From Syntrophaceae bacterium (lineage in GTDB: Bacteria; Desulfobacterota; Syntrophia; Syntrophales; Smithellaceae), in NCBI GenBank assembly GCA_018056765.1, contig JAGPFA010000011.1:6057-70056 (forward strand): a stretch of DNA of 64,000 nucleotides, in the 5' to 3' direction. The notes beneath the pieces are model-generated. The model made no database searches. It was not told where the DNA came from and saw only the letters and a list, made by a program, of their open reading frames with translations. Of the stretch, positions 1-64,000 are shown one piece after another. Position 1 is the first letter of the stretch. Each line of letters starts with the position of its first letter. The position numbers and the translations under genes were made by a program.

Positions 1-60
1 ACCTGATATTCCAAAAAAAACCTCGTTTTGCCTGACTGTCGCGTCTTTTTTTGAAAAGGC

Positions 61-155
61 GACCGGGTTGACCGCAACACACGAAGGGATTTGCTGCCGC
101 TGCTTCCTTCCGGACCTGACGGGGTTCACAAGCCTTCGTTGTACGGGACCCGGCC
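61..155 (-). ncRNA. ffs: Signal recognition particle RNA (small 4.5S type)
   Basis: The reverse complement carries the universal SRP domain IV motif GTCAGGTCCGGAAGGAAGCAGC (plus coordinates 99-120). The 5' GGCCGGGTC and 3' GACCCGGTC ends pair into a closing helix. Ends are approximate. Confidence 0.85.
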
Positions 156-159
156 ATAT

Positions 160-165
160 ATTATA
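160..165 (-). promoter_or_regulatory. Candidate -10 box (TATAAT) for the SRP RNA gene
   Basis: Plus-strand ATTATA equals TATAAT on the minus strand, about 5-7 nt upstream of the predicted ffs 5' end. No convincing -35 element was seen. Confidence 0.4.
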
Positions 166-304
166 CGTAGTGCCTGAATCAGACCCTTTGCTCTTAATGG
201 ATTAACTTGAAGGAATCAACCAAATTTTGACCGGCCTGGTAAACTTGGCAACCACGAGGAACTAAGCGAGGCGTTACAAAATAAACTGTTTTGATGGGCA
301 AAAC

Positions 305-398
305 TGGCGGAGAGTGGGGGATTCGAACCCCCGTAGGAGCTTGTGGCCCCTAAATCGATTTCGAGTCGATCCCGTTACGACCACTTCGGTAACTCTCC
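305..398 (-). tRNA. tRNA-Ser (anticodon CGA), CCA encoded
   Basis: The reverse complement folds as a class II tRNA. It has acceptor GGAGAGT/ACTCTCC, anticodon stem ATCGA/TCGAT with loop CT-CGA-AA, a long variable arm, T arm GGGGG-TTCGAAT-CCCCC and a 3' GCCA. Confidence 0.9.
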
Positions 399-474
399 GG
401 CCTGGAAACAGCCGCCCGGCGGCAAAAAAATGTCACCGCTTCAGGCTGGGGCTGGCTTTTCACTTCTTAAAAAA

Positions 475-568
475 TGGCGGAGAGAGCGGGATTCGAACCC
501 GCGGTACACCTTTGGGGGCGTACACACGATTTCCAGTCGTGCTCCTTCAGCCTCTCAGACATCTCTCC
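475..568 (-). tRNA. tRNA-Ser (anticodon GGA), CCA encoded
   Basis: The reverse complement reads GGAGAGA...CACGA-CT-GGA-AA-TCGTG, then a long variable arm, a TTCGAAT T-loop and ...CTCTCCGCCA. Confidence 0.9.
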
Positions 569-724
569 GCTTTTATTTCAAGCAAAAACCAGCTGCATAT
601 TTTGTCAAGAACGGCAGGCTTTAGCCTGCATGGCCTAAAAACCGCAAATTTTAAAACTGATGGCGGGCAGACAGGTAACCCATCTTCTTGTGTTTTTCTG
701 AACGTCCCGGTGCGGCCTATCCGT

Positions 725-1186
725 TTATCGAAGTGATTTTATCCTCTTTTCCCTGAAAAATCCACTTAAAATTTGTGCGCATTCTTCAGGCAGGATGCCT
801 TCCGTTACTTCCACCCGGTGATTGAGGCGGCTGTCGTTTAAAATCTGGTAAAGAGAGACCACTGCCCCCGCTTTCGGATCACGGACACCGAAAATCACCC
901 GCGCCAATCTGGCCTGCAGAATCACCCCGGCACACATTATACAAGGCTCAAGCGTGACATACAGCCGGGCCCCGGTCAAACGGTAGTTGCCGGCTTCGGC
1001 ACAGGCCTGGCGGATGGCGAGCATTTCCGCGTGGGCGGACGGGTCTGCCCCGGTGATGGGGCTGTTGTGGGCTTTTGCCAATATGCGTCCATCGGCGACC
1101 AGTACCGCGCCCACCGGCACCTCGTCCCCGGCCAGGGCCTTGCGGGCCTCGTCGAGGGCGATTTTCATATAATCTTCATCTGTCAT
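725..1186 (-). CDS. tadA: tRNA-specific adenosine deaminase
   Basis: 153 aa with the CMP/dCMP deaminase zinc motifs HAEMLAI and PCIMCAG. Size and layout are typical of TadA. Confidence 0.9.
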   Translation of the reverse strand: MTDEDYMKIALDEARKALAGDEVPVGAVLVADGRILAKAHNSPITGADPSAHAEMLAIRQACAEAGNYRLTGARLYVTLEPCIMCAGVILQARLARVIFGVRDPKAGAVVSLYQILNDSRLNHRVEVTEGILPEECAQILSGFFREKRIKSLR

Positions 1187-1284
1187 CGGCGGTGATTCCC
1201 AATGGTGTTTATTGTCACATGTTGGTTATCATAGTGTTGATTTTGAAGCAAATGCCGTATATGATCGGGTTAAAGCGAGTACAC

Positions 1285-1848
1285 ATGAATTCGAAAAAAA
1301 TTTTTCTTTTACCTGTCATCATATCTTTTATCGGCCATGCCGCGCTGATCAGCGCCAGCGGCGTCATTGATCTGCGGTCAAACGCAAAATCGCCGGAGCA
1401 TTTCATGGTAAAAATCGCCGAGCCGCAGCCGGAAGGCGAACAAAGAAAAGAAGAGGAAAAACCGCAGGCTGAGCACAAGGAGCAAAAAAAGGAACAGACT
1501 AAGCCCCTGCCGCCAGGCGGGCGGGAAGACACGGTGGAGATAGGCTCTTCCGATATTAAATACGCCGCCTATCTGGCGGGTGTGAAAAAAAAGATCATGC
1601 GTCTGTGGAGCTACCCGGCCGGCGCGTATAAAAACAGCGAAGAAGGCGAAGTGGTCTTGCGAATGTCCGTTGATGCGGACGGTTCTCTCGCCGCGATAGA
1701 ACTTGTGGCCTCTTCCGGTTCCGAGCATCTTGATTCAGGAACAATCGGCACGGTACAGGCCGCCGCCCCGTTTGAGCCCCTTCCTTCATTATATAACCTG
1801 TCGCGCCTGCATATTGTTGCCTCTTTTCACTACCGCATGAGGGACTGA
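1285..1848 (+). CDS. TonB-family energy transducer-like protein (C-terminal TonB domain)
   Basis: The start was chosen at MNSKKIFLLPVIISF (ATG 1285), giving an N-terminal TM anchor. A Glu/Lys/Pro-rich linker is followed by a C-terminal domain (YPAGAYKNSEEGEVVLRMSVDADGSL...) typical of TonB_C. The upstream part of the 1075 ORF overlaps tadA and was discarded. Confidence 0.7.
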   Translation: MNSKKIFLLPVIISFIGHAALISASGVIDLRSNAKSPEHFMVKIAEPQPEGEQRKEEEKPQAEHKEQKKEQTKPLPPGGREDTVEIGSSDIKYAAYLAGVKKKIMRLWSYPAGAYKNSEEGEVVLRMSVDADGSLAAIELVASSGSEHLDSGTIGTVQAAAPFEPLPSLYNLSRLHIVASFHYRMRD

Positions 1849-2096
1849 TTGCATTTTTGCCGCAATAAGCCCGAAGATCGTGTGAAAAATCCATTTTATT
1901 TTTATCCCGTCTTTCAATGCCGGAGCATTAAAAACTACGGTATTTTAATTTCAAATATGCTACAAGCGGTTGCCCGGTAACATCGTTGAAAAACACGGAG
2001 GTATTCCCCGTCTTTGGTAAAGGCCGGGACATTGGCTTTGACGATTGCAATCCGGCAAGGAATCTGACGGCTCAGGCTGTATGGGGAGGAACGGTT

Positions 2097-4427
2097 ATGA
2101 CAGAAGAAAAGATGTTTGATTTTTCCAAAATGACAAAAAATGAATTCCAGAAGGTGTGCCGGGACAATGGCTGGGGACTGACGCTTGATGAATTCCGTCT
2201 GGTGCAAAAAAGGATCAAAAGGCCGCTTCGCATCACGGAGGCTTTCATCATGGACAGCCTGTGGTCCGATCATTGTTCATATAAAAACTCGAAACATAAG
2301 CTCCGGAGCCTCATCAGAACCAACCGGCACGTTTTGAGTTCTGAAAAAAGCGACGCGGGAGCAGTCAAAATAGGCGACAGCGGCTACAGCGCGGTTTTTA
2401 AAATAGAGTCGCATAATCACCCGACACTGCTCAACCCGTTTGACGGGGCGGCAACCGGTGTCGGGGGCGTACTGCGTGACATCTTCGGCATGGGGGCCAA
2501 AAACATCGGCGTGGGTGCTTCCCTGCGCTACGGGCCCAAAGCGGAGGAGGACTCCAAAGACATCCTCTCCGGCGCGATGACCGGGGCGGCAAAATACTGC
2601 CGTGCGATGGAGCTGCCGCTGATTGCACTGGATGTGTACTACGAAGATTCCTTCCGCTACAACTGCCTGATGAATGTGGCGGCGCTGGGCGTGGTGAAAA
2701 ACAGCGAATTGATACCCAACATCGTGCCTGAAGATGCCGTGGGCTACAATCTTATCTATATCGGAAAGGCGACGGCGGGCGCCGCCGTGGGCGGGGCATC
2801 ATTTGCCTCGCAGGCGTTTGAAGACGGCCGCAAAAAAGAAATAGAGTTCGGCTCCAATCCCCGCCTGGAAAAAGCCACTTTTGACGTTTTTGAAAAAGTC
2901 AAAAAAGCCCTGCAGAAAAAGAAGCTCATCTCACAGATGTCTCTGAAAGACATGGGGGCAGCCGGTCTGACCTGTTCAACCGCGGAGCAGGTTTCGGAAA
3001 GAGGATTCGGTATTGAAATCTTCACCAACCGCGTTCCCGTGCCGCGGGGGCTGAAGGTACATCCGCTGGCGCTGGCCGTGGCCGAAGATCAGGAAAGGAA
3101 CATGATTATCGCCTCCGACCGGGCCACGGAGGTAATATTGCCGATTTTTCAAAACGACAGGAACTTTAAAAAATACGGCGGCAGAGTCGCGGTAATCGGG
3201 AAAGTGATCAGGGAAGACCGGTTTATCATGACGGACGGTAACACCGTTTACTGCGATATTCCGGTAAGTCTCATTACCGGCGCTCCGGTCTATAAGCCTG
3301 CCGCGAAAAAGCCCTCATTGAAAACAAAGCAGCCTGAATTCAGCGTGCCAGCGCCCGCTTCCTTGGAAAAAGAGATATTAAAAGTGATTTCTTCACGGAA
3401 TGTGTATTCCCAAAAAGACGTGTTCGGCTTCTTTAAAGGCGGAAAACATCGACACATGATCACTGCACCAGCCGAAACTCACGTGTGCGTGCTGGCGCCT
3501 TTACAAAACGAAAAAACATCCGCCGCCAACAAGCGTATCGGCCTGGGGCTGGCCTTCGGCGGTAAATCTCTGCACGGCAGATATGGTGATGCAATGGAGC
3601 AGGCCTACCTGGCCACAGTCGAGGCAAGACTAAAACTTGCAGCAGCGGGCCTCAAGCCGGTGGCGGTTGCCGACGGGTGTAACTACGGCAATCCGGCCAA
3701 CCCCGAGCATTATTTCTGCTTTGACCGGGGCATCGACGGGTTGAACAAGGCCTGCAAAATACCCCTTTATCAGGAAGAAGAACCTCTGGCGGTGGTAGCC
3801 GGGAACGTTTCACTCAGAAATACCTTCATCAGCAAGGGAAAGGAAATCCCGCTCGACCCGTCGCTCATTCCGGTGGTTCTGGGCCACATTAAAGACTATC
3901 GCCAAACCGTCACCAACGGGCTCAAAAGTGCCAACAACCTCCTTTTCCTGGCAGGAAAACGCAAGATGGAGTTCAAAGGTTCCGAGTACGCGCTTTTGTC
4001 CGGTAAAGAGGGGAAAAACCTTCCCGCCATTTCGCCCGCAAATGCACGTCAACTGGAGCAGGCCATACTGGATGCGACACAGAAGAAACTCGTTCGCTCC
4101 TCCGCAGTTATCGGAAACGGCGGGCTGGCGGCGGCACTGGCCAAAATGATCATGGCAGGCGGCAAATTCGGGGCCGAAATCAACCTGGATGCCATGGGCA
4201 AGCTGCGCGCCGATTACAACCTTTTTAGTGAGTCCGTGGGCTATGTCCTGGAGGTGTCGGCCCAAAAAGCGGCCGGGCTGGGCGAGCTTTATAAAAAATA
4301 CGGCATCACTTTGCAACTGATCGGAAAAACAACGACACGAAGATCATTTACGGGATTGTCAGGAAATAAAACGCTGTTCGATATTTCGCTTGCCGAAATT
4401 AAAAGACACTGGCACGCGGGTAAATAA
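2097..4427 (+). CDS. purL: Phosphoribosylformylglycinamidine synthase subunit PurL (FGAM synthase II)
   Basis: Motifs SDHCSYKNSK and ESHNHPTLLNPFDGAATGVGGVLRDIFGMGA are diagnostic of PurL/AIR-synthase-related proteins. ATG 2097 is preceded by a GGGGAGGA Shine-Dalgarno sequence. No purS or purQ is adjacent. Confidence 0.85.
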   Translation: MTEEKMFDFSKMTKNEFQKVCRDNGWGLTLDEFRLVQKRIKRPLRITEAFIMDSLWSDHCSYKNSKHKLRSLIRTNRHVLSSEKSDAGAVKIGDSGYSAVFKIESHNHPTLLNPFDGAATGVGGVLRDIFGMGAKNIGVGASLRYGPKAEEDSKDILSGAMTGAAKYCRAMELPLIALDVYYEDSFRYNCLMNVAALGVVKNSELIPNIVPEDAVGYNLIYIGKATAGAAVGGASFASQAFEDGRKKEIEFGSNPRLEKATFDVFEKVKKALQKKKLISQMSLKDMGAAGLTCSTAEQVSERGFGIEIFTNRVPVPRGLKVHPLALAVAEDQERNMIIASDRATEVILPIFQNDRNFKKYGGRVAVIGKVIREDRFIMTDGNTVYCDIPVSLITGAPVYKPAAKKPSLKTKQPEFSVPAPASLEKEILKVISSRNVYSQKDVFGFFKGGKHRHMITAPAETHVCVLAPLQNEKTSAANKRIGLGLAFGGKSLHGRYGDAMEQAYLATVEARLKLAAAGLKPVAVADGCNYGNPANPEHYFCFDRGIDGLNKACKIPLYQEEEPLAVVAGNVSLRNTFISKGKEIPLDPSLIPVVLGHIKDYRQTVTNGLKSANNLLFLAGKRKMEFKGSEYALLSGKEGKNLPAISPANARQLEQAILDATQKKLVRSSAVIGNGGLAAALAKMIMAGGKFGAEINLDAMGKLRADYNLFSESVGYVLEVSAQKAAGLGELYKKYGITLQLIGKTTTRRSFTGLSGNKTLFDISLAEIKRHWHAGK

Positions 4428-4470
4428 TCTATATTGTCGGGTCTTGACTCAAAGGGAATGACAGGAATTT

Positions 4471-4503
4471 CTGCCCGGGCAAATTTACCCGGGCAGTTTT
4501 TTT
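4471..4503 (+). terminator. Rho-independent terminator after purL
   Basis: Perfect 9-bp stem CTGCCCGGG/CCCGGGCAG with an 8-nt loop, followed by a run of 7 T. Confidence 0.75.
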
Positions 4504-4533
4504 ATTGATTGTTTTACTGCCGAAGGCCGCGGC

Positions 4534-4848
4534 TCAGTTTGTCCAATCGTCACCGCGTTGCCATGTGCCGAGTCTGTAGTCAAAATTCCCCACCGGCCGG
4601 ATAAAGGTAAACTCCACCGGATCGAGAACGAGGCGCTGCCCCACATTGCGGAAACTGCCGGAAGGCAGTGAGACGGGAAGGGCAACGACAAACAAAACAG
4701 ATCCGGCCGCAATCATGGCGAGTCCCAGGGGACGTGCAAGCAGAACATCACCAATTATGGTGGCGTCATTGGGCTCGTTGGCCCGGGCCGGGGCCGTAAA
4801 AACGACCATGCAAAACAAAACCAGAAACACCGCAATTATTTTTTTCAT
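4534..4848 (-). CDS. Small secreted/membrane protein of unknown function
   Basis: Start at MKKIIAVFLVLFCMVVFTAPARA (signal peptide) followed by one further hydrophobic helix. No recognisable catalytic motif. Confidence 0.5.
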   Translation of the reverse strand: MKKIIAVFLVLFCMVVFTAPARANEPNDATIIGDVLLARPLGLAMIAAGSVLFVVALPVSLPSGSFRNVGQRLVLDPVEFTFIRPVGNFDYRLGTWQRGDDWTN

Positions 4849-5007
4849 CGGCCATTCCTCCATGCCAGGCTGCTCAAGTAATAGGTAATACTAGAAAAGG
4901 TTTGCATCTGTGTCAAGCCAATTCATGTTAAGCCATTTTAAATAATGCCTCCGGCCACAAGAGTAAATAATCGCGACGCTTCCTTAATCCCTAATCCTCG
5001 CTAACAA

Positions 5008-5514
5008 CTATTTATGCAATCTTCGCCTCACAGCCGCCACAGCCACAATACCCAGTCCCAGAAGCATTAGCGTGGCTGGTTCGGGAACGGAGCTGATCGT
5101 CAGAGTTGCACCGCGGCCCCAATCGGTGACATACACGCCCGGAGCATCAAAGGACTGTCCTTCAAAAAACCAGTCGACACGGTTCCACCACATACCACCG
5201 GGAGAGCTGGGCGCACCGGATAGGTCAAAAGCCATACGCACACGAGATCTATTTGCTTCCAGGTCAGTATTAAATATCAGTTCAGTAAAAGGATATTTTG
5301 CATCAGAGCACTCAAACAGCAGATCACCGGGCCCGATCACAGCCCAGTTGTCGAGCCCCAGCAGATCCTCCGACATAAACGACAAAGAGCCTGTTCTGAG
5401 TCCCGTGTCGTCGGCAAGCCCGTCAAACTGATAATCAAATTGATACATGTACGCAGCCTGAAGCGGTGCCGCCCAGAAAAACAATAAAATAAGCGCAATA
5501 AGGAAACGTTTCAT
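5008..5514 (-). CDS. PEP-CTERM sorting-domain protein
   Basis: N-terminal signal peptide and a C-terminal VPEPATLMLLGLGIVAVAAVRRR (PEP motif, TM helix, Arg cluster), the exosortase recognition signature. Confidence 0.85.
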   Translation of the reverse strand: MKRFLIALILLFFWAAPLQAAYMYQFDYQFDGLADDTGLRTGSLSFMSEDLLGLDNWAVIGPGDLLFECSDAKYPFTELIFNTDLEANRSRVRMAFDLSGAPSSPGGMWWNRVDWFFEGQSFDAPGVYVTDWGRGATLTISSVPEPATLMLLGLGIVAVAAVRRRLHK

Positions 5515-5988
5515 AACCCCTCCTTTTTACAAGATAAATGTTTTACTTTCATTTCTGCGAATCGGGACGACACAGCAGAAATCCGACCAATTGTTTTAAA
5601 GCTCCGTGGACAAGTACAGGGAAGGTAGTTGAGAGAAATTAAAAGAAAAGGAGCAATGGCAAAAAAATCTCCACTGGCTATAAATTCAAAAGCAAATTTT
5701 ATTCCGTTTACCCTGTCATAATCTAATGCATTGTTATCATTGGAATTACCGACAGAACTAAAAGGCGGCTATCTGGAAATATGTAAAAAATCCCGACTCC
5801 ATCCCGATAGCAGCTAAAGACGTTGACGTGTCAACCGATTAAATTATTTAAGAAAAGCGGTTTTTAACCAATCGTAAAGCATCTTTACAATCTCATATAT
5901 TCCCGGATGACCGCTTGAAAATCCCCCACAGTATGTAACCCCTTCTTCATCGGGGTAGTGCTGATCATTACAACATGTTACATCTTTA

Positions 5989-6058
5989 CACAACGGTGAG
6001 TAAGGTTATTAGGGCATTGGAAGAAAACTGATATTGCAAGACCTGGCCATAGACTCCT
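5989..6058. repeat. Diverged left copy of the cassette-flanking repeat
   Basis: CACAACGGTGAGTAAGGTTATTAGGGCATTGGAAGAAAACTGATATTGCAAGACCTGGCCATAGACTCCT aligns by eye at roughly 75-80 percent identity with 7416-7484 and 7542-7610, in the same orientation. Confidence 0.7.
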
Positions 6059-6278
6059 CCATAATGCTAACAAAATAAATCTGAGAGGAGGGTCGTTTCA
6101 AAAAAAATATGCCGACTTGACACCGACAAGCAAGTTATGACAAACGACGAAAAACCGGCGTCGCTACGCTCCGACTAAGAAGGTGGCGACATGATTCGGA
6201 ACAACGTGGCGAAATCAGCGGAATAGGCAAAAATAGCTATTGTGATTTGTTGGAGTGGTTTGTTTGCGGGCAGAAATT

Positions 6279-7439
6279 ATGCAGGCTAGTTTTTTCATCA
6301 CTGGAGATATAGTTAACACCCGTAATTCAACAGGTGAAGTCATTGCACCTTGCTTGGAACGGCTAATCAAAGCTGCTGATTATTCTATTTGTAATTTTGA
6401 GGCGCCGGTAGAAGGTTTCGGCAAGCCAATTATAAAAAGTGGCTCTCATATTCAAAATAAGGTTACAACTGTTTCATCCTTAAAAAAACACGGTTTCGAT
6501 CTGTTGCTTTTGGCTAATAATCACATGATGGATTATGGGCAGGAAGCAATGCAGGCTACCAAAGATATAGCTGTACAAGAAGGATTGGACATCGTTGGTG
6601 CAGGGAACAATCGTGAAGAAGCTTATAAGCCGTTAATCAAAGAAATAAATTGCTTAAAATTTGGTATTGTTAATGCTTGTGAGGCCCAGTTTGGAGTCCT
6701 AGATTACCATGAAAATAAAGAAGCACCCGGTTATGCGTGGATAAATCACAATCAAATAGATAAAACTATCGTTAAACTAAAAAATGAGTGTGATTTCGTA
6801 CTTGTTTTTTCACACGCTGGGTTGGAAAATTATAATGTACCACAGAAAGAATGGCGCGAGCGTTATAAGTATTTATGTGATTTAGGCGCAGATGTCATTA
6901 TTGGTTGTCATCCACATATACCGCAAGGCTATGAAAAGTATAATGCTTCTTTTATTTTTTACAGCTTAGGTAATTTTTATTTTGACCGAGGCACGCAGGC
7001 AGAAAGCCTAAACAGTTCATTTGCATTAAGATTAGTTTTTCAAAAAAATAAAGGACCAATATTTGAACCTGTTTTTCACATAACCGATATAGCGAATCAT
7101 CAGGTGCGCTTAGCCAAAGAAAATGAACAAATAAATTTACAGCACCTGAACCAGCTTCTAGAGCCACAAAGATTTGAGGAAGAACATACAAGAATGACGT
7201 TATCTGCATACAAAAATAACGTTAATCCTAATATGTTGCATGCTTTTATGCCTTTTCCTTTAGGTCCGACAATCAAAAGCACTATTAATGAAATATTAGC
7301 AACTTTATTGGGTAGAAGAAAACATATTAACAAGCCTATTCTCTCCCTTCATCTAATTCGTAATGAAACTTATTATTTTGTTATACGTAATGCGCTCGAA
7401 CTAATAGCCAGGAGACACGACAGTGAGCAAGGTTATTAG
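6279..7439 (+). CDS. CapA-family (PGA_cap) metallophosphoesterase-like protein
   Basis: Motifs LLLANNHMMDYG, SHAGLENY and IIGCHPHIPQG are typical of the CapA/poly-gamma-glutamate capsule family. The gene is markedly AT-rich relative to its flanks. Start taken at MQASFF (ATG 6279). Confidence 0.8.
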   Translation: MQASFFITGDIVNTRNSTGEVIAPCLERLIKAADYSICNFEAPVEGFGKPIIKSGSHIQNKVTTVSSLKKHGFDLLLLANNHMMDYGQEAMQATKDIAVQEGLDIVGAGNNREEAYKPLIKEINCLKFGIVNACEAQFGVLDYHENKEAPGYAWINHNQIDKTIVKLKNECDFVLVFSHAGLENYNVPQKEWRERYKYLCDLGADVIIGCHPHIPQGYEKYNASFIFYSLGNFYFDRGTQAESLNSSFALRLVFQKNKGPIFEPVFHITDIANHQVRLAKENEQINLQHLNQLLEPQRFEEEHTRMTLSAYKNNVNPNMLHAFMPFPLGPTIKSTINEILATLLGRRKHINKPILSLHLIRNETYYFVIRNALELIARRHDSEQGY

Positions 7440-7611
7440 GGCCCAGGGAGAAAACTTATGTTTCAAGACCTGACCCCAATTCCTAGTAATGAAACTTATT
7501 ATTTTGTTATACGTAATGCGCTCGAACTAATAGCCAGGAGACACGACAGTGAGCAAGGTTATTAGGGCCCAGGGAGAAAACTTATGTTTCAAGACCTGAC
7601 CCCAATTCCTA
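7360..7611. repeat. Perfect 126-bp tandem duplication (2 copies: 7360-7485 and 7486-7611)
   Basis: The two copies are identical base for base on reading. Copy 1 contains the last 80 nt of the CapA ORF (stop codon included) plus 46 nt downstream. The right end abuts the truncated acyl-CoA synthetase gene. Confidence 0.95.
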
Positions 7612-7981
7612 AAAGGACTTTTACTTCCGCGTCCCGGATGATGTATTTCCACATGGAGACCAGCTCTTTCTCATACATCGGCACGTAAGCCGCCCCCAGC
7701 CCCTGGGCAGCTATTTCACCGATAAACCACTCCTTGCGGTTGTTGGCGATGATCCCGACACTATCACCGGCGCGCACACCCGCTGCGTGAAATCCCCCCC
7801 TGAGATCGTCAATGCGCCTGGCGATTTGCCGGTAGGTGACCCATTGGTATTGGCCCTCGGCGTCCTTTTCTCCAATGAACTCGTTGTCCGCATAACGGGC
7901 CACGCTCTGTTCAAAAAAATCCACCAGATTGTCAGGTGGTTCGTACACATCACTGTATTGACCATATTCGAAGATCGCCAT
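7589..7981 (-). pseudogene. N-terminal fragment (about 125 aa) of a long-chain acyl-CoA synthetase (AMP-binding family), truncated at the repeat junction
   Basis: MAIFEYGQ...WVTYRQIARRIDDLRGGFHAAGVRAGDSVGIIANNRKEWFIGEIAAQGLGAAYVPMYEKEL matches the N-terminus of AMP-dependent ligases and has a good SD sequence (GGGAGGGGGAAAG). Similarity ends at 7611/7612, where the reading frame runs into repeat sequence (GIGVRS-stop). The AMP-binding core is absent. Confidence 0.7.
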
Positions 7982-8223
7982 ACTTTCCCCCTCCCTTTTT
8001 TTGTGTTTTTTCAAACCCCTTTCCTGTCCATGTTGCTTCAATACATGCCGTATTGCCATCGGTTAGTTTCCACACGACACCGGAAGCTCAGGCCGCAGAG
8101 CCTTTTGCAGGCAGCCCGTTAAGAAATTTGGTTGACATATGGCAACAACCGCATTATATTCCTCGCCGTCTTCGGTAAATACGGTTTACCTTACATCCAC
8201 CGTGTTCCTTAAGAAACTTCAGC

Positions 8224-8297
8224 TGGGGAATCGTTCAACGGTAGGACAGCGGACTCTGACTCCGTCAATCAAGGTTCGAATCCTTGTTCCCCAGCCA
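8224..8297 (+). tRNA. tRNA-Gln (anticodon CTG), CCA encoded
   Basis: Acceptor TGGGGAA/TTCCCCA, anticodon stem GCGGA/TCCGT with loop CT-CTG-AC, T arm AAGGT-TCGAATC-CTTGT, and a 3' GCCA. Confidence 0.9.
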
Positions 8298-8722
8298 AAT
8301 AAAAATTAATCATTTACATATATTTGCCTTATAGCGAAAAACGATAATTTTTTAAATTGAAATTTTCTCTTCTCCACAAGATTTTGCAAACAGTGGGTGC
8401 AATATTTTGTCTAATACAACGATTTATGAACAAAATTCTTAAATTAGCCCGCGTTAAAAACTATGGCATACTTGGTTGGTCATTGCATCAATATTAAACA
8501 GCAGCCGGCGGGCCATCAAATAAAGACAAATGTAAGGAACTGAAAAAAGCCCGGAGAGGCAAAAAAACAGGCCTTCATCTGCGTCTGACCCAAGAGACAG
8601 AGTTTACCGCGCCCGGCCGCAGCATACATTATCTATAATCCCTGTTGACAGCCCGGCAGATTGAGTATTAGAAATCATTCATGAAAGCAAAGCGGTTGAC
8701 AATAATCAGTGTGAGGTAAAAA

Positions 8723-10357
8723 ATGGACTACCCATGGCATAAGCATTATGCGAAAGATGTGCCACACACCCTTGACTACCCGGCGATAAGTCTTTATCAG
8801 CTTTTGAAAAACACAGCGGCCGAACATCCGGAATTTCTGGCGATGACCTTCAACGACCAGGACACGACCTACGGCGAGCTTGACGAAAAAGTGGACAAAT
8901 TCGCCGCCATTCTTCGCCAACAGGGGGTTAGCAAAGGGGATCGCGTGGCTTTGATTCTGATCAATTCCCCAATTTATGTCATTGCTTTTTTTGCCCTGAT
9001 GAAACTGGGAGCAGTTGTGGTCAATCTAAGCGTCGGCGTTACCGGCGGAGAACTGGCGTCCTGTCTCAATAACTCCGGCGCCAGACTGGCCATCACACTG
9101 GATCTGTTCGCACAGAATCTTTACCGGGTGATAAAAGACACTTCACTGGAAAAGGTCATTCTCCATTCTGTTTTCGGCCTGGAGAAAAAGCTTGCCGACT
9201 CCGAAGGAGTGCCCCGGCCGCAGGTCTATGCCGATTTGATGGCACAGGCCCCCGCCGCCGATGAGCCGGCTTCGGCCGTATCTCCTGATGATGTCGCAGT
9301 CCTGCAGCATACCAGCGGCTCCACCGGCGTCCCCAAGGCGGCGACTCTAACTCATGCCAACCTGGTGGCCAGTATTTATCAGTCCAATGCCTGGGTGGGG
9401 GCCCACGATGCGGGAAACGCGGCAGTCATCTGTGCCATACCTTTTTTTCATGTGTTCGGCCTGACTGCCTGCCTGCTCATTTCCGTCCTCAAGGGATACC
9501 GTATGCTGCTTATGCCACGCATGGACGCGATGGACATTCTCTCCATTTCCAAAATGCTTCAGACCTACAAGCCTATTTCCTTTCCGGCTGTGCCCAGCCT
9601 CTGGAGAGCAATTTTGTCTTTAAGTGACGAGGCGATACGCGAGCAGCTGTCATCAATCCATGTGGGAACAAGCGGGGGCGCACCCCTGCCGCCGGAGCTG
9701 CATCAGCGCTACCGGGCAGTCACCGGCAGTAATATCGTGGAAACCTACGGCCTTTCCGAGGCCTCGTCCGCCACTCATATGGCGCCCTATCCGCAAGGGG
9801 CTCCCATGGGCTCCGTCGGCGTGCCTCTGCCCGACGTGCAGGCAAAAATAATGGATCTGGAAACGGGCCGTCACGAATGCGCGCCGGGCGAGGTCGGAGA
9901 GATGGTCATCAAAGGGCCGCAGGTGATGAAAGGCTACTGGAATCAGCCCGGACTGACTGCCGAAAAATTAAGGGACGGCTGGCTCTACACGGGAGATCTC
10001 GCCCGCGTCGATCAGGATGGTTTTTTCTATCTGGTGGACCGCAAGGACGATATGATCATTTCCCATGGATTCAATGTCTATCCGGGACAGATAGAGGAGC
10101 TCCTGAAAGAGCATCCGGCCGTCCGGGACGCGGCGGTGATCGGAGTCGATGACCAGCTCAGGGGACAGGCGATTGTGGCCGTGGTTGCGCTAAAGGAGGG
10201 GGCTTCGGTAAAAAAAGACGAGCTTAAGGCCTTCTGCAAAGAGCGTCTGCCTGATTACCGCCTGCCGAAATCCATTCTCATCCGTGAGGTGATTCCGCGG
10301 GATCCGGCAGGAAAGCTGCTGCGCCGCGTGCTGAGGCAGGATATTGCGGGAGCGTGA
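8723..10357 (+). CDS. Long-chain/medium-chain fatty acid--CoA ligase (AMP-dependent synthetase)
   Basis: 544 aa with the AMP-binding signature LQHTSGSTGVPKAA, plus GEMVIKGPQVMKGYW, YTGDLARVDQDGFFYLVDRKDD and a C-terminal PAGKLLRR. Confidence 0.85.
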   Translation: MDYPWHKHYAKDVPHTLDYPAISLYQLLKNTAAEHPEFLAMTFNDQDTTYGELDEKVDKFAAILRQQGVSKGDRVALILINSPIYVIAFFALMKLGAVVVNLSVGVTGGELASCLNNSGARLAITLDLFAQNLYRVIKDTSLEKVILHSVFGLEKKLADSEGVPRPQVYADLMAQAPAADEPASAVSPDDVAVLQHTSGSTGVPKAATLTHANLVASIYQSNAWVGAHDAGNAAVICAIPFFHVFGLTACLLISVLKGYRMLLMPRMDAMDILSISKMLQTYKPISFPAVPSLWRAILSLSDEAIREQLSSIHVGTSGGAPLPPELHQRYRAVTGSNIVETYGLSEASSATHMAPYPQGAPMGSVGVPLPDVQAKIMDLETGRHECAPGEVGEMVIKGPQVMKGYWNQPGLTAEKLRDGWLYTGDLARVDQDGFFYLVDRKDDMIISHGFNVYPGQIEELLKEHPAVRDAAVIGVDDQLRGQAIVAVVALKEGASVKKDELKAFCKERLPDYRLPKSILIREVIPRDPAGKLLRRVLRQDIAGA

Positions 10358-10420
10358 GGTGCCGGTCCGGGCCGATCGGATGCCCCGCCGTTTTAAAAAT
10401 TTTTATAAGGAGAAATTTAC

Positions 10421-11410
10421 ATGATCGTCGTCACCGGCGGAGCCGGCTTTATCGGCAGCGCTTTTGTCTGGAAACTCAATCAGGAGGGGATTGACGATAT
10501 CGTCATCGTCGATCGCCTCGGAACATCCGATAAATGGAAAAACCTCGTCAACCTCAGGTTTGAAAATTATCTGCACAAAGACGAATTTCGTGAAATGATC
10601 CGCTGTGACACGGCGGGCTTCGATATCGAGGCGATCATTCATATGGGCGCCTGCTCATCGACGACCGAACGCGACGCCGACTACCTGTGGGACAATAACA
10701 ACAACTATACGGCTCTTTTGGCCCGGTGGGCTATCGACCGGGGCGTCCGTTTCATCTACGCCAGCTCCGCCGCGACGTACGGCAGCGGCCGCCAGGGGTT
10801 TTCCGACGATCACGAAAAGATACCCTCACTCCGACCCATTAATATGTACGGCTACTCCAAACAGGTCTTCGACTTAAAAACGCTCCGGTGCGGCTGGGAA
10901 AGCAAAATCGCCGGCATAAAGTTTTTCAATGTTTTCGGCCCCAATGAATATCACAAAGGCGAGATGACCAGTGTGGTTTTTAAATCCTTCCATCAGATAC
11001 TTCGCACCGGCCGCGTGAAGCTGTTCAAGTCGCACCTTCCCGAATACTCCGACGGAGGGCAGATGCGTGATTTTGTATATGTGAAGGATTGCGTCGATGT
11101 GATGTGGTGGCTGTTAAAAAATGAGGGCGTCAACGGTATCTTCAATCTGGGTACCGGCCGGGCCAGAACCTGGAATGACCTGATCCGGGCCGTTTTTGAT
11201 GCGATGGGGCTTGCCCCCGAGATCGAATACATCGATATGCCCGACGAGCTGCGCAATCAGTATCAGTATTTTACCGAGGCGAAAACAGACAAGCTCCGTG
11301 GCCTGGGCTGCCCGGTGGACTTCTCCTCTCTGGAGAACTCTGTAGGCGACTACGTGCAAAATTATCTGCGGCAGACAGACCAGCATCTGGGCAATAACCG
11401 GACTGCGTGA
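10421..11410 (+). CDS. hldD: ADP-L-glycero-D-manno-heptose 6-epimerase
   Basis: MIVVTGGAGFIGS Rossmann start, plus GACSSTTE, YASSAATYG, YGYSK, FNVFGPNEYHKG, RDFVYVKD and IFNLGTGRA. These are co-linear with E. coli HldD/RfaD as I recall it. Confidence 0.85.
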   Translation: MIVVTGGAGFIGSAFVWKLNQEGIDDIVIVDRLGTSDKWKNLVNLRFENYLHKDEFREMIRCDTAGFDIEAIIHMGACSSTTERDADYLWDNNNNYTALLARWAIDRGVRFIYASSAATYGSGRQGFSDDHEKIPSLRPINMYGYSKQVFDLKTLRCGWESKIAGIKFFNVFGPNEYHKGEMTSVVFKSFHQILRTGRVKLFKSHLPEYSDGGQMRDFVYVKDCVDVMWWLLKNEGVNGIFNLGTGRARTWNDLIRAVFDAMGLAPEIEYIDMPDELRNQYQYFTEAKTDKLRGLGCPVDFSSLENSVGDYVQNYLRQTDQHLGNNRTA

Positions 11411-11500
11411 CAATAATCAGCTCAATAATAATTAGTGTCAGCCGGAGGCATGCGTAACCCGGGCTTCAACGACCCGCCGCTTCCCTGACATCCCGGAAGG

Positions 11501-12901
11501 TTACTTGGCCTGTTTGGTGGCTTTTGTGTATTTCCACAGACCGGCCAGAGCCGCCGCCGCCGCCTCGGGCGAGGTGAAAACAGGGATCGTGTTTCCCGCG
11601 ATACCGGTGATCTCCTCCACGAAATCGTCATGACCGACGACCGTGATCACGAAGGGCTTGGGCGTGGCCAGTCTGGTTCGCACCTCTTCGAGAGCGCCAA
11701 AGGCGTCCTCCAGCTTCATCCCCATTTGTTTGATGACCTTTATATAGGAATAGGGAACGGCAATGATCAAATTAGCCATGTCCACCAACGGGTCATTGAT
11801 CAGAATCTCCGTGAGCTGATTGAATAGCCCGGAGGGGCCGATGTCCAGAGGATTTTTTACATTCATCCAGCCGGGCGCGATGGCGCGCGCCTGTTTTACC
11901 GTCGTGTCGGACAAGGGTCCCACCAGCAGTCCACCCGCAACCGCGACATCCGTAGCCAGCGCTCCCATGCTGCCGCTGGAGGTGACAATACCCAGTCGGT
12001 TACCTTGTGGCAGAGGCTGGGTTGTAAATACTTTGGCAAAGTCGATTAACTCGGGCAGGCTCTCGGCACGCACCGTTGCGGTTTGCGCGAAAATGCCGTT
12101 GTAGATCTCATCCTCGCCGGAGAGGCTTCCCGTGTGAGAGGCGGTCGCCCGTTTGCCTTCGCTGGTTTTCCCGCTTTTTAAAATAATGACCGGCTTCTTT
12201 TTCGTAACGCGCGACAGTGTTTTATGAAGGCGTTTACCATCGGCAGCCCCTTCAAGATAAATGGCGATGACCCTGGTCGCCGGATCTTCATAAAGATAAT
12301 CGAGCATGTCGCACTCATTGACATCGAGTCTGTTGCCCAGGGTAATGGCTTTGGCCACATGGATCCGGCGCTGATGGAGAAAATCAAGCAGGATATTTCC
12401 GAACACACCGCTTTGGGCGATGATGGAAAGGGGCCCGGGTGTCAGGGCTTCATCAAGCAGCTCCACAGAGGCGAATCTGTTTTCCATATTGATCACGCCC
12501 ACACAGTTGGGGCCGATTACTCTGAGGCCAAGGCGCCTGGCCAATCTTTTCACTTCTTCCTGGCGTTCGCGGCCTTCCTCGTCTGTCTCGGCAAAGCCGG
12601 CGCTTTCAATGATTACATGCCGGATGCCGCGGGCGGCGATTTCCGTTAATGCCACCGGTACAGCATCGGCCGGGACAATAACGATGGCCAGATCTGCCGG
12701 ACCGGGCACATCGGCTATTCTCCGGTAAGCTTTCAGGCCCTCGATTTCACCACCCGATGGATTTACCAAAAAAGTCCGGTCTCCCCATCCGTGTTTTTTT
12801 AAAAAAGTGGGAAGGCCGAACCCAAACCCCATTGATCTGCGCGCGCCTACGATCAAAACACCTTCAGGACTGAAAAAACTGTGAAAATCATCTGCGGCCA
12901 T
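11501..12901 (-). CDS. ADP-forming acetyl/acyl-CoA synthetase alpha-domain protein (CoA-binding, succinyl-CoA-ligase-like)
   Basis: 466 aa with a CoA-binding N-terminus (VLIVGARRS...VNPSGGEIEGLKAY), GPNCVGV, and SGKTSEGKRATASHTGSL containing the phospho-His loop. No separate beta/ATP-grasp subunit is adjacent. Confidence 0.7.
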   Translation of the reverse strand: MAADDFHSFFSPEGVLIVGARRSMGFGFGLPTFLKKHGWGDRTFLVNPSGGEIEGLKAYRRIADVPGPADLAIVIVPADAVPVALTEIAARGIRHVIIESAGFAETDEEGRERQEEVKRLARRLGLRVIGPNCVGVINMENRFASVELLDEALTPGPLSIIAQSGVFGNILLDFLHQRRIHVAKAITLGNRLDVNECDMLDYLYEDPATRVIAIYLEGAADGKRLHKTLSRVTKKKPVIILKSGKTSEGKRATASHTGSLSGEDEIYNGIFAQTATVRAESLPELIDFAKVFTTQPLPQGNRLGIVTSSGSMGALATDVAVAGGLLVGPLSDTTVKQARAIAPGWMNVKNPLDIGPSGLFNQLTEILINDPLVDMANLIIAVPYSYIKVIKQMGMKLEDAFGALEEVRTRLATPKPFVITVVGHDDFVEEITGIAGNTIPVFTSPEAAAAALAGLWKYTKATKQAK

Positions 12902-13156
12902 GGCGAAACTCCAAAGTAACTTTTTTTGACCCGTCTCCCAATACCGGTGTATTCAAGTTTCGGTCCCTACCCACTTAACATATTTTCCCCCTCTTGGGAA
13001 ATGCTGTGTGAAACGTGCGCCGTCCACCGCACGGCAACTCAGGGCCTGTCGATCCGCCGATCACGCTTCATCACCGGGCAAAAAGCGCCTGTTGACAAGC
13101 TAAATTTCATAACCATTTTAAAGTCCGTAAAGACCGATCCAAGAGGTTGCCGCCCC

Positions 13157-14284
13157 ATGTCCTCCCGAAACCGTTTTGCATTTCGTTTCATTGTCGTCAC
13201 ACTGGTTTTCTTCCTTGCGTGGCTGGCCTGGCAAAATGTTTCTGATTTCCGCACACGATCAATCCAAAAACATGACACGGCACCGAGAACAGTCACCGCA
13301 CGCGGCGATCTGGCCGGAGACGAACAGGCAACCATCGAACTATTCGAGAAATCAAAGAGCTCCGTGGTCTATATCACTACCAAAGCACTGGTGCGCGACT
13401 TCTGGACACGCAATGTTTTTTCCGTGCCCAGAGGCACTGGATCGGGCTTCATCTGGGATGATGCAGGCCATATCATAACCAATTACCATGTGATTGAAGG
13501 TGCCAGTGAAGCAATCGTCAAGTTGAGCGACGGCAGCGACTATAAAGCTTCTCTTACAGGGGCGAGCCCCGCTCATGACATCGCTGTTTTGCATATCGGC
13601 GCCGACATGCCACGCCTGGCCGCCGTGCCGCTGGGTACCAGCCACGACCTCAGGGTCGGCCAGAAAGTTTTTGCCATCGGCAATCCGTTTGGCCTGGACT
13701 GGACTTTGACCACCGGCATTGTCTCTGCGCTGGACCGGTCTTTGAGCGGCGAAAACGGCACCATCGAGCATCTGATTCAAACCGATGCGGCCATCAATCC
13801 GGGAAACTCCGGCGGACCGCTGCTTGATTCCGCAGGAAGACTCATCGGCATCAATACGGCCATATACAGCCCCAGCGGGGCGAGTGCAGGCATCGGTTTT
13901 GCCGTGCCGGTGGATACTTTAAACCGTGTTGTACCGGAAATAATCAAAAACGGAGAATATATCAGGCCGTCTCTGGGGATCGAACTCGACGAGAGAATAA
14001 ATCAGCGTTTGAAAGCCATCGTTCAAGTCAAAGGTGTGGTGATCATGAAAGTGCCGGCCGGAACGGCGGCCGCGCGGGCCGGGTTGCGTGGGGCAAAGAT
14101 CACCGGAGACGGACAGCTGATTCCCGGTGATATCATTATGGCCGCCGCCGGCAGGCCGGTGGATACGGTAGGCAAGCTCAATGCGGCTTTAGACGACCAC
14201 CAGGCGGGCCAAACGCTGAGTCTCACTGTTTTGCGTGACGGCCGGACGATGGAGATCCCCGTCAGGCTGCAATCAGGAAACTGA
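13157..14284 (+). CDS. HtrA/DegP-family periplasmic serine protease with one PDZ domain
   Basis: Catalytic triad contexts TNYHV, HDIAVL and GNSGGPL, with a C-terminal PDZ domain. Start chosen at MSSRNRFAF (ATG 13157) ahead of a TM/signal anchor. Confidence 0.85.
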   Translation: MSSRNRFAFRFIVVTLVFFLAWLAWQNVSDFRTRSIQKHDTAPRTVTARGDLAGDEQATIELFEKSKSSVVYITTKALVRDFWTRNVFSVPRGTGSGFIWDDAGHIITNYHVIEGASEAIVKLSDGSDYKASLTGASPAHDIAVLHIGADMPRLAAVPLGTSHDLRVGQKVFAIGNPFGLDWTLTTGIVSALDRSLSGENGTIEHLIQTDAAINPGNSGGPLLDSAGRLIGINTAIYSPSGASAGIGFAVPVDTLNRVVPEIIKNGEYIRPSLGIELDERINQRLKAIVQVKGVVIMKVPAGTAAARAGLRGAKITGDGQLIPGDIIMAAAGRPVDTVGKLNAALDDHQAGQTLSLTVLRDGRTMEIPVRLQSGN

Positions 14285-14296
14285 AGGAACGTTTTC

Positions 14297-14716
14297 TCAG
14301 ATAGAGTTTTCCCAGCCCTGACCAAAATCCGCCAGTGGCCGCAGGTCTGTTACAGAGAAGGTAACCGCGGCACGCATCATTTTGGCCGCAGCCTCTCCCG
14401 CTCTTTCGGCAATTACTTTTTTCATCATATCGAGCGTCTCTCCCTCTGTCTCGCATTTCATCATTTTCAGATAAATGCGCAGACCTTTCCATTCCATGAT
14501 GCTTTTACCCGGCTCCAGGATGAAATAGCAGGCGTGCGGATTCTCCTGCAGATTGGCCAGTGTTTTGTTGTCCCCCAGGGTCACAATGACCGTTGATTCA
14601 TCAAGCATGCGCGGCGAGCCGAAATAGGCGCAATCCACTTCGCCCGACTGCGCACTGGTGGCGAGCACCCCGAGCCGGTCTTCCCTGTTGAAATACTCCA
14701 TCAGACTCTTGGCCAT
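14297..14716 (-). CDS. Pyridoxamine 5'-phosphate oxidase-like FMN-binding family protein
   Basis: 139 aa. The pattern LGVLATS...VDCAYFGSP...ENPHACYFILEP resembles split-barrel PNPOx-like proteins. The assignment is tentative. Confidence 0.55.
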   Translation of the reverse strand: MAKSLMEYFNREDRLGVLATSAQSGEVDCAYFGSPRMLDESTVIVTLGDNKTLANLQENPHACYFILEPGKSIMEWKGLRIYLKMMKCETEGETLDMMKKVIAERAGEAAAKMMRAAVTFSVTDLRPLADFGQGWENSI

Positions 14717-14824
14717 GGTCTTTCCCCCCTTGTTTTGATTGCTCCTGCTTCAAGTTTGAATATACGGCAAAATAACTTATTTCCCGCTTCCTCGCCCGTC
14801 TTTTTACCGGCGCAACTGCGCCGG

Positions 14825-15463
14825 TCACTTTTGGCCGCCGAATACCCGTTCCATTTCCGCATGAAATGCATCAGCACCTGCCTGGCTGTAAATACAGGCT
14901 TGCCAGCCTTTTTGCCTGGCTCGTTCTACATTTCCAGGGTCATCGTCGATAAATAAAATCCCTTCCGGCTTCGTCTTGAGTTCCGCGGCAATGTCATCAA
15001 ACAAAGTTGCGTCCCGCTTTCCTTTCCCCCGGTGGAAGCTGTTGAATACATAGTCGAAGTATTTGAAAAAATCGTCGCGCTCATTTAGCTGGTCGAGCCA
15101 ATCCGTCTGGTCGCTTAAAATGCCGATGGTGATGCCGCCCGCCCTGAGCCGTTTTGCCAAAGCGATCATCCGCTGGTCAAGCACGAAGCGGGGCATCAGC
15201 TCACCGGTAAACAAGGCTTCGTCTCCGCGAATGCCTGTCTTTATTTTCAGGGCATGCCAAAAATCGCTCTGCGAAACTTTCCCGAGGATATAGCCTGTTT
15301 CATAGACAGTATCAGCTGCGGTCTGGATAAACTTATCGGCGTCCAGGCCGTTTGCCTCAGCGATGATGCTTAGTCCTTTTTTCCAACCCTCCGCCGAGAG
15401 CACCCCGCCGTAATCAAACAAGACCACGTCGGGCTTGCCGTAAATCACGCATGATTTTACCAA
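14825..15463 (-). CDS. HAD-superfamily hydrolase
   Basis: Motif I VLFDYGGVL (DxG), a LSDQT-type motif II region, and motif IV FIDDDPGNV. Confidence 0.75.
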   Translation of the reverse strand: MVKSCVIYGKPDVVLFDYGGVLSAEGWKKGLSIIAEANGLDADKFIQTAADTVYETGYILGKVSQSDFWHALKIKTGIRGDEALFTGELMPRFVLDQRMIALAKRLRAGGITIGILSDQTDWLDQLNERDDFFKYFDYVFNSFHRGKGKRDATLFDDIAAELKTKPEGILFIDDDPGNVERARQKGWQACIYSQAGADAFHAEMERVFGGQK

Positions 15464-15522
15464 TGTTTCACCCTTGTTGTAATATTGAATATCCGCCGTC
15501 TCCGCCTCTTTTCGGGCAACCT

Positions 15523-16455
15523 CTACAAGCCTCTCATGAACTCGGGACGCAACAGGCGCTCGTCCTTCCGGGAAATCAGCATGTTTAACTGATCGAGCAT
15601 TTTTTCCTTGTCACGTGGCAGCGTGCCGCGAATCGCGAAATAGTTGGACGCATGCATCGAACTGAAAAAGCAGTTGGTAAAAGTACAAAGCTCCACTAGT
15701 GAGCGCAATTCTTTGAGTGAGTCAAACGGTGTGACAAGAGAGAAGCGGCCGTCAAGAACTTCCTGGTGAAGCTGCGTTCCGGGAATCAGTGTCAAGGTCA
15801 GAGCACCGACATAATCAGGGTCCATCCTGGTGAGCGCCCTGGCCGTTTCCTCCACATGGCTTTTACTTCCCGCGACACCGCCGAGGCCGAGAATGACGGT
15901 TACGGAAAGCAGGATGCCGGCCTCTTTTACTTTTTGCGCCGCCTCCACCATCTGGTCCTGCGTGACGTTTTTTTTGATATGCTCAAGCACTTTGTCGTCG
16001 CCGCTTTCCACACCCATGTAGAGAATACCGAGCTTTTGCTCCCGGAGTGTCTTTAACTCATCCACCTTGCGCCGGAGAATATCCTGCGGCGTCGCGTAAC
16101 TGGCGATACGTTCAATACGGGGGAATTTCGCATTTAGATATTCAAGTGCTTCCAGAAGCTTCGGGTAAGGATAGACCAAAGCGTCGCCGTCCTGGAGAAA
16201 TACTTTTTTCCCGTCCCATCCATGGGCGATTGCATAAACAATATCGGGCTGACCAGGCACCCACATACGGGATTTTACGAACAGCGCAAGAGCGTCGATT
16301 TCCCGCTTGACGTCTTCGAGATCGCGCAGACCGAGATTCGTAAAAGAAAAATTACAGAAAGTGCACGAATTATTGGAACAGCCTGAGGTGAGCGGCAGAT
16401 AGTAGCTGGCATGTTCACTGGGAGGTCTGATGATATCCGGTCTTACAAATGACAT
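15523..16455 (-). CDS. Radical SAM domain protein (unknown substrate)
   Basis: Cluster motif GCSNNSCTFCNF (CX4CX2C spacing as read), GDALVYP and GVESGDDKVL glycine-rich/SAM-binding-like segments, about 310 aa. Start at MSFVRPD (ATG complement 16453-16455). Confidence 0.8.
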   Translation of the reverse strand: MSFVRPDIIRPPSEHASYYLPLTSGCSNNSCTFCNFSFTNLGLRDLEDVKREIDALALFVKSRMWVPGQPDIVYAIAHGWDGKKVFLQDGDALVYPYPKLLEALEYLNAKFPRIERIASYATPQDILRRKVDELKTLREQKLGILYMGVESGDDKVLEHIKKNVTQDQMVEAAQKVKEAGILLSVTVILGLGGVAGSKSHVEETARALTRMDPDYVGALTLTLIPGTQLHQEVLDGRFSLVTPFDSLKELRSLVELCTFTNCFFSSMHASNYFAIRGTLPRDKEKMLDQLNMLISRKDERLLRPEFMRGL

Positions 16456-16844
16456 TTTTTCATCCTTTTGCTTTCGGTACGGGGCTAACATATAGGTGCA
16501 CAACATGTTTTGTCAAGAGACTGAGCTGGCGGTCAATCCCGCCGGCAAAACCATCGCCTGCCGTACATTCTTGTATTTGCCGGCGAGGCATGAGCAATAA
16601 TTAATACCGTTACCTGAGGGATAGAAATCATCCGTTTCCTGTGGTATTTTACCTGTATTCCGGGCTGTTAAATATCGTCATGCCCGCAAACGGCTGGCCA
16701 AACCCTGAGGAAGCCATCCACGTGGAAAAGAACAGGACGGCCGGCCACTTTCGTACAGGGAAAATGCAAAGATCCGGAATTAACCCGGCAGTTTACCTGC
16801 CGGGCAGGCTTTGAAGAGCGGCAAAGTCAACGCCAGGAGAGCTT

Positions 16845-17048
16845 ATGGAATGTAAAATTGAAAACAACATGAAACGCTGCAACTGCACCTACAACCCCTG
16901 CAGCCGCAAAGGAATCTGTTGCGACTGCGTCTTTTATCATCTGAAAAAACGACAACTGCCCGCATGCTTTTTCCCGCCGGATGCAGAAAGCACCTTTGAC
17001 CGCTCCTTCGAGCACTTTGCCTCTCTGGTAGCAAAAAAGCGGGTCTGA
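16845..17048 (+). CDS. Small cysteine-rich protein (7 Cys in 67 aa), conserved hypothetical type
   Basis: MECKIENNMKRCNCTYNPCSRKGICCDCVFYHLKKRQLPACFF. SD-like AGGAGAG lies 6 nt upstream of the ATG. It is divergent from the radical SAM gene. Confidence 0.55.
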   Translation: MECKIENNMKRCNCTYNPCSRKGICCDCVFYHLKKRQLPACFFPPDAESTFDRSFEHFASLVAKKRV

Positions 17049-17253
17049 TGCCCCGGATGAAATTGCAGGAAAACCCATAAGTAGCCAACAGAAAAAAAGC
17101 TCATGCAGTTAGCATCGGGGCAATAATCGTAAGAGGACTGATAAATTTTGCCACCCGGTCCATTTTTGCAGAAAAATAACCGGATTGACAAAAATCAATA
17201 CCCGTGCCAGAAGCGAAAAGAAAATTTGCCGGATGCGGAGGTTCAGGAATCTT

Positions 17254-18498
17254 ATGGAAAATCTCTCACAGCTGCAGGCGCGCTACGACGCCCTCAAAGG
17301 ATTGAATCTGAAGCTTAATATCGAAAGGGGCCAGCCGGGCGATGACAATTTCGCCTTGTCCAATGAGCTTCTGACCATCGTCACGGAAAAAGATATCATC
17401 ACCCGAAGCGGCCTGGATATCCGCAATTATCCCGGCGGCGTTTTGGGGCTGCCGGAAGCGCGTGAACTGTTCGCCCCCCTGCTGGGCGCAAAGCCCGAGG
17501 AAACACTGGTCGGCAATAACGCAAGTCTCCTGATTATTTCCAAAGTGCTGATGTGGGCAATGTTAAAGGGGCTTTTGAACAGTCCCGCCCCTTGGTGCAG
17601 GGAAAACAAACCGAAAATGATCGTCACGGTTCCCGGCTATGACCGGCACTTCACACTCCTTCACGAAATCGGCTTTGAGATGGTTGCCGTGCGGATGACC
17701 AAGGAAGGGCCGGATATGAACGCGGTGGAAAAGGCGGCGGCAGACCCGCTCGTCAAGGGCATTCTTTTTGTACCCACCTATTCCAACCCAACCGGCGACA
17801 CTGTATCGGATGCCACAGTCGGCCGGCTGGCCGCGATGAAAACAGGTGCCGCTGATTTTACCATATTTGCCGACGACGCCTATGTGATCCACCATCTGAC
17901 GGACAACCCCCGGCGTCCCAAAAGCCTGCTGCGCGCCTGCGAAGAAGCAGGCAACCCTGACCGTGTGTACGTTTTTAGCTCGACTTCCAAAACGACATTC
18001 GCCGGTGGCGGCCTGGGTTTCATGGCCACCAGCCCGGCTAATCTGGCCTATATCGCTAAGCTTTTCGGTTCGATGTTCATCGGCCCGGACAAGGCCGCTC
18101 AGCTGCGCCATGTCAAATTTCTCAACTCATACCCGGGGGGCATTGCCGGCCTAATGAAAGAGCATGCCCGGCTGCTCAAACCCAAGTTCCAGGCAACGCT
18201 CAGAATTCTGGAAAAAGAACTGGGAGGAAAGGGGCTCGCTACCTGGAGCAATCCGGAAGGCGGTTATTTTATCAGCCTCGATACTGCCAGACCGGTGGCC
18301 AGGCGGGCGGTGGCCTTGTGCAAGGAAGCAGGCGTAGCCATCACGCCGGCGGGCGCGACCTTCCCTTTCGGAAAGGACCCGGCCGACGCTAATATTCGTA
18401 TTTCACCGACCAGGCCGCCCGTTAGCGAACTGGAAAAGGCCATCGAGGTACTGGCGGTAAGTATTAAACTGGCAACGGCTGAGTATGACCGGGGCTAA
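17254..18498 (+). CDS. Class I/II PLP-dependent aminotransferase
   Basis: About 415 aa. VPTYSNPTG and SSTSKTTFAGGGLGFM (PLP-lysine context) are typical of fold-type I aminotransferases. Start chosen at MENLSQL (ATG 17254). Confidence 0.8.
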   Translation: MENLSQLQARYDALKGLNLKLNIERGQPGDDNFALSNELLTIVTEKDIITRSGLDIRNYPGGVLGLPEARELFAPLLGAKPEETLVGNNASLLIISKVLMWAMLKGLLNSPAPWCRENKPKMIVTVPGYDRHFTLLHEIGFEMVAVRMTKEGPDMNAVEKAAADPLVKGILFVPTYSNPTGDTVSDATVGRLAAMKTGAADFTIFADDAYVIHHLTDNPRRPKSLLRACEEAGNPDRVYVFSSTSKTTFAGGGLGFMATSPANLAYIAKLFGSMFIGPDKAAQLRHVKFLNSYPGGIAGLMKEHARLLKPKFQATLRILEKELGGKGLATWSNPEGGYFISLDTARPVARRAVALCKEAGVAITPAGATFPFGKDPADANIRISPTRPPVSELEKAIEVLAVSIKLATAEYDRG

Positions 18499-18540
18499 TC
18501 TTTATGCGCCAGTAACTCCCGTATCCAAACAACCACTGCC

Positions 18541-18658
18541 TTTCGCCTTCAGCCTTTCGCCTTTATCCTTTAGCCTTTATCCTTTAGCCTTTATCCTTTA
18601 GCCTTCAGCCTTTAGCCTTTAGCCTTTAGCCTTTATCCTTTGTCCTTTAGCTTTGCCC
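18541..18658. repeat. Heptamer tandem array A (about 17 units of TTTAGCC / CCTTTAG and variants)
   Basis: Read directly: TTTCGCC TTCAGCC TTTCGCC TTTATCC TTTAGCC TTTATCC TTTAGCC TTTATCC TTTAGCC TTCAGCC TTTAGCC x3 TTTATCC TTTGTCC TTTAGC TTTGCCC. Confidence 0.95.
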
Positions 18659-18736
18659 TCTAACCCTCAAATCATCTAATTTTCTAATCTTCTCCACTTC
18701 TACCCCTCCAATCCTCCGGTCGCTTAGCTTTTACTG

Positions 18737-18771
18737 GCCGTTCATGCTGAGCCCGTCGAAGTATGAACGGC
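18737..18771. other. 9-bp perfect inverted repeat / hairpin between the two heptamer arrays
   Basis: GCCGTTCAT - 17 nt (GCTGAGCCCGTCGAAGT) - ATGAACGGC. Confidence 0.8.
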
Positions 18772-18810
18772 GTATCATGAACTACGAGCTGATCGCCAGC
18801 CACCATTGCC

Positions 18811-18894
18811 TTTAGCCTTTAGCCTCTGGCCTTTCGCCTTTAGCCTTTAGCCTTTCGCCTTTATCCTTTGTCCTTTAGCCTTTATCCTTTATCC
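18811..18894. repeat. Heptamer tandem array B (12 units, same orientation and unit family as array A)
   Basis: TTTAGCC TTTAGCC TCTGGCC TTTCGCC TTTAGCC TTTAGCC TTTCGCC TTTATCC TTTGTCC TTTAGCC TTTATCC TTTATCC. Both arrays are preceded by a CCAC(T/C)..TGCC-like lead-in. Confidence 0.95.
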
Positions 18895-19009
18895 GTGAAC
18901 CAACAAAAATCCCCCTCAGGGCAGCCACCCTGAGGGGGTTATTTCTACAGATCATGATTCTGTCGCAGCGGCCTGGTTGAGATACCGCTTCTTGAACTTG
19001 AACTGAGAA

Positions 19010-19285
19010 TCAGGTCACGATGTTTTTGACCACGTCGATGACCGGGTTGGTGAACAGCGCCATCAAAATCGTGTAAAGTGCAAAGGCGCCGACTGCTTCC
19101 GCTGTATACATACGCTCATACTTCCGCTTTAAGCTCACCAGAATCAGACCGCCAACAATCAGGCAGCCCAGCTGGAAGTAGGGAAAATTGGCCGCACCTG
19201 CCGCCGCATACTCGGCAAAGCCAAAGGTTGCTGTCAGAAGAACTACTGCCGCTGCCGCTACGATGGTTCCTAATGTCTTTTTCAT
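19010..19285 (-). CDS. Small membrane protein (signal peptide plus two hydrophobic helices), unknown function
   Basis: MKKTLGTIVAAAAVVLLTATFGFA signal-like N-terminus followed by two TM-like segments. SD GGAGG lies upstream (complement of CCTCC at 19296-19300). Confidence 0.55.
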   Translation of the reverse strand: MKKTLGTIVAAAAVVLLTATFGFAEYAAAGAANFPYFQLGCLIVGGLILVSLKRKYERMYTAEAVGAFALYTILMALFTNPVIDVVKNIVT

Positions 19286-19355
19286 GATCTGTTACCTCCT
19301 TAGTGTTTTGCTTGAGGGCCAGGGCCCTTGTTCGCTTTATTTGCCTTTATGCTAA

Positions 19356-19371
19356 TGAAATTTGCGTGCCA
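19356..19371 (-). promoter_or_regulatory. Candidate sigma-54 (-24/-12) promoter upstream of the 19285 small membrane protein gene
   Basis: The minus strand reads TGGCACG-CAAA-TTTCA. This matches the TGGCACG-N4-TTGCW consensus, except that the conserved G of the -12 GC is a T. Confidence 0.3.
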
Positions 19372-19624
19372 AAGTTTTAAAGGGGCGGCATAAAATATGA
19401 AAAAGGCAGCGCCCCAATTACCACCATTAACGTAACATCTTAATATCATAATTAAAATAGCTGCTCCAACCCCGCAACTTTTCGGGTAATAATCCGCAAT
19501 GCGTTTCAAAATCATCAAAAAAAAAATTAAAATAAACTCTTTCTGAGATGCTCTTGCACGAAATGTTCAACGTAATTGCAAGAAAGGTAAAAGCCGGCGT
19601 AGTTACACCGGATTATTTTTTTCA

Positions 19625-19653
19625 TTGACACAAGCTCATTGGAAGGCTTAAAT
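19625..19653 (+). promoter_or_regulatory. Candidate sigma-70 promoter for the Mla-like operon
   Basis: TTGACA (19625-19630), a 17-nt spacer, then TTAAAT (19648-19653), about 95 nt upstream of the 19748 start. Confidence 0.35.
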
Positions 19654-19747
19654 AACCGGTATTGTTTGGACTTTATGCTGACATACGATTTTTGTTTTCA
19701 AGATTGCCCCACAGCGCTCATCACTATGATGATGAAAAGATTTTGCC

Positions 19748-20917
19748 ATGACCTCCTTGACAGGTAAGCAAGACCGTCCCGGATTCACAGTTTCTTTCCG
19801 CGAGGAGGGAACGACTCTTTTTGCACAACTTGCCGGTGAATTCAGTCTCCAAAATCTGAGTGCCTTTACTGGTCAAATTAGGGAACGGATCAGTGCAGCC
19901 CGCCCCGGGGCCGTCATCTTCGATTTTTCCCGCGTGACTTATCTGGACAGCGCCGCTGCTCTGGCTTTTGTCAATTTCAGACGCACTCTCAGCGCGGGAA
20001 AGGTACACTGTCAGGAAATTAATATCAGCGACGACGCAAAAGGCATTTTCAGCGTGATCCGCGAGGAAGCGCTGGACCGGACGGCTTTGGCACCCGATGG
20101 CGGCCAGGGCGGCTTCATACAGCAGATAGGACAGGCCTCATTAACCATCGCACGTGATTTCTTTCATTTTGTCACTTTCCTGGGCGATATCATCACGGCC
20201 TTTGCCTATACGTTGAGACATCCGACATCTCTTAGGGGTAAAGATCTCCTTTTCTACGTTAAGCGCGCCGGCGTCGATGGTCTGCCGATCGTCGGACTGA
20301 TCGGGCTTTTGATGGGACTGATCATGGCGTTCATGGCTTATCTTCAATTTAAGCAGTTCGGCGCCAATATTTATGTTCCCTCGCTGGTAAGTTTCGCGAT
20401 GGTCAAGGAACTGGGGCCATTGATGACGGCCATCCTGGTGGCCGGCCGCTCCGGCTCTGCCTATGCGGCGGAAATCGGCACGATGGTCGTCAATGAGGAG
20501 GTTGACGCACTCAGAATCATGGGTTTTGATCCGGTACGCTTTCTGGCCGTTCCCAAGGTGCTGGCTACCGTCATTGTGGTGCCGATCCTGACGGTTTATG
20601 CTGATGTGTCCGGTGTCATAGGCGGTATGATTATCGGGGTCACCAGCCTTGATCTTAGTTTGAACTCCTATGTGACGCAATCCATCAAAGCAATCAGCGT
20701 CTTCGATGTCGTCACCAGTATGATCAAAGCGGCCGTTTTCGCCGGGCTGGTCTCTGCCGTCGGCTGCCAGCGGGGATTTATGGTCCGTGCCGGTGCCCAG
20801 GATGTCGGAAAATTCACGACCTCCGCCGTGGTTACCGCAATATTTATGATCGTGGTGGCAGATTCGATTTTCGCCATTATGCTCTATTACGTACGAAGGT
20901 ATGATTCTTTTTCCTGA
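19748..20917 (+). CDS. MlaE-family ABC permease with an N-terminal STAS (MlaB-like) domain fusion
   Basis: The first ~110 aa look like an anti-sigma-antagonist/STAS fold (LAGEFSLQNL...VIFDFSRVTYLDSAAALAFVNF). The remainder is a typical MlaE/Ttg2B permease (GLPIVGLIG..., AGRSGSAYAAEIGTMVVNEEVDAL). Confidence 0.8.
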   Translation: MTSLTGKQDRPGFTVSFREEGTTLFAQLAGEFSLQNLSAFTGQIRERISAARPGAVIFDFSRVTYLDSAAALAFVNFRRTLSAGKVHCQEINISDDAKGIFSVIREEALDRTALAPDGGQGGFIQQIGQASLTIARDFFHFVTFLGDIITAFAYTLRHPTSLRGKDLLFYVKRAGVDGLPIVGLIGLLMGLIMAFMAYLQFKQFGANIYVPSLVSFAMVKELGPLMTAILVAGRSGSAYAAEIGTMVVNEEVDALRIMGFDPVRFLAVPKVLATVIVVPILTVYADVSGVIGGMIIGVTSLDLSLNSYVTQSIKAISVFDVVTSMIKAAVFAGLVSAVGCQRGFMVRAGAQDVGKFTTSAVVTAIFMIVVADSIFAIMLYYVRRYDSFS

Positions 20918-20942
20918 ACATGCGCCTGAGGGTAACGTAACC

Positions 20943-21737
20943 ATGAAACGAAACAGGAAAGCAGTTATCGAAGTAAGAAACCTCTCTGCACGCTTCGGGG
21001 ACAATATTGTTTTTGAAGGCGTGAGTTTTGATGTTCACCAGGGCGAGGTGCTGGTGATTGTCGGCGAATCAGGTTGCGGCAAATCGACTCTTTTGAGAAT
21101 AATGATCGGCCTGCAAAAACCTTACGCCGGACAGGTTTTCTATGAGGGGACGGAAATCACCTCCGCTTCCGAATCTGTTTTGAACGAGTATTACCGGAAT
21201 ATCGGCGTTCTGTTCCAGGCGGGTGCTCTGTTGAGCTCGATGACGATCAGGGAAAACATCGAGCTGCCCCTTCAGGCACACACAGATCTGGAGGCGGACA
21301 GAATCAATCAAATAATCAAGATGAAGCTCGGCATGGTCAGCCTGGAGGGATACGATAACCACTATCCGGCTGAACTTTCCGGCGGCATGAGAAAAAGAGC
21401 GGGGATCGCCCGGGCCATGGCGCTCGATCCGCGCGTGCTTTTCTTCGACGAACTGTCCGCCGGTCTCGACCCGGTCACCGCCGTCGAACTGGACGATCTG
21501 ATCACAAAAACCAACGAAGCTCTCGGCACAACTATGGTGATTGTCACCCACGAACTGGAATCTATTTACAAAATAGCCCACAGAGTGTTAATGTTGGACA
21601 AGCAGGCGGCTGGGATCATCGCGGAGGGGACACCCGCGGAACTGAAGGAACGCACCGACGACCAGCGCGTGAAAAGTTTCTTTTTGCGCCAGTCGCCGGC
21701 AATACCGGCTCATCAGGGGATATATGGCGACAAATAG
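20943..21737 (+). CDS. MlaF-like ABC transporter ATP-binding protein
   Basis: Walker A GESGCGKST, signature LSGGMRKRAGIARA, Walker B VLFFDE. Start chosen at MKRNRKAV (ATG 20943). Confidence 0.85.
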   Translation: MKRNRKAVIEVRNLSARFGDNIVFEGVSFDVHQGEVLVIVGESGCGKSTLLRIMIGLQKPYAGQVFYEGTEITSASESVLNEYYRNIGVLFQAGALLSSMTIRENIELPLQAHTDLEADRINQIIKMKLGMVSLEGYDNHYPAELSGGMRKRAGIARAMALDPRVLFFDELSAGLDPVTAVELDDLITKTNEALGTTMVIVTHELESIYKIAHRVLMLDKQAAGIIAEGTPAELKERTDDQRVKSFFLRQSPAIPAHQGIYGDK

Positions 21738-22656
21738 CACAAAGTTTTTAATAGGTCTTTTTGTCATCGTCGGCGTGCTGATCTTCGCAGGAGTTCTCAT
21801 CTGGATCGGAGCAGCCAAATTTTTCGCCAAGGGGTCGCTCTACTCGGTGTATTTTGACGAATCAGTGCAGGGCCTCCAGGTGGATTCCGCCATCAAGTAC
21901 CGGGGCGTGGCCATCGGCAATGTGAAACGAATTGGTGTCGCCCCGGATTACCGCCTGATCGAGGTGATCATGAAAATCAATCTAAGGGGTGAGATGGCCC
22001 AACAGACCATCGCCTCGCTGAAAACGGCCGGCATCACCGGGGTGGTTTTTATCGAACTCGATCAGATCAGTGAAGGAGAACTGGCAGGCTCGCCAAAACT
22101 TTCCTTCAAGCCCCCCTATCCGGTGATCCCGTCGCGTCTGTCGGAAATCAGTCGTATTCTGTCGGATGCGGGGGATGTCATGCAGAAAGTAGGCACGATC
22201 GATTTCCAGGCCATCTCCGACAATCTGCAACAGACCACTGAAGCGATCAGAAAATTCATGGAAGGAAACCGTCTTCACAATATCCTGGCCAATCTGGAAT
22301 CAATCTCCTCCCGACTCGATGAAAGCATCGCGCAGGTTAACCGTATTACTAAGGAAGGTAAAGTGGATCAAACACTGGATGAAGCGCTGGGCGTCCTGAC
22401 GGACGCCCGCCGCCTGGTCAGACAGGCCGATCGCGAGCTTCAGGCCCTGAAACTGGCCGAAAAAGAAACGCAGGCGGCCCAGATACTCCAGGACGTGGAT
22501 ATGAAGACAAAGACCATCACCAATGAACTTCAGGACACAACGGAAAATCTGCGCATCACTTCGGAAAATCTGAAAACGCTGGCCGACAGACTCAACCGCG
22601 ACCCCTCGGAGCTGATCTTTACCAAACCGGCGCCGCCACGTAAACCAATGGAATAA
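21724..22656 (+). CDS. MlaD-like single-MCE-domain protein with a long C-terminal helical extension
   Basis: N-terminal TM anchor, then an MCE core (VYFDESVQGLQVDSAIKYRGVAIGNVKRI). About 150 aa of heptad-like helical sequence follows, up to a Pro-rich C-terminus. Confidence 0.8.
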   Translation: MATNSTKFLIGLFVIVGVLIFAGVLIWIGAAKFFAKGSLYSVYFDESVQGLQVDSAIKYRGVAIGNVKRIGVAPDYRLIEVIMKINLRGEMAQQTIASLKTAGITGVVFIELDQISEGELAGSPKLSFKPPYPVIPSRLSEISRILSDAGDVMQKVGTIDFQAISDNLQQTTEAIRKFMEGNRLHNILANLESISSRLDESIAQVNRITKEGKVDQTLDEALGVLTDARRLVRQADRELQALKLAEKETQAAQILQDVDMKTKTITNELQDTTENLRITSENLKTLADRLNRDPSELIFTKPAPPRKPME

Positions 22657-22679
22657 GGAAAGGAAAGGAAAAGACACCC

Positions 22680-23351
22680 ATGCATTACTCCATGCCCCCG
22701 CAACCGCGCCTCGGGAAAATGCTCAGGCATGCTTGCCGGCTGACACTTGCTTTGGCCTTTGTGTTTCTGGCCGCCGGCTGTGCCGGCGGATCCAGACCCG
22801 CCTACAGCATTGACAAATATCTGTTGAGCTGGCCGCCTTCCGTCCGCGATGAGGCGGGGACTCTGCCAGCCAGCATCAAGTTCAACCGTTTTTCGGTGGC
22901 CGCCGCCTATAACTCAACCGACATGATCTTCCGCGATGATGATTTCGGTTTCGACTCGTTCAATTATTCAAGGTGGGCGGTGAATCCGGCAGACATGCTC
23001 GCCGACGGCATTGTCGCCGACATGAGGACAGGCGGGATATTTCAAGCCGTCTTCTCGCGACATGAAACAGGCAGCGGGCGGTTTGTCGTTTCCGGAGGCA
23101 TTGAAGAATTTTATCTGCGCTCGGAGGCGGGCCAGAAGAAGGCGCTGATCAGCGTGTCGCTGGCCGTCGAAGATACACGGGAAAAAGAAACAGACAAAAG
23201 GCTTTTGTTTCAAAAGAAATACCACACAGAAGAATCTCTCCGGGAACAATCACCGCGGGGGTACGCCCGAGCGGCAAGCCGGGCCGCGCAAATAATTTCC
23301 CGGGAAGCCATCAGTGACATTTACGCAGCGGCTAAAAGCCGTCTGAAATGA
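22680..23351 (+). CDS. ABC-type transport auxiliary lipoprotein (PqiC/DUF330-like)
   Basis: Lipobox LAAGC, then a Y-x-L...NSTDMIFRDD...YSRWAVNPADML pattern typical of the PqiC-like family that accompanies MCE transporters. Confidence 0.65.
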   Translation: MHYSMPPQPRLGKMLRHACRLTLALAFVFLAAGCAGGSRPAYSIDKYLLSWPPSVRDEAGTLPASIKFNRFSVAAAYNSTDMIFRDDDFGFDSFNYSRWAVNPADMLADGIVADMRTGGIFQAVFSRHETGSGRFVVSGGIEEFYLRSEAGQKKALISVSLAVEDTREKETDKRLLFQKKYHTEESLREQSPRGYARAASRAAQIISREAISDIYAAAKSRLK

Positions 23352-23761
23352 GGATAAAAAAGATGCTCAGGGAATTTTCGCTGAAAACCGGCGCCCGCCA
23401 TGAAATGATCGACATCACGGCGATCGTGCAACAAGCCCTCAAAGAGGAAAAAATCCAATCGGGAATCGCCCTGATCTACACTCCCCATACCACCGCCGCC
23501 ATAACCATCAACGAAAATGCCGATCCGGATGTGCCTCACGATATTCTGGCTGCGCTCGACCGCGCTGTCCCATTGGCCGCAAACTACCGGCATGCGGAGG
23601 GTAATTCGGCGGCTCATGTCAAATCATCGCTGGTGGGCGCCTCCGAAACGGTCATCATCGAAAACGGCCGTCTGATTTTAGGCACCTGGCAATCTGTTTT
23701 TTTCTGTGAATTCGACGGCCCGAGATCAAGAAAAGTAATGATAAAACTCATCGGCGCGTAA
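23348..23761 (+). CDS. yjbQ: YjbQ/UPF0047 family protein (secondary thiamine-phosphate synthase-like)
   Basis: 137 aa. GIALIYTPHTTAAITINENADPDVPHD and HVKSSLVG are hallmark UPF0047 segments. The start overlaps the upstream stop (ATGA). Confidence 0.85.
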   Translation: MRIKKMLREFSLKTGARHEMIDITAIVQQALKEEKIQSGIALIYTPHTTAAITINENADPDVPHDILAALDRAVPLAANYRHAEGNSAAHVKSSLVGASETVIIENGRLILGTWQSVFFCEFDGPRSRKVMIKLIGA

Positions 23762-23787
23762 AAGGCTATCAGGAAGTCGGACACGCA

Positions 23788-24588
23788 TCAGCCGCCGCTC
23801 CTGGTTTTGGCATTTTTGACCTTTCTTAGGACGTCGATCATTTGTTCGTGAAGCAGGCGGTTGGAAGCCACCAGTCCCGCGGAATATAAATCCCATGCTT
23901 CCCCCTGTAAATCGGAAACAATACCACCCGCCTCCCGGACAAGCAGACAGCCGGCGGCCGTATCCCAGGGTTTGAGTTTCAGTTCCCAGAAACCATCGAT
24001 CCTTCCCGCAGCCAGATAAGCCAGGTCCAGGGCCGCCGCGCCCGGACGGCGCACGGCCTGGGCGCTTACCGCCATTGCATTGAAGTAATCAAGATTGTTT
24101 TGGCGGCTGACACGGATATCATATGGAAAACCGGTGGCCAGAAGAGCGTGGGACAATTCATCCACCGTGGAGACCTGAAGCCTGCGACCATTGAGAAAAG
24201 CTCCGCCCCCGCAGGTGGCCTGAAAAAGTTCGTCTCTCAACGGATCATAAACAACCCCCTCCTCCACGATACCCTCCTGTTCAAAGGCAATCGACACGCA
24301 AAAAAAAGGGAATCCATGCGCATAGTTGGTGGTCCCGTCCAGCGGGTCGATAATCCAACGAACGGGGGCCTGATCATTTTTTACGGCTGATTCCTCCGAC
24401 AAAATTCCGTGCTCCGGGTAGCGGCGGTTTATCTGTGTCAGTATCAGATCCTCCGACATTTTGTCCGCCTCCGTTACCAGGTCGATCGTTCCCTTGTAAA
24501 AGACCCGGTTTTGACCGGTAAATTTTTCCACCAGCAGTGCTCCCGCATCGCGGGCCAGTGCCCGGGCAAATTCGGCAATCTCTTTCAT
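23788..24588 (-). CDS. suhB: Inositol monophosphatase family protein
   Basis: Motifs LSEES, WIIDPLDGTTNY and WDTAAG. Confidence 0.85.
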   Translation of the reverse strand: MKEIAEFARALARDAGALLVEKFTGQNRVFYKGTIDLVTEADKMSEDLILTQINRRYPEHGILSEESAVKNDQAPVRWIIDPLDGTTNYAHGFPFFCVSIAFEQEGIVEEGVVYDPLRDELFQATCGGGAFLNGRRLQVSTVDELSHALLATGFPYDIRVSRQNNLDYFNAMAVSAQAVRRPGAAALDLAYLAAGRIDGFWELKLKPWDTAAGCLLVREAGGIVSDLQGEAWDLYSAGLVASNRLLHEQMIDVLRKVKNAKTRSGG

Positions 24589-24770
24589 AAAACTAATACT
24601 CCCTGTGCCAATAATCGTGAACTGATTTAAATCATAAATCAGCGCAAAAAGTAAGGGAGATCACACCAGAGCCGCCTAAAAAATCAATAACTTCTTTTAT
24701 AAAAAGTTGCGCTCTGCAATAAATAGTGTTAAGCATACGTCAATTATTCCAGCACGGTTACGGCAGGCAT

Positions 24771-25625
24771 ATGACCATAGAACTTGACACAAATGCCCCG
24801 GCAACTGATCTGAAAACGGCGCGGGAAAATTCCGGTCTGACCCTGAAGGAATTATTCAAACGCACACGGATCAGTGTCGTCAATCTGGAGGCGATTGAAA
24901 ACGGCGCTTTTCATTTGCTCCCCGTGCCCCTGTACACACGGAATTTCATTAAAACGTATGCCGCGGCTCTGGGTGTGGACAGCAGCCCTGTACTGGCCCG
25001 CTACGAAGAATACCTCCGGAATGTCCATGCCAGGGAAAAAGCCCTCGCGGATGTGCCCCAGCCGGGAGTATTTGCCCAAATCATACGCAAACATAAAACC
25101 ATATTGTGGATCGCAGGTATTTTTATTATTTTCCTTGCCGTGTCTTTTCTGGTAAGTGTCGCCTACAAACCTGCAGGGGATTTCTCCGGAGGACCGACCG
25201 CCGCTGCGGAGCGGGAAGGCTCCCCCTCCGCAAGTCAAATCCTCCCGCAGGCAGACGATCGGCCGGAGGCCGGCGACGGGAAAAAACCGTCTGATGAAAT
25301 GGTATCTCAGGCGACAGTAAAAACCGAAGACGCCGCCGCGACGGCAGGCCAAATCGAAACCCCTGCCATAGTTCCGGCCGATGCCGGAGAAGGTAAAGAG
25401 TTTCTCCTGGCCGTGGAAGCCACAGAAGAAACCTGGCTCCGTATTCAAAGTGATGATAAGGAGCCGGTGGAGGTTTTACTCAAGCGCGGAGATAAAATCG
25501 CCCGCAAGGCAGAGCGATTCCGCGTGGACATTGGTAACGCCGGAGGCATCCGGATAAGTTTCGATGGGAAAGCAATAGAAAATTTAGGAAAGCCGGGACA
25601 GGTGATTCACCTGCACCTGCCGTAA
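24771..25625 (+). CDS. RodZ-like protein (HTH domain, TM segment, DUF4115-type C-terminal domain)
   Basis: N-terminal HTH (LKTARENSGLTLKELFKRTRISVVNLEAIE), a central TM helix, a low-complexity linker, and a C-terminal beta-rich domain (WLRIQSDDKEPVEVLLKRGDK...IGNAGGIRISFDGK). Confidence 0.65.
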   Translation: MTIELDTNAPATDLKTARENSGLTLKELFKRTRISVVNLEAIENGAFHLLPVPLYTRNFIKTYAAALGVDSSPVLARYEEYLRNVHAREKALADVPQPGVFAQIIRKHKTILWIAGIFIIFLAVSFLVSVAYKPAGDFSGGPTAAAEREGSPSASQILPQADDRPEAGDGKKPSDEMVSQATVKTEDAAATAGQIETPAIVPADAGEGKEFLLAVEATEETWLRIQSDDKEPVEVLLKRGDKIARKAERFRVDIGNAGGIRISFDGKAIENLGKPGQVIHLHLP

Positions 25626-25643
25626 AAGAAAGAAGGTGTACCC

Positions 25644-25826
25644 ATGTTTGGTTTTGGAATTCAAGAGTTATTGATCATACTGGTTATTGTTTTGATCATT
25701 TTCGGTGCCGGAAAGCTGCCGCAAATCGGCTCCGCCCTCGGTCAAAGCATCAGAAACTTTAAAAAATCAGTCTCTGGCCAGAACGACTCGACAAATCAGC
25801 CGGTAAAAAAAGAAGAAGACAAGTAG
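25644..25826 (+). CDS. tatA: Twin-arginine translocase subunit TatA/E
   Basis: [41 protein letters not shown] is the canonical TatA TM helix, hinge (FGxxKLP) and amphipathic helix. Confidence 0.85.
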
Positions 25827-25868
25827 CGCCTGTCTGTTCCCTATCGATTAATCGTCAAAGCCCGTGGT

Positions 25869-26270
25869 TCAAAACGGAACGTCCTCAGGCTGGTCACCGC
25901 CTGGCGGCATCGTGGACGCGGCGGCATCGTCTGGTTTGCTCTGCCCCTTGGGATCGAGCATCTTCATGTCGTTGGCCACGATTTCCGTCGTGTAGCGTTT
26001 CACGCCTTCCTTATCTTCCCAGGCACGCGTCTGAATACGGCCTTCAATAAAAACCAGTTTCCCCTTGACCAGGTAATTTCCACAAATTTCCGCGAGTTTG
26101 CCGAAAGTGACAATACGGTGCCACTCTGTTTTTTGGACTTTTTCGCCGCTTTTATCCCTCCACTGTTCATCAGTGGCCAGGCTGAAATTGGTAACCATGG
26201 TCCCATCCGGCGTATAGCGGATTTCCGGATCCTTGCCCAGCCTGCCGATAAGTATCGCCTTGTTGATCAT
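25869..26270 (-). CDS. ssb: Single-stranded DNA-binding protein
   Basis: [22 protein letters not shown]-fold start, TEWHRIV, and an acidic tail ending DVPF. Confidence 0.9.
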
Positions 26271-26441
26271 TTTCCCCCCCTGTAAGTAAAGTGTCGTGCA
26301 TCATACATAACATGCCGCCCGTAGGCAAACACATTTTTACCCTCGCGAAAACACCCTTGCCCGGGCTCTCCTGCACAATCTGACTTGACTTAAGGCCAAA
26401 AAAAATATAGGGAAACTGACTTTAGAAAAAATGGAGACATT

Positions 26442-27923
26442 ATGGAAGACAGCGATCTTTTAAGGGCTCGTTTCGAAAAAATCACGGCCCTGAAAGCAGC
26501 CGGAGTCAATTTATACCCCAACGATATCAAGCCCCAAAATACAACCGCCGAAATCATTGAACGCCTCGGCGAAGCATCCACCGATGAGCTGGGCAAGCTT
26601 GCCGAAACCTTTTCAGTCGCCGGCCGGTTGATGGCTGTGCGCAATTTCGGTAAGGCGGCCTTCATCAAAATTCAGGACCGCACAGGCCGGATACAGTGTT
26701 ATCTGGCAAAAAATATCTTGAGCGAGCATGATTTTGCCCTGTTCAAAAAGCTGGACATAGGTGACATTGTTTATGTTTCGGGAAAAATGTTCCGGACAAA
26801 AACGGATGAGCTGACCATCGAAGCCGCAAGTATCCGTCTTGCCGCCAAAGCGATACACCCCCTGCCGGAAAAATGGCACGGCCTGACCGATATAGAAACC
26901 CGCTACCGTCAGCGCCATCTCGATTTAATTTCCAACCCGCAGGTCAGGGAAATTTTTCACAGGCGCAGCAAGATCATTAAACTAATCCGTGAATTCATGG
27001 ACAACCACGATTTTCTGGAAGTGGAAACGCCCATGATGCAGCCGCAGGCCGGCGGCGCGGTCGCCCGCCCTTTCAAAACCCATCACAACGCCCTGGGCCA
27101 GGATTTCTACCTGCGGATCGCGCCGGAGCTTTACTTAAAGCGCCTGGTCACCGGCGGTCTGGAAAGGGTCTATGAAATTAACCGTAACTTCCGTAATGAG
27201 GGCATCTCCACCTTTCACAATCCGGAATTCACCATGATGGAGTTTTATTTAAGCTATGCCACCTATACGGACCTGATGTCCTTTACGGAAGAGTTGTTTG
27301 CTTTCATCGCCCACAATATTTTCAATAAACTCACTTTTACCTATCAGGGACAGGAAATCGACCTGACTCCACCGTGGCGGCGCCTGTCCGTGAAAGACGC
27401 CCTGCTGCAGATCGCCGGTATGGATCCTGATGCGCTCACTGATATCGGCCGTGCCGCCGCTTTCGCCCGCGAGGCAGGATGTAATATCAAGCCGGCGGAT
27501 CCGCCGGGAAAAATCCTTATGGCGATTTTCGACGAGCTCGTGGAAAAAAAGCTGATTCAACCCACTTTTGTAACAGACTATCCGGTCGCCGTATCGCCGC
27601 TGTCGAGGAGGTCGGAGACAAATCCGGAGCTGGTTGACCGGTTCGAGCTTTATATTTCAGGGCGGGAAATCGCCAACGCCTTTTCCGAGCTCAATGACCC
27701 GGCCGATCAAAGAGAGCGCTTCGTGCAGCAGCTCAAGGAACGGGAGGCGGGCGACGACGAGGCCCATGAGATGGATGAAGACTACATCCGCGTTTTGGAA
27801 TACGCCATGCCGCCCACCGCCGGAGAGGGTATCGGCATCGACCGGCTGGTTATGCTTTTTACCGACTCGGCATCCATCCGCGACGTTATCTTGTTTCCTC
27901 TACTGAGAACTAAACAGGGATAG
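26442..27923 (+). CDS. lysS: Lysine--tRNA ligase (class II)
   Basis: 493 aa with an OB anticodon-binding N-terminus and class II motifs (FLEVETPMMQ, YLRIAPELYLKRL, NRNFRNEG, GIGIDRLVMLFTD). Confidence 0.95.
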   Translation: MEDSDLLRARFEKITALKAAGVNLYPNDIKPQNTTAEIIERLGEASTDELGKLAETFSVAGRLMAVRNFGKAAFIKIQDRTGRIQCYLAKNILSEHDFALFKKLDIGDIVYVSGKMFRTKTDELTIEAASIRLAAKAIHPLPEKWHGLTDIETRYRQRHLDLISNPQVREIFHRRSKIIKLIREFMDNHDFLEVETPMMQPQAGGAVARPFKTHHNALGQDFYLRIAPELYLKRLVTGGLERVYEINRNFRNEGISTFHNPEFTMMEFYLSYATYTDLMSFTEELFAFIAHNIFNKLTFTYQGQEIDLTPPWRRLSVKDALLQIAGMDPDALTDIGRAAAFAREAGCNIKPADPPGKILMAIFDELVEKKLIQPTFVTDYPVAVSPLSRRSETNPELVDRFELYISGREIANAFSELNDPADQRERFVQQLKEREAGDDEAHEMDEDYIRVLEYAMPPTAGEGIGIDRLVMLFTDSASIRDVILFPLLRTKQG

Positions 27924-27952
27924 CCCGTAATATTACGGCAGGATATATTTTT

Positions 27953-29239
27953 ATGGCCTACGAATTTTTCATCAGCAGACGATATATGAGGGCGAAACGA
28001 AAACAGGTTTTTGTTTCGATCATCACGTTCATCTCGATTTTCGGCATCTTTCTGGGCGTCGCCACGCTGATTATCGTCCTGGCCGTGATGAACGGCTTTG
28101 AACAGGATCTGCGCGATAAAATTCTGGGCATCCGCTCCCACATCGAAGTAACCGCCGGCCTCAAGGGACCAATGAAAGATTATCAGGCTCTGCGGGATCA
28201 AATTGACAAGACCCGGGGCGTTGTCGCCTCCACCCCCTTTATCTATACGGAAGCCATGATGCGCAATCAAAACGGTATCACCGGCGTGATCATCCGCGGC
28301 ATTGAAACAAAAAGCGCGCCCGGCGTGCTGAATCTGGGAAAAATCCGCGAGGGAGATATTGAATATGTCAATCAAATCCCCGCTGATGTGCAAAAGGAAC
28401 TGCCTGACGAGGATAAAGATCTTCAGGGTATTCTCATCGGCCGGGAAATGGCCCGGAACATGGGACTTTTTCTGTATGATCCGATCACCATCATCTCGCC
28501 GATGGGCGGTATCTCCACGCCGATGGGTATGGTCCCGCGCATGAAAAAATTTATTGTGACGGGCATTTTCGAATCAGGCTTTTACGAATATGACGCCAAA
28601 CTGGCCTTTTTGTCCATTAAAAGCTGCCAGGAATTTCTGGAAATGGGTGATACCGTCTCAGGCATCGATATCGTCGTCAAAGATATTTATCAGGCCGATG
28701 CCATCGGACGCGATCTCCAGAGTTCCCTGGGCTTTCCTTTTTTCGTGCAAAACTGGATGCAGATGAACAAAAACCTCTTTGCCGCCCTGAAACTGGAAAA
28801 ACGGGTCATGTTTATCATTCTTAGCCTGATTGTTTTAGTGGCAGCCTTCAACATCATCAGCGCCCTCATCATGATCGTCATGGAAAAAAACAAAGACATC
28901 GCCATACTCAAATCAATGGGCGCCACTTCAAAAGGCATCATGAAAATTTTTGTTTACCAGGGGCTGATCGTGGGAACGGTAGGGACTGTTTTCGGCACTA
29001 TCGCCGGTCTGGCCGTCGCTCTGAACCTCCAGAGCGTCTCCTCCTTCATTGAAAGAATCTTCAAGTTCAAAATCCTGCCCGGCGACGTGTATTACTTAAG
29101 TGAGCTGCCCTCAAAGGTCAATTACAGCGATGTGGTTGTTATCGCCGTCGGCACCATGCTCATCTGCCTCTTGTCCACCATCTACCCGGCGCTGAGGGCC
29201 TCGCGGCTGGATCCGGCCGAAGCGTTGCGATACGAATAA
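27953..29239 (+). CDS. lolC: Lipoprotein-releasing system permease (LolC/LolE family)
   Basis: 428 aa. FISRRYMRAK start, MacB-like periplasmic domain, FtsX-type C-terminal TM bundle ending RASRLDPAEALRYE. Confidence 0.85.
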   Translation: MAYEFFISRRYMRAKRKQVFVSIITFISIFGIFLGVATLIIVLAVMNGFEQDLRDKILGIRSHIEVTAGLKGPMKDYQALRDQIDKTRGVVASTPFIYTEAMMRNQNGITGVIIRGIETKSAPGVLNLGKIREGDIEYVNQIPADVQKELPDEDKDLQGILIGREMARNMGLFLYDPITIISPMGGISTPMGMVPRMKKFIVTGIFESGFYEYDAKLAFLSIKSCQEFLEMGDTVSGIDIVVKDIYQADAIGRDLQSSLGFPFFVQNWMQMNKNLFAALKLEKRVMFIILSLIVLVAAFNIISALIMIVMEKNKDIAILKSMGATSKGIMKIFVYQGLIVGTVGTVFGTIAGLAVALNLQSVSSFIERIFKFKILPGDVYYLSELPSKVNYSDVVVIAVGTMLICLLSTIYPALRASRLDPAEALRYE

Positions 29240-29250
29240 GAGATGACACA

Positions 29251-29925
29251 ATGATCATTTTGGAAAATTTATCCAAGACATTTATCAAGGACGGCAATCG
29301 GATAGAAGTCCTGCGCAACCTGAATCTGGAGATAAAAAAAGGCGAATCTCTGGCCGTCGTCGGTGTCTCCGGCGCAGGCAAAAGCACACTGATTCATATT
29401 CTCGGCACACTGGATCACCCGACATCCGGCACTCTTGCCATCAACGGACAAAATGTTTTTGAATGGAATGAAAAAAAGCTGGCCGCCTTCCGCAATAAGA
29501 TGATTGGCTTTGTTTTTCAGTTCAACAACCTGTTGCCGGAATTTTCCGCGCTGGAAAACACCATCATGCCGGCACTCATCAGCGGTCTAAAGAAGAAAGA
29601 GGCGGTGGATAAAGCGCGGCAGGTACTGGAGGAAGTCGGCCTGGAGCAAAGACTGAAACATAAGCCCGGAGAACTCTCCGGGGGAGAGCAGCAGCGTGTG
29701 GCCATCGCCCGCGCAATGATCATGGAACCGGAAATACTGCTGGCCGATGAGCCGACAGGAAACCTTGACACGGAAACAGGAAAAAGGATAGAAGACGTCC
29801 TGTTGAATTTAAATGCGAAAAAAAACATTACGCTGATCGTGGTGACACACAACAAAGCGCTGGCAGACAGAATGACCGGAAGGATCGGCCTGCGTGACGG
29901 GAAAATATATGAGAATCACAAGTAA
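29251..29925 (+). CDS. lolD: Lipoprotein-releasing system ATP-binding protein
   Basis: Walker [10 protein letters not shown], signature [14 protein letters not shown], Walker [12 protein letters not shown]. It follows lolC directly. Confidence 0.85.
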
Positions 29926-32602
29926 ACTCTTTTCTTTTCTTTTCCTTTTTATGCTGCTTTGTCCGTGCGCGTACGGGCAGACAAAAGAAGTGTGCCTCTT
30001 TCCTTTCGCCGTGCATGCCGAGCGCGATTCCGGGCAGCTTCAAACATCCCTCCATCAGCGTCTGCTGGCGCAGCTTGAGAAAGAAAAGAAAATCAGAACC
30101 GCACCACCGGACACAAAGCTGCAGCAGGCGGTTTCGCTCGGCACCGGTGACGCCGCCCGAGCCGGCAGACAGCTCGGGATTGATTACATCATCACCGGCA
30201 GCGTCACAAAGTTCGGCGATACTCTGAATGTCGATATGCGCATCATCGATACGGCTGCGCAAGCCACATTGCCCGTCATCTCAGTTCAGGGCGGGGAGTC
30301 AACCGGCCAGGAGGAGCTTGCCAGGCAGCTTGCCGCAGCTATCATGGGAGGCCTGGGGCTGGCGGATAAAATAATTCGTATCGATATCGCCGGCAACCGC
30401 AAGATCGGCGCGGACGCCATCAGACAGAAACTGATAAGCAGGCCGGGCGAAATGCTCAATGAAGAAGATGTCTCCGCCGATATTAAAGCGATTTTCAAAA
30501 TGGGCTTTTTCGCTGATGTCCAGGCCGAGGTCACAGCGGACGCCCAGGGGAAAATACTCACCTACACGGTAACGGAAAAGGGGCTCATCTCCGAAATAAG
30601 AATCCTCGGCAACAAGAAGCTGGACAAAGACGACATCACCGGCGTCATGTCGGTAAAGACACGCCAAAGCGTAAATCAGGATAAAATCAAGGAAGATATA
30701 CAAAAAATAAAAGGGCTTTACGAAACCAAAGGATATTACAACGCGGAAATCACCCATCGTCTGGAGCAGGACGGCCCCAAAGATTTTGTCGTGGTTCTGA
30801 ACATTAAAGAAAATGAGAGAGTTTATATCCGTTCAATCACTTTTGAAGGCAATGAGGCTTTCACCAACAAAGAACTGGTGAACATGATGTCCACCTCCGA
30901 GCGTACACTGCTCGGTTTTATCACGGATACGGGTATTTTGCAGCCGGCACAGCTCAAACAGGATATACAAAAACTCACTTCCTTTTATTTCAATAACGGT
31001 TTTGTCAACGCTCAGATCGGCGAACCGGTCATCGAACGGGACACCAAAGGCATCCACATTAAAATTGCAGTCAGGGAAGGCCGGCGCTTCAAGTTCGGCA
31101 AGGTCGAGATAACCGGAGATACCCTCGACAAACCGCTAAGTGAGCTGATGGCCGATTTAAAAACAAAGACAGGCAATTACTACAGCCGGGAAACTATCCT
31201 CAAAGACATGGAAGCCATCACCACTGCCGCCAACGACGAGGGATACGCTCAGGCGGATGTCACGCCCAACATTTCCTCTCATGAAAAAGAGCAAACGCTG
31301 GATGTCAATTTTCATCTGGAGAAAGGCAATCCTATTTATATTGCCAGGATCAGCATCAGCGGAAACACCATTACCCGTGACAAAGTGATCCGGCGCAGGC
31401 TGGCGCTGGCCGAAGGAGATCTCTATTCCTCCAGCAAACTCAAGGCCGGCTATGAAGGACTGAACTATCTGAACTACTTCGAAGAAGTGGACATCCAGAC
31501 GGAAAAGGGCCAGGGCGACACGATGGATCTCAATATCCGCGTGAAGGAAAAAAACACCGGCATGTTCATGATCGGCGCCGGCTACAGCGCCGTCGATCAG
31601 GCGGTAATCATGGCGCAGATTTCCCAGCAGAATTTCCTGGGCTACGGCCAGGAATTGAGCCTGAAGGCGTCTCTGGGATCAAAAACCAACAACTACGAGC
31701 TCTCCTTCACCGAGCCGTGGCTGTTTGACATGCCCCTGTGGTCCAAGGCGGATTTATGGAAATACGATAAGGAATACGATAACTACAAGCTCGATACGGC
31801 GGGCGGCGGCCTGATGATGGGACATCACCTGTTTGAACGGGTTTCCGGATACGTCGGTTACCGGCTGAGTGTTGATAAGATAAATGTCACCAATGAATAT
31901 AGGGTCTCGGAATATATCAGGCAGGAGCAGGGTCAGCGAGTCACCAGCTCGGTAACAGTGACGCTGTCGCGAGATACAACAAATGACATGATGTTTCCGT
32001 CCAAAGGATCGAAAGCCAGTGTTTCCGTTCAGCATGCCGGCATACCTTTCGGAGGAAACACCGAGTTCACCAGATACGGAGGTTCCGCGGCCTGGTATTA
32101 CGCCTTATATGGTGAAGTCGTCTTCGGCGTCAAAGGAAGGATCGGCTACCTGCAAAGCAACCACGGAAAATCCCTGCCTATTTATGAAAGGTACGTTTTG
32201 GGTGGAATAAACTCGCTGCGCGGTCTGCGCTACATCGGGCCCGAGGACGAGCTGGTGTTAAGAAGAAAATATTCAAATACAGGCGTCCCGGAAGGATACG
32301 AAGTTATCAAAAACCCGGTCGGCACCAGCGACGTCATGGGCGGCACTAGCATGCTGTCCGGATCTCTGGAAGTTGTTTTTCCCCTGATCAGGGAAGCGGG
32401 AATAAAAGGCGTCGTTTTTTATGATACAGGTAACACCTGGAACGGACATTACCGCCCGGACGATCTGAGGCACACCGTAGGAACGGGTGTCCGCTGGCAG
32501 TCACCGATCGGCCCGCTCAGACTGGAATACGGCTACGTTCTGGACCGCCGCGATAATGAAAAGGCCGGGCGATGGGAATTCACCATCGGCATGTTCATGT
32601 AG
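29909..32602 (+). CDS. bamA: Outer membrane protein assembly factor BamA with an extra N-terminal domain
   Basis: Signal peptide [23 protein letters not shown]. Repeated POTRA units follow ([11 protein letters not shown]..., [12 protein letters not shown]..., [12 protein letters not shown]..., FGKVEITGD..., [14 protein letters not shown]...), then an Omp85 barrel ending WEFTIGMFM. About 130 extra residues precede POTRA1. Confidence 0.9.
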
Positions 32603-32653
32603 CGAACGGCTCGCATTGTACACACACAGAAATGATAAAGGGAGGAAAAAGAA

Positions 32654-33184
32654 ATGAGAAAAACTATTTACCTTTTTGCCGGACTGATGCTGTTTGTTTT
32701 CGGATGGGCCGGTGCGTCCTTTGGCGCCGATAAAATCGGTTTTTTTAATATGCATCAGGTCATCCAGGGTTCCAACGCAGGGAAAAAAGCCGCTGACGAA
32801 TTTAAGGCTTTTTATGATAAAAAGCAGGCAGCCATTAAAGCCATGGAAACCGAAATCACGAAAATGAAGGAGGAGCTGGAAAAACAGGGAGCCGTCATGA
32901 CGCCGGCCGCCCGCAGCGACAAGGAACTGGCCTATCAGAGAAAAATGCGCGACTACCAGATTCTCGTTGACGACACCAATAAAGAATACCAGAGGCGCGA
33001 CCAGGAGTACAGCGCAAAAATGATGCCGGAAATCCTGAAAGTTGTGCGCACTATCGGTGAAAAGGAAAAGTATTCGCTGATTATAGATTACAGCAGCGTT
33101 CCTCTGCCCTATCATGACAAGTCCGCTGATATCACCAACAAGATAATAGAGGAATACAATAAATCTGCGGCCGGCAAGAAATAA
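32654..33184 (+). CDS. skp: OmpH/Skp periplasmic chaperone
   Basis: 176 aa with a signal peptide and a Lys/Glu-rich coiled-coil body, in the conserved position between bamA and lpxD. Confidence 0.8.
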   Translation: MRKTIYLFAGLMLFVFGWAGASFGADKIGFFNMHQVIQGSNAGKKAADEFKAFYDKKQAAIKAMETEITKMKEELEKQGAVMTPAARSDKELAYQRKMRDYQILVDDTNKEYQRRDQEYSAKMMPEILKVVRTIGEKEKYSLIIDYSSVPLPYHDKSADITNKIIEEYNKSAAGKK

Positions 33185-33199
33185 GACAAACGGAAAAAG

Positions 33200-34249
33200 A
33201 TGGAAAAAAGCATCAGAGAAATAGCCGGCATCATCGGCGCGACGGTGATCGGAGACGAAACTGTTATCATCAGGGATTTGAAGCCTCTGGAAGAGGCAGG
33301 CGAGTATGATCTGACTTTCATTGCTCAGACCAAATTTTTAAAAATGCTCGCCGCCACCCGTGCCGCCGCGGTTATTGTCCCGCCGGGAACAGTGGAGCCT
33401 GGCAAAAACCTGATTATCGCCGACGACCCGTATCTGGCTTTCGGAAAACTGCTGGGCCTGTTCTACCCGGTTGATCACGGCCGGCCCGGCATCAGCCCGG
33501 ACGCTTATATAGAAGACGGAGCATCCGTTTCTCCTGAAGCCGTTGTCCACCCGCGCTCCTTCATCAGCCGCGGAGCCAGGATAGAAAGAGGTGCAGTTAT
33601 TTATCCGGGTGTGTTTATCGGCAAAGACGTTACCATCGGTGAAGATTCCATTCTTTACGCCAATGTCAGCGTTTATGCAGGCTCAATCATCGGCAGGCGT
33701 GTCATTTTACACTCCGGTGTCGTCATCGGCGCAGACGGGTTCGGTTTTGCCGCCCCCGGAGAGAAGAACGCCAAAATTCCGCAGGTCGGCATCGTACAGA
33801 TTGACGACGATGTCGAACTGGGGGCCAACACAACGGTGGACCGTGCCACCATGGGGAAAACGTGGGTTCAGCGCAATGTGAAAGTGGATAACCTCGTACA
33901 GATCGCCCATAATGTCGTCATCGGCGAAAAGTCGGCTATTGCCGCCCAGACGGGGATTTCCGGCTCCACCACAATCGGCAAAAGTGTGATGATCGGCGGG
34001 CAGGTGGGTATTGTCGGACACGTCACGATTGGTGACCGTGCCGCCATTGCCGCTTCATCCGGAATCAATAAGAATATTCCGGAAGGTTTCACCGGCGGCG
34101 GCATTCCGCCGCTGCCCTTTAAGGAATGGATGCGTGTGGAGGCGGCTAAAATCAGGCTGCCGGATATGCGTGTCAAACTGCTGCGCCTCATCAGGCAGGT
34201 GGAAGAACTCGAAAAAATAATAAACAAAACAGGAAAAGACGAAGTATGA
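33200..34249 (+). CDS. lpxD: UDP-3-O-acylglucosamine N-acyltransferase
   Basis: 349 aa with an LpxD N-terminal domain, hexapeptide repeats (left-handed beta-helix) and a C-terminal helix. It sits between skp and lpxA. Confidence 0.9.
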
Positions 34250-35019
34250 ATATTCATCCAACAGCCATTGTAGCACCGGAAGCCGAACTGGAAGAGGGAG
34301 TGGAAATAGGCCCCTACTCGATTATCGGACCCGATGTAAAAATCGGCAAAAACACGATCATCGGTCCACACACTGTTATTGACCGTTACACACAAATCGG
34401 CGAAGGCTGCCACATTTTGCAGTTCTGCTCACTGGGCGCCCCGCCCCAGGACATTAAATTCGCCGGCGAAAAAACGGGGCTGATTATCGGCAACTTCAAT
34501 ATGATCCGTGAATATGTAAGCATTCATCGCGGCACCACCGCCGACCAAGGCCTTACGATCATCGGCGACCGTAATATGATCATGGCTTATTGCCATATCG
34601 CACACAACTGCATTTTGGAAAACAATGTGATCATGGCCAACGCCTCCACGCTGGCCGGTCATGTTCATCTGGAAGACTTCGCGTTTGTCAGCGGGCTGTC
34701 CGGCATCCATCAATTCTGCCGTGTCGGCGCCCACGCGATGGTGGGTGGAGCATCAGCGGTTGTCAAAGACATACCTCCCTATACCGTCGCCAACGGTAAC
34801 CGGGCCTCTCTTTTCGGCCTCAATCTGATCGGCCTGCAGAGGCGGGGGTTCTCCGAAGCCACCATTGCCGCCCTCAAGCATGCCTACCGGATTATCTTCC
34901 GTTCTGATCTGCTTTTGGAAGAAGCGCTGGAAAAGGCGGCCACGGAAGTGGAGGATTGCCCGGAAGTGCGTCACTTTATCGAGTTTATTCAAAAATCGAA
35001 ACGAAGTATTTGCCGCTAG
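34246..35019 (+). CDS. lpxA: Acyl-ACP--UDP-N-acetylglucosamine O-acyltransferase
   Basis: [28 protein letters not shown] hexapeptide repeats, [10 protein letters not shown], and the C-terminal helical domain ([11 protein letters not shown]). Confidence 0.9.
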
Positions 35020-35033
35020 AGTGAAAAAAAAAG

Positions 35034-35987
35034 ATGAACAATACAAAACAAATTCGCGCAGGAGTGGTCGGTATCGGCCATCTGGGAAACTATCATCTGC
35101 AGAAGTACGCCAAAATCAGCGATTGTAAAATCACGGCTGTGGCCGACACCGAGCCGGACAGAGCCAGCCAGGCGGCCTCTCTATACAACTGCGAGGCATT
35201 TACCGATCACAAACAGATGCTGGGCAAAGTTGATGCGGTAAGCATCGCCGTCCCCACGGCCTGGCACCATCGGGTCGCACGCGATTTCCTGGCCGCGGGA
35301 ATAGACGTTCTGATTGAAAAACCGCTTTGCGCAACGCTTGAAGAGGCGGACGACCTGCTCGAGCTGGCGCGCAAAAACAAGGCAGTGTTTCAAGTCGGCT
35401 TCGTCGAGCGTTTCAATCCGGCCGTGATGGCGCTGGAAAAAATCATTACGCGCCCGGTCTTCATCGAAGTACACCGCCTGCATCCCTTTTTTGAGCGCGG
35501 TACGGATGTGGACGTGATTCTTGATCTGATGATTCATGACCTGGATCTGGTTTTAAAGTTTGTCCGCTCGCCGGTGACTAATCTCGAAGCGATCGGTGTG
35601 CCTGTGCTTTCCGGCAAAATAGATATTTCCAATGTCCGTCTGACCTTCGCCGACGGCTGCATCGCCAATCTTACGGCCAGCCGCATCAGCGCCAAAACGA
35701 TGCAGAAGCTTCGCTTCTTCGGACCGGAAGGTTATCACGCGGTGGACACACGTAAACGTGAAATAATCTCGTTTAAAAAAACAACCGGTCCCGACGGCAA
35801 GGGACAAATTGTACAAAACAGCATCGAAGTGGGAAGCCACGACCCGCTCGAGGAAGAAATCCGCTCTTTTATCAGCGCGGTGATGACACGCACAAGACCG
35901 GTCGTATCCGGTGAGGAGGGGCGCTCATCCTTGGCGCTTGCCGTGGAAATACTTCAAAAGATGAAAACAGAAAAGGACTTTCAATGA
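35034..35987 (+). CDS. Gfo/Idh/MocA-family NAD-dependent oxidoreductase, GnnA-like (UDP-GlcNAc 3-dehydrogenase candidate)
   Basis: Rossmann start [15 protein letters not shown] and EKP motif (LIEKPL). Its position between lpxA and lpxB, directly upstream of a DegT-type aminotransferase, matches the gnnA-gnnB arrangement. Confidence 0.6.
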
Positions 35988-37081
35988 TGATTCCAATGGT
36001 TGACTTAAAACGGCAGTACAGCCGGCTGAAAACACAAATCGACAAGGCACTCGGAAGTGTCCTGGAACAGACACAGTTTATTTTGGGACCAAACGTCGCC
36101 GCCCTGGAAAAAGAAGTCGCCGCCTATCACGGCCTTCCCTTCGCCATCGGCTGCGCCAACGGCACCGACGCTCTGCTGCTTGCCCTGCGCGCCTCCGGCG
36201 TAGTCGCGGGTGATGAAATTATCACCACACCTTTTACGTTTATCGCCACCGCCGAAGTGGCGGCGCAGTTGGGCGCCAAAGCCGTTTTCGTCGATATCTG
36301 TCCGGACAGTTTCAATATCGATCCGCAAAAAATTGCGGCTAAAATCACGCCAAAAACAAAGGCCATCATTCCGGTGCACCTGTTCGGTCACCCGGCAGAC
36401 ATGGAGCCGATCATGAAGATCGCCCGTGAACATAATTTAAAAGTGATCGAGGACTGCGCCCAGGCATTCGGAGCCCAATACCAGGGGAAAACGGTCGGGA
36501 CATTCGGCGACATCGGTTGTTTCAGCTTTTTCCCCAGTAAAAATCTGGGCTGTTACGGGGACGGAGGCATGGTCATTACCGCCGATGAGGAAATCGCCGC
36601 CAAAATAAAAATGCTGCGTAACCACGGCAGCGCCGTGCGTTATTATCATTCAGAGGTCGGCTACAACAGCAGACTCGATGAAATCCAGGCAGCCATTTTG
36701 CGCATCAAGCTGGCACAAATCGATAATTTCAATGAAGAGAGGCGGGCCAACGCCTCCGCCTATTGCCGTGTGCTGGCCGGACAGGACCTCGTGCTTCCCA
36801 CACAACGAGACGGCTGCCGGCACGTTTATCACCAGTTTACATTGCGCCTGAAAAACCGCCAGGCGGTTGCCGACGCTCTTGCCAAAGCCGGTATCGCCTC
36901 AGCCATTTACTATCCCGTCCCTCTGCATCAGCAGGAGGTGTTCCTGAAGATGTACGGCCCTCAGGAAAGTCTGCCCGTAACGGAAAACTGCTGTGCCGAG
37001 GTCCTGTCACTACCGATGTTTCCGGAGCTGACGCAGGAGGAAATAAGAAAAATCGCCGATGTGATAGTCCATGCCCTGTAA
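35984..37081 (+). CDS. DegT/DnrJ/EryC1/StrS-family PLP aminotransferase, GnnB-like
   Basis: [10 protein letters not shown] start, GCANGTDAL, and [16 protein letters not shown] (PLP-lysine context), 365 aa. The start overlaps the upstream stop. Confidence 0.6.
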
Positions 37082-38243
37082 AGAAACAGACACGCGAAAA
37101 AGCGACGGCTGCCCGACAAAGGTCATGATTGTCGCCGGCGAGGCCTCCGGCGATCTGCATGGATCGCTCCTGGTTCGCGAAATGCTGGGCATCAATCCGG
37201 GTCTGGAATTTCACGGTATCGGCGGGACGAAGATGAGACAAGCGGGTGTGCAGCTCCTGGCTGACGCAAAAGACATAGGAGTGGTCGGCGTCACGGAAGC
37301 GCTCGCCAAGCTGAGAATTTTTATCAAAATAATTTCCGGCATAAAAAAATCAATGGACCTTCTGAAACCGGCCCTGGTGATATTGATTGATTTTCCTGAT
37401 TTTAATCTGAACATCGTCGCTCCGGCGGCAAAGAAAAGAGGCATCCCGGTTTTCTACTACATCAGCCCCCAGGTCTGGGCCTGGCGTAAGGGACGGGTAA
37501 AACAAATCAAAAAATTGATAGACTCGATGGCGGTCATTCTTCCGTTTGAAGTTGATTTTTACGCAAGCTACGGATACACAGTACAATATGTCGGCCACCC
37601 GCTGGCGGATCAGGTCAAATCGTCATTCACACCTCAGGCAGCCCGGGGTGAGTTCGGTCTGGCCGAAGCGGCCCCGACCATCGGTCTCCTGCCGGGCAGC
37701 CGAAGCGCGGAAGTGAGCCGTCTTTTGCCGGAAATGATAAAAGCAGCCCGGATCATATCGGCACGGATGCCGGAGGCTCAATACATCATTCCTCTTGCCG
37801 ATACACTCAGGCAGGAAAGCGTCCGGGGTCTGATCGCCGGGGCCGGTATCGACGTAAAAATAGTTTCCGGGCGCATCTATGACGTTCTGGCGGCCTGTGA
37901 TCTGGCGATTGTTACTTCGGGCACGGCAACGCTCGAGGCGGGACTGATCGGCGTACCGATGGTCATCGTTTATAAAATGTCGGTTCTGTCGGCGCTGATC
38001 GGCAAGCTGATCATTAACCCTGAATTTATAGGACTGGTGAACATCATCGCCGGTAAGTCCGTCGCACCGGAACTCATCCAGCTCAACGCCACCGGTCGTC
38101 GTATTGCTTCCGAGGCCCTGGGAATCTTATTGGACAGCGACAGGAAACTCAAAATGATCCACGAACTCAAAAACATACGCGAAAAGCTGGGCGAGCCGGG
38201 AGCAGCCCGGAAAGCGGCACAAATCGCCTGCAACATGATATAG
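37071..38243 (+). CDS. lpxB: Lipid-A-disaccharide synthase
   Basis: [12 protein letters not shown] near the N-terminus, [14 protein letters not shown] and LPGSR motifs. The alternative start ATG 37125 ([10 protein letters not shown]) is equally plausible. Confidence 0.85.
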
Positions 38244-38251
38244 GAACTGAC

Positions 38252-40009
38252 ATGCAAAGCTTCAAAAGACTGTTGTTGATGTCCAAAAAATATTACCTGC
38301 GTTTTTTGCTGGCCGTGCCTTGTATGATACTGGCCGGCATGCTGCAGTCGGCGCTGCCATTGATCGCCAAACCGATCATTGACGAAATATTCATCAACAG
38401 AGACCTCTCCACTCTGAAGTGGGTTCCCTTTATCATTATCTTTATTTTTCTTTTGAAGGGACTTGCCACATACGCGCAAAGTATTATCATGAGCTCCATC
38501 GGCCTGCGCATCGTCACTAATTTACGCAACGTTCTGTACGAGAAGATACAGCTGCAATCACTGTCTTTTTTTGCCGAGCATCCCACGGGCCTGCTGATGT
38601 CGCGCATCACCAATGATGTGATGTCCGTGCAAACCGCCTCTTCCGAGGCGATCACCTCTCTGGTCAGGGATACGGTCATGCTCGTTTCGCTGATTGCCGT
38701 GATTTTTTATACCGATTGGAAGCTGGCGCTTATCGCAATTGTGGTTCTTCCCGCTTCCGCCTACCCTATTTCCTGGTTCGGCCGGAAAATCCGCAAGGTC
38801 ACCACTTCTTTGCAGGTAACCATGGGGGCACTCAATTCGCTTCTGCAGGAAACGATTTCGGGAACACGCATCGTCAAAGCCTTTTGTATGGAGGACTATG
38901 AGTATAACCGCTTCGCCTCCGAAAATGAAAGAATCTACAAGCTCATCATGAAGGGCGTTTCCGTAAACGCAATTTCCAGCCCACTTATGGAACTGCTCGG
39001 CGGATTAGGGCTGGCCGCTGTCATCTTCTACGGCGGTTATAACGTCGTTCAGGGTCATTCAACACCCGGCACTTTTTTCGCCTTCATCGCCGCTTCACTC
39101 ATGCTGTATGAACCGATCAAGCGCCTGACCGGCGTCAACAATACAATCAACCAGGGCATTGCCGGTGCCGACCGTATTTTCACCATCATCGATCGGGTGC
39201 CGGATATCATGGACAAGCCCGGCGCCTATGAGCTGCCGAAAGTAACCAAGGGCATCGAAATCGAAAATGTCACTTTCAGTTATGAAACAGAGCCGGTGCT
39301 TAAAAACATAAACCTCTCCATCAAGGCGGGCGAAGTGATCGCGTTTGTCGGCATGAGCGGAGGGGGCAAGACATCGCTGGTCAACCTGATCCCCCGTTTC
39401 TACGACGTATCCCGTGGACGTATCCTCATCGACGGGCATGACATCCGCGATGTCACCGTGCGGTCGCTGCGTACCCAGATCGCCATGGTCACCCAGCAGA
39501 CCATTCTCTTTAATGACACGGTAAAAAACAATATCGCCTATGGTGACATCAAAAGGACGGACGAAGAAATAATCAGTGCGGCCAAAGCGGCCAATGCTCA
39601 CAAATTCATCATGAAGCTCTCCAAAGGTTATGACTCTAACATCGGCGAGCTCGGAACGAAACTCTCCGGCGGAGAAAAACAACGCATCTCTATTGCGCGT
39701 GCTCTGCTGAAGGACGCGCCTATTCTGATTCTCGATGAAGCAACCTCCTCGCTGGATACGGAAGCCGAAATAGAAGTTCAGGGTGCATTGGATAATCTCA
39801 TGAAAGGCAGGACAACGCTGGTCATCGCCCACCGCCTGTCCACAATCCGCAACGCCGATCGGATAATCGCCCTGGTGAACGGCGAAATCGTGGAAGAAGG
39901 AGACCATGACACGCTGATGGCCAAAAAGGGCGAGTATTACAGACTGCATAATCTGCAGTTTAAAGACGAAGGAAATGGCAATGATTCCCTGGCAAAGGAT
40001 CTGGAATGA
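38252..40009 (+). CDS. msbA: Lipid A export ABC transporter (fused permease/ATPase)
   Basis: 585 aa with a six-TM exporter domain, then Walker A GMSGGGKTS, signature LSGGEKQRISIARA and Walker B LILDEATS. It lies within the lpx cluster. Confidence 0.85.
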   Translation: MQSFKRLLLMSKKYYLRFLLAVPCMILAGMLQSALPLIAKPIIDEIFINRDLSTLKWVPFIIIFIFLLKGLATYAQSIIMSSIGLRIVTNLRNVLYEKIQLQSLSFFAEHPTGLLMSRITNDVMSVQTASSEAITSLVRDTVMLVSLIAVIFYTDWKLALIAIVVLPASAYPISWFGRKIRKVTTSLQVTMGALNSLLQETISGTRIVKAFCMEDYEYNRFASENERIYKLIMKGVSVNAISSPLMELLGGLGLAAVIFYGGYNVVQGHSTPGTFFAFIAASLMLYEPIKRLTGVNNTINQGIAGADRIFTIIDRVPDIMDKPGAYELPKVTKGIEIENVTFSYETEPVLKNINLSIKAGEVIAFVGMSGGGKTSLVNLIPRFYDVSRGRILIDGHDIRDVTVRSLRTQIAMVTQQTILFNDTVKNNIAYGDIKRTDEEIISAAKAANAHKFIMKLSKGYDSNIGELGTKLSGGEKQRISIARALLKDAPILILDEATSSLDTEAEIEVQGALDNLMKGRTTLVIAHRLSTIRNADRIIALVNGEIVEEGDHDTLMAKKGEYYRLHNLQFKDEGNGNDSLAKDLE

Positions 40010-41087
40010 GGACGAATCAGCGCGCCGTTTTAGCCCGACCCGAGCGATTCTTTACCTCGCCTCCTTACCCTATCACCTCGTCGTCTCGCAGCGCAACTAT
40101 CTGTACGACCGACGGATTTTGAAGTCCGTGAAACTTGCCCGCCCGGTCATCAGCGTCGGCAACATAACCGTCGGCGGCACGGGCAAAACACCCTGCGTGA
40201 TATATCTGGCGCAAATGCTTGGGCGGCTGGGCTGCCGCACCGCCGTGCTCAGCCGCGGCTATGGAGGTAAAAACCCGCAACCGGTCAATGTCGTTTCCAA
40301 CGGGCGGACCATTCTCCTCGATGCCCGGGAAGCAGGCGACGAGCCTCTTTTGATCGCCCGCTCTCTTCCGGGTGTGCCGGTCCTCACAGGCGCCCGGCGA
40401 AACCTGACGGGGCAGGCAGCCATTGAAGACTTTGGGGCAGAGGTACTGCTTTGTGATGATGCTTTCCAGCACAGACAAATCCGGCGTGATATAAACATCG
40501 TTTTACTCGACGCACATCAGCCCTTCGGCAACGGTTATCTTCTGCCGCGGGGGCCCCTTCGCGAACCGATATCAGGCCTTGAACGGGCCGATTGCCTCAT
40601 ACTGACACGCGACGAACATACAGATGTGCTGCATCCGGAAATCGCGCGCCTGACTGCAGCCGGCATCCCCGTTTTCCGGGCAAAACACCGCTTCCGGGAC
40701 ATTGTCACTCTTTCGGACAACAAGCGCCTGGACCCCGTTATGCTGACCGGGAAAAAAATTTGCGCCTTTTGCGGCATTGCCAGGCCGGAATCATTTAAAG
40801 CTATTCTGGAACAACAGGGAGCTGATATATTGTCGTTTATCGATTTCCCTGATCACCACCCATACGGCCGGTCTGACCTGGAGGCTTTGCAGGAAGGCTT
40901 CAGACCTCTCGGAGCGGACTACTGGGTGACGACAGAAAAAGATGCGATGCGCCTTATGGCATATCCTGAATTTAGCAAACTGATCTGCGCCGTGCGCGTT
41001 GAGATGCACATCATGCCTGCTGCCACCGCCTTTGAAGAGTTTATCGTCGGTCGGCTGGAGGGAAAAATAAAAACAGAGTCACCTTAG
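39975..41087 (+). CDS. lpxK: Tetraacyldisaccharide 4'-kinase
   Basis: P-loop VGNITVGGTGKTP, SRGYGG and DDAFQH motifs. Confidence 0.85.
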   Translation: MAMIPWQRIWNEDESARRFSPTRAILYLASLPYHLVVSQRNYLYDRRILKSVKLARPVISVGNITVGGTGKTPCVIYLAQMLGRLGCRTAVLSRGYGGKNPQPVNVVSNGRTILLDAREAGDEPLLIARSLPGVPVLTGARRNLTGQAAIEDFGAEVLLCDDAFQHRQIRRDINIVLLDAHQPFGNGYLLPRGPLREPISGLERADCLILTRDEHTDVLHPEIARLTAAGIPVFRAKHRFRDIVTLSDNKRLDPVMLTGKKICAFCGIARPESFKAILEQQGADILSFIDFPDHHPYGRSDLEALQEGFRPLGADYWVTTEKDAMRLMAYPEFSKLICAVRVEMHIMPAATAFEEFIVGRLEGKIKTESP

Positions 41088-41116
41088 ACCCCAAAAAGAT
41101 GTATTAAAAATAGAGG

Positions 41117-42061
41117 TTGAAGTTGAACGTTGCCATTTTATCAATCAGAATTCTGGAGCGCATTGCTCCGCGGCCACTCAAGCGCCTTTTTGCCTGGTGT
41201 GTCGCCCGTGCCGGATACTATCTTCTGCATACGCACAAACTCATAGCCCTGCACAATCTTTCCAGGGCATTCCCCGATAAGTCCACCGGCGAGCTTCTGA
41301 AGATTATAAAAGAAACATACCTGAGTTTCGTTTTGACATTTGTCGAGTTTCCCTCAATTACGCGCTTGAACAAAAAAAATCTTCACCGCCATGTCAGAGT
41401 GAAAGGTCTGGAGCATTACGAAAGAGCCCTTGGCGAAGGCAGGGGCATCCTTCTGTTTTCCGGCCATTACGGAAACTGGGAATTTGGTAACGCGGCGCTG
41501 GCCGTTCTTTCCCGGGCGCCGCACTTCATGGCCCGCCGGCTCGACTCTGCTTTTCTGGAAGAATTCAGCACATCTTTGCGCTCAGCGTTGGGCATCGGCA
41601 ACCTGCACAAAGCCAATGCCATGCGCATGGTCCTGCCTCTGCTGAGAAATGGGGAGGCGGTCATTTTGCTCATCGATCAAAATGTTGCAGCCAGAGAAGG
41701 TGTCTTTATCGACTTTTTCGGCAGGCCCGCCTGTGCCACAACCGGAGTCGCGCTGATGGCCATGCATACGGGGGCGGCTGTCTTACCTGTTTTTACGACC
41801 CGGATGAAAAACGGCACATATGTCACTGAAATCGGACCAAAGATCGAAACCGTCAAAACCGGCAACCGTGATGAGGATCTGCTGGCCAACACGCAGAACT
41901 ATAATAAAATAATCGAAGAGCAGGTCAGGAAATACCCGGGACAGTGGCTTTGGCTCCATCGGCGCTGGAAAACGAGGCCTGTGCAGGCCCGGCGGTACTC
42001 GTCTGCTGATCGGGCGTCACAAAAGGCCAACCCCGGACAAATCCCGGGAGGTGCTTTGTGA
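41117..42061 (+). CDS. Lipid A biosynthesis late acyltransferase (LpxL/HtrB-family lysophospholipid acyltransferase)
   Basis: FSGHYGNWE (HX4D-type region; H present) and LIDQN. A non-ATG start is needed (TTG at 41117 or 41123). Its position after lpxK is typical. Confidence 0.7.
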   Translation: MKLNVAILSIRILERIAPRPLKRLFAWCVARAGYYLLHTHKLIALHNLSRAFPDKSTGELLKIIKETYLSFVLTFVEFPSITRLNKKNLHRHVRVKGLEHYERALGEGRGILLFSGHYGNWEFGNAALAVLSRAPHFMARRLDSAFLEEFSTSLRSALGIGNLHKANAMRMVLPLLRNGEAVILLIDQNVAAREGVFIDFFGRPACATTGVALMAMHTGAAVLPVFTTRMKNGTYVTEIGPKIETVKTGNRDEDLLANTQNYNKIIEEQVRKYPGQWLWLHRRWKTRPVQARRYSSADRASQKANPGQIPGGAL

Positions 42062-43110
42062 TTTTAAACGTAAAGAAGAAACTGCCGCAAACCGGCCTGC
42101 AAAGAATACTGATCCGCGGCACCAACTGGATAGGTGACGCGGTAATGACCCTGCCCGCCGTCTCCGCCGTACGCGCCACCTACCCGCAGGCGCGCCTGGC
42201 TATACTGGCCAAACGGCCGGTGACCGAAATTTACCGCCTTTTTTCCCGGGCGGATGAAATAATTCCATACGAAGCTAAATTCGATAATCCCGTGGGCGTC
42301 TTCCGTCTGGCAACCGCCCTCAGGAAAAAAAATTTTGACGCGGCCATACTTCTGCAAAACGCAATAGAAGCGGCGATTATGAGCGTGGCGGCCGGCATCC
42401 GCGTCCGCAGCGGCTTTAACACGGATGGGCGGGGCTTTCTCCTGACACATCCGGTAGTCCGAAATGAAGAAATCCGCAAAGTGCACCAGATCGACTATTA
42501 TCTGGAAATGGTCAAGGCGCTCGGATGCGCGCCCGTCAACCGTACAATGCATTTGGAAACTTTTATATCACCGGCAACGGCTAACGAGACGGCGGCCAAG
42601 TATCTGCCCGGTGAGGACACCCGCTTTATCGGCCTTGCCCCGGGTGCCACGTACGGCCCCGCCAAAAGATGGCTTCCCGAAAGATTTGCAGCCGTTGCGG
42701 ACCGTCTCGGCGCCGAGCTCGGTGCGCGGGTAATCCTCTTTGGCTCAAAGGATGACCGGGAAACAACCGATAGTGTGCAAAAATATGCCCGCTCCGCCAT
42801 GGTTAATCTGGCAGGTATTTCCAGTATGCGGGAAACGATTCATCTCATTTCCCGCTGCCGCATTTTTATCAGCAACGACTCGGGACTGATGCATGTCGCG
42901 GGAGCTCTCAATATCCCCACGGTCGCGATCTTCGGCTCGACCAATCCGGTGACGACCTCGCCTCCCGGGGAAAAAACCCTCCTGGTGCGTAAACCGGTGG
43001 AGTGCAGCCCCTGCCTGAAGAGAACCTGCCCGACTGATTTTCGCTGCATGACTTCCATCACGGCAGATGATGTTTATGAGGCGGCGCATCGCCTGCTGGC
43101 AAAGGGTTGA
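42058..43110 (+). CDS. waaF: ADP-heptose--LPS heptosyltransferase II-like (GT9)
   Basis: ILIRGTNWIGDAVMTLPA N-terminus, GATYGPAKRW, and NDSGLMHVAGALNIP, typical of RfaF. GTG start with a GGGAGGTG SD sequence. Confidence 0.75.
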   Translation: MILNVKKKLPQTGLQRILIRGTNWIGDAVMTLPAVSAVRATYPQARLAILAKRPVTEIYRLFSRADEIIPYEAKFDNPVGVFRLATALRKKNFDAAILLQNAIEAAIMSVAAGIRVRSGFNTDGRGFLLTHPVVRNEEIRKVHQIDYYLEMVKALGCAPVNRTMHLETFISPATANETAAKYLPGEDTRFIGLAPGATYGPAKRWLPERFAAVADRLGAELGARVILFGSKDDRETTDSVQKYARSAMVNLAGISSMRETIHLISRCRIFISNDSGLMHVAGALNIPTVAIFGSTNPVTTSPPGEKTLLVRKPVECSPCLKRTCPTDFRCMTSITADDVYEAAHRLLAKG

Positions 43111-43115
43111 GAAGC

Positions 43116-43703
43116 ATGAAGATAAACACGGCCATTTTTCTTGATCGCGACGGCACCATCAACGAGGAAGTCGGCTATCTGGATCACCCCGACCGGTTAC
43201 ACATGATACCCGCCGCTTTTGCCGCGATCCGCCTGATCAACCAAAGCGGCATGAAGGCTATCGTCATCAGTAATCAGTCCGGTGTGGCCAGGGGTTTTTT
43301 TACCGAGGAAAATGTCCGCGAAATACACCAAAATATTCAGCAGGCCTTAAGAGAGCGGGGCGCGTTTATCGACCGTTTTTATTTCTGTCCACACCATCCG
43401 ACCGAAGGGGAGGAACCCTATAGAAAAGTATGCAACTGCCGCAAGCCCCAACCGGGTATGCTTTATCAGGCAGCCGACGAGCTCGACATTGATCTTGCCC
43501 GCTCGTACATGATAGGCGACAAATATGCGGATATAGAAGCGGCACACCGTGCCGGCGTCAAAGGTGTGCTGGTTTTGACCGGCTACGGAAGGCATTCATC
43601 AGGCGATAAAGACCATGAAACTGAAACACAGGATAATCGTCCCGACTATATCGCCGCGGACATCCTCGGAGCGGTGCGCTGGATTATGAAGGATCGCCAG
43701 TGA
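43116..43703 (+). CDS. gmhB: D-glycero-beta-D-manno-heptose-1,7-bisphosphate 7-phosphatase
   Basis: FLDRDGTIN (HAD motif I), a Zn-binding C-x-H...C-x-C region (FCPHHP...CNCRKPQPGM), and MIGDKYADIEAAHRAG. Confidence 0.85.
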   Translation: MKINTAIFLDRDGTINEEVGYLDHPDRLHMIPAAFAAIRLINQSGMKAIVISNQSGVARGFFTEENVREIHQNIQQALRERGAFIDRFYFCPHHPTEGEEPYRKVCNCRKPQPGMLYQAADELDIDLARSYMIGDKYADIEAAHRAGVKGVLVLTGYGRHSSGDKDHETETQDNRPDYIAADILGAVRWIMKDRQ

Positions 43704-44740
43704 ATATTTTAATTGTGAAATTAAGCGCCATCGGCGACGTCATCCATACGCTGGCTTCTCTGGCGGCGCTGCGCGAGCTTTACCCCAAAGCTCACATCAC
43801 CTGGGTGGTGGAAGAGGCGGCTTCCGGCCTGGTCGTGGGTCATCCCCTGCTCGACGAGGTCATTGTTTTGCGGCGAAAAAGCTGGATAAAGCTCCTCAAA
43901 GGCGGAAAAGTCGGGAAAGTTCTCAAAGAGGCCAGGCTCTTTATCGCCCAGGTGCGCGCCCGCCGTTATGATCTGATCATTGATTTCCACGGCCTGTTCA
44001 AAAGCGCCGCCATCGTCTTTTTAAGCCGCGGTAAAAGAAAATTGGGTTACGATTCCTGGCAGGAACTTACCCGTCTGTTTTACAATGAAAGAATTCACGA
44101 AGATATGAATAAACACGCGGCGGATCGCTATCTGGACTTTCCGCGGCACCTGGGCGCCTCCGTCAGCACGGCAAAATTCATTTTGCCGCTTACCGGGGAA
44201 ACACAAAAGCAGGCTTTGTCGCTCATGGCCAAATATCATTTGCCTGATAAACGATTTATTGCTATCAACCCCATTGCGTATTGGGAAACGAAGTTATGGA
44301 ATAATGAGAAATTCGCAAGTCTGGGCGATTCTGTAAAAAATGAGCTGAAACTGGATGTGGTTTTTACCGGAAGCAAAAAGGAAGATGTCCAGGACATCAT
44401 CACACACATGAAAACAGGCGGGATCAACCTCGCAGGGCAGACCACACTGCCGGTACTGGCGGAAATCTATAAGAGAGCCGCTTGCGTAATTACAACTGAT
44501 TCCGGGCCGATGCATCTGGCGGCGGCTGTAGGCACACCGGTCATCGCACTTTTCGGTCCAACCAACCCGGCCAGAACCGGCCCCTACGGGAAGGGACACA
44601 CGGTCATCACAAGCAACCTCCCCTGCAGTCCCTGCCTGCTGAGAAAATGCCCAACCGGCCAATGCATGAAAGATATAATGCCACGGCAGGTACTGGAAGC
44701 GACAAAGGCGGTAATGCAAAGATTGCCGCTCCAGAAGTAA
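43700..44740 (+). CDS. waaC: ADP-heptose--LPS heptosyltransferase I-like (GT9)
   Basis: MNILIVKLSAIGDVIHTL...ITWVVEE matches the RfaC N-terminal pattern (IVKxSxxGDVxHTLP...WVVEE). TDSGPMHLAAAVGTP is also present. GTG start overlaps the gmhB stop. Confidence 0.75.
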   Translation: MNILIVKLSAIGDVIHTLASLAALRELYPKAHITWVVEEAASGLVVGHPLLDEVIVLRRKSWIKLLKGGKVGKVLKEARLFIAQVRARRYDLIIDFHGLFKSAAIVFLSRGKRKLGYDSWQELTRLFYNERIHEDMNKHAADRYLDFPRHLGASVSTAKFILPLTGETQKQALSLMAKYHLPDKRFIAINPIAYWETKLWNNEKFASLGDSVKNELKLDVVFTGSKKEDVQDIITHMKTGGINLAGQTTLPVLAEIYKRAACVITTDSGPMHLAAAVGTPVIALFGPTNPARTGPYGKGHTVITSNLPCSPCLLRKCPTGQCMKDIMPRQVLEATKAVMQRLPLQK

Positions 44741-44820
44741 AGTTTGTGGAGTATGACCGATAAGTGATGCGCGGTCATCTGCGTCTAACCGAACATCGGG
44801 CGACAGGACAAGATTGAAAT

Positions 44821-46386
44821 ATGACCCAAAATAAATCCTTTTTCATCGCAACATCGATTATCACCGTTATTGTGGCGGTTTACTTTTGTGCTGTAACCTC
44901 CGTTTATGCCATGTCTTCCACCAATATTTCGCTGGAGAGGGACTTATACCGCGACATGGAACTATGGGCGGCTGAAGGCCTGATCACAAGCAACATGTAT
45001 TCCTTCAGGCCTTTTACCAGAGGCGAAATAGGCAAACAGCTGGCCGCGGCGCTCCATCAGTGCGCGTTGATGGATGAGCCGTCCGCAAGCTGCCGCGATA
45101 TCCAAAACAGATACACGACACTTTTCGAAGCGGAAATCGCAGAAGCGCGCTCTCCTCACAGCGCCTCCGGCACTTTTCTGAAGCCGGCCGAATCGGTTTC
45201 CATCTCCTACAGCTACCTGGACGGTCCCTTTTCAACCTTTAATCAGGAGGGACTCCCGGAAATCCGTGGCCATAATGCCCTCGTGCAATTTCAGTCACAT
45301 GCGCGGGTGGGACGATACCTCTCCTTTTTTGTTCAGCCGGCTTTTGTCTTCAATGAGTACAGAACCTTCGATAATCACAGCGCCCGCACAGAGGTCAGGC
45401 TGCATAAGGGCTATGCCAAATTGACCGTTGCCAATTTTGATATTCAGGCCGGCAGAGACTCTCTATGGTGGGGGCCGAGTTATCACGGTGCACTTTTGAT
45501 GTCCAATAATGCCAAACCTTTCGACATGATCAAGATCTCCAACCCGGAGCCGGTCCTCCTGCCGTGGGTTTTCTCCTATCTCGGTCCTGTGCAATTTAAC
45601 GTAATCTTTGCTCAGCTCAATGACGAACGCCATGGACAGGAAATGGCGAATCCTTTTTTATATGGCGTGCGCCTGGGCCTTAAGCCATTGCCGATTCTGG
45701 AGGTCGGGGCGTCACAGCTGGCCATGTTCGGCGGGCCCGGCTATCGGGACAAGAAACACATGAAACCAAGGCACCTATATAAAATCATATACAGCCGTCC
45801 CAGCGAAAACAATGACGAAGTCAATCAGGAATTTGCCGCGGACATGGCGCTCACCCTCCCCCGGCTGAAAAAATATCTTTTTATCGTGGACGGGGTGAAA
45901 TTCACCTTTGAATGGGGGGGAGAAGACAGCGGCATCCCCCCCAACAGACGCGCTTACATTCTGGGGCTGGCGCTGTTCAAACCCTTCACACTGGACGGAG
46001 CGATCCTGCGCGGCGAATACGCGAATCTGTGCCCCCAGAGTGTGCCGGATGCCTGGTACAGACATAGTTTGCATCCAATGCGTTTCGACGGACGGGTGTT
46101 CGGCCACCATGTGGGGGGCGATGCCGACGATATCTTCATAGAGTGGTCGCACAGCATCAATAACGTATTGTACAAGCTCGCCTTTGACCGGGAAAGAAAC
46201 GGCATCAAGATGAGGCCCGCCACGCAGATCAAAAATCAATTTTCATCTGAGATAGGCTACCGGTTCAACCCTCACACAAGCTTCACGCTGAAATATGCAT
46301 TTGAGCAGATTAAAAATGTTGACAATATCCCCGGCCAAAGGCAAAAAAACCACTTTGTCGGAGCGGAGGCTGCCTTGTACTTTTAG
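44821..46386 (+). CDS. Outer-membrane beta-barrel protein, Wzi-like (capsule assembly family) candidate
   Basis: Signal peptide, an N-terminal helical region (LERDLYRDMELWAAEGLI), alternating beta-strand-like sequence, and a C-terminal aromatic residue (ALYF). The family assignment is from memory of Wzi features and is tentative. Confidence 0.5.
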   Translation: MTQNKSFFIATSIITVIVAVYFCAVTSVYAMSSTNISLERDLYRDMELWAAEGLITSNMYSFRPFTRGEIGKQLAAALHQCALMDEPSASCRDIQNRYTTLFEAEIAEARSPHSASGTFLKPAESVSISYSYLDGPFSTFNQEGLPEIRGHNALVQFQSHARVGRYLSFFVQPAFVFNEYRTFDNHSARTEVRLHKGYAKLTVANFDIQAGRDSLWWGPSYHGALLMSNNAKPFDMIKISNPEPVLLPWVFSYLGPVQFNVIFAQLNDERHGQEMANPFLYGVRLGLKPLPILEVGASQLAMFGGPGYRDKKHMKPRHLYKIIYSRPSENNDEVNQEFAADMALTLPRLKKYLFIVDGVKFTFEWGGEDSGIPPNRRAYILGLALFKPFTLDGAILRGEYANLCPQSVPDAWYRHSLHPMRFDGRVFGHHVGGDADDIFIEWSHSINNVLYKLAFDRERNGIKMRPATQIKNQFSSEIGYRFNPHTSFTLKYAFEQIKNVDNIPGQRQKNHFVGAEAALYF

Positions 46387-46565
46387 GGCTGATAGTTTGT
46401 CTGCAGTCGGCACAGCCGCATAACACCCTGATTTGAGTTGAATCCCATACTCCTTCGTGCTATGCAGACGTGAAAACCCAACGGTGACACCAGTGGCAGT
46501 GAATCTGAAAAATATCGAAATATTTACCACGCCGCGCCGGGGCAGCGGCGCTTCGAAAGGTTGAC

Positions 46566-47555
46566 ATGTCCGAAGAAAAAAAAGCTGAACCTCCCGTCAT
46601 TATGTATGAAGCAGACGACGAAATAGATCTTCTGGAACTTGCGCGCACAATCTGGAAAGGGAAGAAGCTCATCATCTGGATTGTAGCTGTCTGTACGCTG
46701 GCCACAATTATCTTATCTCTGGTGATGACCAATATTTATACGGCACAGGCCGTGATAAAGCCGGTACTGCCGGACAGGGCAACCTCCCGTTTCTCGCCAC
46801 TGGCGTCACAATTAGGGGGACTGGCCGGCATGGCCGGCATCGGCATGCCGACACCTTCGTCGTCGGTGGAAATAGCAAACCTGCTCAAGTCAAATGTTTT
46901 GAAAAAAGAGATGATTGAACACTACCAGCTTCTTCCCATACTTTTTTCCAAACAGTGGGATGCGGATAATAAAACCTGGAAAAAGCCGGGTGTCAGCCTG
47001 AACCCTCTTGCGCTGCTTGCCAAATTGAGGCCGGCTGACCCAAAAGCACCCAAAAAAGAGCCGGGAGTTCCCGATATCTGGGATGGGATTCGCGAACTGG
47101 ACCGCATTGTGAAGATCAACCATAACATAAAGGAAGACATCATCACTGTGTCGGCAGATTTTCCCGACCCGGAAATCTCGGCCAAAATCGTTGATTACTA
47201 CATTAGAACCCTTAACGAGCATATGAGTTCCGAGGCCAGGCGTATGGCCATAACCAATAAAGAATACCTCGAGAAGCAACTTCTGGAAACTAACGACGCC
47301 CTGATGCAGCAAAAAATTTATAATCTGATTGCAGAAAAAATCGAAACGATGATGATGGCGGAAGTAAATGAGGGTTTTGCCTTCAAGGTGCTTGACCCGC
47401 CCATGACTCCTGACCGGAAAAGTAAACCCAAAAGGGCCCAGATGGTCGTTCTGGCCTTTACGGTGTCGCTGTTTATCGGGGTTTTTACCGTGCTGTTCAG
47501 AGAATATCTCAGGAAAATAAAGGATCAATCCGCCGGAGGGCAAAATGTGTCATAA
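46566..47555 (+). CDS. Polysaccharide chain-length determinant (Wzz/PCP family, no kinase domain)
   Basis: The N-terminal Wzz motif (IDLLELARTIWKGKKLIIWIVAV...YTAQAVIKP) includes TM1. A periplasmic coiled region and a C-terminal TM2 follow. Confidence 0.7.
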   Translation: MSEEKKAEPPVIMYEADDEIDLLELARTIWKGKKLIIWIVAVCTLATIILSLVMTNIYTAQAVIKPVLPDRATSRFSPLASQLGGLAGMAGIGMPTPSSSVEIANLLKSNVLKKEMIEHYQLLPILFSKQWDADNKTWKKPGVSLNPLALLAKLRPADPKAPKKEPGVPDIWDGIRELDRIVKINHNIKEDIITVSADFPDPEISAKIVDYYIRTLNEHMSSEARRMAITNKEYLEKQLLETNDALMQQKIYNLIAEKIETMMMAEVNEGFAFKVLDPPMTPDRKSKPKRAQMVVLAFTVSLFIGVFTVLFREYLRKIKDQSAGGQNVS

Positions 47556-50500
47556 AACCAGCTCCAAGTATCTGCTACTATCAATAATTACAGTAATCTT
47601 CCTTGCCGCCCATACCGGTATCGTTCATGCCCAGCAGGCGGGGGAAGTTCCTTCTGCTGAAGCCGTCCAGTCTGAGCTGCAAAAAGCCGGCGTCACTTTG
47701 ACACCGGCGGAAATTCAAAAAGGCAGGGAAATGCTCGAGCAAAGGGGAGACAAGCCGCTGACAGATGCGGAAATCAAACAGGGCAAAGATATGCTGGATA
47801 AACGGCAAAAAGAAGCCCCGCCCCGCGCCGACTCCGCCCCGGACGCTGCGGATGACCGGGACGACCCGGATGACCGGGACTCCCTTTTTCACCGAACGCG
47901 CGAAAAAGGAAAATATCAGAATATCTCATTAAGCCTCAGACGCTTCGGGCATGATTTTTTCAGACACACAGCCGTTGGGGCGACACGCACCGACGTGCCC
48001 GTGCCGCTCAATTACGTGATCGGCGCCGGTGACCAGATCAACATCCTCTTGTGGGGACGCTTAAATGCTCAGCACTCTCTGACCGTGGACCGCGACGGCA
48101 AGATCACCATTCCCCAGATCGGCCCTGTTTACGTGGCCGGTATGACTTATGAGCAGATGTCCCAGCATGTCATCGCCAAGGCGGAACAGATTACGGGAAC
48201 CAATATCGATATCACCGTCGGCTCCACCCGTTCCATTCCCGTTTTTGTCCTGGGTGACGTGAGAAGACCGGGAGCCTACACCATAGGCGCGATGTCGTCC
48301 GTCACCGACGCGCTCATCATGGCCGGCGGACCCTCCGCCATCGGCTCAATGCGCCGCATTGAAGTCCGCCGGGGTGAAAAAGTGATCACTTATTTTGACT
48401 TATATGATCTTTTCCTCAAAGGGGACAAATCGCGCGATGTCACACTGCGTGCGGGAGATGTCATCTTTGTGCCTGTCACCGGTCCGCAGGCGGCAATTGC
48501 GGGCAATGTCAAACGGCCGGCCATTTATGAGCTTCGTGACAAATTCGATCTGGGTCACCTGATTGACCTCGCCGGCGGCATCATCCCCAGCGCCTACACA
48601 CAGCAGATGCAGGTAGAAAGAATCATCAAAAATGAAAAACAGGTCGTCATCGACATCAATGATAAAACACTGAGTCTGGTCAAGGACTTTGTCATTCAGG
48701 ATGCGGACATGGTAAAAATCTTCCCCATCGTGGACAAGGACGACAACGCCGTTTACTTAAGCGGCAACGTCAAGCGGCCGGGAAAATATGCCTTCAAGCC
48801 GGGCATGCGCATCGGCGATCTGGTTCAGAGCACCGACGACCTGCTTGGCGCAACACATTTTGACTATGCGCTCATCAAGAGGCAAACACCCCCCGATAGA
48901 GCCATCGTGTTAATTCCATTTAACCTGGGAAAACTGATTTTACAAAATGATGAATCACAAAATTACGAGTTGACGCCGAAGGACCAGATTTTCATTTTCA
49001 ACCGAAACTTATTTGCCGATCCGCCAATTGTCACGGTGGAAGGTGAAATCCGCGGTGGCTCCACAAATGTGAACCAGGATCCACTGCTTATAGATGCCCA
49101 CAACAGGGCAAGGAATCAAAGCATTATCGGAGAGCTACGCTCCATCCGGGAAGAGCTGCAAAAGGACGAGCGTTTCTATCTTTACGCTGCAAAAATCGAA
49201 GAGATAGAAGATGAAATAGCGCAGGAAAGAAGGCCGACTCCGGGCGCGCTGCGCTACCTTCAGGCGGAACTGGAAAAGGCGGGGAGGGCCGGACTTACCG
49301 CCAGGCTGAAAAGGCTCGAAGACAGGATGAAGGTGAGTCGGCAGATTGACCTTGAAGGCAACATGAAAGTCAAGGACGCCATCTTAAAAGCGGGCGGACT
49401 CACCGCCGGAGCCAGCATGGAAAAGGGCGAAATCATCCGCGAGCATGCAAAAAATGAATATAGAACCACCTATTTTGACGTGGCGCGCGCCATGGCGGAA
49501 GATCCCCGGCACAATCTGACCCTGCAGGATAAAGACAGAATCATCATTCACTCCATCTGGGAACAAACCCCCAAAGTCAGTGTTTTCGCCGCAGGCGACG
49601 TCACCAACCCGGGAACTTATCAGTTCACCGAAAATATGACCGTGCGCGATTTGGTCTTCAAGGCGGGAAACGTTTTAGACTCAGCTTATCTGGGAGAGGC
49701 GGAAATCACATCCGTTGGCGTGGTTGACGGCCGTCTGGGCAACCTCGTGCACAGAAACATCAATTTGAAAAAAGCGCTGGCCGGTGACCCGATCCATAAC
49801 ATCAGGCTTTCTCCCAATGATCGCCTGCTGGTGAAGCGTATCGCCGATTATCAGACAATCAGAACAATTACTCTCAGTGGACAGGTCAGCTTCCCGGGGA
49901 AATACCCGTTCCGCAAAGGCGAGAAACTCTCCGACATCATTGAGAGGGCAGGCGGGTTCACTCCCCATGCCTATCTTCGTGGCGCCAATTTCACACGCGC
50001 GCGGGTAAGACAGATGCAGCAAAAAGGCCTGGAAGAAATGACCGAGCGTATGGAAAGAGACCTGCTTTCTTCCGCTTCTGTACAGGTGTCCACTGCTTTC
50101 TCCAATGAAGAGATCACCGCCAAAAAAGTGGAACTGGAGCAGAAAAGGCGTTTCATCGACATGCTCAGGCAAACCAGAGCCACAGGAAGAATGACTGTGC
50201 GCCTGGCTGACGCCAAAACCCTCAGGGACTCAGAATACGACTTCGAACTCGAGGACGGAGACACGCTGTATGTTCCGGAAAAAAACAACGCCGTCAGCGT
50301 GATGGGTTCCGTCATGACGCAGGGCAGCCATTTATACTCGGACAAGTATGATTACCAGGATTATATCGAAATGACGGGGGGCTACTCTTACTACGCCGAT
50401 ACGCGCAATGTTTATATCCTGAAAGTGGACGGCAGCGCCCGCAGGGTTTCCGGCAATTACATCGGCTGGAGCGCTTCACGTGCACGCTGGGAAATGACCG

Positions 50501-50655
50501 CCTACGGTGGAGAAATACGCACCATCGAACCGGGAGACACCATTGTCGTCCCCGAAAAAGCCGAACGCATCGCCTGGTTGAGAGAAATCAAGGACATCAC
50601 CACAATTATGATGAACCTGGCCGTGGTCGCAGGTGTCGTTATCGCAGCGTTTTAA
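47545..50655 (+). CDS. Giant polysaccharide export protein (Poly_export domain plus about seven SLBB-like repeats, coiled-coil inserts, C-terminal hydrophobic helix)
   Basis: Signal peptide, then a Poly_export core (YVIGAGDQINILLWG...VDRDGKITIPQIGPVYVAGMTYEQM). Repeated (V/I)xVxGxVxxPGxY...L..AGG modules follow. The C-terminus reads ITTIMMNLAVVAGVVIAAF. Confidence 0.8.
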   Translation: MCHKTSSKYLLLSIITVIFLAAHTGIVHAQQAGEVPSAEAVQSELQKAGVTLTPAEIQKGREMLEQRGDKPLTDAEIKQGKDMLDKRQKEAPPRADSAPDAADDRDDPDDRDSLFHRTREKGKYQNISLSLRRFGHDFFRHTAVGATRTDVPVPLNYVIGAGDQINILLWGRLNAQHSLTVDRDGKITIPQIGPVYVAGMTYEQMSQHVIAKAEQITGTNIDITVGSTRSIPVFVLGDVRRPGAYTIGAMSSVTDALIMAGGPSAIGSMRRIEVRRGEKVITYFDLYDLFLKGDKSRDVTLRAGDVIFVPVTGPQAAIAGNVKRPAIYELRDKFDLGHLIDLAGGIIPSAYTQQMQVERIIKNEKQVVIDINDKTLSLVKDFVIQDADMVKIFPIVDKDDNAVYLSGNVKRPGKYAFKPGMRIGDLVQSTDDLLGATHFDYALIKRQTPPDRAIVLIPFNLGKLILQNDESQNYELTPKDQIFIFNRNLFADPPIVTVEGEIRGGSTNVNQDPLLIDAHNRARNQSIIGELRSIREELQKDERFYLYAAKIEEIEDEIAQERRPTPGALRYLQAELEKAGRAGLTARLKRLEDRMKVSRQIDLEGNMKVKDAILKAGGLTAGASMEKGEIIREHAKNEYRTTYFDVARAMAEDPRHNLTLQDKDRIIIHSIWEQTPKVSVFAAGDVTNPGTYQFTENMTVRDLVFKAGNVLDSAYLGEAEITSVGVVDGRLGNLVHRNINLKKALAGDPIHNIRLSPNDRLLVKRIADYQTIRTITLSGQVSFPGKYPFRKGEKLSDIIERAGGFTPHAYLRGANFTRARVRQMQQKGLEEMTERMERDLLSSASVQVSTAFSNEEITAKKVELEQKRRFIDMLRQTRATGRMTVRLADAKTLRDSEYDFELEDGDTLYVPEKNNAVSVMGSVMTQGSHLYSDKYDYQDYIEMTGGYSYYADTRNVYILKVDGSARRVSGNYIGWSASRARWEMTAYGGEIRTIEPGDTIVVPEKAERIAWLREIKDITTIMMNLAVVAGVVIAAF

Positions 50656-50709
50656 CAAGCACACCGATTGTTCCTGCTTTCTTCCCCGGCAGCACGAACA
50701 ATCACCCCT

Positions 50710-50734
50710 AAAAAGCCCCCGGCGAACCGGGGGC
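50710..50734 (-). terminator. Rho-independent terminator downstream of the C_GCAxxG gene
   Basis: Perfect 8-bp stem GCCCCCGG/CCGGGGGC with a CGAA loop. On the minus strand it is followed by TTTTT. Confidence 0.6.
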
Positions 50735-50802
50735 CAGACACAACCGGCAGCCCTCACGCACGTCCCTTTAAAAAGAATAGCGGCAACGTTCAACGGGGCG
50801 TC

Positions 50803-51429
50803 TCAACCCTCCATACTGTCGATAATAATTTCCGCTGCAATCGCCGCACCTATCCCTGGCGCCACCGTGCAATTATTGCGGGCATTGCTGGAAAAATATT
50901 CCTTCATGTTCTCAAGGCTCGCCATCGGGTCATAATATTTTCCCAGGAGCCTTTCCTGTATCGCCGGGCACTCCAGACTGCCCAGCGCCCTGGCGAACCT
51001 GTCAAGGAATACTCTCGACTGAAGATAGGCAACCGAAGTATCGTGGTTCATTACATCAGGACTGGAAAAATACAGACCGAGGGCCAGAAGCCCGCCTGTA
51101 ACCGGACCGCATATTCCACCGGACATGGCAATGCCGGGGGCCGCGGCCAGCCCTCTTACTATCTCCATATTGCCCAGACCGAATTCTTCAAACAGGGCTG
51201 TGGCCGCTCCTTTGGCGCAGTTTCTCGTCAAATAGCAATACTCCTCGGCCATGAACCGGACACGTTCAATGACTGCTTCTTTTTCGCTTTTCATTTTCGC
51301 CGGCTCCAGAGTTTTGTTGCCCGTCCCGTTTCGCACCAGTCTGCCGAAACGCTCTTCAATTTCCGCCAGATTCCATTTACGTACGTTCACTTCTTTCAGC
51401 CGCGCGTTTATATCAAACAACTCAGACAT
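50803..51429 (-). CDS. C_GCAxxG_C_C family redox-active protein
   Basis: NCAKGAATALFEEFG (C-x-x-GAxxA-type motif) and SGGICGPVTGGLLALG, with further conserved Cys residues. Start chosen at MSELFDI (ATG complement 51427-51429). Confidence 0.65.
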   Translation of the reverse strand: MSELFDINARLKEVNVRKWNLAEIEERFGRLVRNGTGNKTLEPAKMKSEKEAVIERVRFMAEEYCYLTRNCAKGAATALFEEFGLGNMEIVRGLAAAPGIAMSGGICGPVTGGLLALGLYFSSPDVMNHDTSVAYLQSRVFLDRFARALGSLECPAIQERLLGKYYDPMASLENMKEYFSSNARNNCTVAPGIGAAIAAEIIIDSMEG

Positions 51430-52141
51430 ACAAAACACTCCTTTCCCTTTGGGGCAAATTAGAAATATCAACCAGTCCGGATATGCCTGGCAATTATTTC
51501 AAGAACACCACGTAGCTGTTTTGCCGGTCAACTAAAAGCGTCGTCAGCCCCCGGGAACATCTTCCGGCGAGCGCATAACGATCCCCATCCGGCAGGCGCC
51601 GAACCCTCCGGACAATAGCTCAATTATATCAGGAGGGACAAAGATGTCTTCCCAAGCGCCGGATTTGAACCAAGCCAGCTGGCACATATTCTCCTCATGC
51701 CGGAAAAAAGCCCTCGGGGCACCTCCTTCATCAGGTAATTTCAGAAAACACCGGCAATTGACAAGATGCTAGCAAATCTTCCCTGCCTGTCAAGCGCGTC
51801 TTTGGTGACCTGCCTGCCCGAACAGGCGTTTTGCGGCTTGATAATTACTGTGGCCTCCGGCACCGGATCAGCAGAGACGACGTAAAAAATAGCAGCTTGA
51901 CATCAAAGACAAAATTGTGACAAAGAACCAAACCCGATACCATGAATTTCGACTAACCGGCGGTACAAAAAGACCCCGGCTCAGGTTTTACCCGCCGTGA
52001 TCATCCATACTGCAAGCGACAGGAAAAATTCTCTTTCCTCCCGATTTGTCCCCCGCCGTAGCCGAAGACAAAATTTTGCCAGGAAAGAATCGTTTTGGAA
52101 ATAATCACTAAAAAGCCAGGTGGGGTAAGAAAAAGGCGTTT

Positions 52142-53959
52142 ATGAAAAAAGGACACATTAGAAACATCGCCATCATCGCGCACGTTGATCATGGCAAAAC
52201 GACACTGCTCAATGCCCTGATGAAGCAAACGGGCGCTTTCAGCACCAGCCGCGAAGTGGAAGACCGCGTCATGGACTCGATGGACCTGGAAAAGGAGCGC
52301 GGCATCACGATTGCGGCCAAAAATACGGCGATACAATTCAATGGCGTGAAGATTAACATCGTGGACACGCCCGGCCATGCCGATTTCGGAGGCGAGGTGG
52401 AGCGCAGCCTCAACATGGTGGATGGAGCGATCCTGCTGGTGGATGCCAGCGAAGGCCCACTGCCTCAGACCCGCTTTGTGCTTAAAAAAGCACTGGAGAA
52501 GGATCTGCCTCTTATTGTCGTGATAAACAAAATCGACCGTCCTGACGCGCGCATCCCGGAGGTCATTTCCGAAACTTACGATCTTTTCATCGACCTGGGC
52601 GCGCTGGAGCGACAAATCGAGTTTCCCATCATATACACCAACGCCAAAGCGGGTACCGGCGGTAAAAACCCCGGAGACATTGCCGCAAATCTCGAGCCAC
52701 TTTTGCAGGCCGTCATCGATACCATCCCGCCACCGGCGGGCGACGACAGGGCCAATGTACAATTTCTGGTGACCAATCTCGATTACGACTCTTATGTCGG
52801 GCAGATTGCCATCGGGCGGCTCCAGGCAGGGAGACTGGAAATGAACAGCCTCTACACTCTTTGCGCCCTAGACGGCCTGCGGGCAGGCGTCAGGTTCTCC
52901 GCGCTCTACACTTTTTCCGGCCTCACCAAAAAGACGGTTCGCTCGGCCGAAGCGGGCGACATCATCGCGCTGGCCGGTGTGGACGGGGTCAAAATCGGCG
53001 ACACCATCTCATCGGCGGATAACCCCGTGGCGCTCCCCCGTCTGGTGGTCGATGAGCCCACCGTTTCCATGGTCTTTTGTGTCAATGACGGTCCTTTTGC
53101 GGGAAGAGACGGCCGCTACCTGACTTCACGCCACCTGCTGGAGAGACTGGAAAAGGAAGCTCTGGGCAATGTGGCAGTGCGCATCAAAAAACTGGCGCGC
53201 ACCGACGCATTTGAGGTGTGCGGGCGTGGCGAGCTGCAAATGGCCGTGCTCATCGAAACGATGAGGCGGGAGGGATTTGAGCTCGCCGTTTCCAAACCTC
53301 AGGTGATTACAAAAACAATTGACGGGAAAGTTTATGAGCCGGTGGAGCGTCTGTTTGTCGATATCCCCGAAGAGTTTGTCGGTCGCATTACGGAGAAACT
53401 CTCCGGCCGCAGAGGGAGGCTCGAAAGTCTGGTTAATAAAGGAAGCGGCCGTGTGGGCATGGAATTTCTCATTCCATCGCGGGGACTTATCGGCTTTCGC
53501 AGTCAGTTTCTCACCGACACCAAAGGCGGCGGCGTAATGAATTCCCTTCTGGAAGATTACGCGCCCTGGTTCGGAGCCATCCCCCAGCGAAACACCGGTG
53601 TGCTGGTCGCAGACCGCGCCGGCCGAGTCACGGCTTATGCTTGCTATGCGATGGAAGACCGGGGGGAAATGCTGGTGGATGTGGGCACAGAGGTTTATGC
53701 CGGCATGATCGTGGGCGAGCGTAACCGTCCGCAGGATTTAAACGTCAACATCGTCAAGGAAAAGAAGCTTACCAACATGCGGGCATCCACAGCTGACGCC
53801 ACCGTCATTTTACGGCCGCCGCGCATTTTGTCGCTGGACCAAGCAATTGAATTTATCGCCGCAGACGAGCTCGTCGAGGTCACACCGCAAAACGTGCGCC
53901 TGAGAAAAACGGAGCTTGACGCCTCCAAAAGACAGATGAAGGCACGAAAAGACGGCTGA
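52142..53959 (+). CDS. typA: Translational GTPase TypA/BipA
   Basis: IRNIAIIAHVDHGKTTL, DTPGHADFGGEVER and VINKIDR, in a 605-aa EF-G-like architecture with the BipA C-terminal domain. Confidence 0.95.
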   Translation: MKKGHIRNIAIIAHVDHGKTTLLNALMKQTGAFSTSREVEDRVMDSMDLEKERGITIAAKNTAIQFNGVKINIVDTPGHADFGGEVERSLNMVDGAILLVDASEGPLPQTRFVLKKALEKDLPLIVVINKIDRPDARIPEVISETYDLFIDLGALERQIEFPIIYTNAKAGTGGKNPGDIAANLEPLLQAVIDTIPPPAGDDRANVQFLVTNLDYDSYVGQIAIGRLQAGRLEMNSLYTLCALDGLRAGVRFSALYTFSGLTKKTVRSAEAGDIIALAGVDGVKIGDTISSADNPVALPRLVVDEPTVSMVFCVNDGPFAGRDGRYLTSRHLLERLEKEALGNVAVRIKKLARTDAFEVCGRGELQMAVLIETMRREGFELAVSKPQVITKTIDGKVYEPVERLFVDIPEEFVGRITEKLSGRRGRLESLVNKGSGRVGMEFLIPSRGLIGFRSQFLTDTKGGGVMNSLLEDYAPWFGAIPQRNTGVLVADRAGRVTAYACYAMEDRGEMLVDVGTEVYAGMIVGERNRPQDLNVNIVKEKKLTNMRASTADATVILRPPRILSLDQAIEFIAADELVEVTPQNVRLRKTELDASKRQMKARKDG

Positions 53960-54097
53960 ACGCCAAACATCGGAAGCACGGACCTCCTTCAAATATCTTT
54001 TTCGCGCCGCGCTGTGCACAGTCCTTTCTTCTCCTGCTTCAGCATGCTTCAGCAAATAACCCCTCCCGGGGCGATGAAAATCAGACCGCGGTGATTC

Positions 54098-55627
54098 TTA
54101 AGGGGTGATCTTCGTCAGAAACGCATCCACAATACCGGCGGAGTTTTTGTAGTTGCTCTTGCCGAAATCAGAGCCGAAATTGACATTACCTGCGAAAGCA
54201 CCGGTCATGTAAAGGGTGCCCGTCTGATTCAGTGTAATTCCCAGTCCCTGGTCATCATCCCCCCCTCCGATACGCCTCGTCCAGCCGTAAGTACCATCCT
54301 GGTTGATCTTTGTGATAAAAATATCTGTCGAGCCAGCCGAAATTTTTGAATCGCTTCCCCCGAAGCCGGCGGCGAAATTGACCGTCTGTTCAAAACTGCC
54401 GCCCAAATAGATATTCCCCGCTCCGTCCACGGCAATAGCATCAGCGCGGTCAATGCCGGCACCGCCCATCCCTCTGGTCCAGCCGTAATCACCGTCGCCG
54501 GTGACCTTGGTGAGGAAAATATCGTCATGGCCGTTTGAGCTGATCTCATCGGCTCCGCTTGGAAAATCAGCCGCGAAATCGGGGCTGCCTTGAAAGCTGC
54601 CTGTGATGTAGATATTGCCCGTGGCATCGGCACCAAGTCCGTAGGCAGCATCGTCACCGGCTCCGCCGATAGTTTTTGTCCAGCCGTAGGTGCCGTTGGC
54701 ATTTATTCGTGTAATGAAAGCATCCGCACCGCCTAAAGAGGTTTTATTATCTGTCGCGCCAAAATCCGCCCTAAAGTTTACAGCGTTTCTGAAATAACCG
54801 GTGATATAAACATTGTCCGAGGAATCAACGGCAATCCCGTAGGCAACATCGTTACCGTTGCCGCCGATAGTTTTTGTCCAGCCGTAGGTGCCGTCGGCAT
54901 TGATTTTTGTAACGAAGATATCCGCACCGCCACCGGAACTTTTGTTCTCGGTGCCTGTAAAATCGGCGGCAAAATTGACCGTATCTTCAAAACCTCCGGC
55001 AATATAAACATTACCCGAAGCGTCAACGGTGATTCCGTAAGCAACATCGTTGGCGGTGCCGCCGATAATTTTTGTCCAGCCGTAGTTACCGTTGGCAGTG
55101 ATTTTTGTAATGAAGATATCCGTACCACCGGCCGAGGTTTTGGGATCGGCGGCGTTAAAATCTTCCCGAAAGTTCACAGCGTTTCTGAAGCGACCGGCAA
55201 TGTAAATATTGCCGGAAGCATCGACGGCAATCCCGTAGGCAGCATCATTACCGGGGCCTCCGATACGCCTCGTCCAGCTGTGGTTACGGCTGGCATTGAT
55301 TTTTGTAATGAAGATATCCGCACCGCCATCCGAGGTTTTGGTCTCGGTGCCGCCGAAATCAGCGGCAAAGTTGACCATCTGCTCAAACTGGCCACCGATA
55401 TAGATGTTTCCCTCTGTGTCCACGGCAATACCGCGGGCAGCGGTAATGCCTGTACCACCGCCGAAGTGATTTGACCAATTGTATTCGGGCAAGCCGCCGA
55501 CCGGCAGCACACTGCCGCCACCGCCTTCGCCTCCCCCCCCGCCACCACCCCCGCAGCCGGCAAATGCAAACAAAAAAGCGCAATACACGGCAACCGCCGC
55601 TAAAACAGCGAGCCATTTTCTATCCAT
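54098..55627 (-). CDS. SBBP (beta-propeller) repeat lipoprotein
   Basis: Lipobox FAGC followed by a poly-Gly linker. It is followed by about 8 tandem ~55-aa repeats of the form GGxDxFITKIxxxGxYGWTKxIGGxxxDxAYGIAVDxSGNxYIxGxFxxxVNF. Confidence 0.8.
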   Translation of the reverse strand: MDRKWLAVLAAVAVYCAFLFAFAGCGGGGGGGGEGGGGSVLPVGGLPEYNWSNHFGGGTGITAARGIAVDTEGNIYIGGQFEQMVNFAADFGGTETKTSDGGADIFITKINASRNHSWTRRIGGPGNDAAYGIAVDASGNIYIAGRFRNAVNFREDFNAADPKTSAGGTDIFITKITANGNYGWTKIIGGTANDVAYGITVDASGNVYIAGGFEDTVNFAADFTGTENKSSGGGADIFVTKINADGTYGWTKTIGGNGNDVAYGIAVDSSDNVYITGYFRNAVNFRADFGATDNKTSLGGADAFITRINANGTYGWTKTIGGAGDDAAYGLGADATGNIYITGSFQGSPDFAADFPSGADEISSNGHDDIFLTKVTGDGDYGWTRGMGGAGIDRADAIAVDGAGNIYLGGSFEQTVNFAAGFGGSDSKISAGSTDIFITKINQDGTYGWTRRIGGGDDDQGLGITLNQTGTLYMTGAFAGNVNFGSDFGKSNYKNSAGIVDAFLTKITP

Positions 55628-55670
55628 AGATTAAGCTCCTTCAAAAGATAAGGTGTGTTCGTATGCAGAA

Positions 55671-55699
55671 ATAATACATAGGTAATCAGGGCGTGTCAA
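55671..55699 (-). promoter_or_regulatory. Candidate sigma-70 promoter for the SBBP lipoprotein gene
   Basis: The minus strand reads TTGACA (55699-55694), a 17-nt spacer, then TATTAT (55676-55671), about 45 nt upstream of the ATG at 55627. Confidence 0.5.
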
Positions 55700-55939
55700 T
55701 AAATAAAATGCCACCCCAAAAAAAATCTGCGACGAACGCTCAAAACGTGGGGAAGCAAGACAAGCAGGACGGGAAGGATGAGCCGCATGAGGAACGGGGA
55801 GGTGATCCGTTTACAGGGGGGAAGGAAGGCAGAAAAAAGGCTGATGCACAGTGTGTCACGGCAGGGCGGGCAAAAAGGCCGCATTTTCAGGCGTCGTTTA
55901 GTCCTCCCGGAGATGACTCCGCTTCTGGCCTTTAAATAC

Positions 55940-55978
55940 GTCCGGTTGCGGGCCAGGCTTACAGACCCGCAACCGGAC
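55940..55978 (-). terminator. Strong hairpin downstream of the CBS-domain gene (possible terminator)
   Basis: Perfect 13-bp stem GTCCGGTTGCGGG/CCCGCAACCGGAC with a 13-nt loop. Only a short T-containing tail (GTATTTAAA) follows on the minus strand. Confidence 0.45.
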
Positions 55979-56011
55979 AGGACCATTGACTAAACAGCCC
56001 CTTGTCAAATG

Positions 56012-56449
56012 CTAGTAGTATTTACCGGCAATATAGTCACTGAGCTGATTGATGAGAAAATCTTTTTGTGAAATGACCAGCTTCACGACGTCGCCGATGG
56101 AGATAATACCAATAAATTTATTCTTTTCGAAAACAGGCAAATGGCGCACATGCTTGCCTGTCATCAGTACCATCGCGTCCTCCACTCTCGTGTCCGGCGT
56201 GACGGAAAACAGGTTGGTGGACATGACCTCCTGCACCAGCGTGTTTTTCGAGCTTTTCCCCTGAAGAATAATTTTTCTGGCGTAGTCTCTCTCTGAAAGT
56301 ATACCGACAACTTTTTTATTCTCCATGACAACCAGGGCGCCGATTTCCTTTTCGCTCATCTTTTCGAGCGCTTCATATACGGTCGCCTTCGGGGAAATGG
56401 ACTGGATCTTACCGTCTTTCGCACTGAGAATATCCCTGACGTGACTCAT
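56012..56449 (-). CDS. CBS domain pair protein
   Basis: 145 aa consisting of two CBS motifs (GALVVMENKKVVGILSERD; HLPVFEKNKFIGIISIGD). Confidence 0.8.
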   Translation of the reverse strand: MSHVRDILSAKDGKIQSISPKATVYEALEKMSEKEIGALVVMENKKVVGILSERDYARKIILQGKSSKNTLVQEVMSTNLFSVTPDTRVEDAMVLMTGKHVRHLPVFEKNKFIGIISIGDVVKLVISQKDFLINQLSDYIAGKYY

Positions 56450-56701
56450 AGAATGCCTCCTCTTTTTTTATTGTCGATCCTGGTTTTATTCTAAAGCATC
56501 TGAGTGTAAAAATAAAGATGTAATTACAAAATTTGTTCGTGCCGCCCTGAAACGGGGCAATCGTAAAAACAGTCGGTTCATGCTCCGTTCCCATGTGGAG
56601 GAGAATACAGGACAAAGTATTTCCTCAAAGGAGATTTCTTCCTTGACAAGATTTTACCGGCTGTGTTACGAAAAGCGCAATATTGGATGAATTGATAAAA
56701 A

Positions 56702-56761
56702 ATGCTAAAAACAATTCCTGATAAAAAATGGTGGTGGTGGACGAAAAACGTCTGCCCTTAA
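56702..56761 (+). CDS. Trp leader peptide (MLKTIPDKKWWWWTKNVCP)
   Basis: This 19-codon ORF contains four consecutive TGG codons (56729-56740). It lies about 60 nt upstream of an intrinsic terminator and about 155 nt upstream of trpB2. A weak SD (GGATGA) lies 11 nt upstream. Confidence 0.7.
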   Translation: MLKTIPDKKWWWWTKNVCP

Positions 56762-56821
56762 GCTCCAGAAAATCGAGCATGGGCGGGGGAAGCTCTTCCC
56801 ATGACTCGCAAACATGATGTA

Positions 56822-56857
56822 ATGCCGTGGGAAGAAAAGCTCCATGGCATTTTTTTT
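56822..56857 (+). terminator. Attenuator terminator in the trpB2 leader
   Basis: Stem ATGCCGTGG (56822-56830) pairs with CCATGGCAT (56842-56850) and is followed by T8. The 5' arm can alternatively pair with CTTCCCATG at 56795-56803. Confidence 0.75.
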
Positions 56858-56917
56858 AGCCCACCGCCGCTGTAAAGCGCGGCAAACCGGCGCATATTAC
56901 TTTTAAGGAGAGAAAAT

Positions 56918-58279
56918 ATGGAACAGATCAAAACATTTCTGGAGGAGAGAGAAATACCGCGTCAGTGGTACAATGTGATGGCAGACCTGCCCACTCCCAT
57001 GAAACCACCGCTGCATCCGGGTACAGGCCAGCCGATCAAACCCGAAGACATGGCGGCGATTTTCCCGATGAATATCATCGAGCAGGAAGCAACCACCCAA
57101 AGATGGATCGACATTCCCGAAGAAGTGCTCCAGAAATATCTCCTGTGGCGCCCCTCTCCCCTGTATCGTGCGCGCAACTTCGAAAAGCTGCTGGGCTGCC
57201 CGGTGAAGATTTATTACAAAAATGAAGGTGTAAGCCCGGCCGGCTCTCACAAACCAAACGCGGCCATTCCGATGGCGTATTTTAACAAAGTAGCCGGAAC
57301 CAAACGCATCACCACGGAAACCGGCGCCGGTCAGTGGGGTTCGGCCCTGGCGATGGCCTGTCAGATGTTCGGCCTTCCCTGCCGTGTTTATATGGTGCGC
57401 ATCAGCTATGACCAGAAACCCTACCGCCGGATGATGATGAATGCCTGGGGGGCCGAATGTCTGGCAAGTCCGACTAATCTGACTCAGGCGGGCCGCAGTG
57501 TATTGGCTGAGCACCCTGATTCTCCCGGTTCTCTGGGCATTGCCATCAGCGAGGCGATCGAAGATGCGGTGACCACGCCCAACACAAAATACGCTCTGGG
57601 AAGTGTGTTGAACCACGTCCTTTTGTACCAGTCGATTATCGGCCTCGAGGCTCAGAAGCAGATGGCAAAATTGGGAGAATATCCGGATGTCGTCATGGGC
57701 TGCTGCGGTGGAGGAAGTAACTTCGCGGGGCTTGCGCTGCCCTATGTTTCCGATTTGTTCACAGGTAAGAACGTCAAGATCGTAGGGGCGGAGCCGACTT
57801 CCTGCCCGACAATGACCAAAGGACCGTTTGCCTACGATTTCGGCGATCTGGCCAAATCCACACCGCTTCTGCCCATGTACACGCTGGGGCATGACTATAT
57901 CCCTGCTCCGATTCACGCGGGCGGACTGCGCTATCACGGCATGGCGCCCATCATCAGCCATCTGGTGCGTGAGAATTTTATCGAGCCCAGGGCCTACGAT
58001 CAGCTCAAAACCTTCGACGCGGGTATCAAATGGGCGCGCTCCGAAGGATTCATTCCCGCACCGGAAACAAACCACGTGATCGCGGCCGTGGTGGATGAGG
58101 CGATGCGCGCCAAAGAAGAAGGGAAAGAGAAAGTCATCCTCTTCAACTGGAGCGGCCATGGCCTGGTGGATCTGTCGGCATACGACGCCTATCTGTCCGG
58201 AAAGCTTCAGGCCTATGAACTGCCGGATGAGGAGATTGAAAAGGCGCTCTTGGCCATTAAGGATTTCCCCAAACCATAA
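56918..58279 (+). CDS. trpB: Tryptophan synthase beta chain, TrpB2 (long, stand-alone) type
   Basis: 453 aa. KNEGVSPAGSHKPN (PLP-lysine), GAGQWGSALA, GCCGGGSNFAGL, and the N-terminal extension typical of TrpB2. Strong SD AAGGAGAG. No trpA or other trp genes are adjacent. Confidence 0.9.
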   Translation: MEQIKTFLEEREIPRQWYNVMADLPTPMKPPLHPGTGQPIKPEDMAAIFPMNIIEQEATTQRWIDIPEEVLQKYLLWRPSPLYRARNFEKLLGCPVKIYYKNEGVSPAGSHKPNAAIPMAYFNKVAGTKRITTETGAGQWGSALAMACQMFGLPCRVYMVRISYDQKPYRRMMMNAWGAECLASPTNLTQAGRSVLAEHPDSPGSLGIAISEAIEDAVTTPNTKYALGSVLNHVLLYQSIIGLEAQKQMAKLGEYPDVVMGCCGGGSNFAGLALPYVSDLFTGKNVKIVGAEPTSCPTMTKGPFAYDFGDLAKSTPLLPMYTLGHDYIPAPIHAGGLRYHGMAPIISHLVRENFIEPRAYDQLKTFDAGIKWARSEGFIPAPETNHVIAAVVDEAMRAKEEGKEKVILFNWSGHGLVDLSAYDAYLSGKLQAYELPDEEIEKALLAIKDFPKP

Positions 58280-58327
58280 CGTCAGATTTTCTTAATAAAA
58301 CGGCGATGAATAAAACCGCCGCTGCAA

Positions 58328-58370
58328 AAGCCGTCAGAGCAATAAATCTCTTGACGGCTTTTCTTTTTTT
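58328..58370 (+). terminator. Rho-independent terminator after trpB2
   Basis: Stem AAGCCGTCAGAG / CTCT(T)GACGGCTT with one bulge, followed by TTCTTTTTTT. Confidence 0.7.
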
Positions 58371-58387
58371 CGCCAAGCTGACACACG

Positions 58388-58645
58388 ATGGAAACACAGC
58401 ACGACTCAAAAATAACGCGTTGCCCGAAGCTGGGCGATGAAATCACTTTCTCATATTGCCTGCGTGAAGCCGGCGATCTGCCCTGCCCGCGTATTATCCG
58501 CTGCTGGCAGGCCGCGTTCGACGTAGTCAGTGTCCTCAGGGGGCGCCTCTCCGACAAACAATGGGAACTTTTTACAAGCGCCGTCCCTGAGAGCAAAATA
58601 AGCAATCTGGTCGATCTCATTGAGCAGGCCAAGAGACGGACATGA
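58388..58645 (+). CDS. Small 4-Cys hypothetical protein, stop overlapping the rarA start
   Basis: 85 aa containing RCPKLGDEITFSYC...LPCPRIIRCW (4 Cys). The TGA overlaps the ATG of rarA (ATGA at 58642-58645). No clear SD sequence. Confidence 0.45.
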   Translation: METQHDSKITRCPKLGDEITFSYCLREAGDLPCPRIIRCWQAAFDVVSVLRGRLSDKQWELFTSAVPESKISNLVDLIEQAKRRT

Positions 58646-59991
58646 AAAATCTAGATCTGTTCTCACAGGGAACACAAAACGACATCCTCGCAACCGCACC
58701 TCTGGCTGAGCGTATGAGACCGCAAACGCTCGATGAATATATCGGCCAGGAACATCTCACCGGCGCGGGCACACTGCTTCGCCACGCCATTTTGGAAGAC
58801 AGGCTTTTTTCCATGATTTTCTGGGGGCCGCCCGGTTCCGGGAAAACCACGCTGGCGCGCATCCTGGCCGGTGAAACGAAAGCCAATTTCGTCTCTTTTT
58901 CGGCCGTACTCTCCGGTGTCAAAGAAATCAGGCAGGTCATCGACGACGCCAAAGAGGTTTGGGAGGGCAAAAAGAAAAAAACTATTCTGTTCGTCGATGA
59001 AATCCATCGTTTCAACAAAGCTCAACAGGACGCTTTTTTACCGCACGTCGAAAGCGGCCTGATCACACTTGTCGGCGCAACAACCGAAAATCCTTCCTTC
59101 GAGGTCATCGCGCCTCTTCTTTCCCGTACGCGCGTCCTGACGCTCAAGCCATTTACCAATGACCATCTGCTGGCGATCCTCAGGCGCGCACTTGACGATA
59201 CTTCAAAGGGGCTGGGAACATTATCCATCCGTGCCGATGATGATGCGCTCGAATTCATCGCCGGTATTTCCGACGGAGATGCGCGCACCGCTTTGGGTAA
59301 CCTGGAGGCGGCCGCATCGCTGGTCAGCAGCCTGGCCGCCGGCGAGAGAATCATTACCGCCCAGGCAGCAAGAGAAGCGTTGGCAAAAAAGACTCTTTTA
59401 TACGACAAGGAAGGCGAAGAACATTACAATCTGATCTCCGCTTTTCATAAAAGCATGCGCGGCTCCGATCCGGATGCCACACTGTACTGGCTGGGACGCA
59501 TGCTCGCCGCCGGCGAGGACCCGATGTATATCCTGAGGCGCATGGTACGTTTCGCTTCCGAAGATGTGGGTAACGCCGACCCACAGGCTCTCGTCGTCAC
59601 CATGGCGGCCCAACAGGCCTTTCATTTCATCGGCCTGCCGGAGGGCGAGCTGCCCATCGCCCAGGCGGCTGTTTATCTGGCCACAGCGCCCAAAAGCAAT
59701 TCTTTGTACGCGGGCTACGGCCGCACCAAAGATTTAATCGCCAAAACCGGCTCGTTGCCTGTGCCGCTCCACATCCGCAACGCGCCGACAAAACTGATGA
59801 AGGAGCTGGACTACGGCAAGGGCTACCAGTATGCCCATGATTATCCGGATGCATTTGTCGCCCAGGAGTATCTGCCGGAAAAACTGCAAGGAACGGTTCT
59901 TTATTCCCCGAAAGACTCAGGCTTTGAAAAAACTATCGGGGAGAGAATCGCCGCGTGGCGTACACAAAAAGCCGCCCAGGTAAAGAAATAA
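58642..59991 (+). CDS. rarA: Replication-associated recombination protein A (AAA+ ATPase)
   Basis: Walker A GPPGSGKTT, Walker B LFVDEIHRFNK, GATTENPSF, and the MgsA C-terminal domain (HYNLISAFHKSMRGSDPDA...YWL.RML). Confidence 0.9.
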   Translation: MKNLDLFSQGTQNDILATAPLAERMRPQTLDEYIGQEHLTGAGTLLRHAILEDRLFSMIFWGPPGSGKTTLARILAGETKANFVSFSAVLSGVKEIRQVIDDAKEVWEGKKKKTILFVDEIHRFNKAQQDAFLPHVESGLITLVGATTENPSFEVIAPLLSRTRVLTLKPFTNDHLLAILRRALDDTSKGLGTLSIRADDDALEFIAGISDGDARTALGNLEAAASLVSSLAAGERIITAQAAREALAKKTLLYDKEGEEHYNLISAFHKSMRGSDPDATLYWLGRMLAAGEDPMYILRRMVRFASEDVGNADPQALVVTMAAQQAFHFIGLPEGELPIAQAAVYLATAPKSNSLYAGYGRTKDLIAKTGSLPVPLHIRNAPTKLMKELDYGKGYQYAHDYPDAFVAQEYLPEKLQGTVLYSPKDSGFEKTIGERIAAWRTQKAAQVKK

Positions 59992-60422
59992 AAAACGGGA
60001 GGCCGGTTTGACGACCTCCCAGGGAGAGAAGATGAAGGGTTGGAAACCTTCTGGGTTATTTTTGCTGTCGGCTAATCATGCCCGTAATTTTTTAGTCGAC
60101 GCTAACTTTTCCATTCTGCTTCTTTTTAAGCATAGAGCATGCCATAATTTTTACAAGAGATCCAGACTATTGATTTAACTAAATATTTCACCAAATCCCC
60201 GCTTGAGAGCCAAACGGGCAAAATTAGCCCAGCCGGCAATAAGTGTCGGAACAATTTCCTTCCCGTACAAAAAAGCCAAATAAATACAATTATATATAAA
60301 AACGACAAGAAACGCCCTCGCTCGACAAAAATGTCGAAAGCTCTGCTATTTACCGTTGACATTTATCTTCAATAGTTTAAGATGCCCACAACTTTAGTAA
60401 GGTCATCTTTATTTGGATTTTT

Positions 60423-62198
60423 ATGAGATTTTTACGAAAAAGCGAAACTATTTGGCGTACTACACGCGCCTATGACGGCAGTTTTCTTCAGCCGATTGCC
60501 GTCGGCCTTGTTTCGGCGATTTTGGTCACGCTGATTCTCATCATGGGCTTTCTCGACATGAGGCGCGGCGAGACCAATCTCATCGGCCTGATGGAAGACC
60601 AGGCCCTCTCCACGGTCGCTGTTTTGCAGCGCCTGACAGAAGAAAATCACAAAAGGATTACTGCACGGGCCCCAAAGTCACCCCTGAAAGAAAAATCTGC
60701 CCGTGAGGAAGAAGATGATTTTATTAAAAAATATTTTTCCGAAGCCATCACTGCATTGACCTGGAAATTATATTACGAACACAAAAAGCAAAATATCATT
60801 GACAATGAGTATCTAAAAAAATTCGCCGCAGACAACCATCTTTGGTACGTGGGCATACTTGACCGCCAAGGCAACGCAATCTTCCAAAGCAGGGACCTGC
60901 TAGCGGATGAAGCCGAACTGCTCCCTGGCGGGATAAACCTAACTACCTTGACTGCATTGGGAATGCTCCAGGAAATCCGGAAGATCGGTTTTCTCGCCCT
61001 CAAACGTCATGATGAAGATGACATCATTGTGCTCACGCTCGACAAACATAGTGCTGCGTATTGGGGATTGAAGGTTGCCGTCGAACGGGCAATCGATAAA
61101 ATGGGGGAAGGCAATGGGGTTATCTATCTGCAGATTTTCGACAATAAGGGTCAACTTCTGAGCATGACCGGCTCCATGCCGGAAGAGCTCCTGGGGAAAG
61201 ATATTGGACAAGGTGGCATTCTGTCGGGCAAGGAAAAGATAAAAACCAGAAAATTGGACACTAATAGCGCAAAAATACTAGATATAATGACTCCTTTTTT
61301 CATTCATGAAAAAATTGAGGGGTATGTGCGCATCGGCCTTGATCGAAGCTCGATGGATACCATCATGGTTGAGAACCGCCAGAATATCGTGATTTTCATG
61401 CTGCTCGTAGTCGTCATCGCTCTTGTTTCCATGTGGCTTTTATACCGTGACCAGAACCGCCATCTGTCCGGTATAATCGACATGGAGCGACGCCTGGAAA
61501 AAGCGGAGCGCCTCTCCTCACTGGGTATGCTTGCGGCCGGCGTCGCGCATGAAATCCGTAACCCGTTAAACGCTATCAGTATGGCCGCCCAAAGACTCAA
61601 AAGAGATTTCGTTCCGGCCGATGAAATGAAATCCGCTGAATTCCAGAATCTTTCCGGCGTTGTCCGCGACGAAATCCGGCGGCTAAACGCAATTATTGAA
61701 GAGTTTCTCTCATTTTCAAAAAGCAGACGATTGGAGTTGAGCGACTTTTCCGTCACGGAAATTTTACAAAAAATCGTCCAACTGGTAAGGGAAGAGGCTG
61801 TTTCACGAAATATCATACTGGAAACCAAGTGGCCCTCCACACCGATGATCATCCCTATGGATATCAACAAGCTGCAGCAGGCCTTCCTGAATTTTATAAA
61901 AAACAGCATGGAATCCATATCCGGAAAGGGCAGAATCACCATCAAGGTGGAAAAGCAAGGGAAAGATAACATTGTGGTGAGTATCTCCGACACCGGTTGC
62001 GGCATGAGCGAAGAGGAAATGGAAAAAATCTTCAACCCGGAATATACGACAAAGGAAAAAGGTCTGGGACTGGGAATGCCTCTGGCCATGGAAATTATCC
62101 GCGGCCACGGGGGTGATGTGCGCGTCATCAGCAGGCGCGGTCTGGGTACTACTTTTGAAATTCTCCTGCCGGTGAAGAGAAGCGGCGGACAAAATTAA
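60423..62198 (+). CDS. Sensor histidine kinase (membrane-anchored, NtrB/AtoS-like)
   Basis: Two TM segments flank a ~270-aa periplasmic region. H-box AHEIRNPLNAI, N-box FLNFIKNSMES, and G-boxes DTGCGM and GLGLGM. Confidence 0.85.
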   Translation: MRFLRKSETIWRTTRAYDGSFLQPIAVGLVSAILVTLILIMGFLDMRRGETNLIGLMEDQALSTVAVLQRLTEENHKRITARAPKSPLKEKSAREEEDDFIKKYFSEAITALTWKLYYEHKKQNIIDNEYLKKFAADNHLWYVGILDRQGNAIFQSRDLLADEAELLPGGINLTTLTALGMLQEIRKIGFLALKRHDEDDIIVLTLDKHSAAYWGLKVAVERAIDKMGEGNGVIYLQIFDNKGQLLSMTGSMPEELLGKDIGQGGILSGKEKIKTRKLDTNSAKILDIMTPFFIHEKIEGYVRIGLDRSSMDTIMVENRQNIVIFMLLVVVIALVSMWLLYRDQNRHLSGIIDMERRLEKAERLSSLGMLAAGVAHEIRNPLNAISMAAQRLKRDFVPADEMKSAEFQNLSGVVRDEIRRLNAIIEEFLSFSKSRRLELSDFSVTEILQKIVQLVREEAVSRNIILETKWPSTPMIIPMDINKLQQAFLNFIKNSMESISGKGRITIKVEKQGKDNIVVSISDTGCGMSEEEMEKIFNPEYTTKEKGLGLGMPLAMEIIRGHGGDVRVISRRGLGTTFEILLPVKRSGGQN

Positions 62199-62214
62199 GC
62201 AGGGGCTGAAAACC

Positions 62215-63573
62215 ATGAGACAACTCGATATCCTGATTGTCGAAGACGGCCGTTCCCAGCGGGAAATGCTGCGCGATTTTCTCGTCTCCGAGGGCCATCG
62301 GGTGATGGAGGCGGAAAACGGGGAATCTGCAATAAGAACAGCTACCGCCAATCATTTCGATCTGGTTTTGCTTGATTACAAAATGCCGGGCATGAACGGC
62401 CTGGAAGTGCTCAAAGAAGTCAAAAAAATCAACCGGGAAATCGATGTCGTCATCATTACCGCCTACGGCACCATCGAAACTGCGGTGGAAGCCATCAAGG
62501 CTGGCGCGATCGACTATATCACCAAGCCGGTCGAGCTCGATGAACTGCTTCTTTTGCTGGAGCGTATCACAGAGAGGCGTGGGCTCATCCGCGAAAACGA
62601 GCTTTTAAAGAAAGAGCTCGAAAAACACAGCGTCACGACAGGGAAAATAATTTACAAAAGCCCGCGCATGATTGAACTGGTCAACATGGCCAGCCGCGTC
62701 GCGGCCAGCCGTGCCTCTGTGCTCATTCAGGGAGAAAGCGGCACCGGCAAGGAAGTAATGGCCCGCCTCATTCATCAATTAAGTCCCCGCGCCCATAAAC
62801 CACTTATTGTCGTCAACTGTGGCGCGCTGCCGGAAAATCTGCTGGAGAGTGAACTCTTCGGCCATGAAAAAGGAGCGTACACCGGGGCCGGGTCGCGCCG
62901 TATCGGGCGCTTCGAGGAGGCCGACGGCGGCACTCTTTTTCTTGATGAAATCGGCGAGCTCAGCCCCGCCATTCAGGTCAAACTGTTGAGGTTTCTTCAG
63001 GAGCGCGAGATATCACGTCTGGGCAGCAATCTCACCATCTCCGTGGATGTACGCATCATCAGCGCCAGCAATCGCGACCTCGACGCCATGGTCAAGGAAG
63101 AAACGTTTCGTGAGGATCTTTTTTATCGCCTGAAAGTAGTCGCCCTGTCGCTTCCGCCGCTGCGCGAAAGAAAAGAGGACCTGCCGGCACTCATCGATCA
63201 TTTTCTGGAGAAGTTTGCCGCAGAAAACGGCAAAATCATCAAGGGAGTCACCTCCGAAGCACGCGACATGCTTATAAAATACGACTATCCGGGAAACGTC
63301 AGAGAGCTCGTCAACATTATCGAAAGGGCCGTCGTCATCGCCCGTGACGAGTACATCAGCATTGACGACCTTCCTTTTAAAAGCGTTGCCGTGGAAACAG
63401 CGGCAGAAAAATCACACGGCACGCTGCGGGATTCGCTCGAAGAACTGGAAAGGCGGCTGATTTGTGAGGCCATGAACAAGGCATCCGATAACCAGACACG
63501 CGCCGCCGATATGCTGGGCATGTCCGAAAGAATGCTGCGCTATAAACTTAAAAAATATGATCTGAAAAATTAG
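62215..63573 (+). CDS. Sigma-54-dependent response regulator (NtrC/AtoC family)
   Basis: Receiver domain ([14 protein letters not shown]), then an AAA+ sigma-54 activation domain ([14 protein letters not shown] of the GAFTGA loop, [12 protein letters not shown]). A C-terminal Fis-type HTH follows ([19 protein letters not shown]). Confidence 0.9.
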
Positions 63574-63678
63574 GCATCGATGCCTGCGACGTTTTCGGTG
63601 CCGCTTGTCGCCATGCCGCCGAAAAAGTACTTTAAGGCGGTTAGTCACAAGAAGACTGAATAAAACGGAGTCCCACAT

Positions 63679-64000
63679 ATGAACCGGTTGGCGAAAATTA
63701 TCGATTTCCATAGGCGCAAGCGTACCATCGCCAAGCTGTATAAAAAAGCTGTTGGCTGTAAACCAAACCTCGTCACCCCCTACTGCAGCACCGAAAAAAT
63801 ACAATACCGGAAGCTCTACGGCAATCATGCATTCTATGCTCTTCTGGCCGATAAGTACAAGGTACGCGAATATGTCGCCGGACGGGCAGGCACAAAGTAT
63901 CTGGTCCCCCTGTTGTCTGTATGTGAGGAACTAACGCCCGAAATACTAACGGCATTACCAACCCCTTTCATCATCAAATGCAACCACGGATGTAAATGGC
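63679..64000 (+). CDS. TupA-like ATP-grasp family protein (5' partial, continues beyond the window)
   Basis: I translated this ORF myself: MNRLAKIIDFHRRKRT...DKYKVREYVAGRAGTKYLVPLL...LPTPFIIKCNHGCKW. The KYxVRxYV...YLxPLL...FxxKxNHG pattern resembles TupA-like ATP-grasp proteins. An ACGGAG SD sequence lies upstream. Confidence 0.55.
   Translation, partial: MNRLAKIIDFHRRKRTIAKLYKKAVGCKPNLVTPYCSTEKIQYRKLYGNHAFYALLADKYKVREYVAGRAGTKYLVPLLSVCEELTPEILTALPTPFIIKCNHGCKW

Follow-up and report, generated by a model that had tools for sequence, protein, structure and literature searches.

Which signal controls the stand-alone trpB2 gene of this Syntrophaceae bacterium, and by what arrangement of its leader RNA? 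The window, which is the whole 64 kb stretch of DNA that was analysed, contained a short open reading frame with four consecutive Trp codons upstream of trpB2. A preliminary description of the locus had proposed a leader ORF with this Trp run, an intrinsic terminator, an antiterminator and a hairpin sequestering the latter, and all of these were found in place by direct reading of the sequence and by folding. The features of a leader-peptide attenuator were found together, namely tandem UGG codons within a small ORF, an intrinsic terminator, an exclusive antiterminator, position-dependent folding in silico, and a target gene of Trp metabolism. The element was therefore read, with a probability of about 85%, as a ribosome-mediated (leader-peptide) transcription attenuator that would sense charged tRNA-Trp and control a monocistronic trpB2. 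This reading draws on observed sequence elements and their conservation, the covariation of both conformations, the switching in silico, and the identity of the downstream gene. The coordinates of the features are collected in Table 1.

Table 1. Features of the leader and of the trpB2 transcript in the window, and positions of the same leader family before other genes (contigs named in the coordinate column).
Feature	Coordinates	Strand	Remarks
Probable promoter	56643..56672	+	-35 TTGACA (56643-48), extended -10-like TGtTACGAA (56664-72)
Leader peptide ORF	56702..56761	+	ATG 56702 to TAA 56759-61; 19 codons + stop, MLKTIPDKKWWWWTKNVCP*; read directly; predicted translation
Four regulatory Trp codons (UGG x4)	56729..56740	+	unique in window
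Segment 1, GGUGGACG	56736..56743	+	5' arm of hairpin P1; overlaps Trp codons 3 and 4
Segment 2, CGUCUGCCC	56749..56757	+	Val-Cys-Pro codons; P1 3' arm, or alternative partner of segment 3
Helper helix GCUC (56762-65) : GAGC (56775-78)	56762..56778	+	extends 2:3 when segment 1 is masked; constrained folds
Segment 3, CGAGCAUGGGCGGGG	56774..56788	+	P2 5' arm; GGGCGG(G) 56781-87 is the alternative partner of segment 2
Segment 4, CUCUUCCCAUGACUCG	56793..56808	+	P2 3' arm; CUUCCCAUG 56795-803 is the alternative partner of segment 5
Segment 5, AUGCCGUGGGAAG	56822..56834	+	terminator 5' arm or antiterminator 3' arm
Segment 6, UCCAUGGCAU + U8 tract (56850-57)	56841..56857	+	3' arm and tail of intrinsic terminator
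Shine-Dalgarno of trpB2, AAGGAGAG	56905..56912	+	read directly; AAGGAG in relatives
trpB2, TrpB-like PLP-dependent enzyme, 453 aa	56918..58279	+	NCBIfam PRK12391, TIGR01415, Pfam PALP
Intrinsic terminator of trpB2 transcript	~58326..58370	+	hairpin AAAAGCCGUCAGAG...CUCUUGACGGCUUUU, then U-rich tail
Leader family 5' of trpE / trpEGDCF(BA) or LivH/LivM-type ABC permease genes	L125 52-181; L145 745-929 (-); L131 5009-5144 (-); L137 7-130; L204 4783-4912; L205 5850-5981; L206 1221-1352		

The twelve-base UGG run, TGGTGGTGGTGG, had a single occurrence in the 64 kb window and was absent from all of 100 dinucleotide-preserving shuffles, and the Trp-codon run, UGGUGGUGG, was invariant across alignment A1 of homologous leaders. 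In 67 of 75 homologous leaders an ATG-started ORF spanned the run in the TGG frame; for the other two frames the numbers were 3 and 13. The Shine-Dalgarno-like GGAUGA of the leader ORF in the window was weak and distant (12-17 nt upstream), and several relatives had better ones. The leader ORF is skipped by gene callers, and the gene calls in three contigs (L200-L202) contained none for it. Of the 18 closest leaders aligned, 17 had the TTGACA and TG-N-TA elements upstream in the same register, and transcription probably starts at ~56679-81, as predicted from this conserved promoter, which was not reported by the consensus promoter scanner.

The leader RNA is a chain of six segments with two alternative sets of pairings. 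The terminating set was composed of P1 (1:2), P2 (3:4) and the terminator (5:6), and the read-through set of the pairings 2:3 and 4:5. The terminator formed a 10-bp stem between AUGCCGUGG(G) (56822-31) and (U)CCAUGGCAU (56841-50), followed by T8 (56850-57), with an evaluated energy of -13.9 kcal/mol. This terminator at 56822-57 was missed by the consensus terminator scanner because its loop exceeds the scanner's 8-nt limit. In the antiterminator (4:5), CTTCCCATG was complementary to CGTGGGAAG over 9 bp with -12.6 kcal/mol, that is, CUUCCCAUG (56795-803) to CGUGGGAAG (56826-34). P2 contained the pairing of CAUGGG (56778-83) with CCCAUG (56798-803) within a hairpin of -20.0 kcal/mol (56774-56808). 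The CAUGGG/CCCAUG core was common to P2 and the terminator, and the two hairpins resemble a duplication. Overall, the leader of the window folded better than all 200 of 200 shuffles (z = -3.3).

The preliminary description had regarded the geometry as unusual, with the Trp codons about 35 nt from the first pairing segment. This point was resolved by two pairings that had been missed, P1 and 2:3. In P1, GGUGGACG (56736-43) paired with CGUCUGCC (56749-56) at -10.8 kcal/mol, and in the aligned leaders of A1 the last Trp codon plus CAGAC paired with GUCUGCC. In 2:3, residues 56751-57 paired with 56781-87, with CUGCCC of the P1 3' arm being complementary to the GGGC(A/G)G that opens the middle hairpin (56781-86). 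The helper helix next to 2:3 was partly conserved, with 55-76% of cells paired per pair. With its A site on Trp codon 2, 3 or 4, a ribosome would cover the RNA to ~56744-56750, so that segment 1 is wholly covered and segment 2 is free, and a ribosome at the stop codon would cover it to ~56771, with segment 2 covered and segment 3 outside. The arrangement is therefore the classical one, and the concern over the 35-nt gap falls. In the full-length fold the UGG run was also paired with CCCACCGCC (56861-69, downstream of the terminator); this pairing was unconserved in relatives and was rejected.

The effect of ribosome position was modelled by folding transcripts of growing length with a ribosome mask, in which protection was assumed to 15 nt past the first P-site base. 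When any of the four Trp codons of the window leader was in the A site, 2:3 with the GCUC:GAGC helper formed, and then the 4:5 antiterminator. When the mask was placed at the stop codon or no ribosome was present, P2 formed, and then the terminator. Among the 76 distinct leaders, the Trp-codon mask gave the antiterminator in 66, and the stop-codon mask gave P2 in 67 and the antiterminator in 8. Ten of the 76 did not switch under this simple masking test. The minimum-free-energy fold of the full-length leader contained the terminator in 75 of the 76. When the full transcript of the window was folded with a stalled ribosome, the minimum-free-energy fold retained P2 and the terminator (-37.3 kcal/mol). 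Since the terminator form was more stable even with the ribosome stalled, the decision must be kinetic, as in E. coli.

The alignment of upstream regions of orthologous trpB2 genes, proposed in the preliminary description, showed that the ORF with the Trp run, the terminator and the antiterminator were conserved. The classical trpL logic suggested there was borne out by 76 distinct homologous leaders in which both conformations covaried. These belonged to the set of alignment A4 (81 leaders, 76 distinct), which was fitted to the terminated structure. In that structure, 92.2% of cells were paired, against 39-52% in slid controls, and 14 pairs had changes on both sides, which was reached by none of 500 shuffles; these and the following pairing counts were uncorrected for relatedness, and many aligned leaders were close relatives, so that the cell counts overstate the number of independent compensatory events. 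P1 was paired in 90.8% of cells across the 76 leaders, with both-side changes in five of its eight pairs, for example GGCAGAC/GUCUGCC, GGCAGGUU/AGCCUGCC and GGCGGGC/GGCCUGCC, and the terminator helix in 96.9%. The alternative structure was paired in 82.9% of cells, compared with 37-48% when slid, and both-side changes were found in 12 pairs; its 4:5 helix was paired in 83%, compared with 37-48% with the partner slid. The clearest pair of the alternative structure was the 2:3 pair 43:80 of A4, where 32 leaders had UA and 30 had CG. In P2 the partner of column 80 is an unchanging U, so selection to keep the 2:3 helix is the best explanation for the change in column 43. In several distant leaders (L024, L026, L030, L031, L032, L035, L046 and L125), a U-run was also present after P2, giving two tandem terminators.

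From these elements, a sequence of events can be predicted. Transcription would begin near 56680, and a ribosome would translate the 19-codon leader. When Trp is scarce, the ribosome would stall on the UGG codons (56729-40) and cover segment 1 (56736-43), which would release segment 2 (56749-57) to pair with segment 3 (56781-87). Segment 4 (56795-803) would then be free for segment 5 (56826-34) and form the antiterminator, no terminator would form, and RNA polymerase would continue into trpB2. When Trp is plentiful, the ribosome would reach the stop codon (56759-61) and cover segment 2, and when the leader is not translated, P1 (1:2) would occupy segment 2. In both cases segment 3 would pair with segment 4 as P2, the 5:6 terminator with its U8 tail would form, and transcription would end at ~56857. 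In this scheme the stalling itself, the efficiency of termination, the start of transcription and the physiological response are predictions from the sequence.

The gene at 56918-58279 was of the TrpB2 type, stand-alone and monocistronic in the window, as the preliminary description had it. Its product scored 721 bits with PRK12391 (cut-off 366) and 628 with TIGR01415 (cut-off 519), whereas the canonical trpB model TIGR00263 gave 149, below its cut-off of 392. Its own terminator lay downstream, and its neighbours were a divergent CBS-domain gene upstream and rarA downstream. A tblastn search of the 64 kb window for trpE and trpB found no trpE and no second trpB, and none of the six flanking ORFs scanned (52142-62198) was a trp gene. 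In the fetched loci of relatives, no trpE or second trpB was found within ~4 kb of trpB2.

Other features of the window were also recorded. Between trpB2 and rarA, an 85-codon Cys-rich ORF (58388-58645, +) overlapped the rarA start by 4 nt; it had no Pfam match and was called as a gene in other assemblies. A protein of 509 aa with SBBP beta-propeller repeats, similar to the LipL53 lipoprotein family, was encoded at 54098-55627 (-), upstream of the CBS-domain gene. Near the start of the window, a small SRP RNA and three tRNA genes were found at the Rfam gathering threshold (58-155 (-), 308-398 (-), 478-568 (-) and 8224-8294 (+)). The exact TrpB2 protein was present in 93 blocks of public assemblies, which indicates a widespread, uncultured organism.

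The distribution of the element was examined by a protein-guided scan with one genome per species, which gave 79 trpB2 loci at 66-88% identity, nearly all from MAGs labelled Smithella, Syntrophus, Syntrophales or other Thermodesulfobacteriota. The closer relatives had small WWW or WWWW ORFs 120-300 nt upstream of trpB2. A covariance model, R1, was built from alignment A1 with the terminating structure. It detected the element in 30 of these 79 loci, in each case immediately 5' of trpB2, and gave a single hit in the window (104 bits). Neither the rest of the window nor the locus flanks contained a further copy by the R1 search. The 49 loci without the element were mostly more distant, and most of them had no room for it because their upstream gaps were short.

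A metagenome scan was carried out with a DNA pattern taken from the leader only, which was blind to the downstream gene but derived from trpB2 leaders. It gave 80 loci, of which 55 matched R1. Downstream of these 55 were trpB2 in 51, trpE (anthranilate synthase component I) in two, and LivH/LivM-type permeases, which may belong to an importer of Trp or aromatic amino acids, in two. In relatives of the metagenome TrpE, R1-type leaders were found 5' of trpEGDCF(BA) operons (L204-L206), with trpB and trpA visible in L205. In a Syntrophus sp. MAG (L203, ~5763-5945), the trpEGDCFBA operon had a diverged leader with WWW, MNNNAVILVSMSKNWWWGS*, at its 5' side; hairpins and U-tracts came after the ORF, and the R1 score was weak (27 bits). 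As the family also stands before trpE operons, the element is a general Trp attenuator of the lineage and is not specific to trpB2; the stand-alone trpB2 is one target, the commonest in a sample whose pattern came from trpB2 leaders. The earlier designation of trpB2 as the regulated gene thus held in the window, but the family as a whole also precedes trpE operons and ABC transporter genes elsewhere.

Since the close relatives share a WWWQxxxVCP tail before the stop codon, and a Pro-stop ending recalls TnaC, the peptide itself was considered as the sensor. In such a system, high free Trp would make the conserved W...VCP-stop peptide arrest its ribosome on the stop codon, and trpB2 would be induced by excess Trp. 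This is extremely improbable, because the tail is conserved as RNA, with the P1 3' arm covarying with the 5' arm, and not as a peptide. The stop codon was located from 5 to 16 codons past the start of the Trp run, and segment 2 was conserved throughout. In L023, L024, L026, L030 and L043 the stop codon lay upstream of segment 2, either within the loop of P1 or where its 3' arm begins. Little or none of the arm is then translated, and the arm nucleotides were still conserved, which is evidence against a constraint of the TnaC kind. The ...WWW(Q/R)xxxVCP-stop ending was common to the nearest clade, and the tails were wholly diverged further out (for example RLAGPPG, EVNSDLST and QT). Moreover, the terminator is intrinsic and not Rho-dependent, and the downstream gene is biosynthetic. 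The arrest peptide was therefore rejected, on the RNA-level conservation of the tail and the shifts of the stop codon.

A leader that binds a ligand, a tRNA or a protein (riboswitch, T-box or TRAP-like), with the small ORF incidental, would also be expected to be highly structured and conserved, as this one is. Against it, no Rfam family reached threshold, all hits being at chance level and the best being nrdJ RNA with 19.9 bits against a cut-off of 40.3, and neither a T-box nor Trp_leader (RF00513) was matched in 56400-57000 at the gathering threshold or at E <= 10. TRAP sites consist of nine to eleven (G/U)AG repeats spaced 2-3 nt apart, and the longest chain so spaced in 56680-56917 had one member. 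The invariant element was instead the UGG run, in frame with an ATG in 67 of the 75 leaders, and the two alternative conformations accounted for all conserved helices, which makes a binding leader very improbable. An additional function in trans, by which the terminated RNA of ~175 nt or the peptide would act on other targets like rnTrpL and peTrpL of Sinorhizobium, is compatible with the attenuator. It has a precedent in S. meliloti (PMC6614838, PMC7298713), and when Trp is sufficient the terminated leader RNA should be abundant. It was nevertheless considered unlikely, as the N-termini of the peptides were unconserved and cis pairing explains all conserved RNA segments.

When the attenuator was compared with trpL of E. 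coli and Salmonella (RF00513), both had consecutive UGG codons in a small ORF, an intrinsic terminator and an antiterminator that excludes it, regulatory codons within the first pairing segment, and a stop codon placed so that the terminating ribosome blocks the structure leading to antitermination. However, the present leader had no Rfam match in sequence or structure. It has six segments where trpL has four, its Trp codons number three or four instead of two, its target is a lone trpB2 and not trpEDCBA, and it belongs to the Syntrophales (Thermodesulfobacteriota). The six-segment layout would correspond to the A:B / C:D / E:F nomenclature of the his leader. Like the his leader of Salmonella and E. 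coli, it had a hairpin over the regulatory codons, then an additional hairpin in the middle and last the terminator, with read-through by two staggered alternative pairings. The his leader, however, senses His through seven His codons and is unrelated in sequence. For the his leader, PMC1183508 argues that the extra hairpin suppresses basal read-through once the ribosome has been released, and P2, placed between P1 and the terminator in the same design, may likewise lower basal read-through.

Outside the enterobacteria, independent examples of Trp-codon leader peptides with a terminator and an antiterminator are found in Corynebacterium, Streptomyces and Sinorhizobium, and PMC1262725 and PMC6614838 document leader-peptide Trp attenuators in gamma- and alpha-proteobacteria and Actinobacteria. 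The leaders of Actinobacteria and alpha-proteobacteria have other conserved motifs (gGCC-rGCy-GGCC in Actinobacteria), and their targets are trpE-led operons. The C. diphtheriae 'trpB2A' of PMC1262725 is a trpB gene adjoining trpA, and it is not shown in that paper to be a stand-alone TrpB2-type paralog. TnaC of the tryptophanase operon likewise has a small Trp-related leader ORF, and the close relatives here end in Pro-stop, whereas TnaC senses free Trp via the nascent peptide, uses Rho-dependent termination and induces a catabolic gene, none of which fits here. The preliminary description was not aware that such control is well documented in genomes of this kind. No account of a Trp attenuator that controls a TrpB2-type gene, or of one within the Syntrophales, was found in the literature covered, whose incomplete coverage makes this an absence of evidence only. 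The mechanism is textbook, and the RNA family and target gene appear to be undescribed.

The RNA family, which is absent from Rfam, is well populated (over 80 examples) and has a covariance model that works. It uses the six-segment design of the his type for Trp, which may suit organisms without a Trp repressor. TrpB2 is described as an indole-scavenging paralog outside the trp operon (PMC2700814, PMC1854888), and its role in indole salvage is also treated in Hiyama 2014, as cited in PMC11085991. The stand-alone form is widespread, and its role, as indole salvage or an additional function, is debated (PMC1854888, PMC2700814; Hiyama 2014 via PMC11085991). The predicted Trp-codon attenuator before trpB2 is direct regulatory evidence that TrpB2 is wanted when charged tRNA-Trp is low, and together with the presence of the same family on trpE operons it places TrpB2 firmly in tryptophan supply. 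It is tentatively proposed that Syntrophales and their relatives possess a lineage-wide Trp-starvation regulon of the trp operon, a LivHM-type ABC importer and the stand-alone trpB2, in which indole scavenging by TrpB2 might be a major, specifically induced route to Trp. If this is true, TrpB2 would convert community-derived indole to Trp in syntrophic anaerobes, and the stand-alone TrpB2 would have a defined physiological role.
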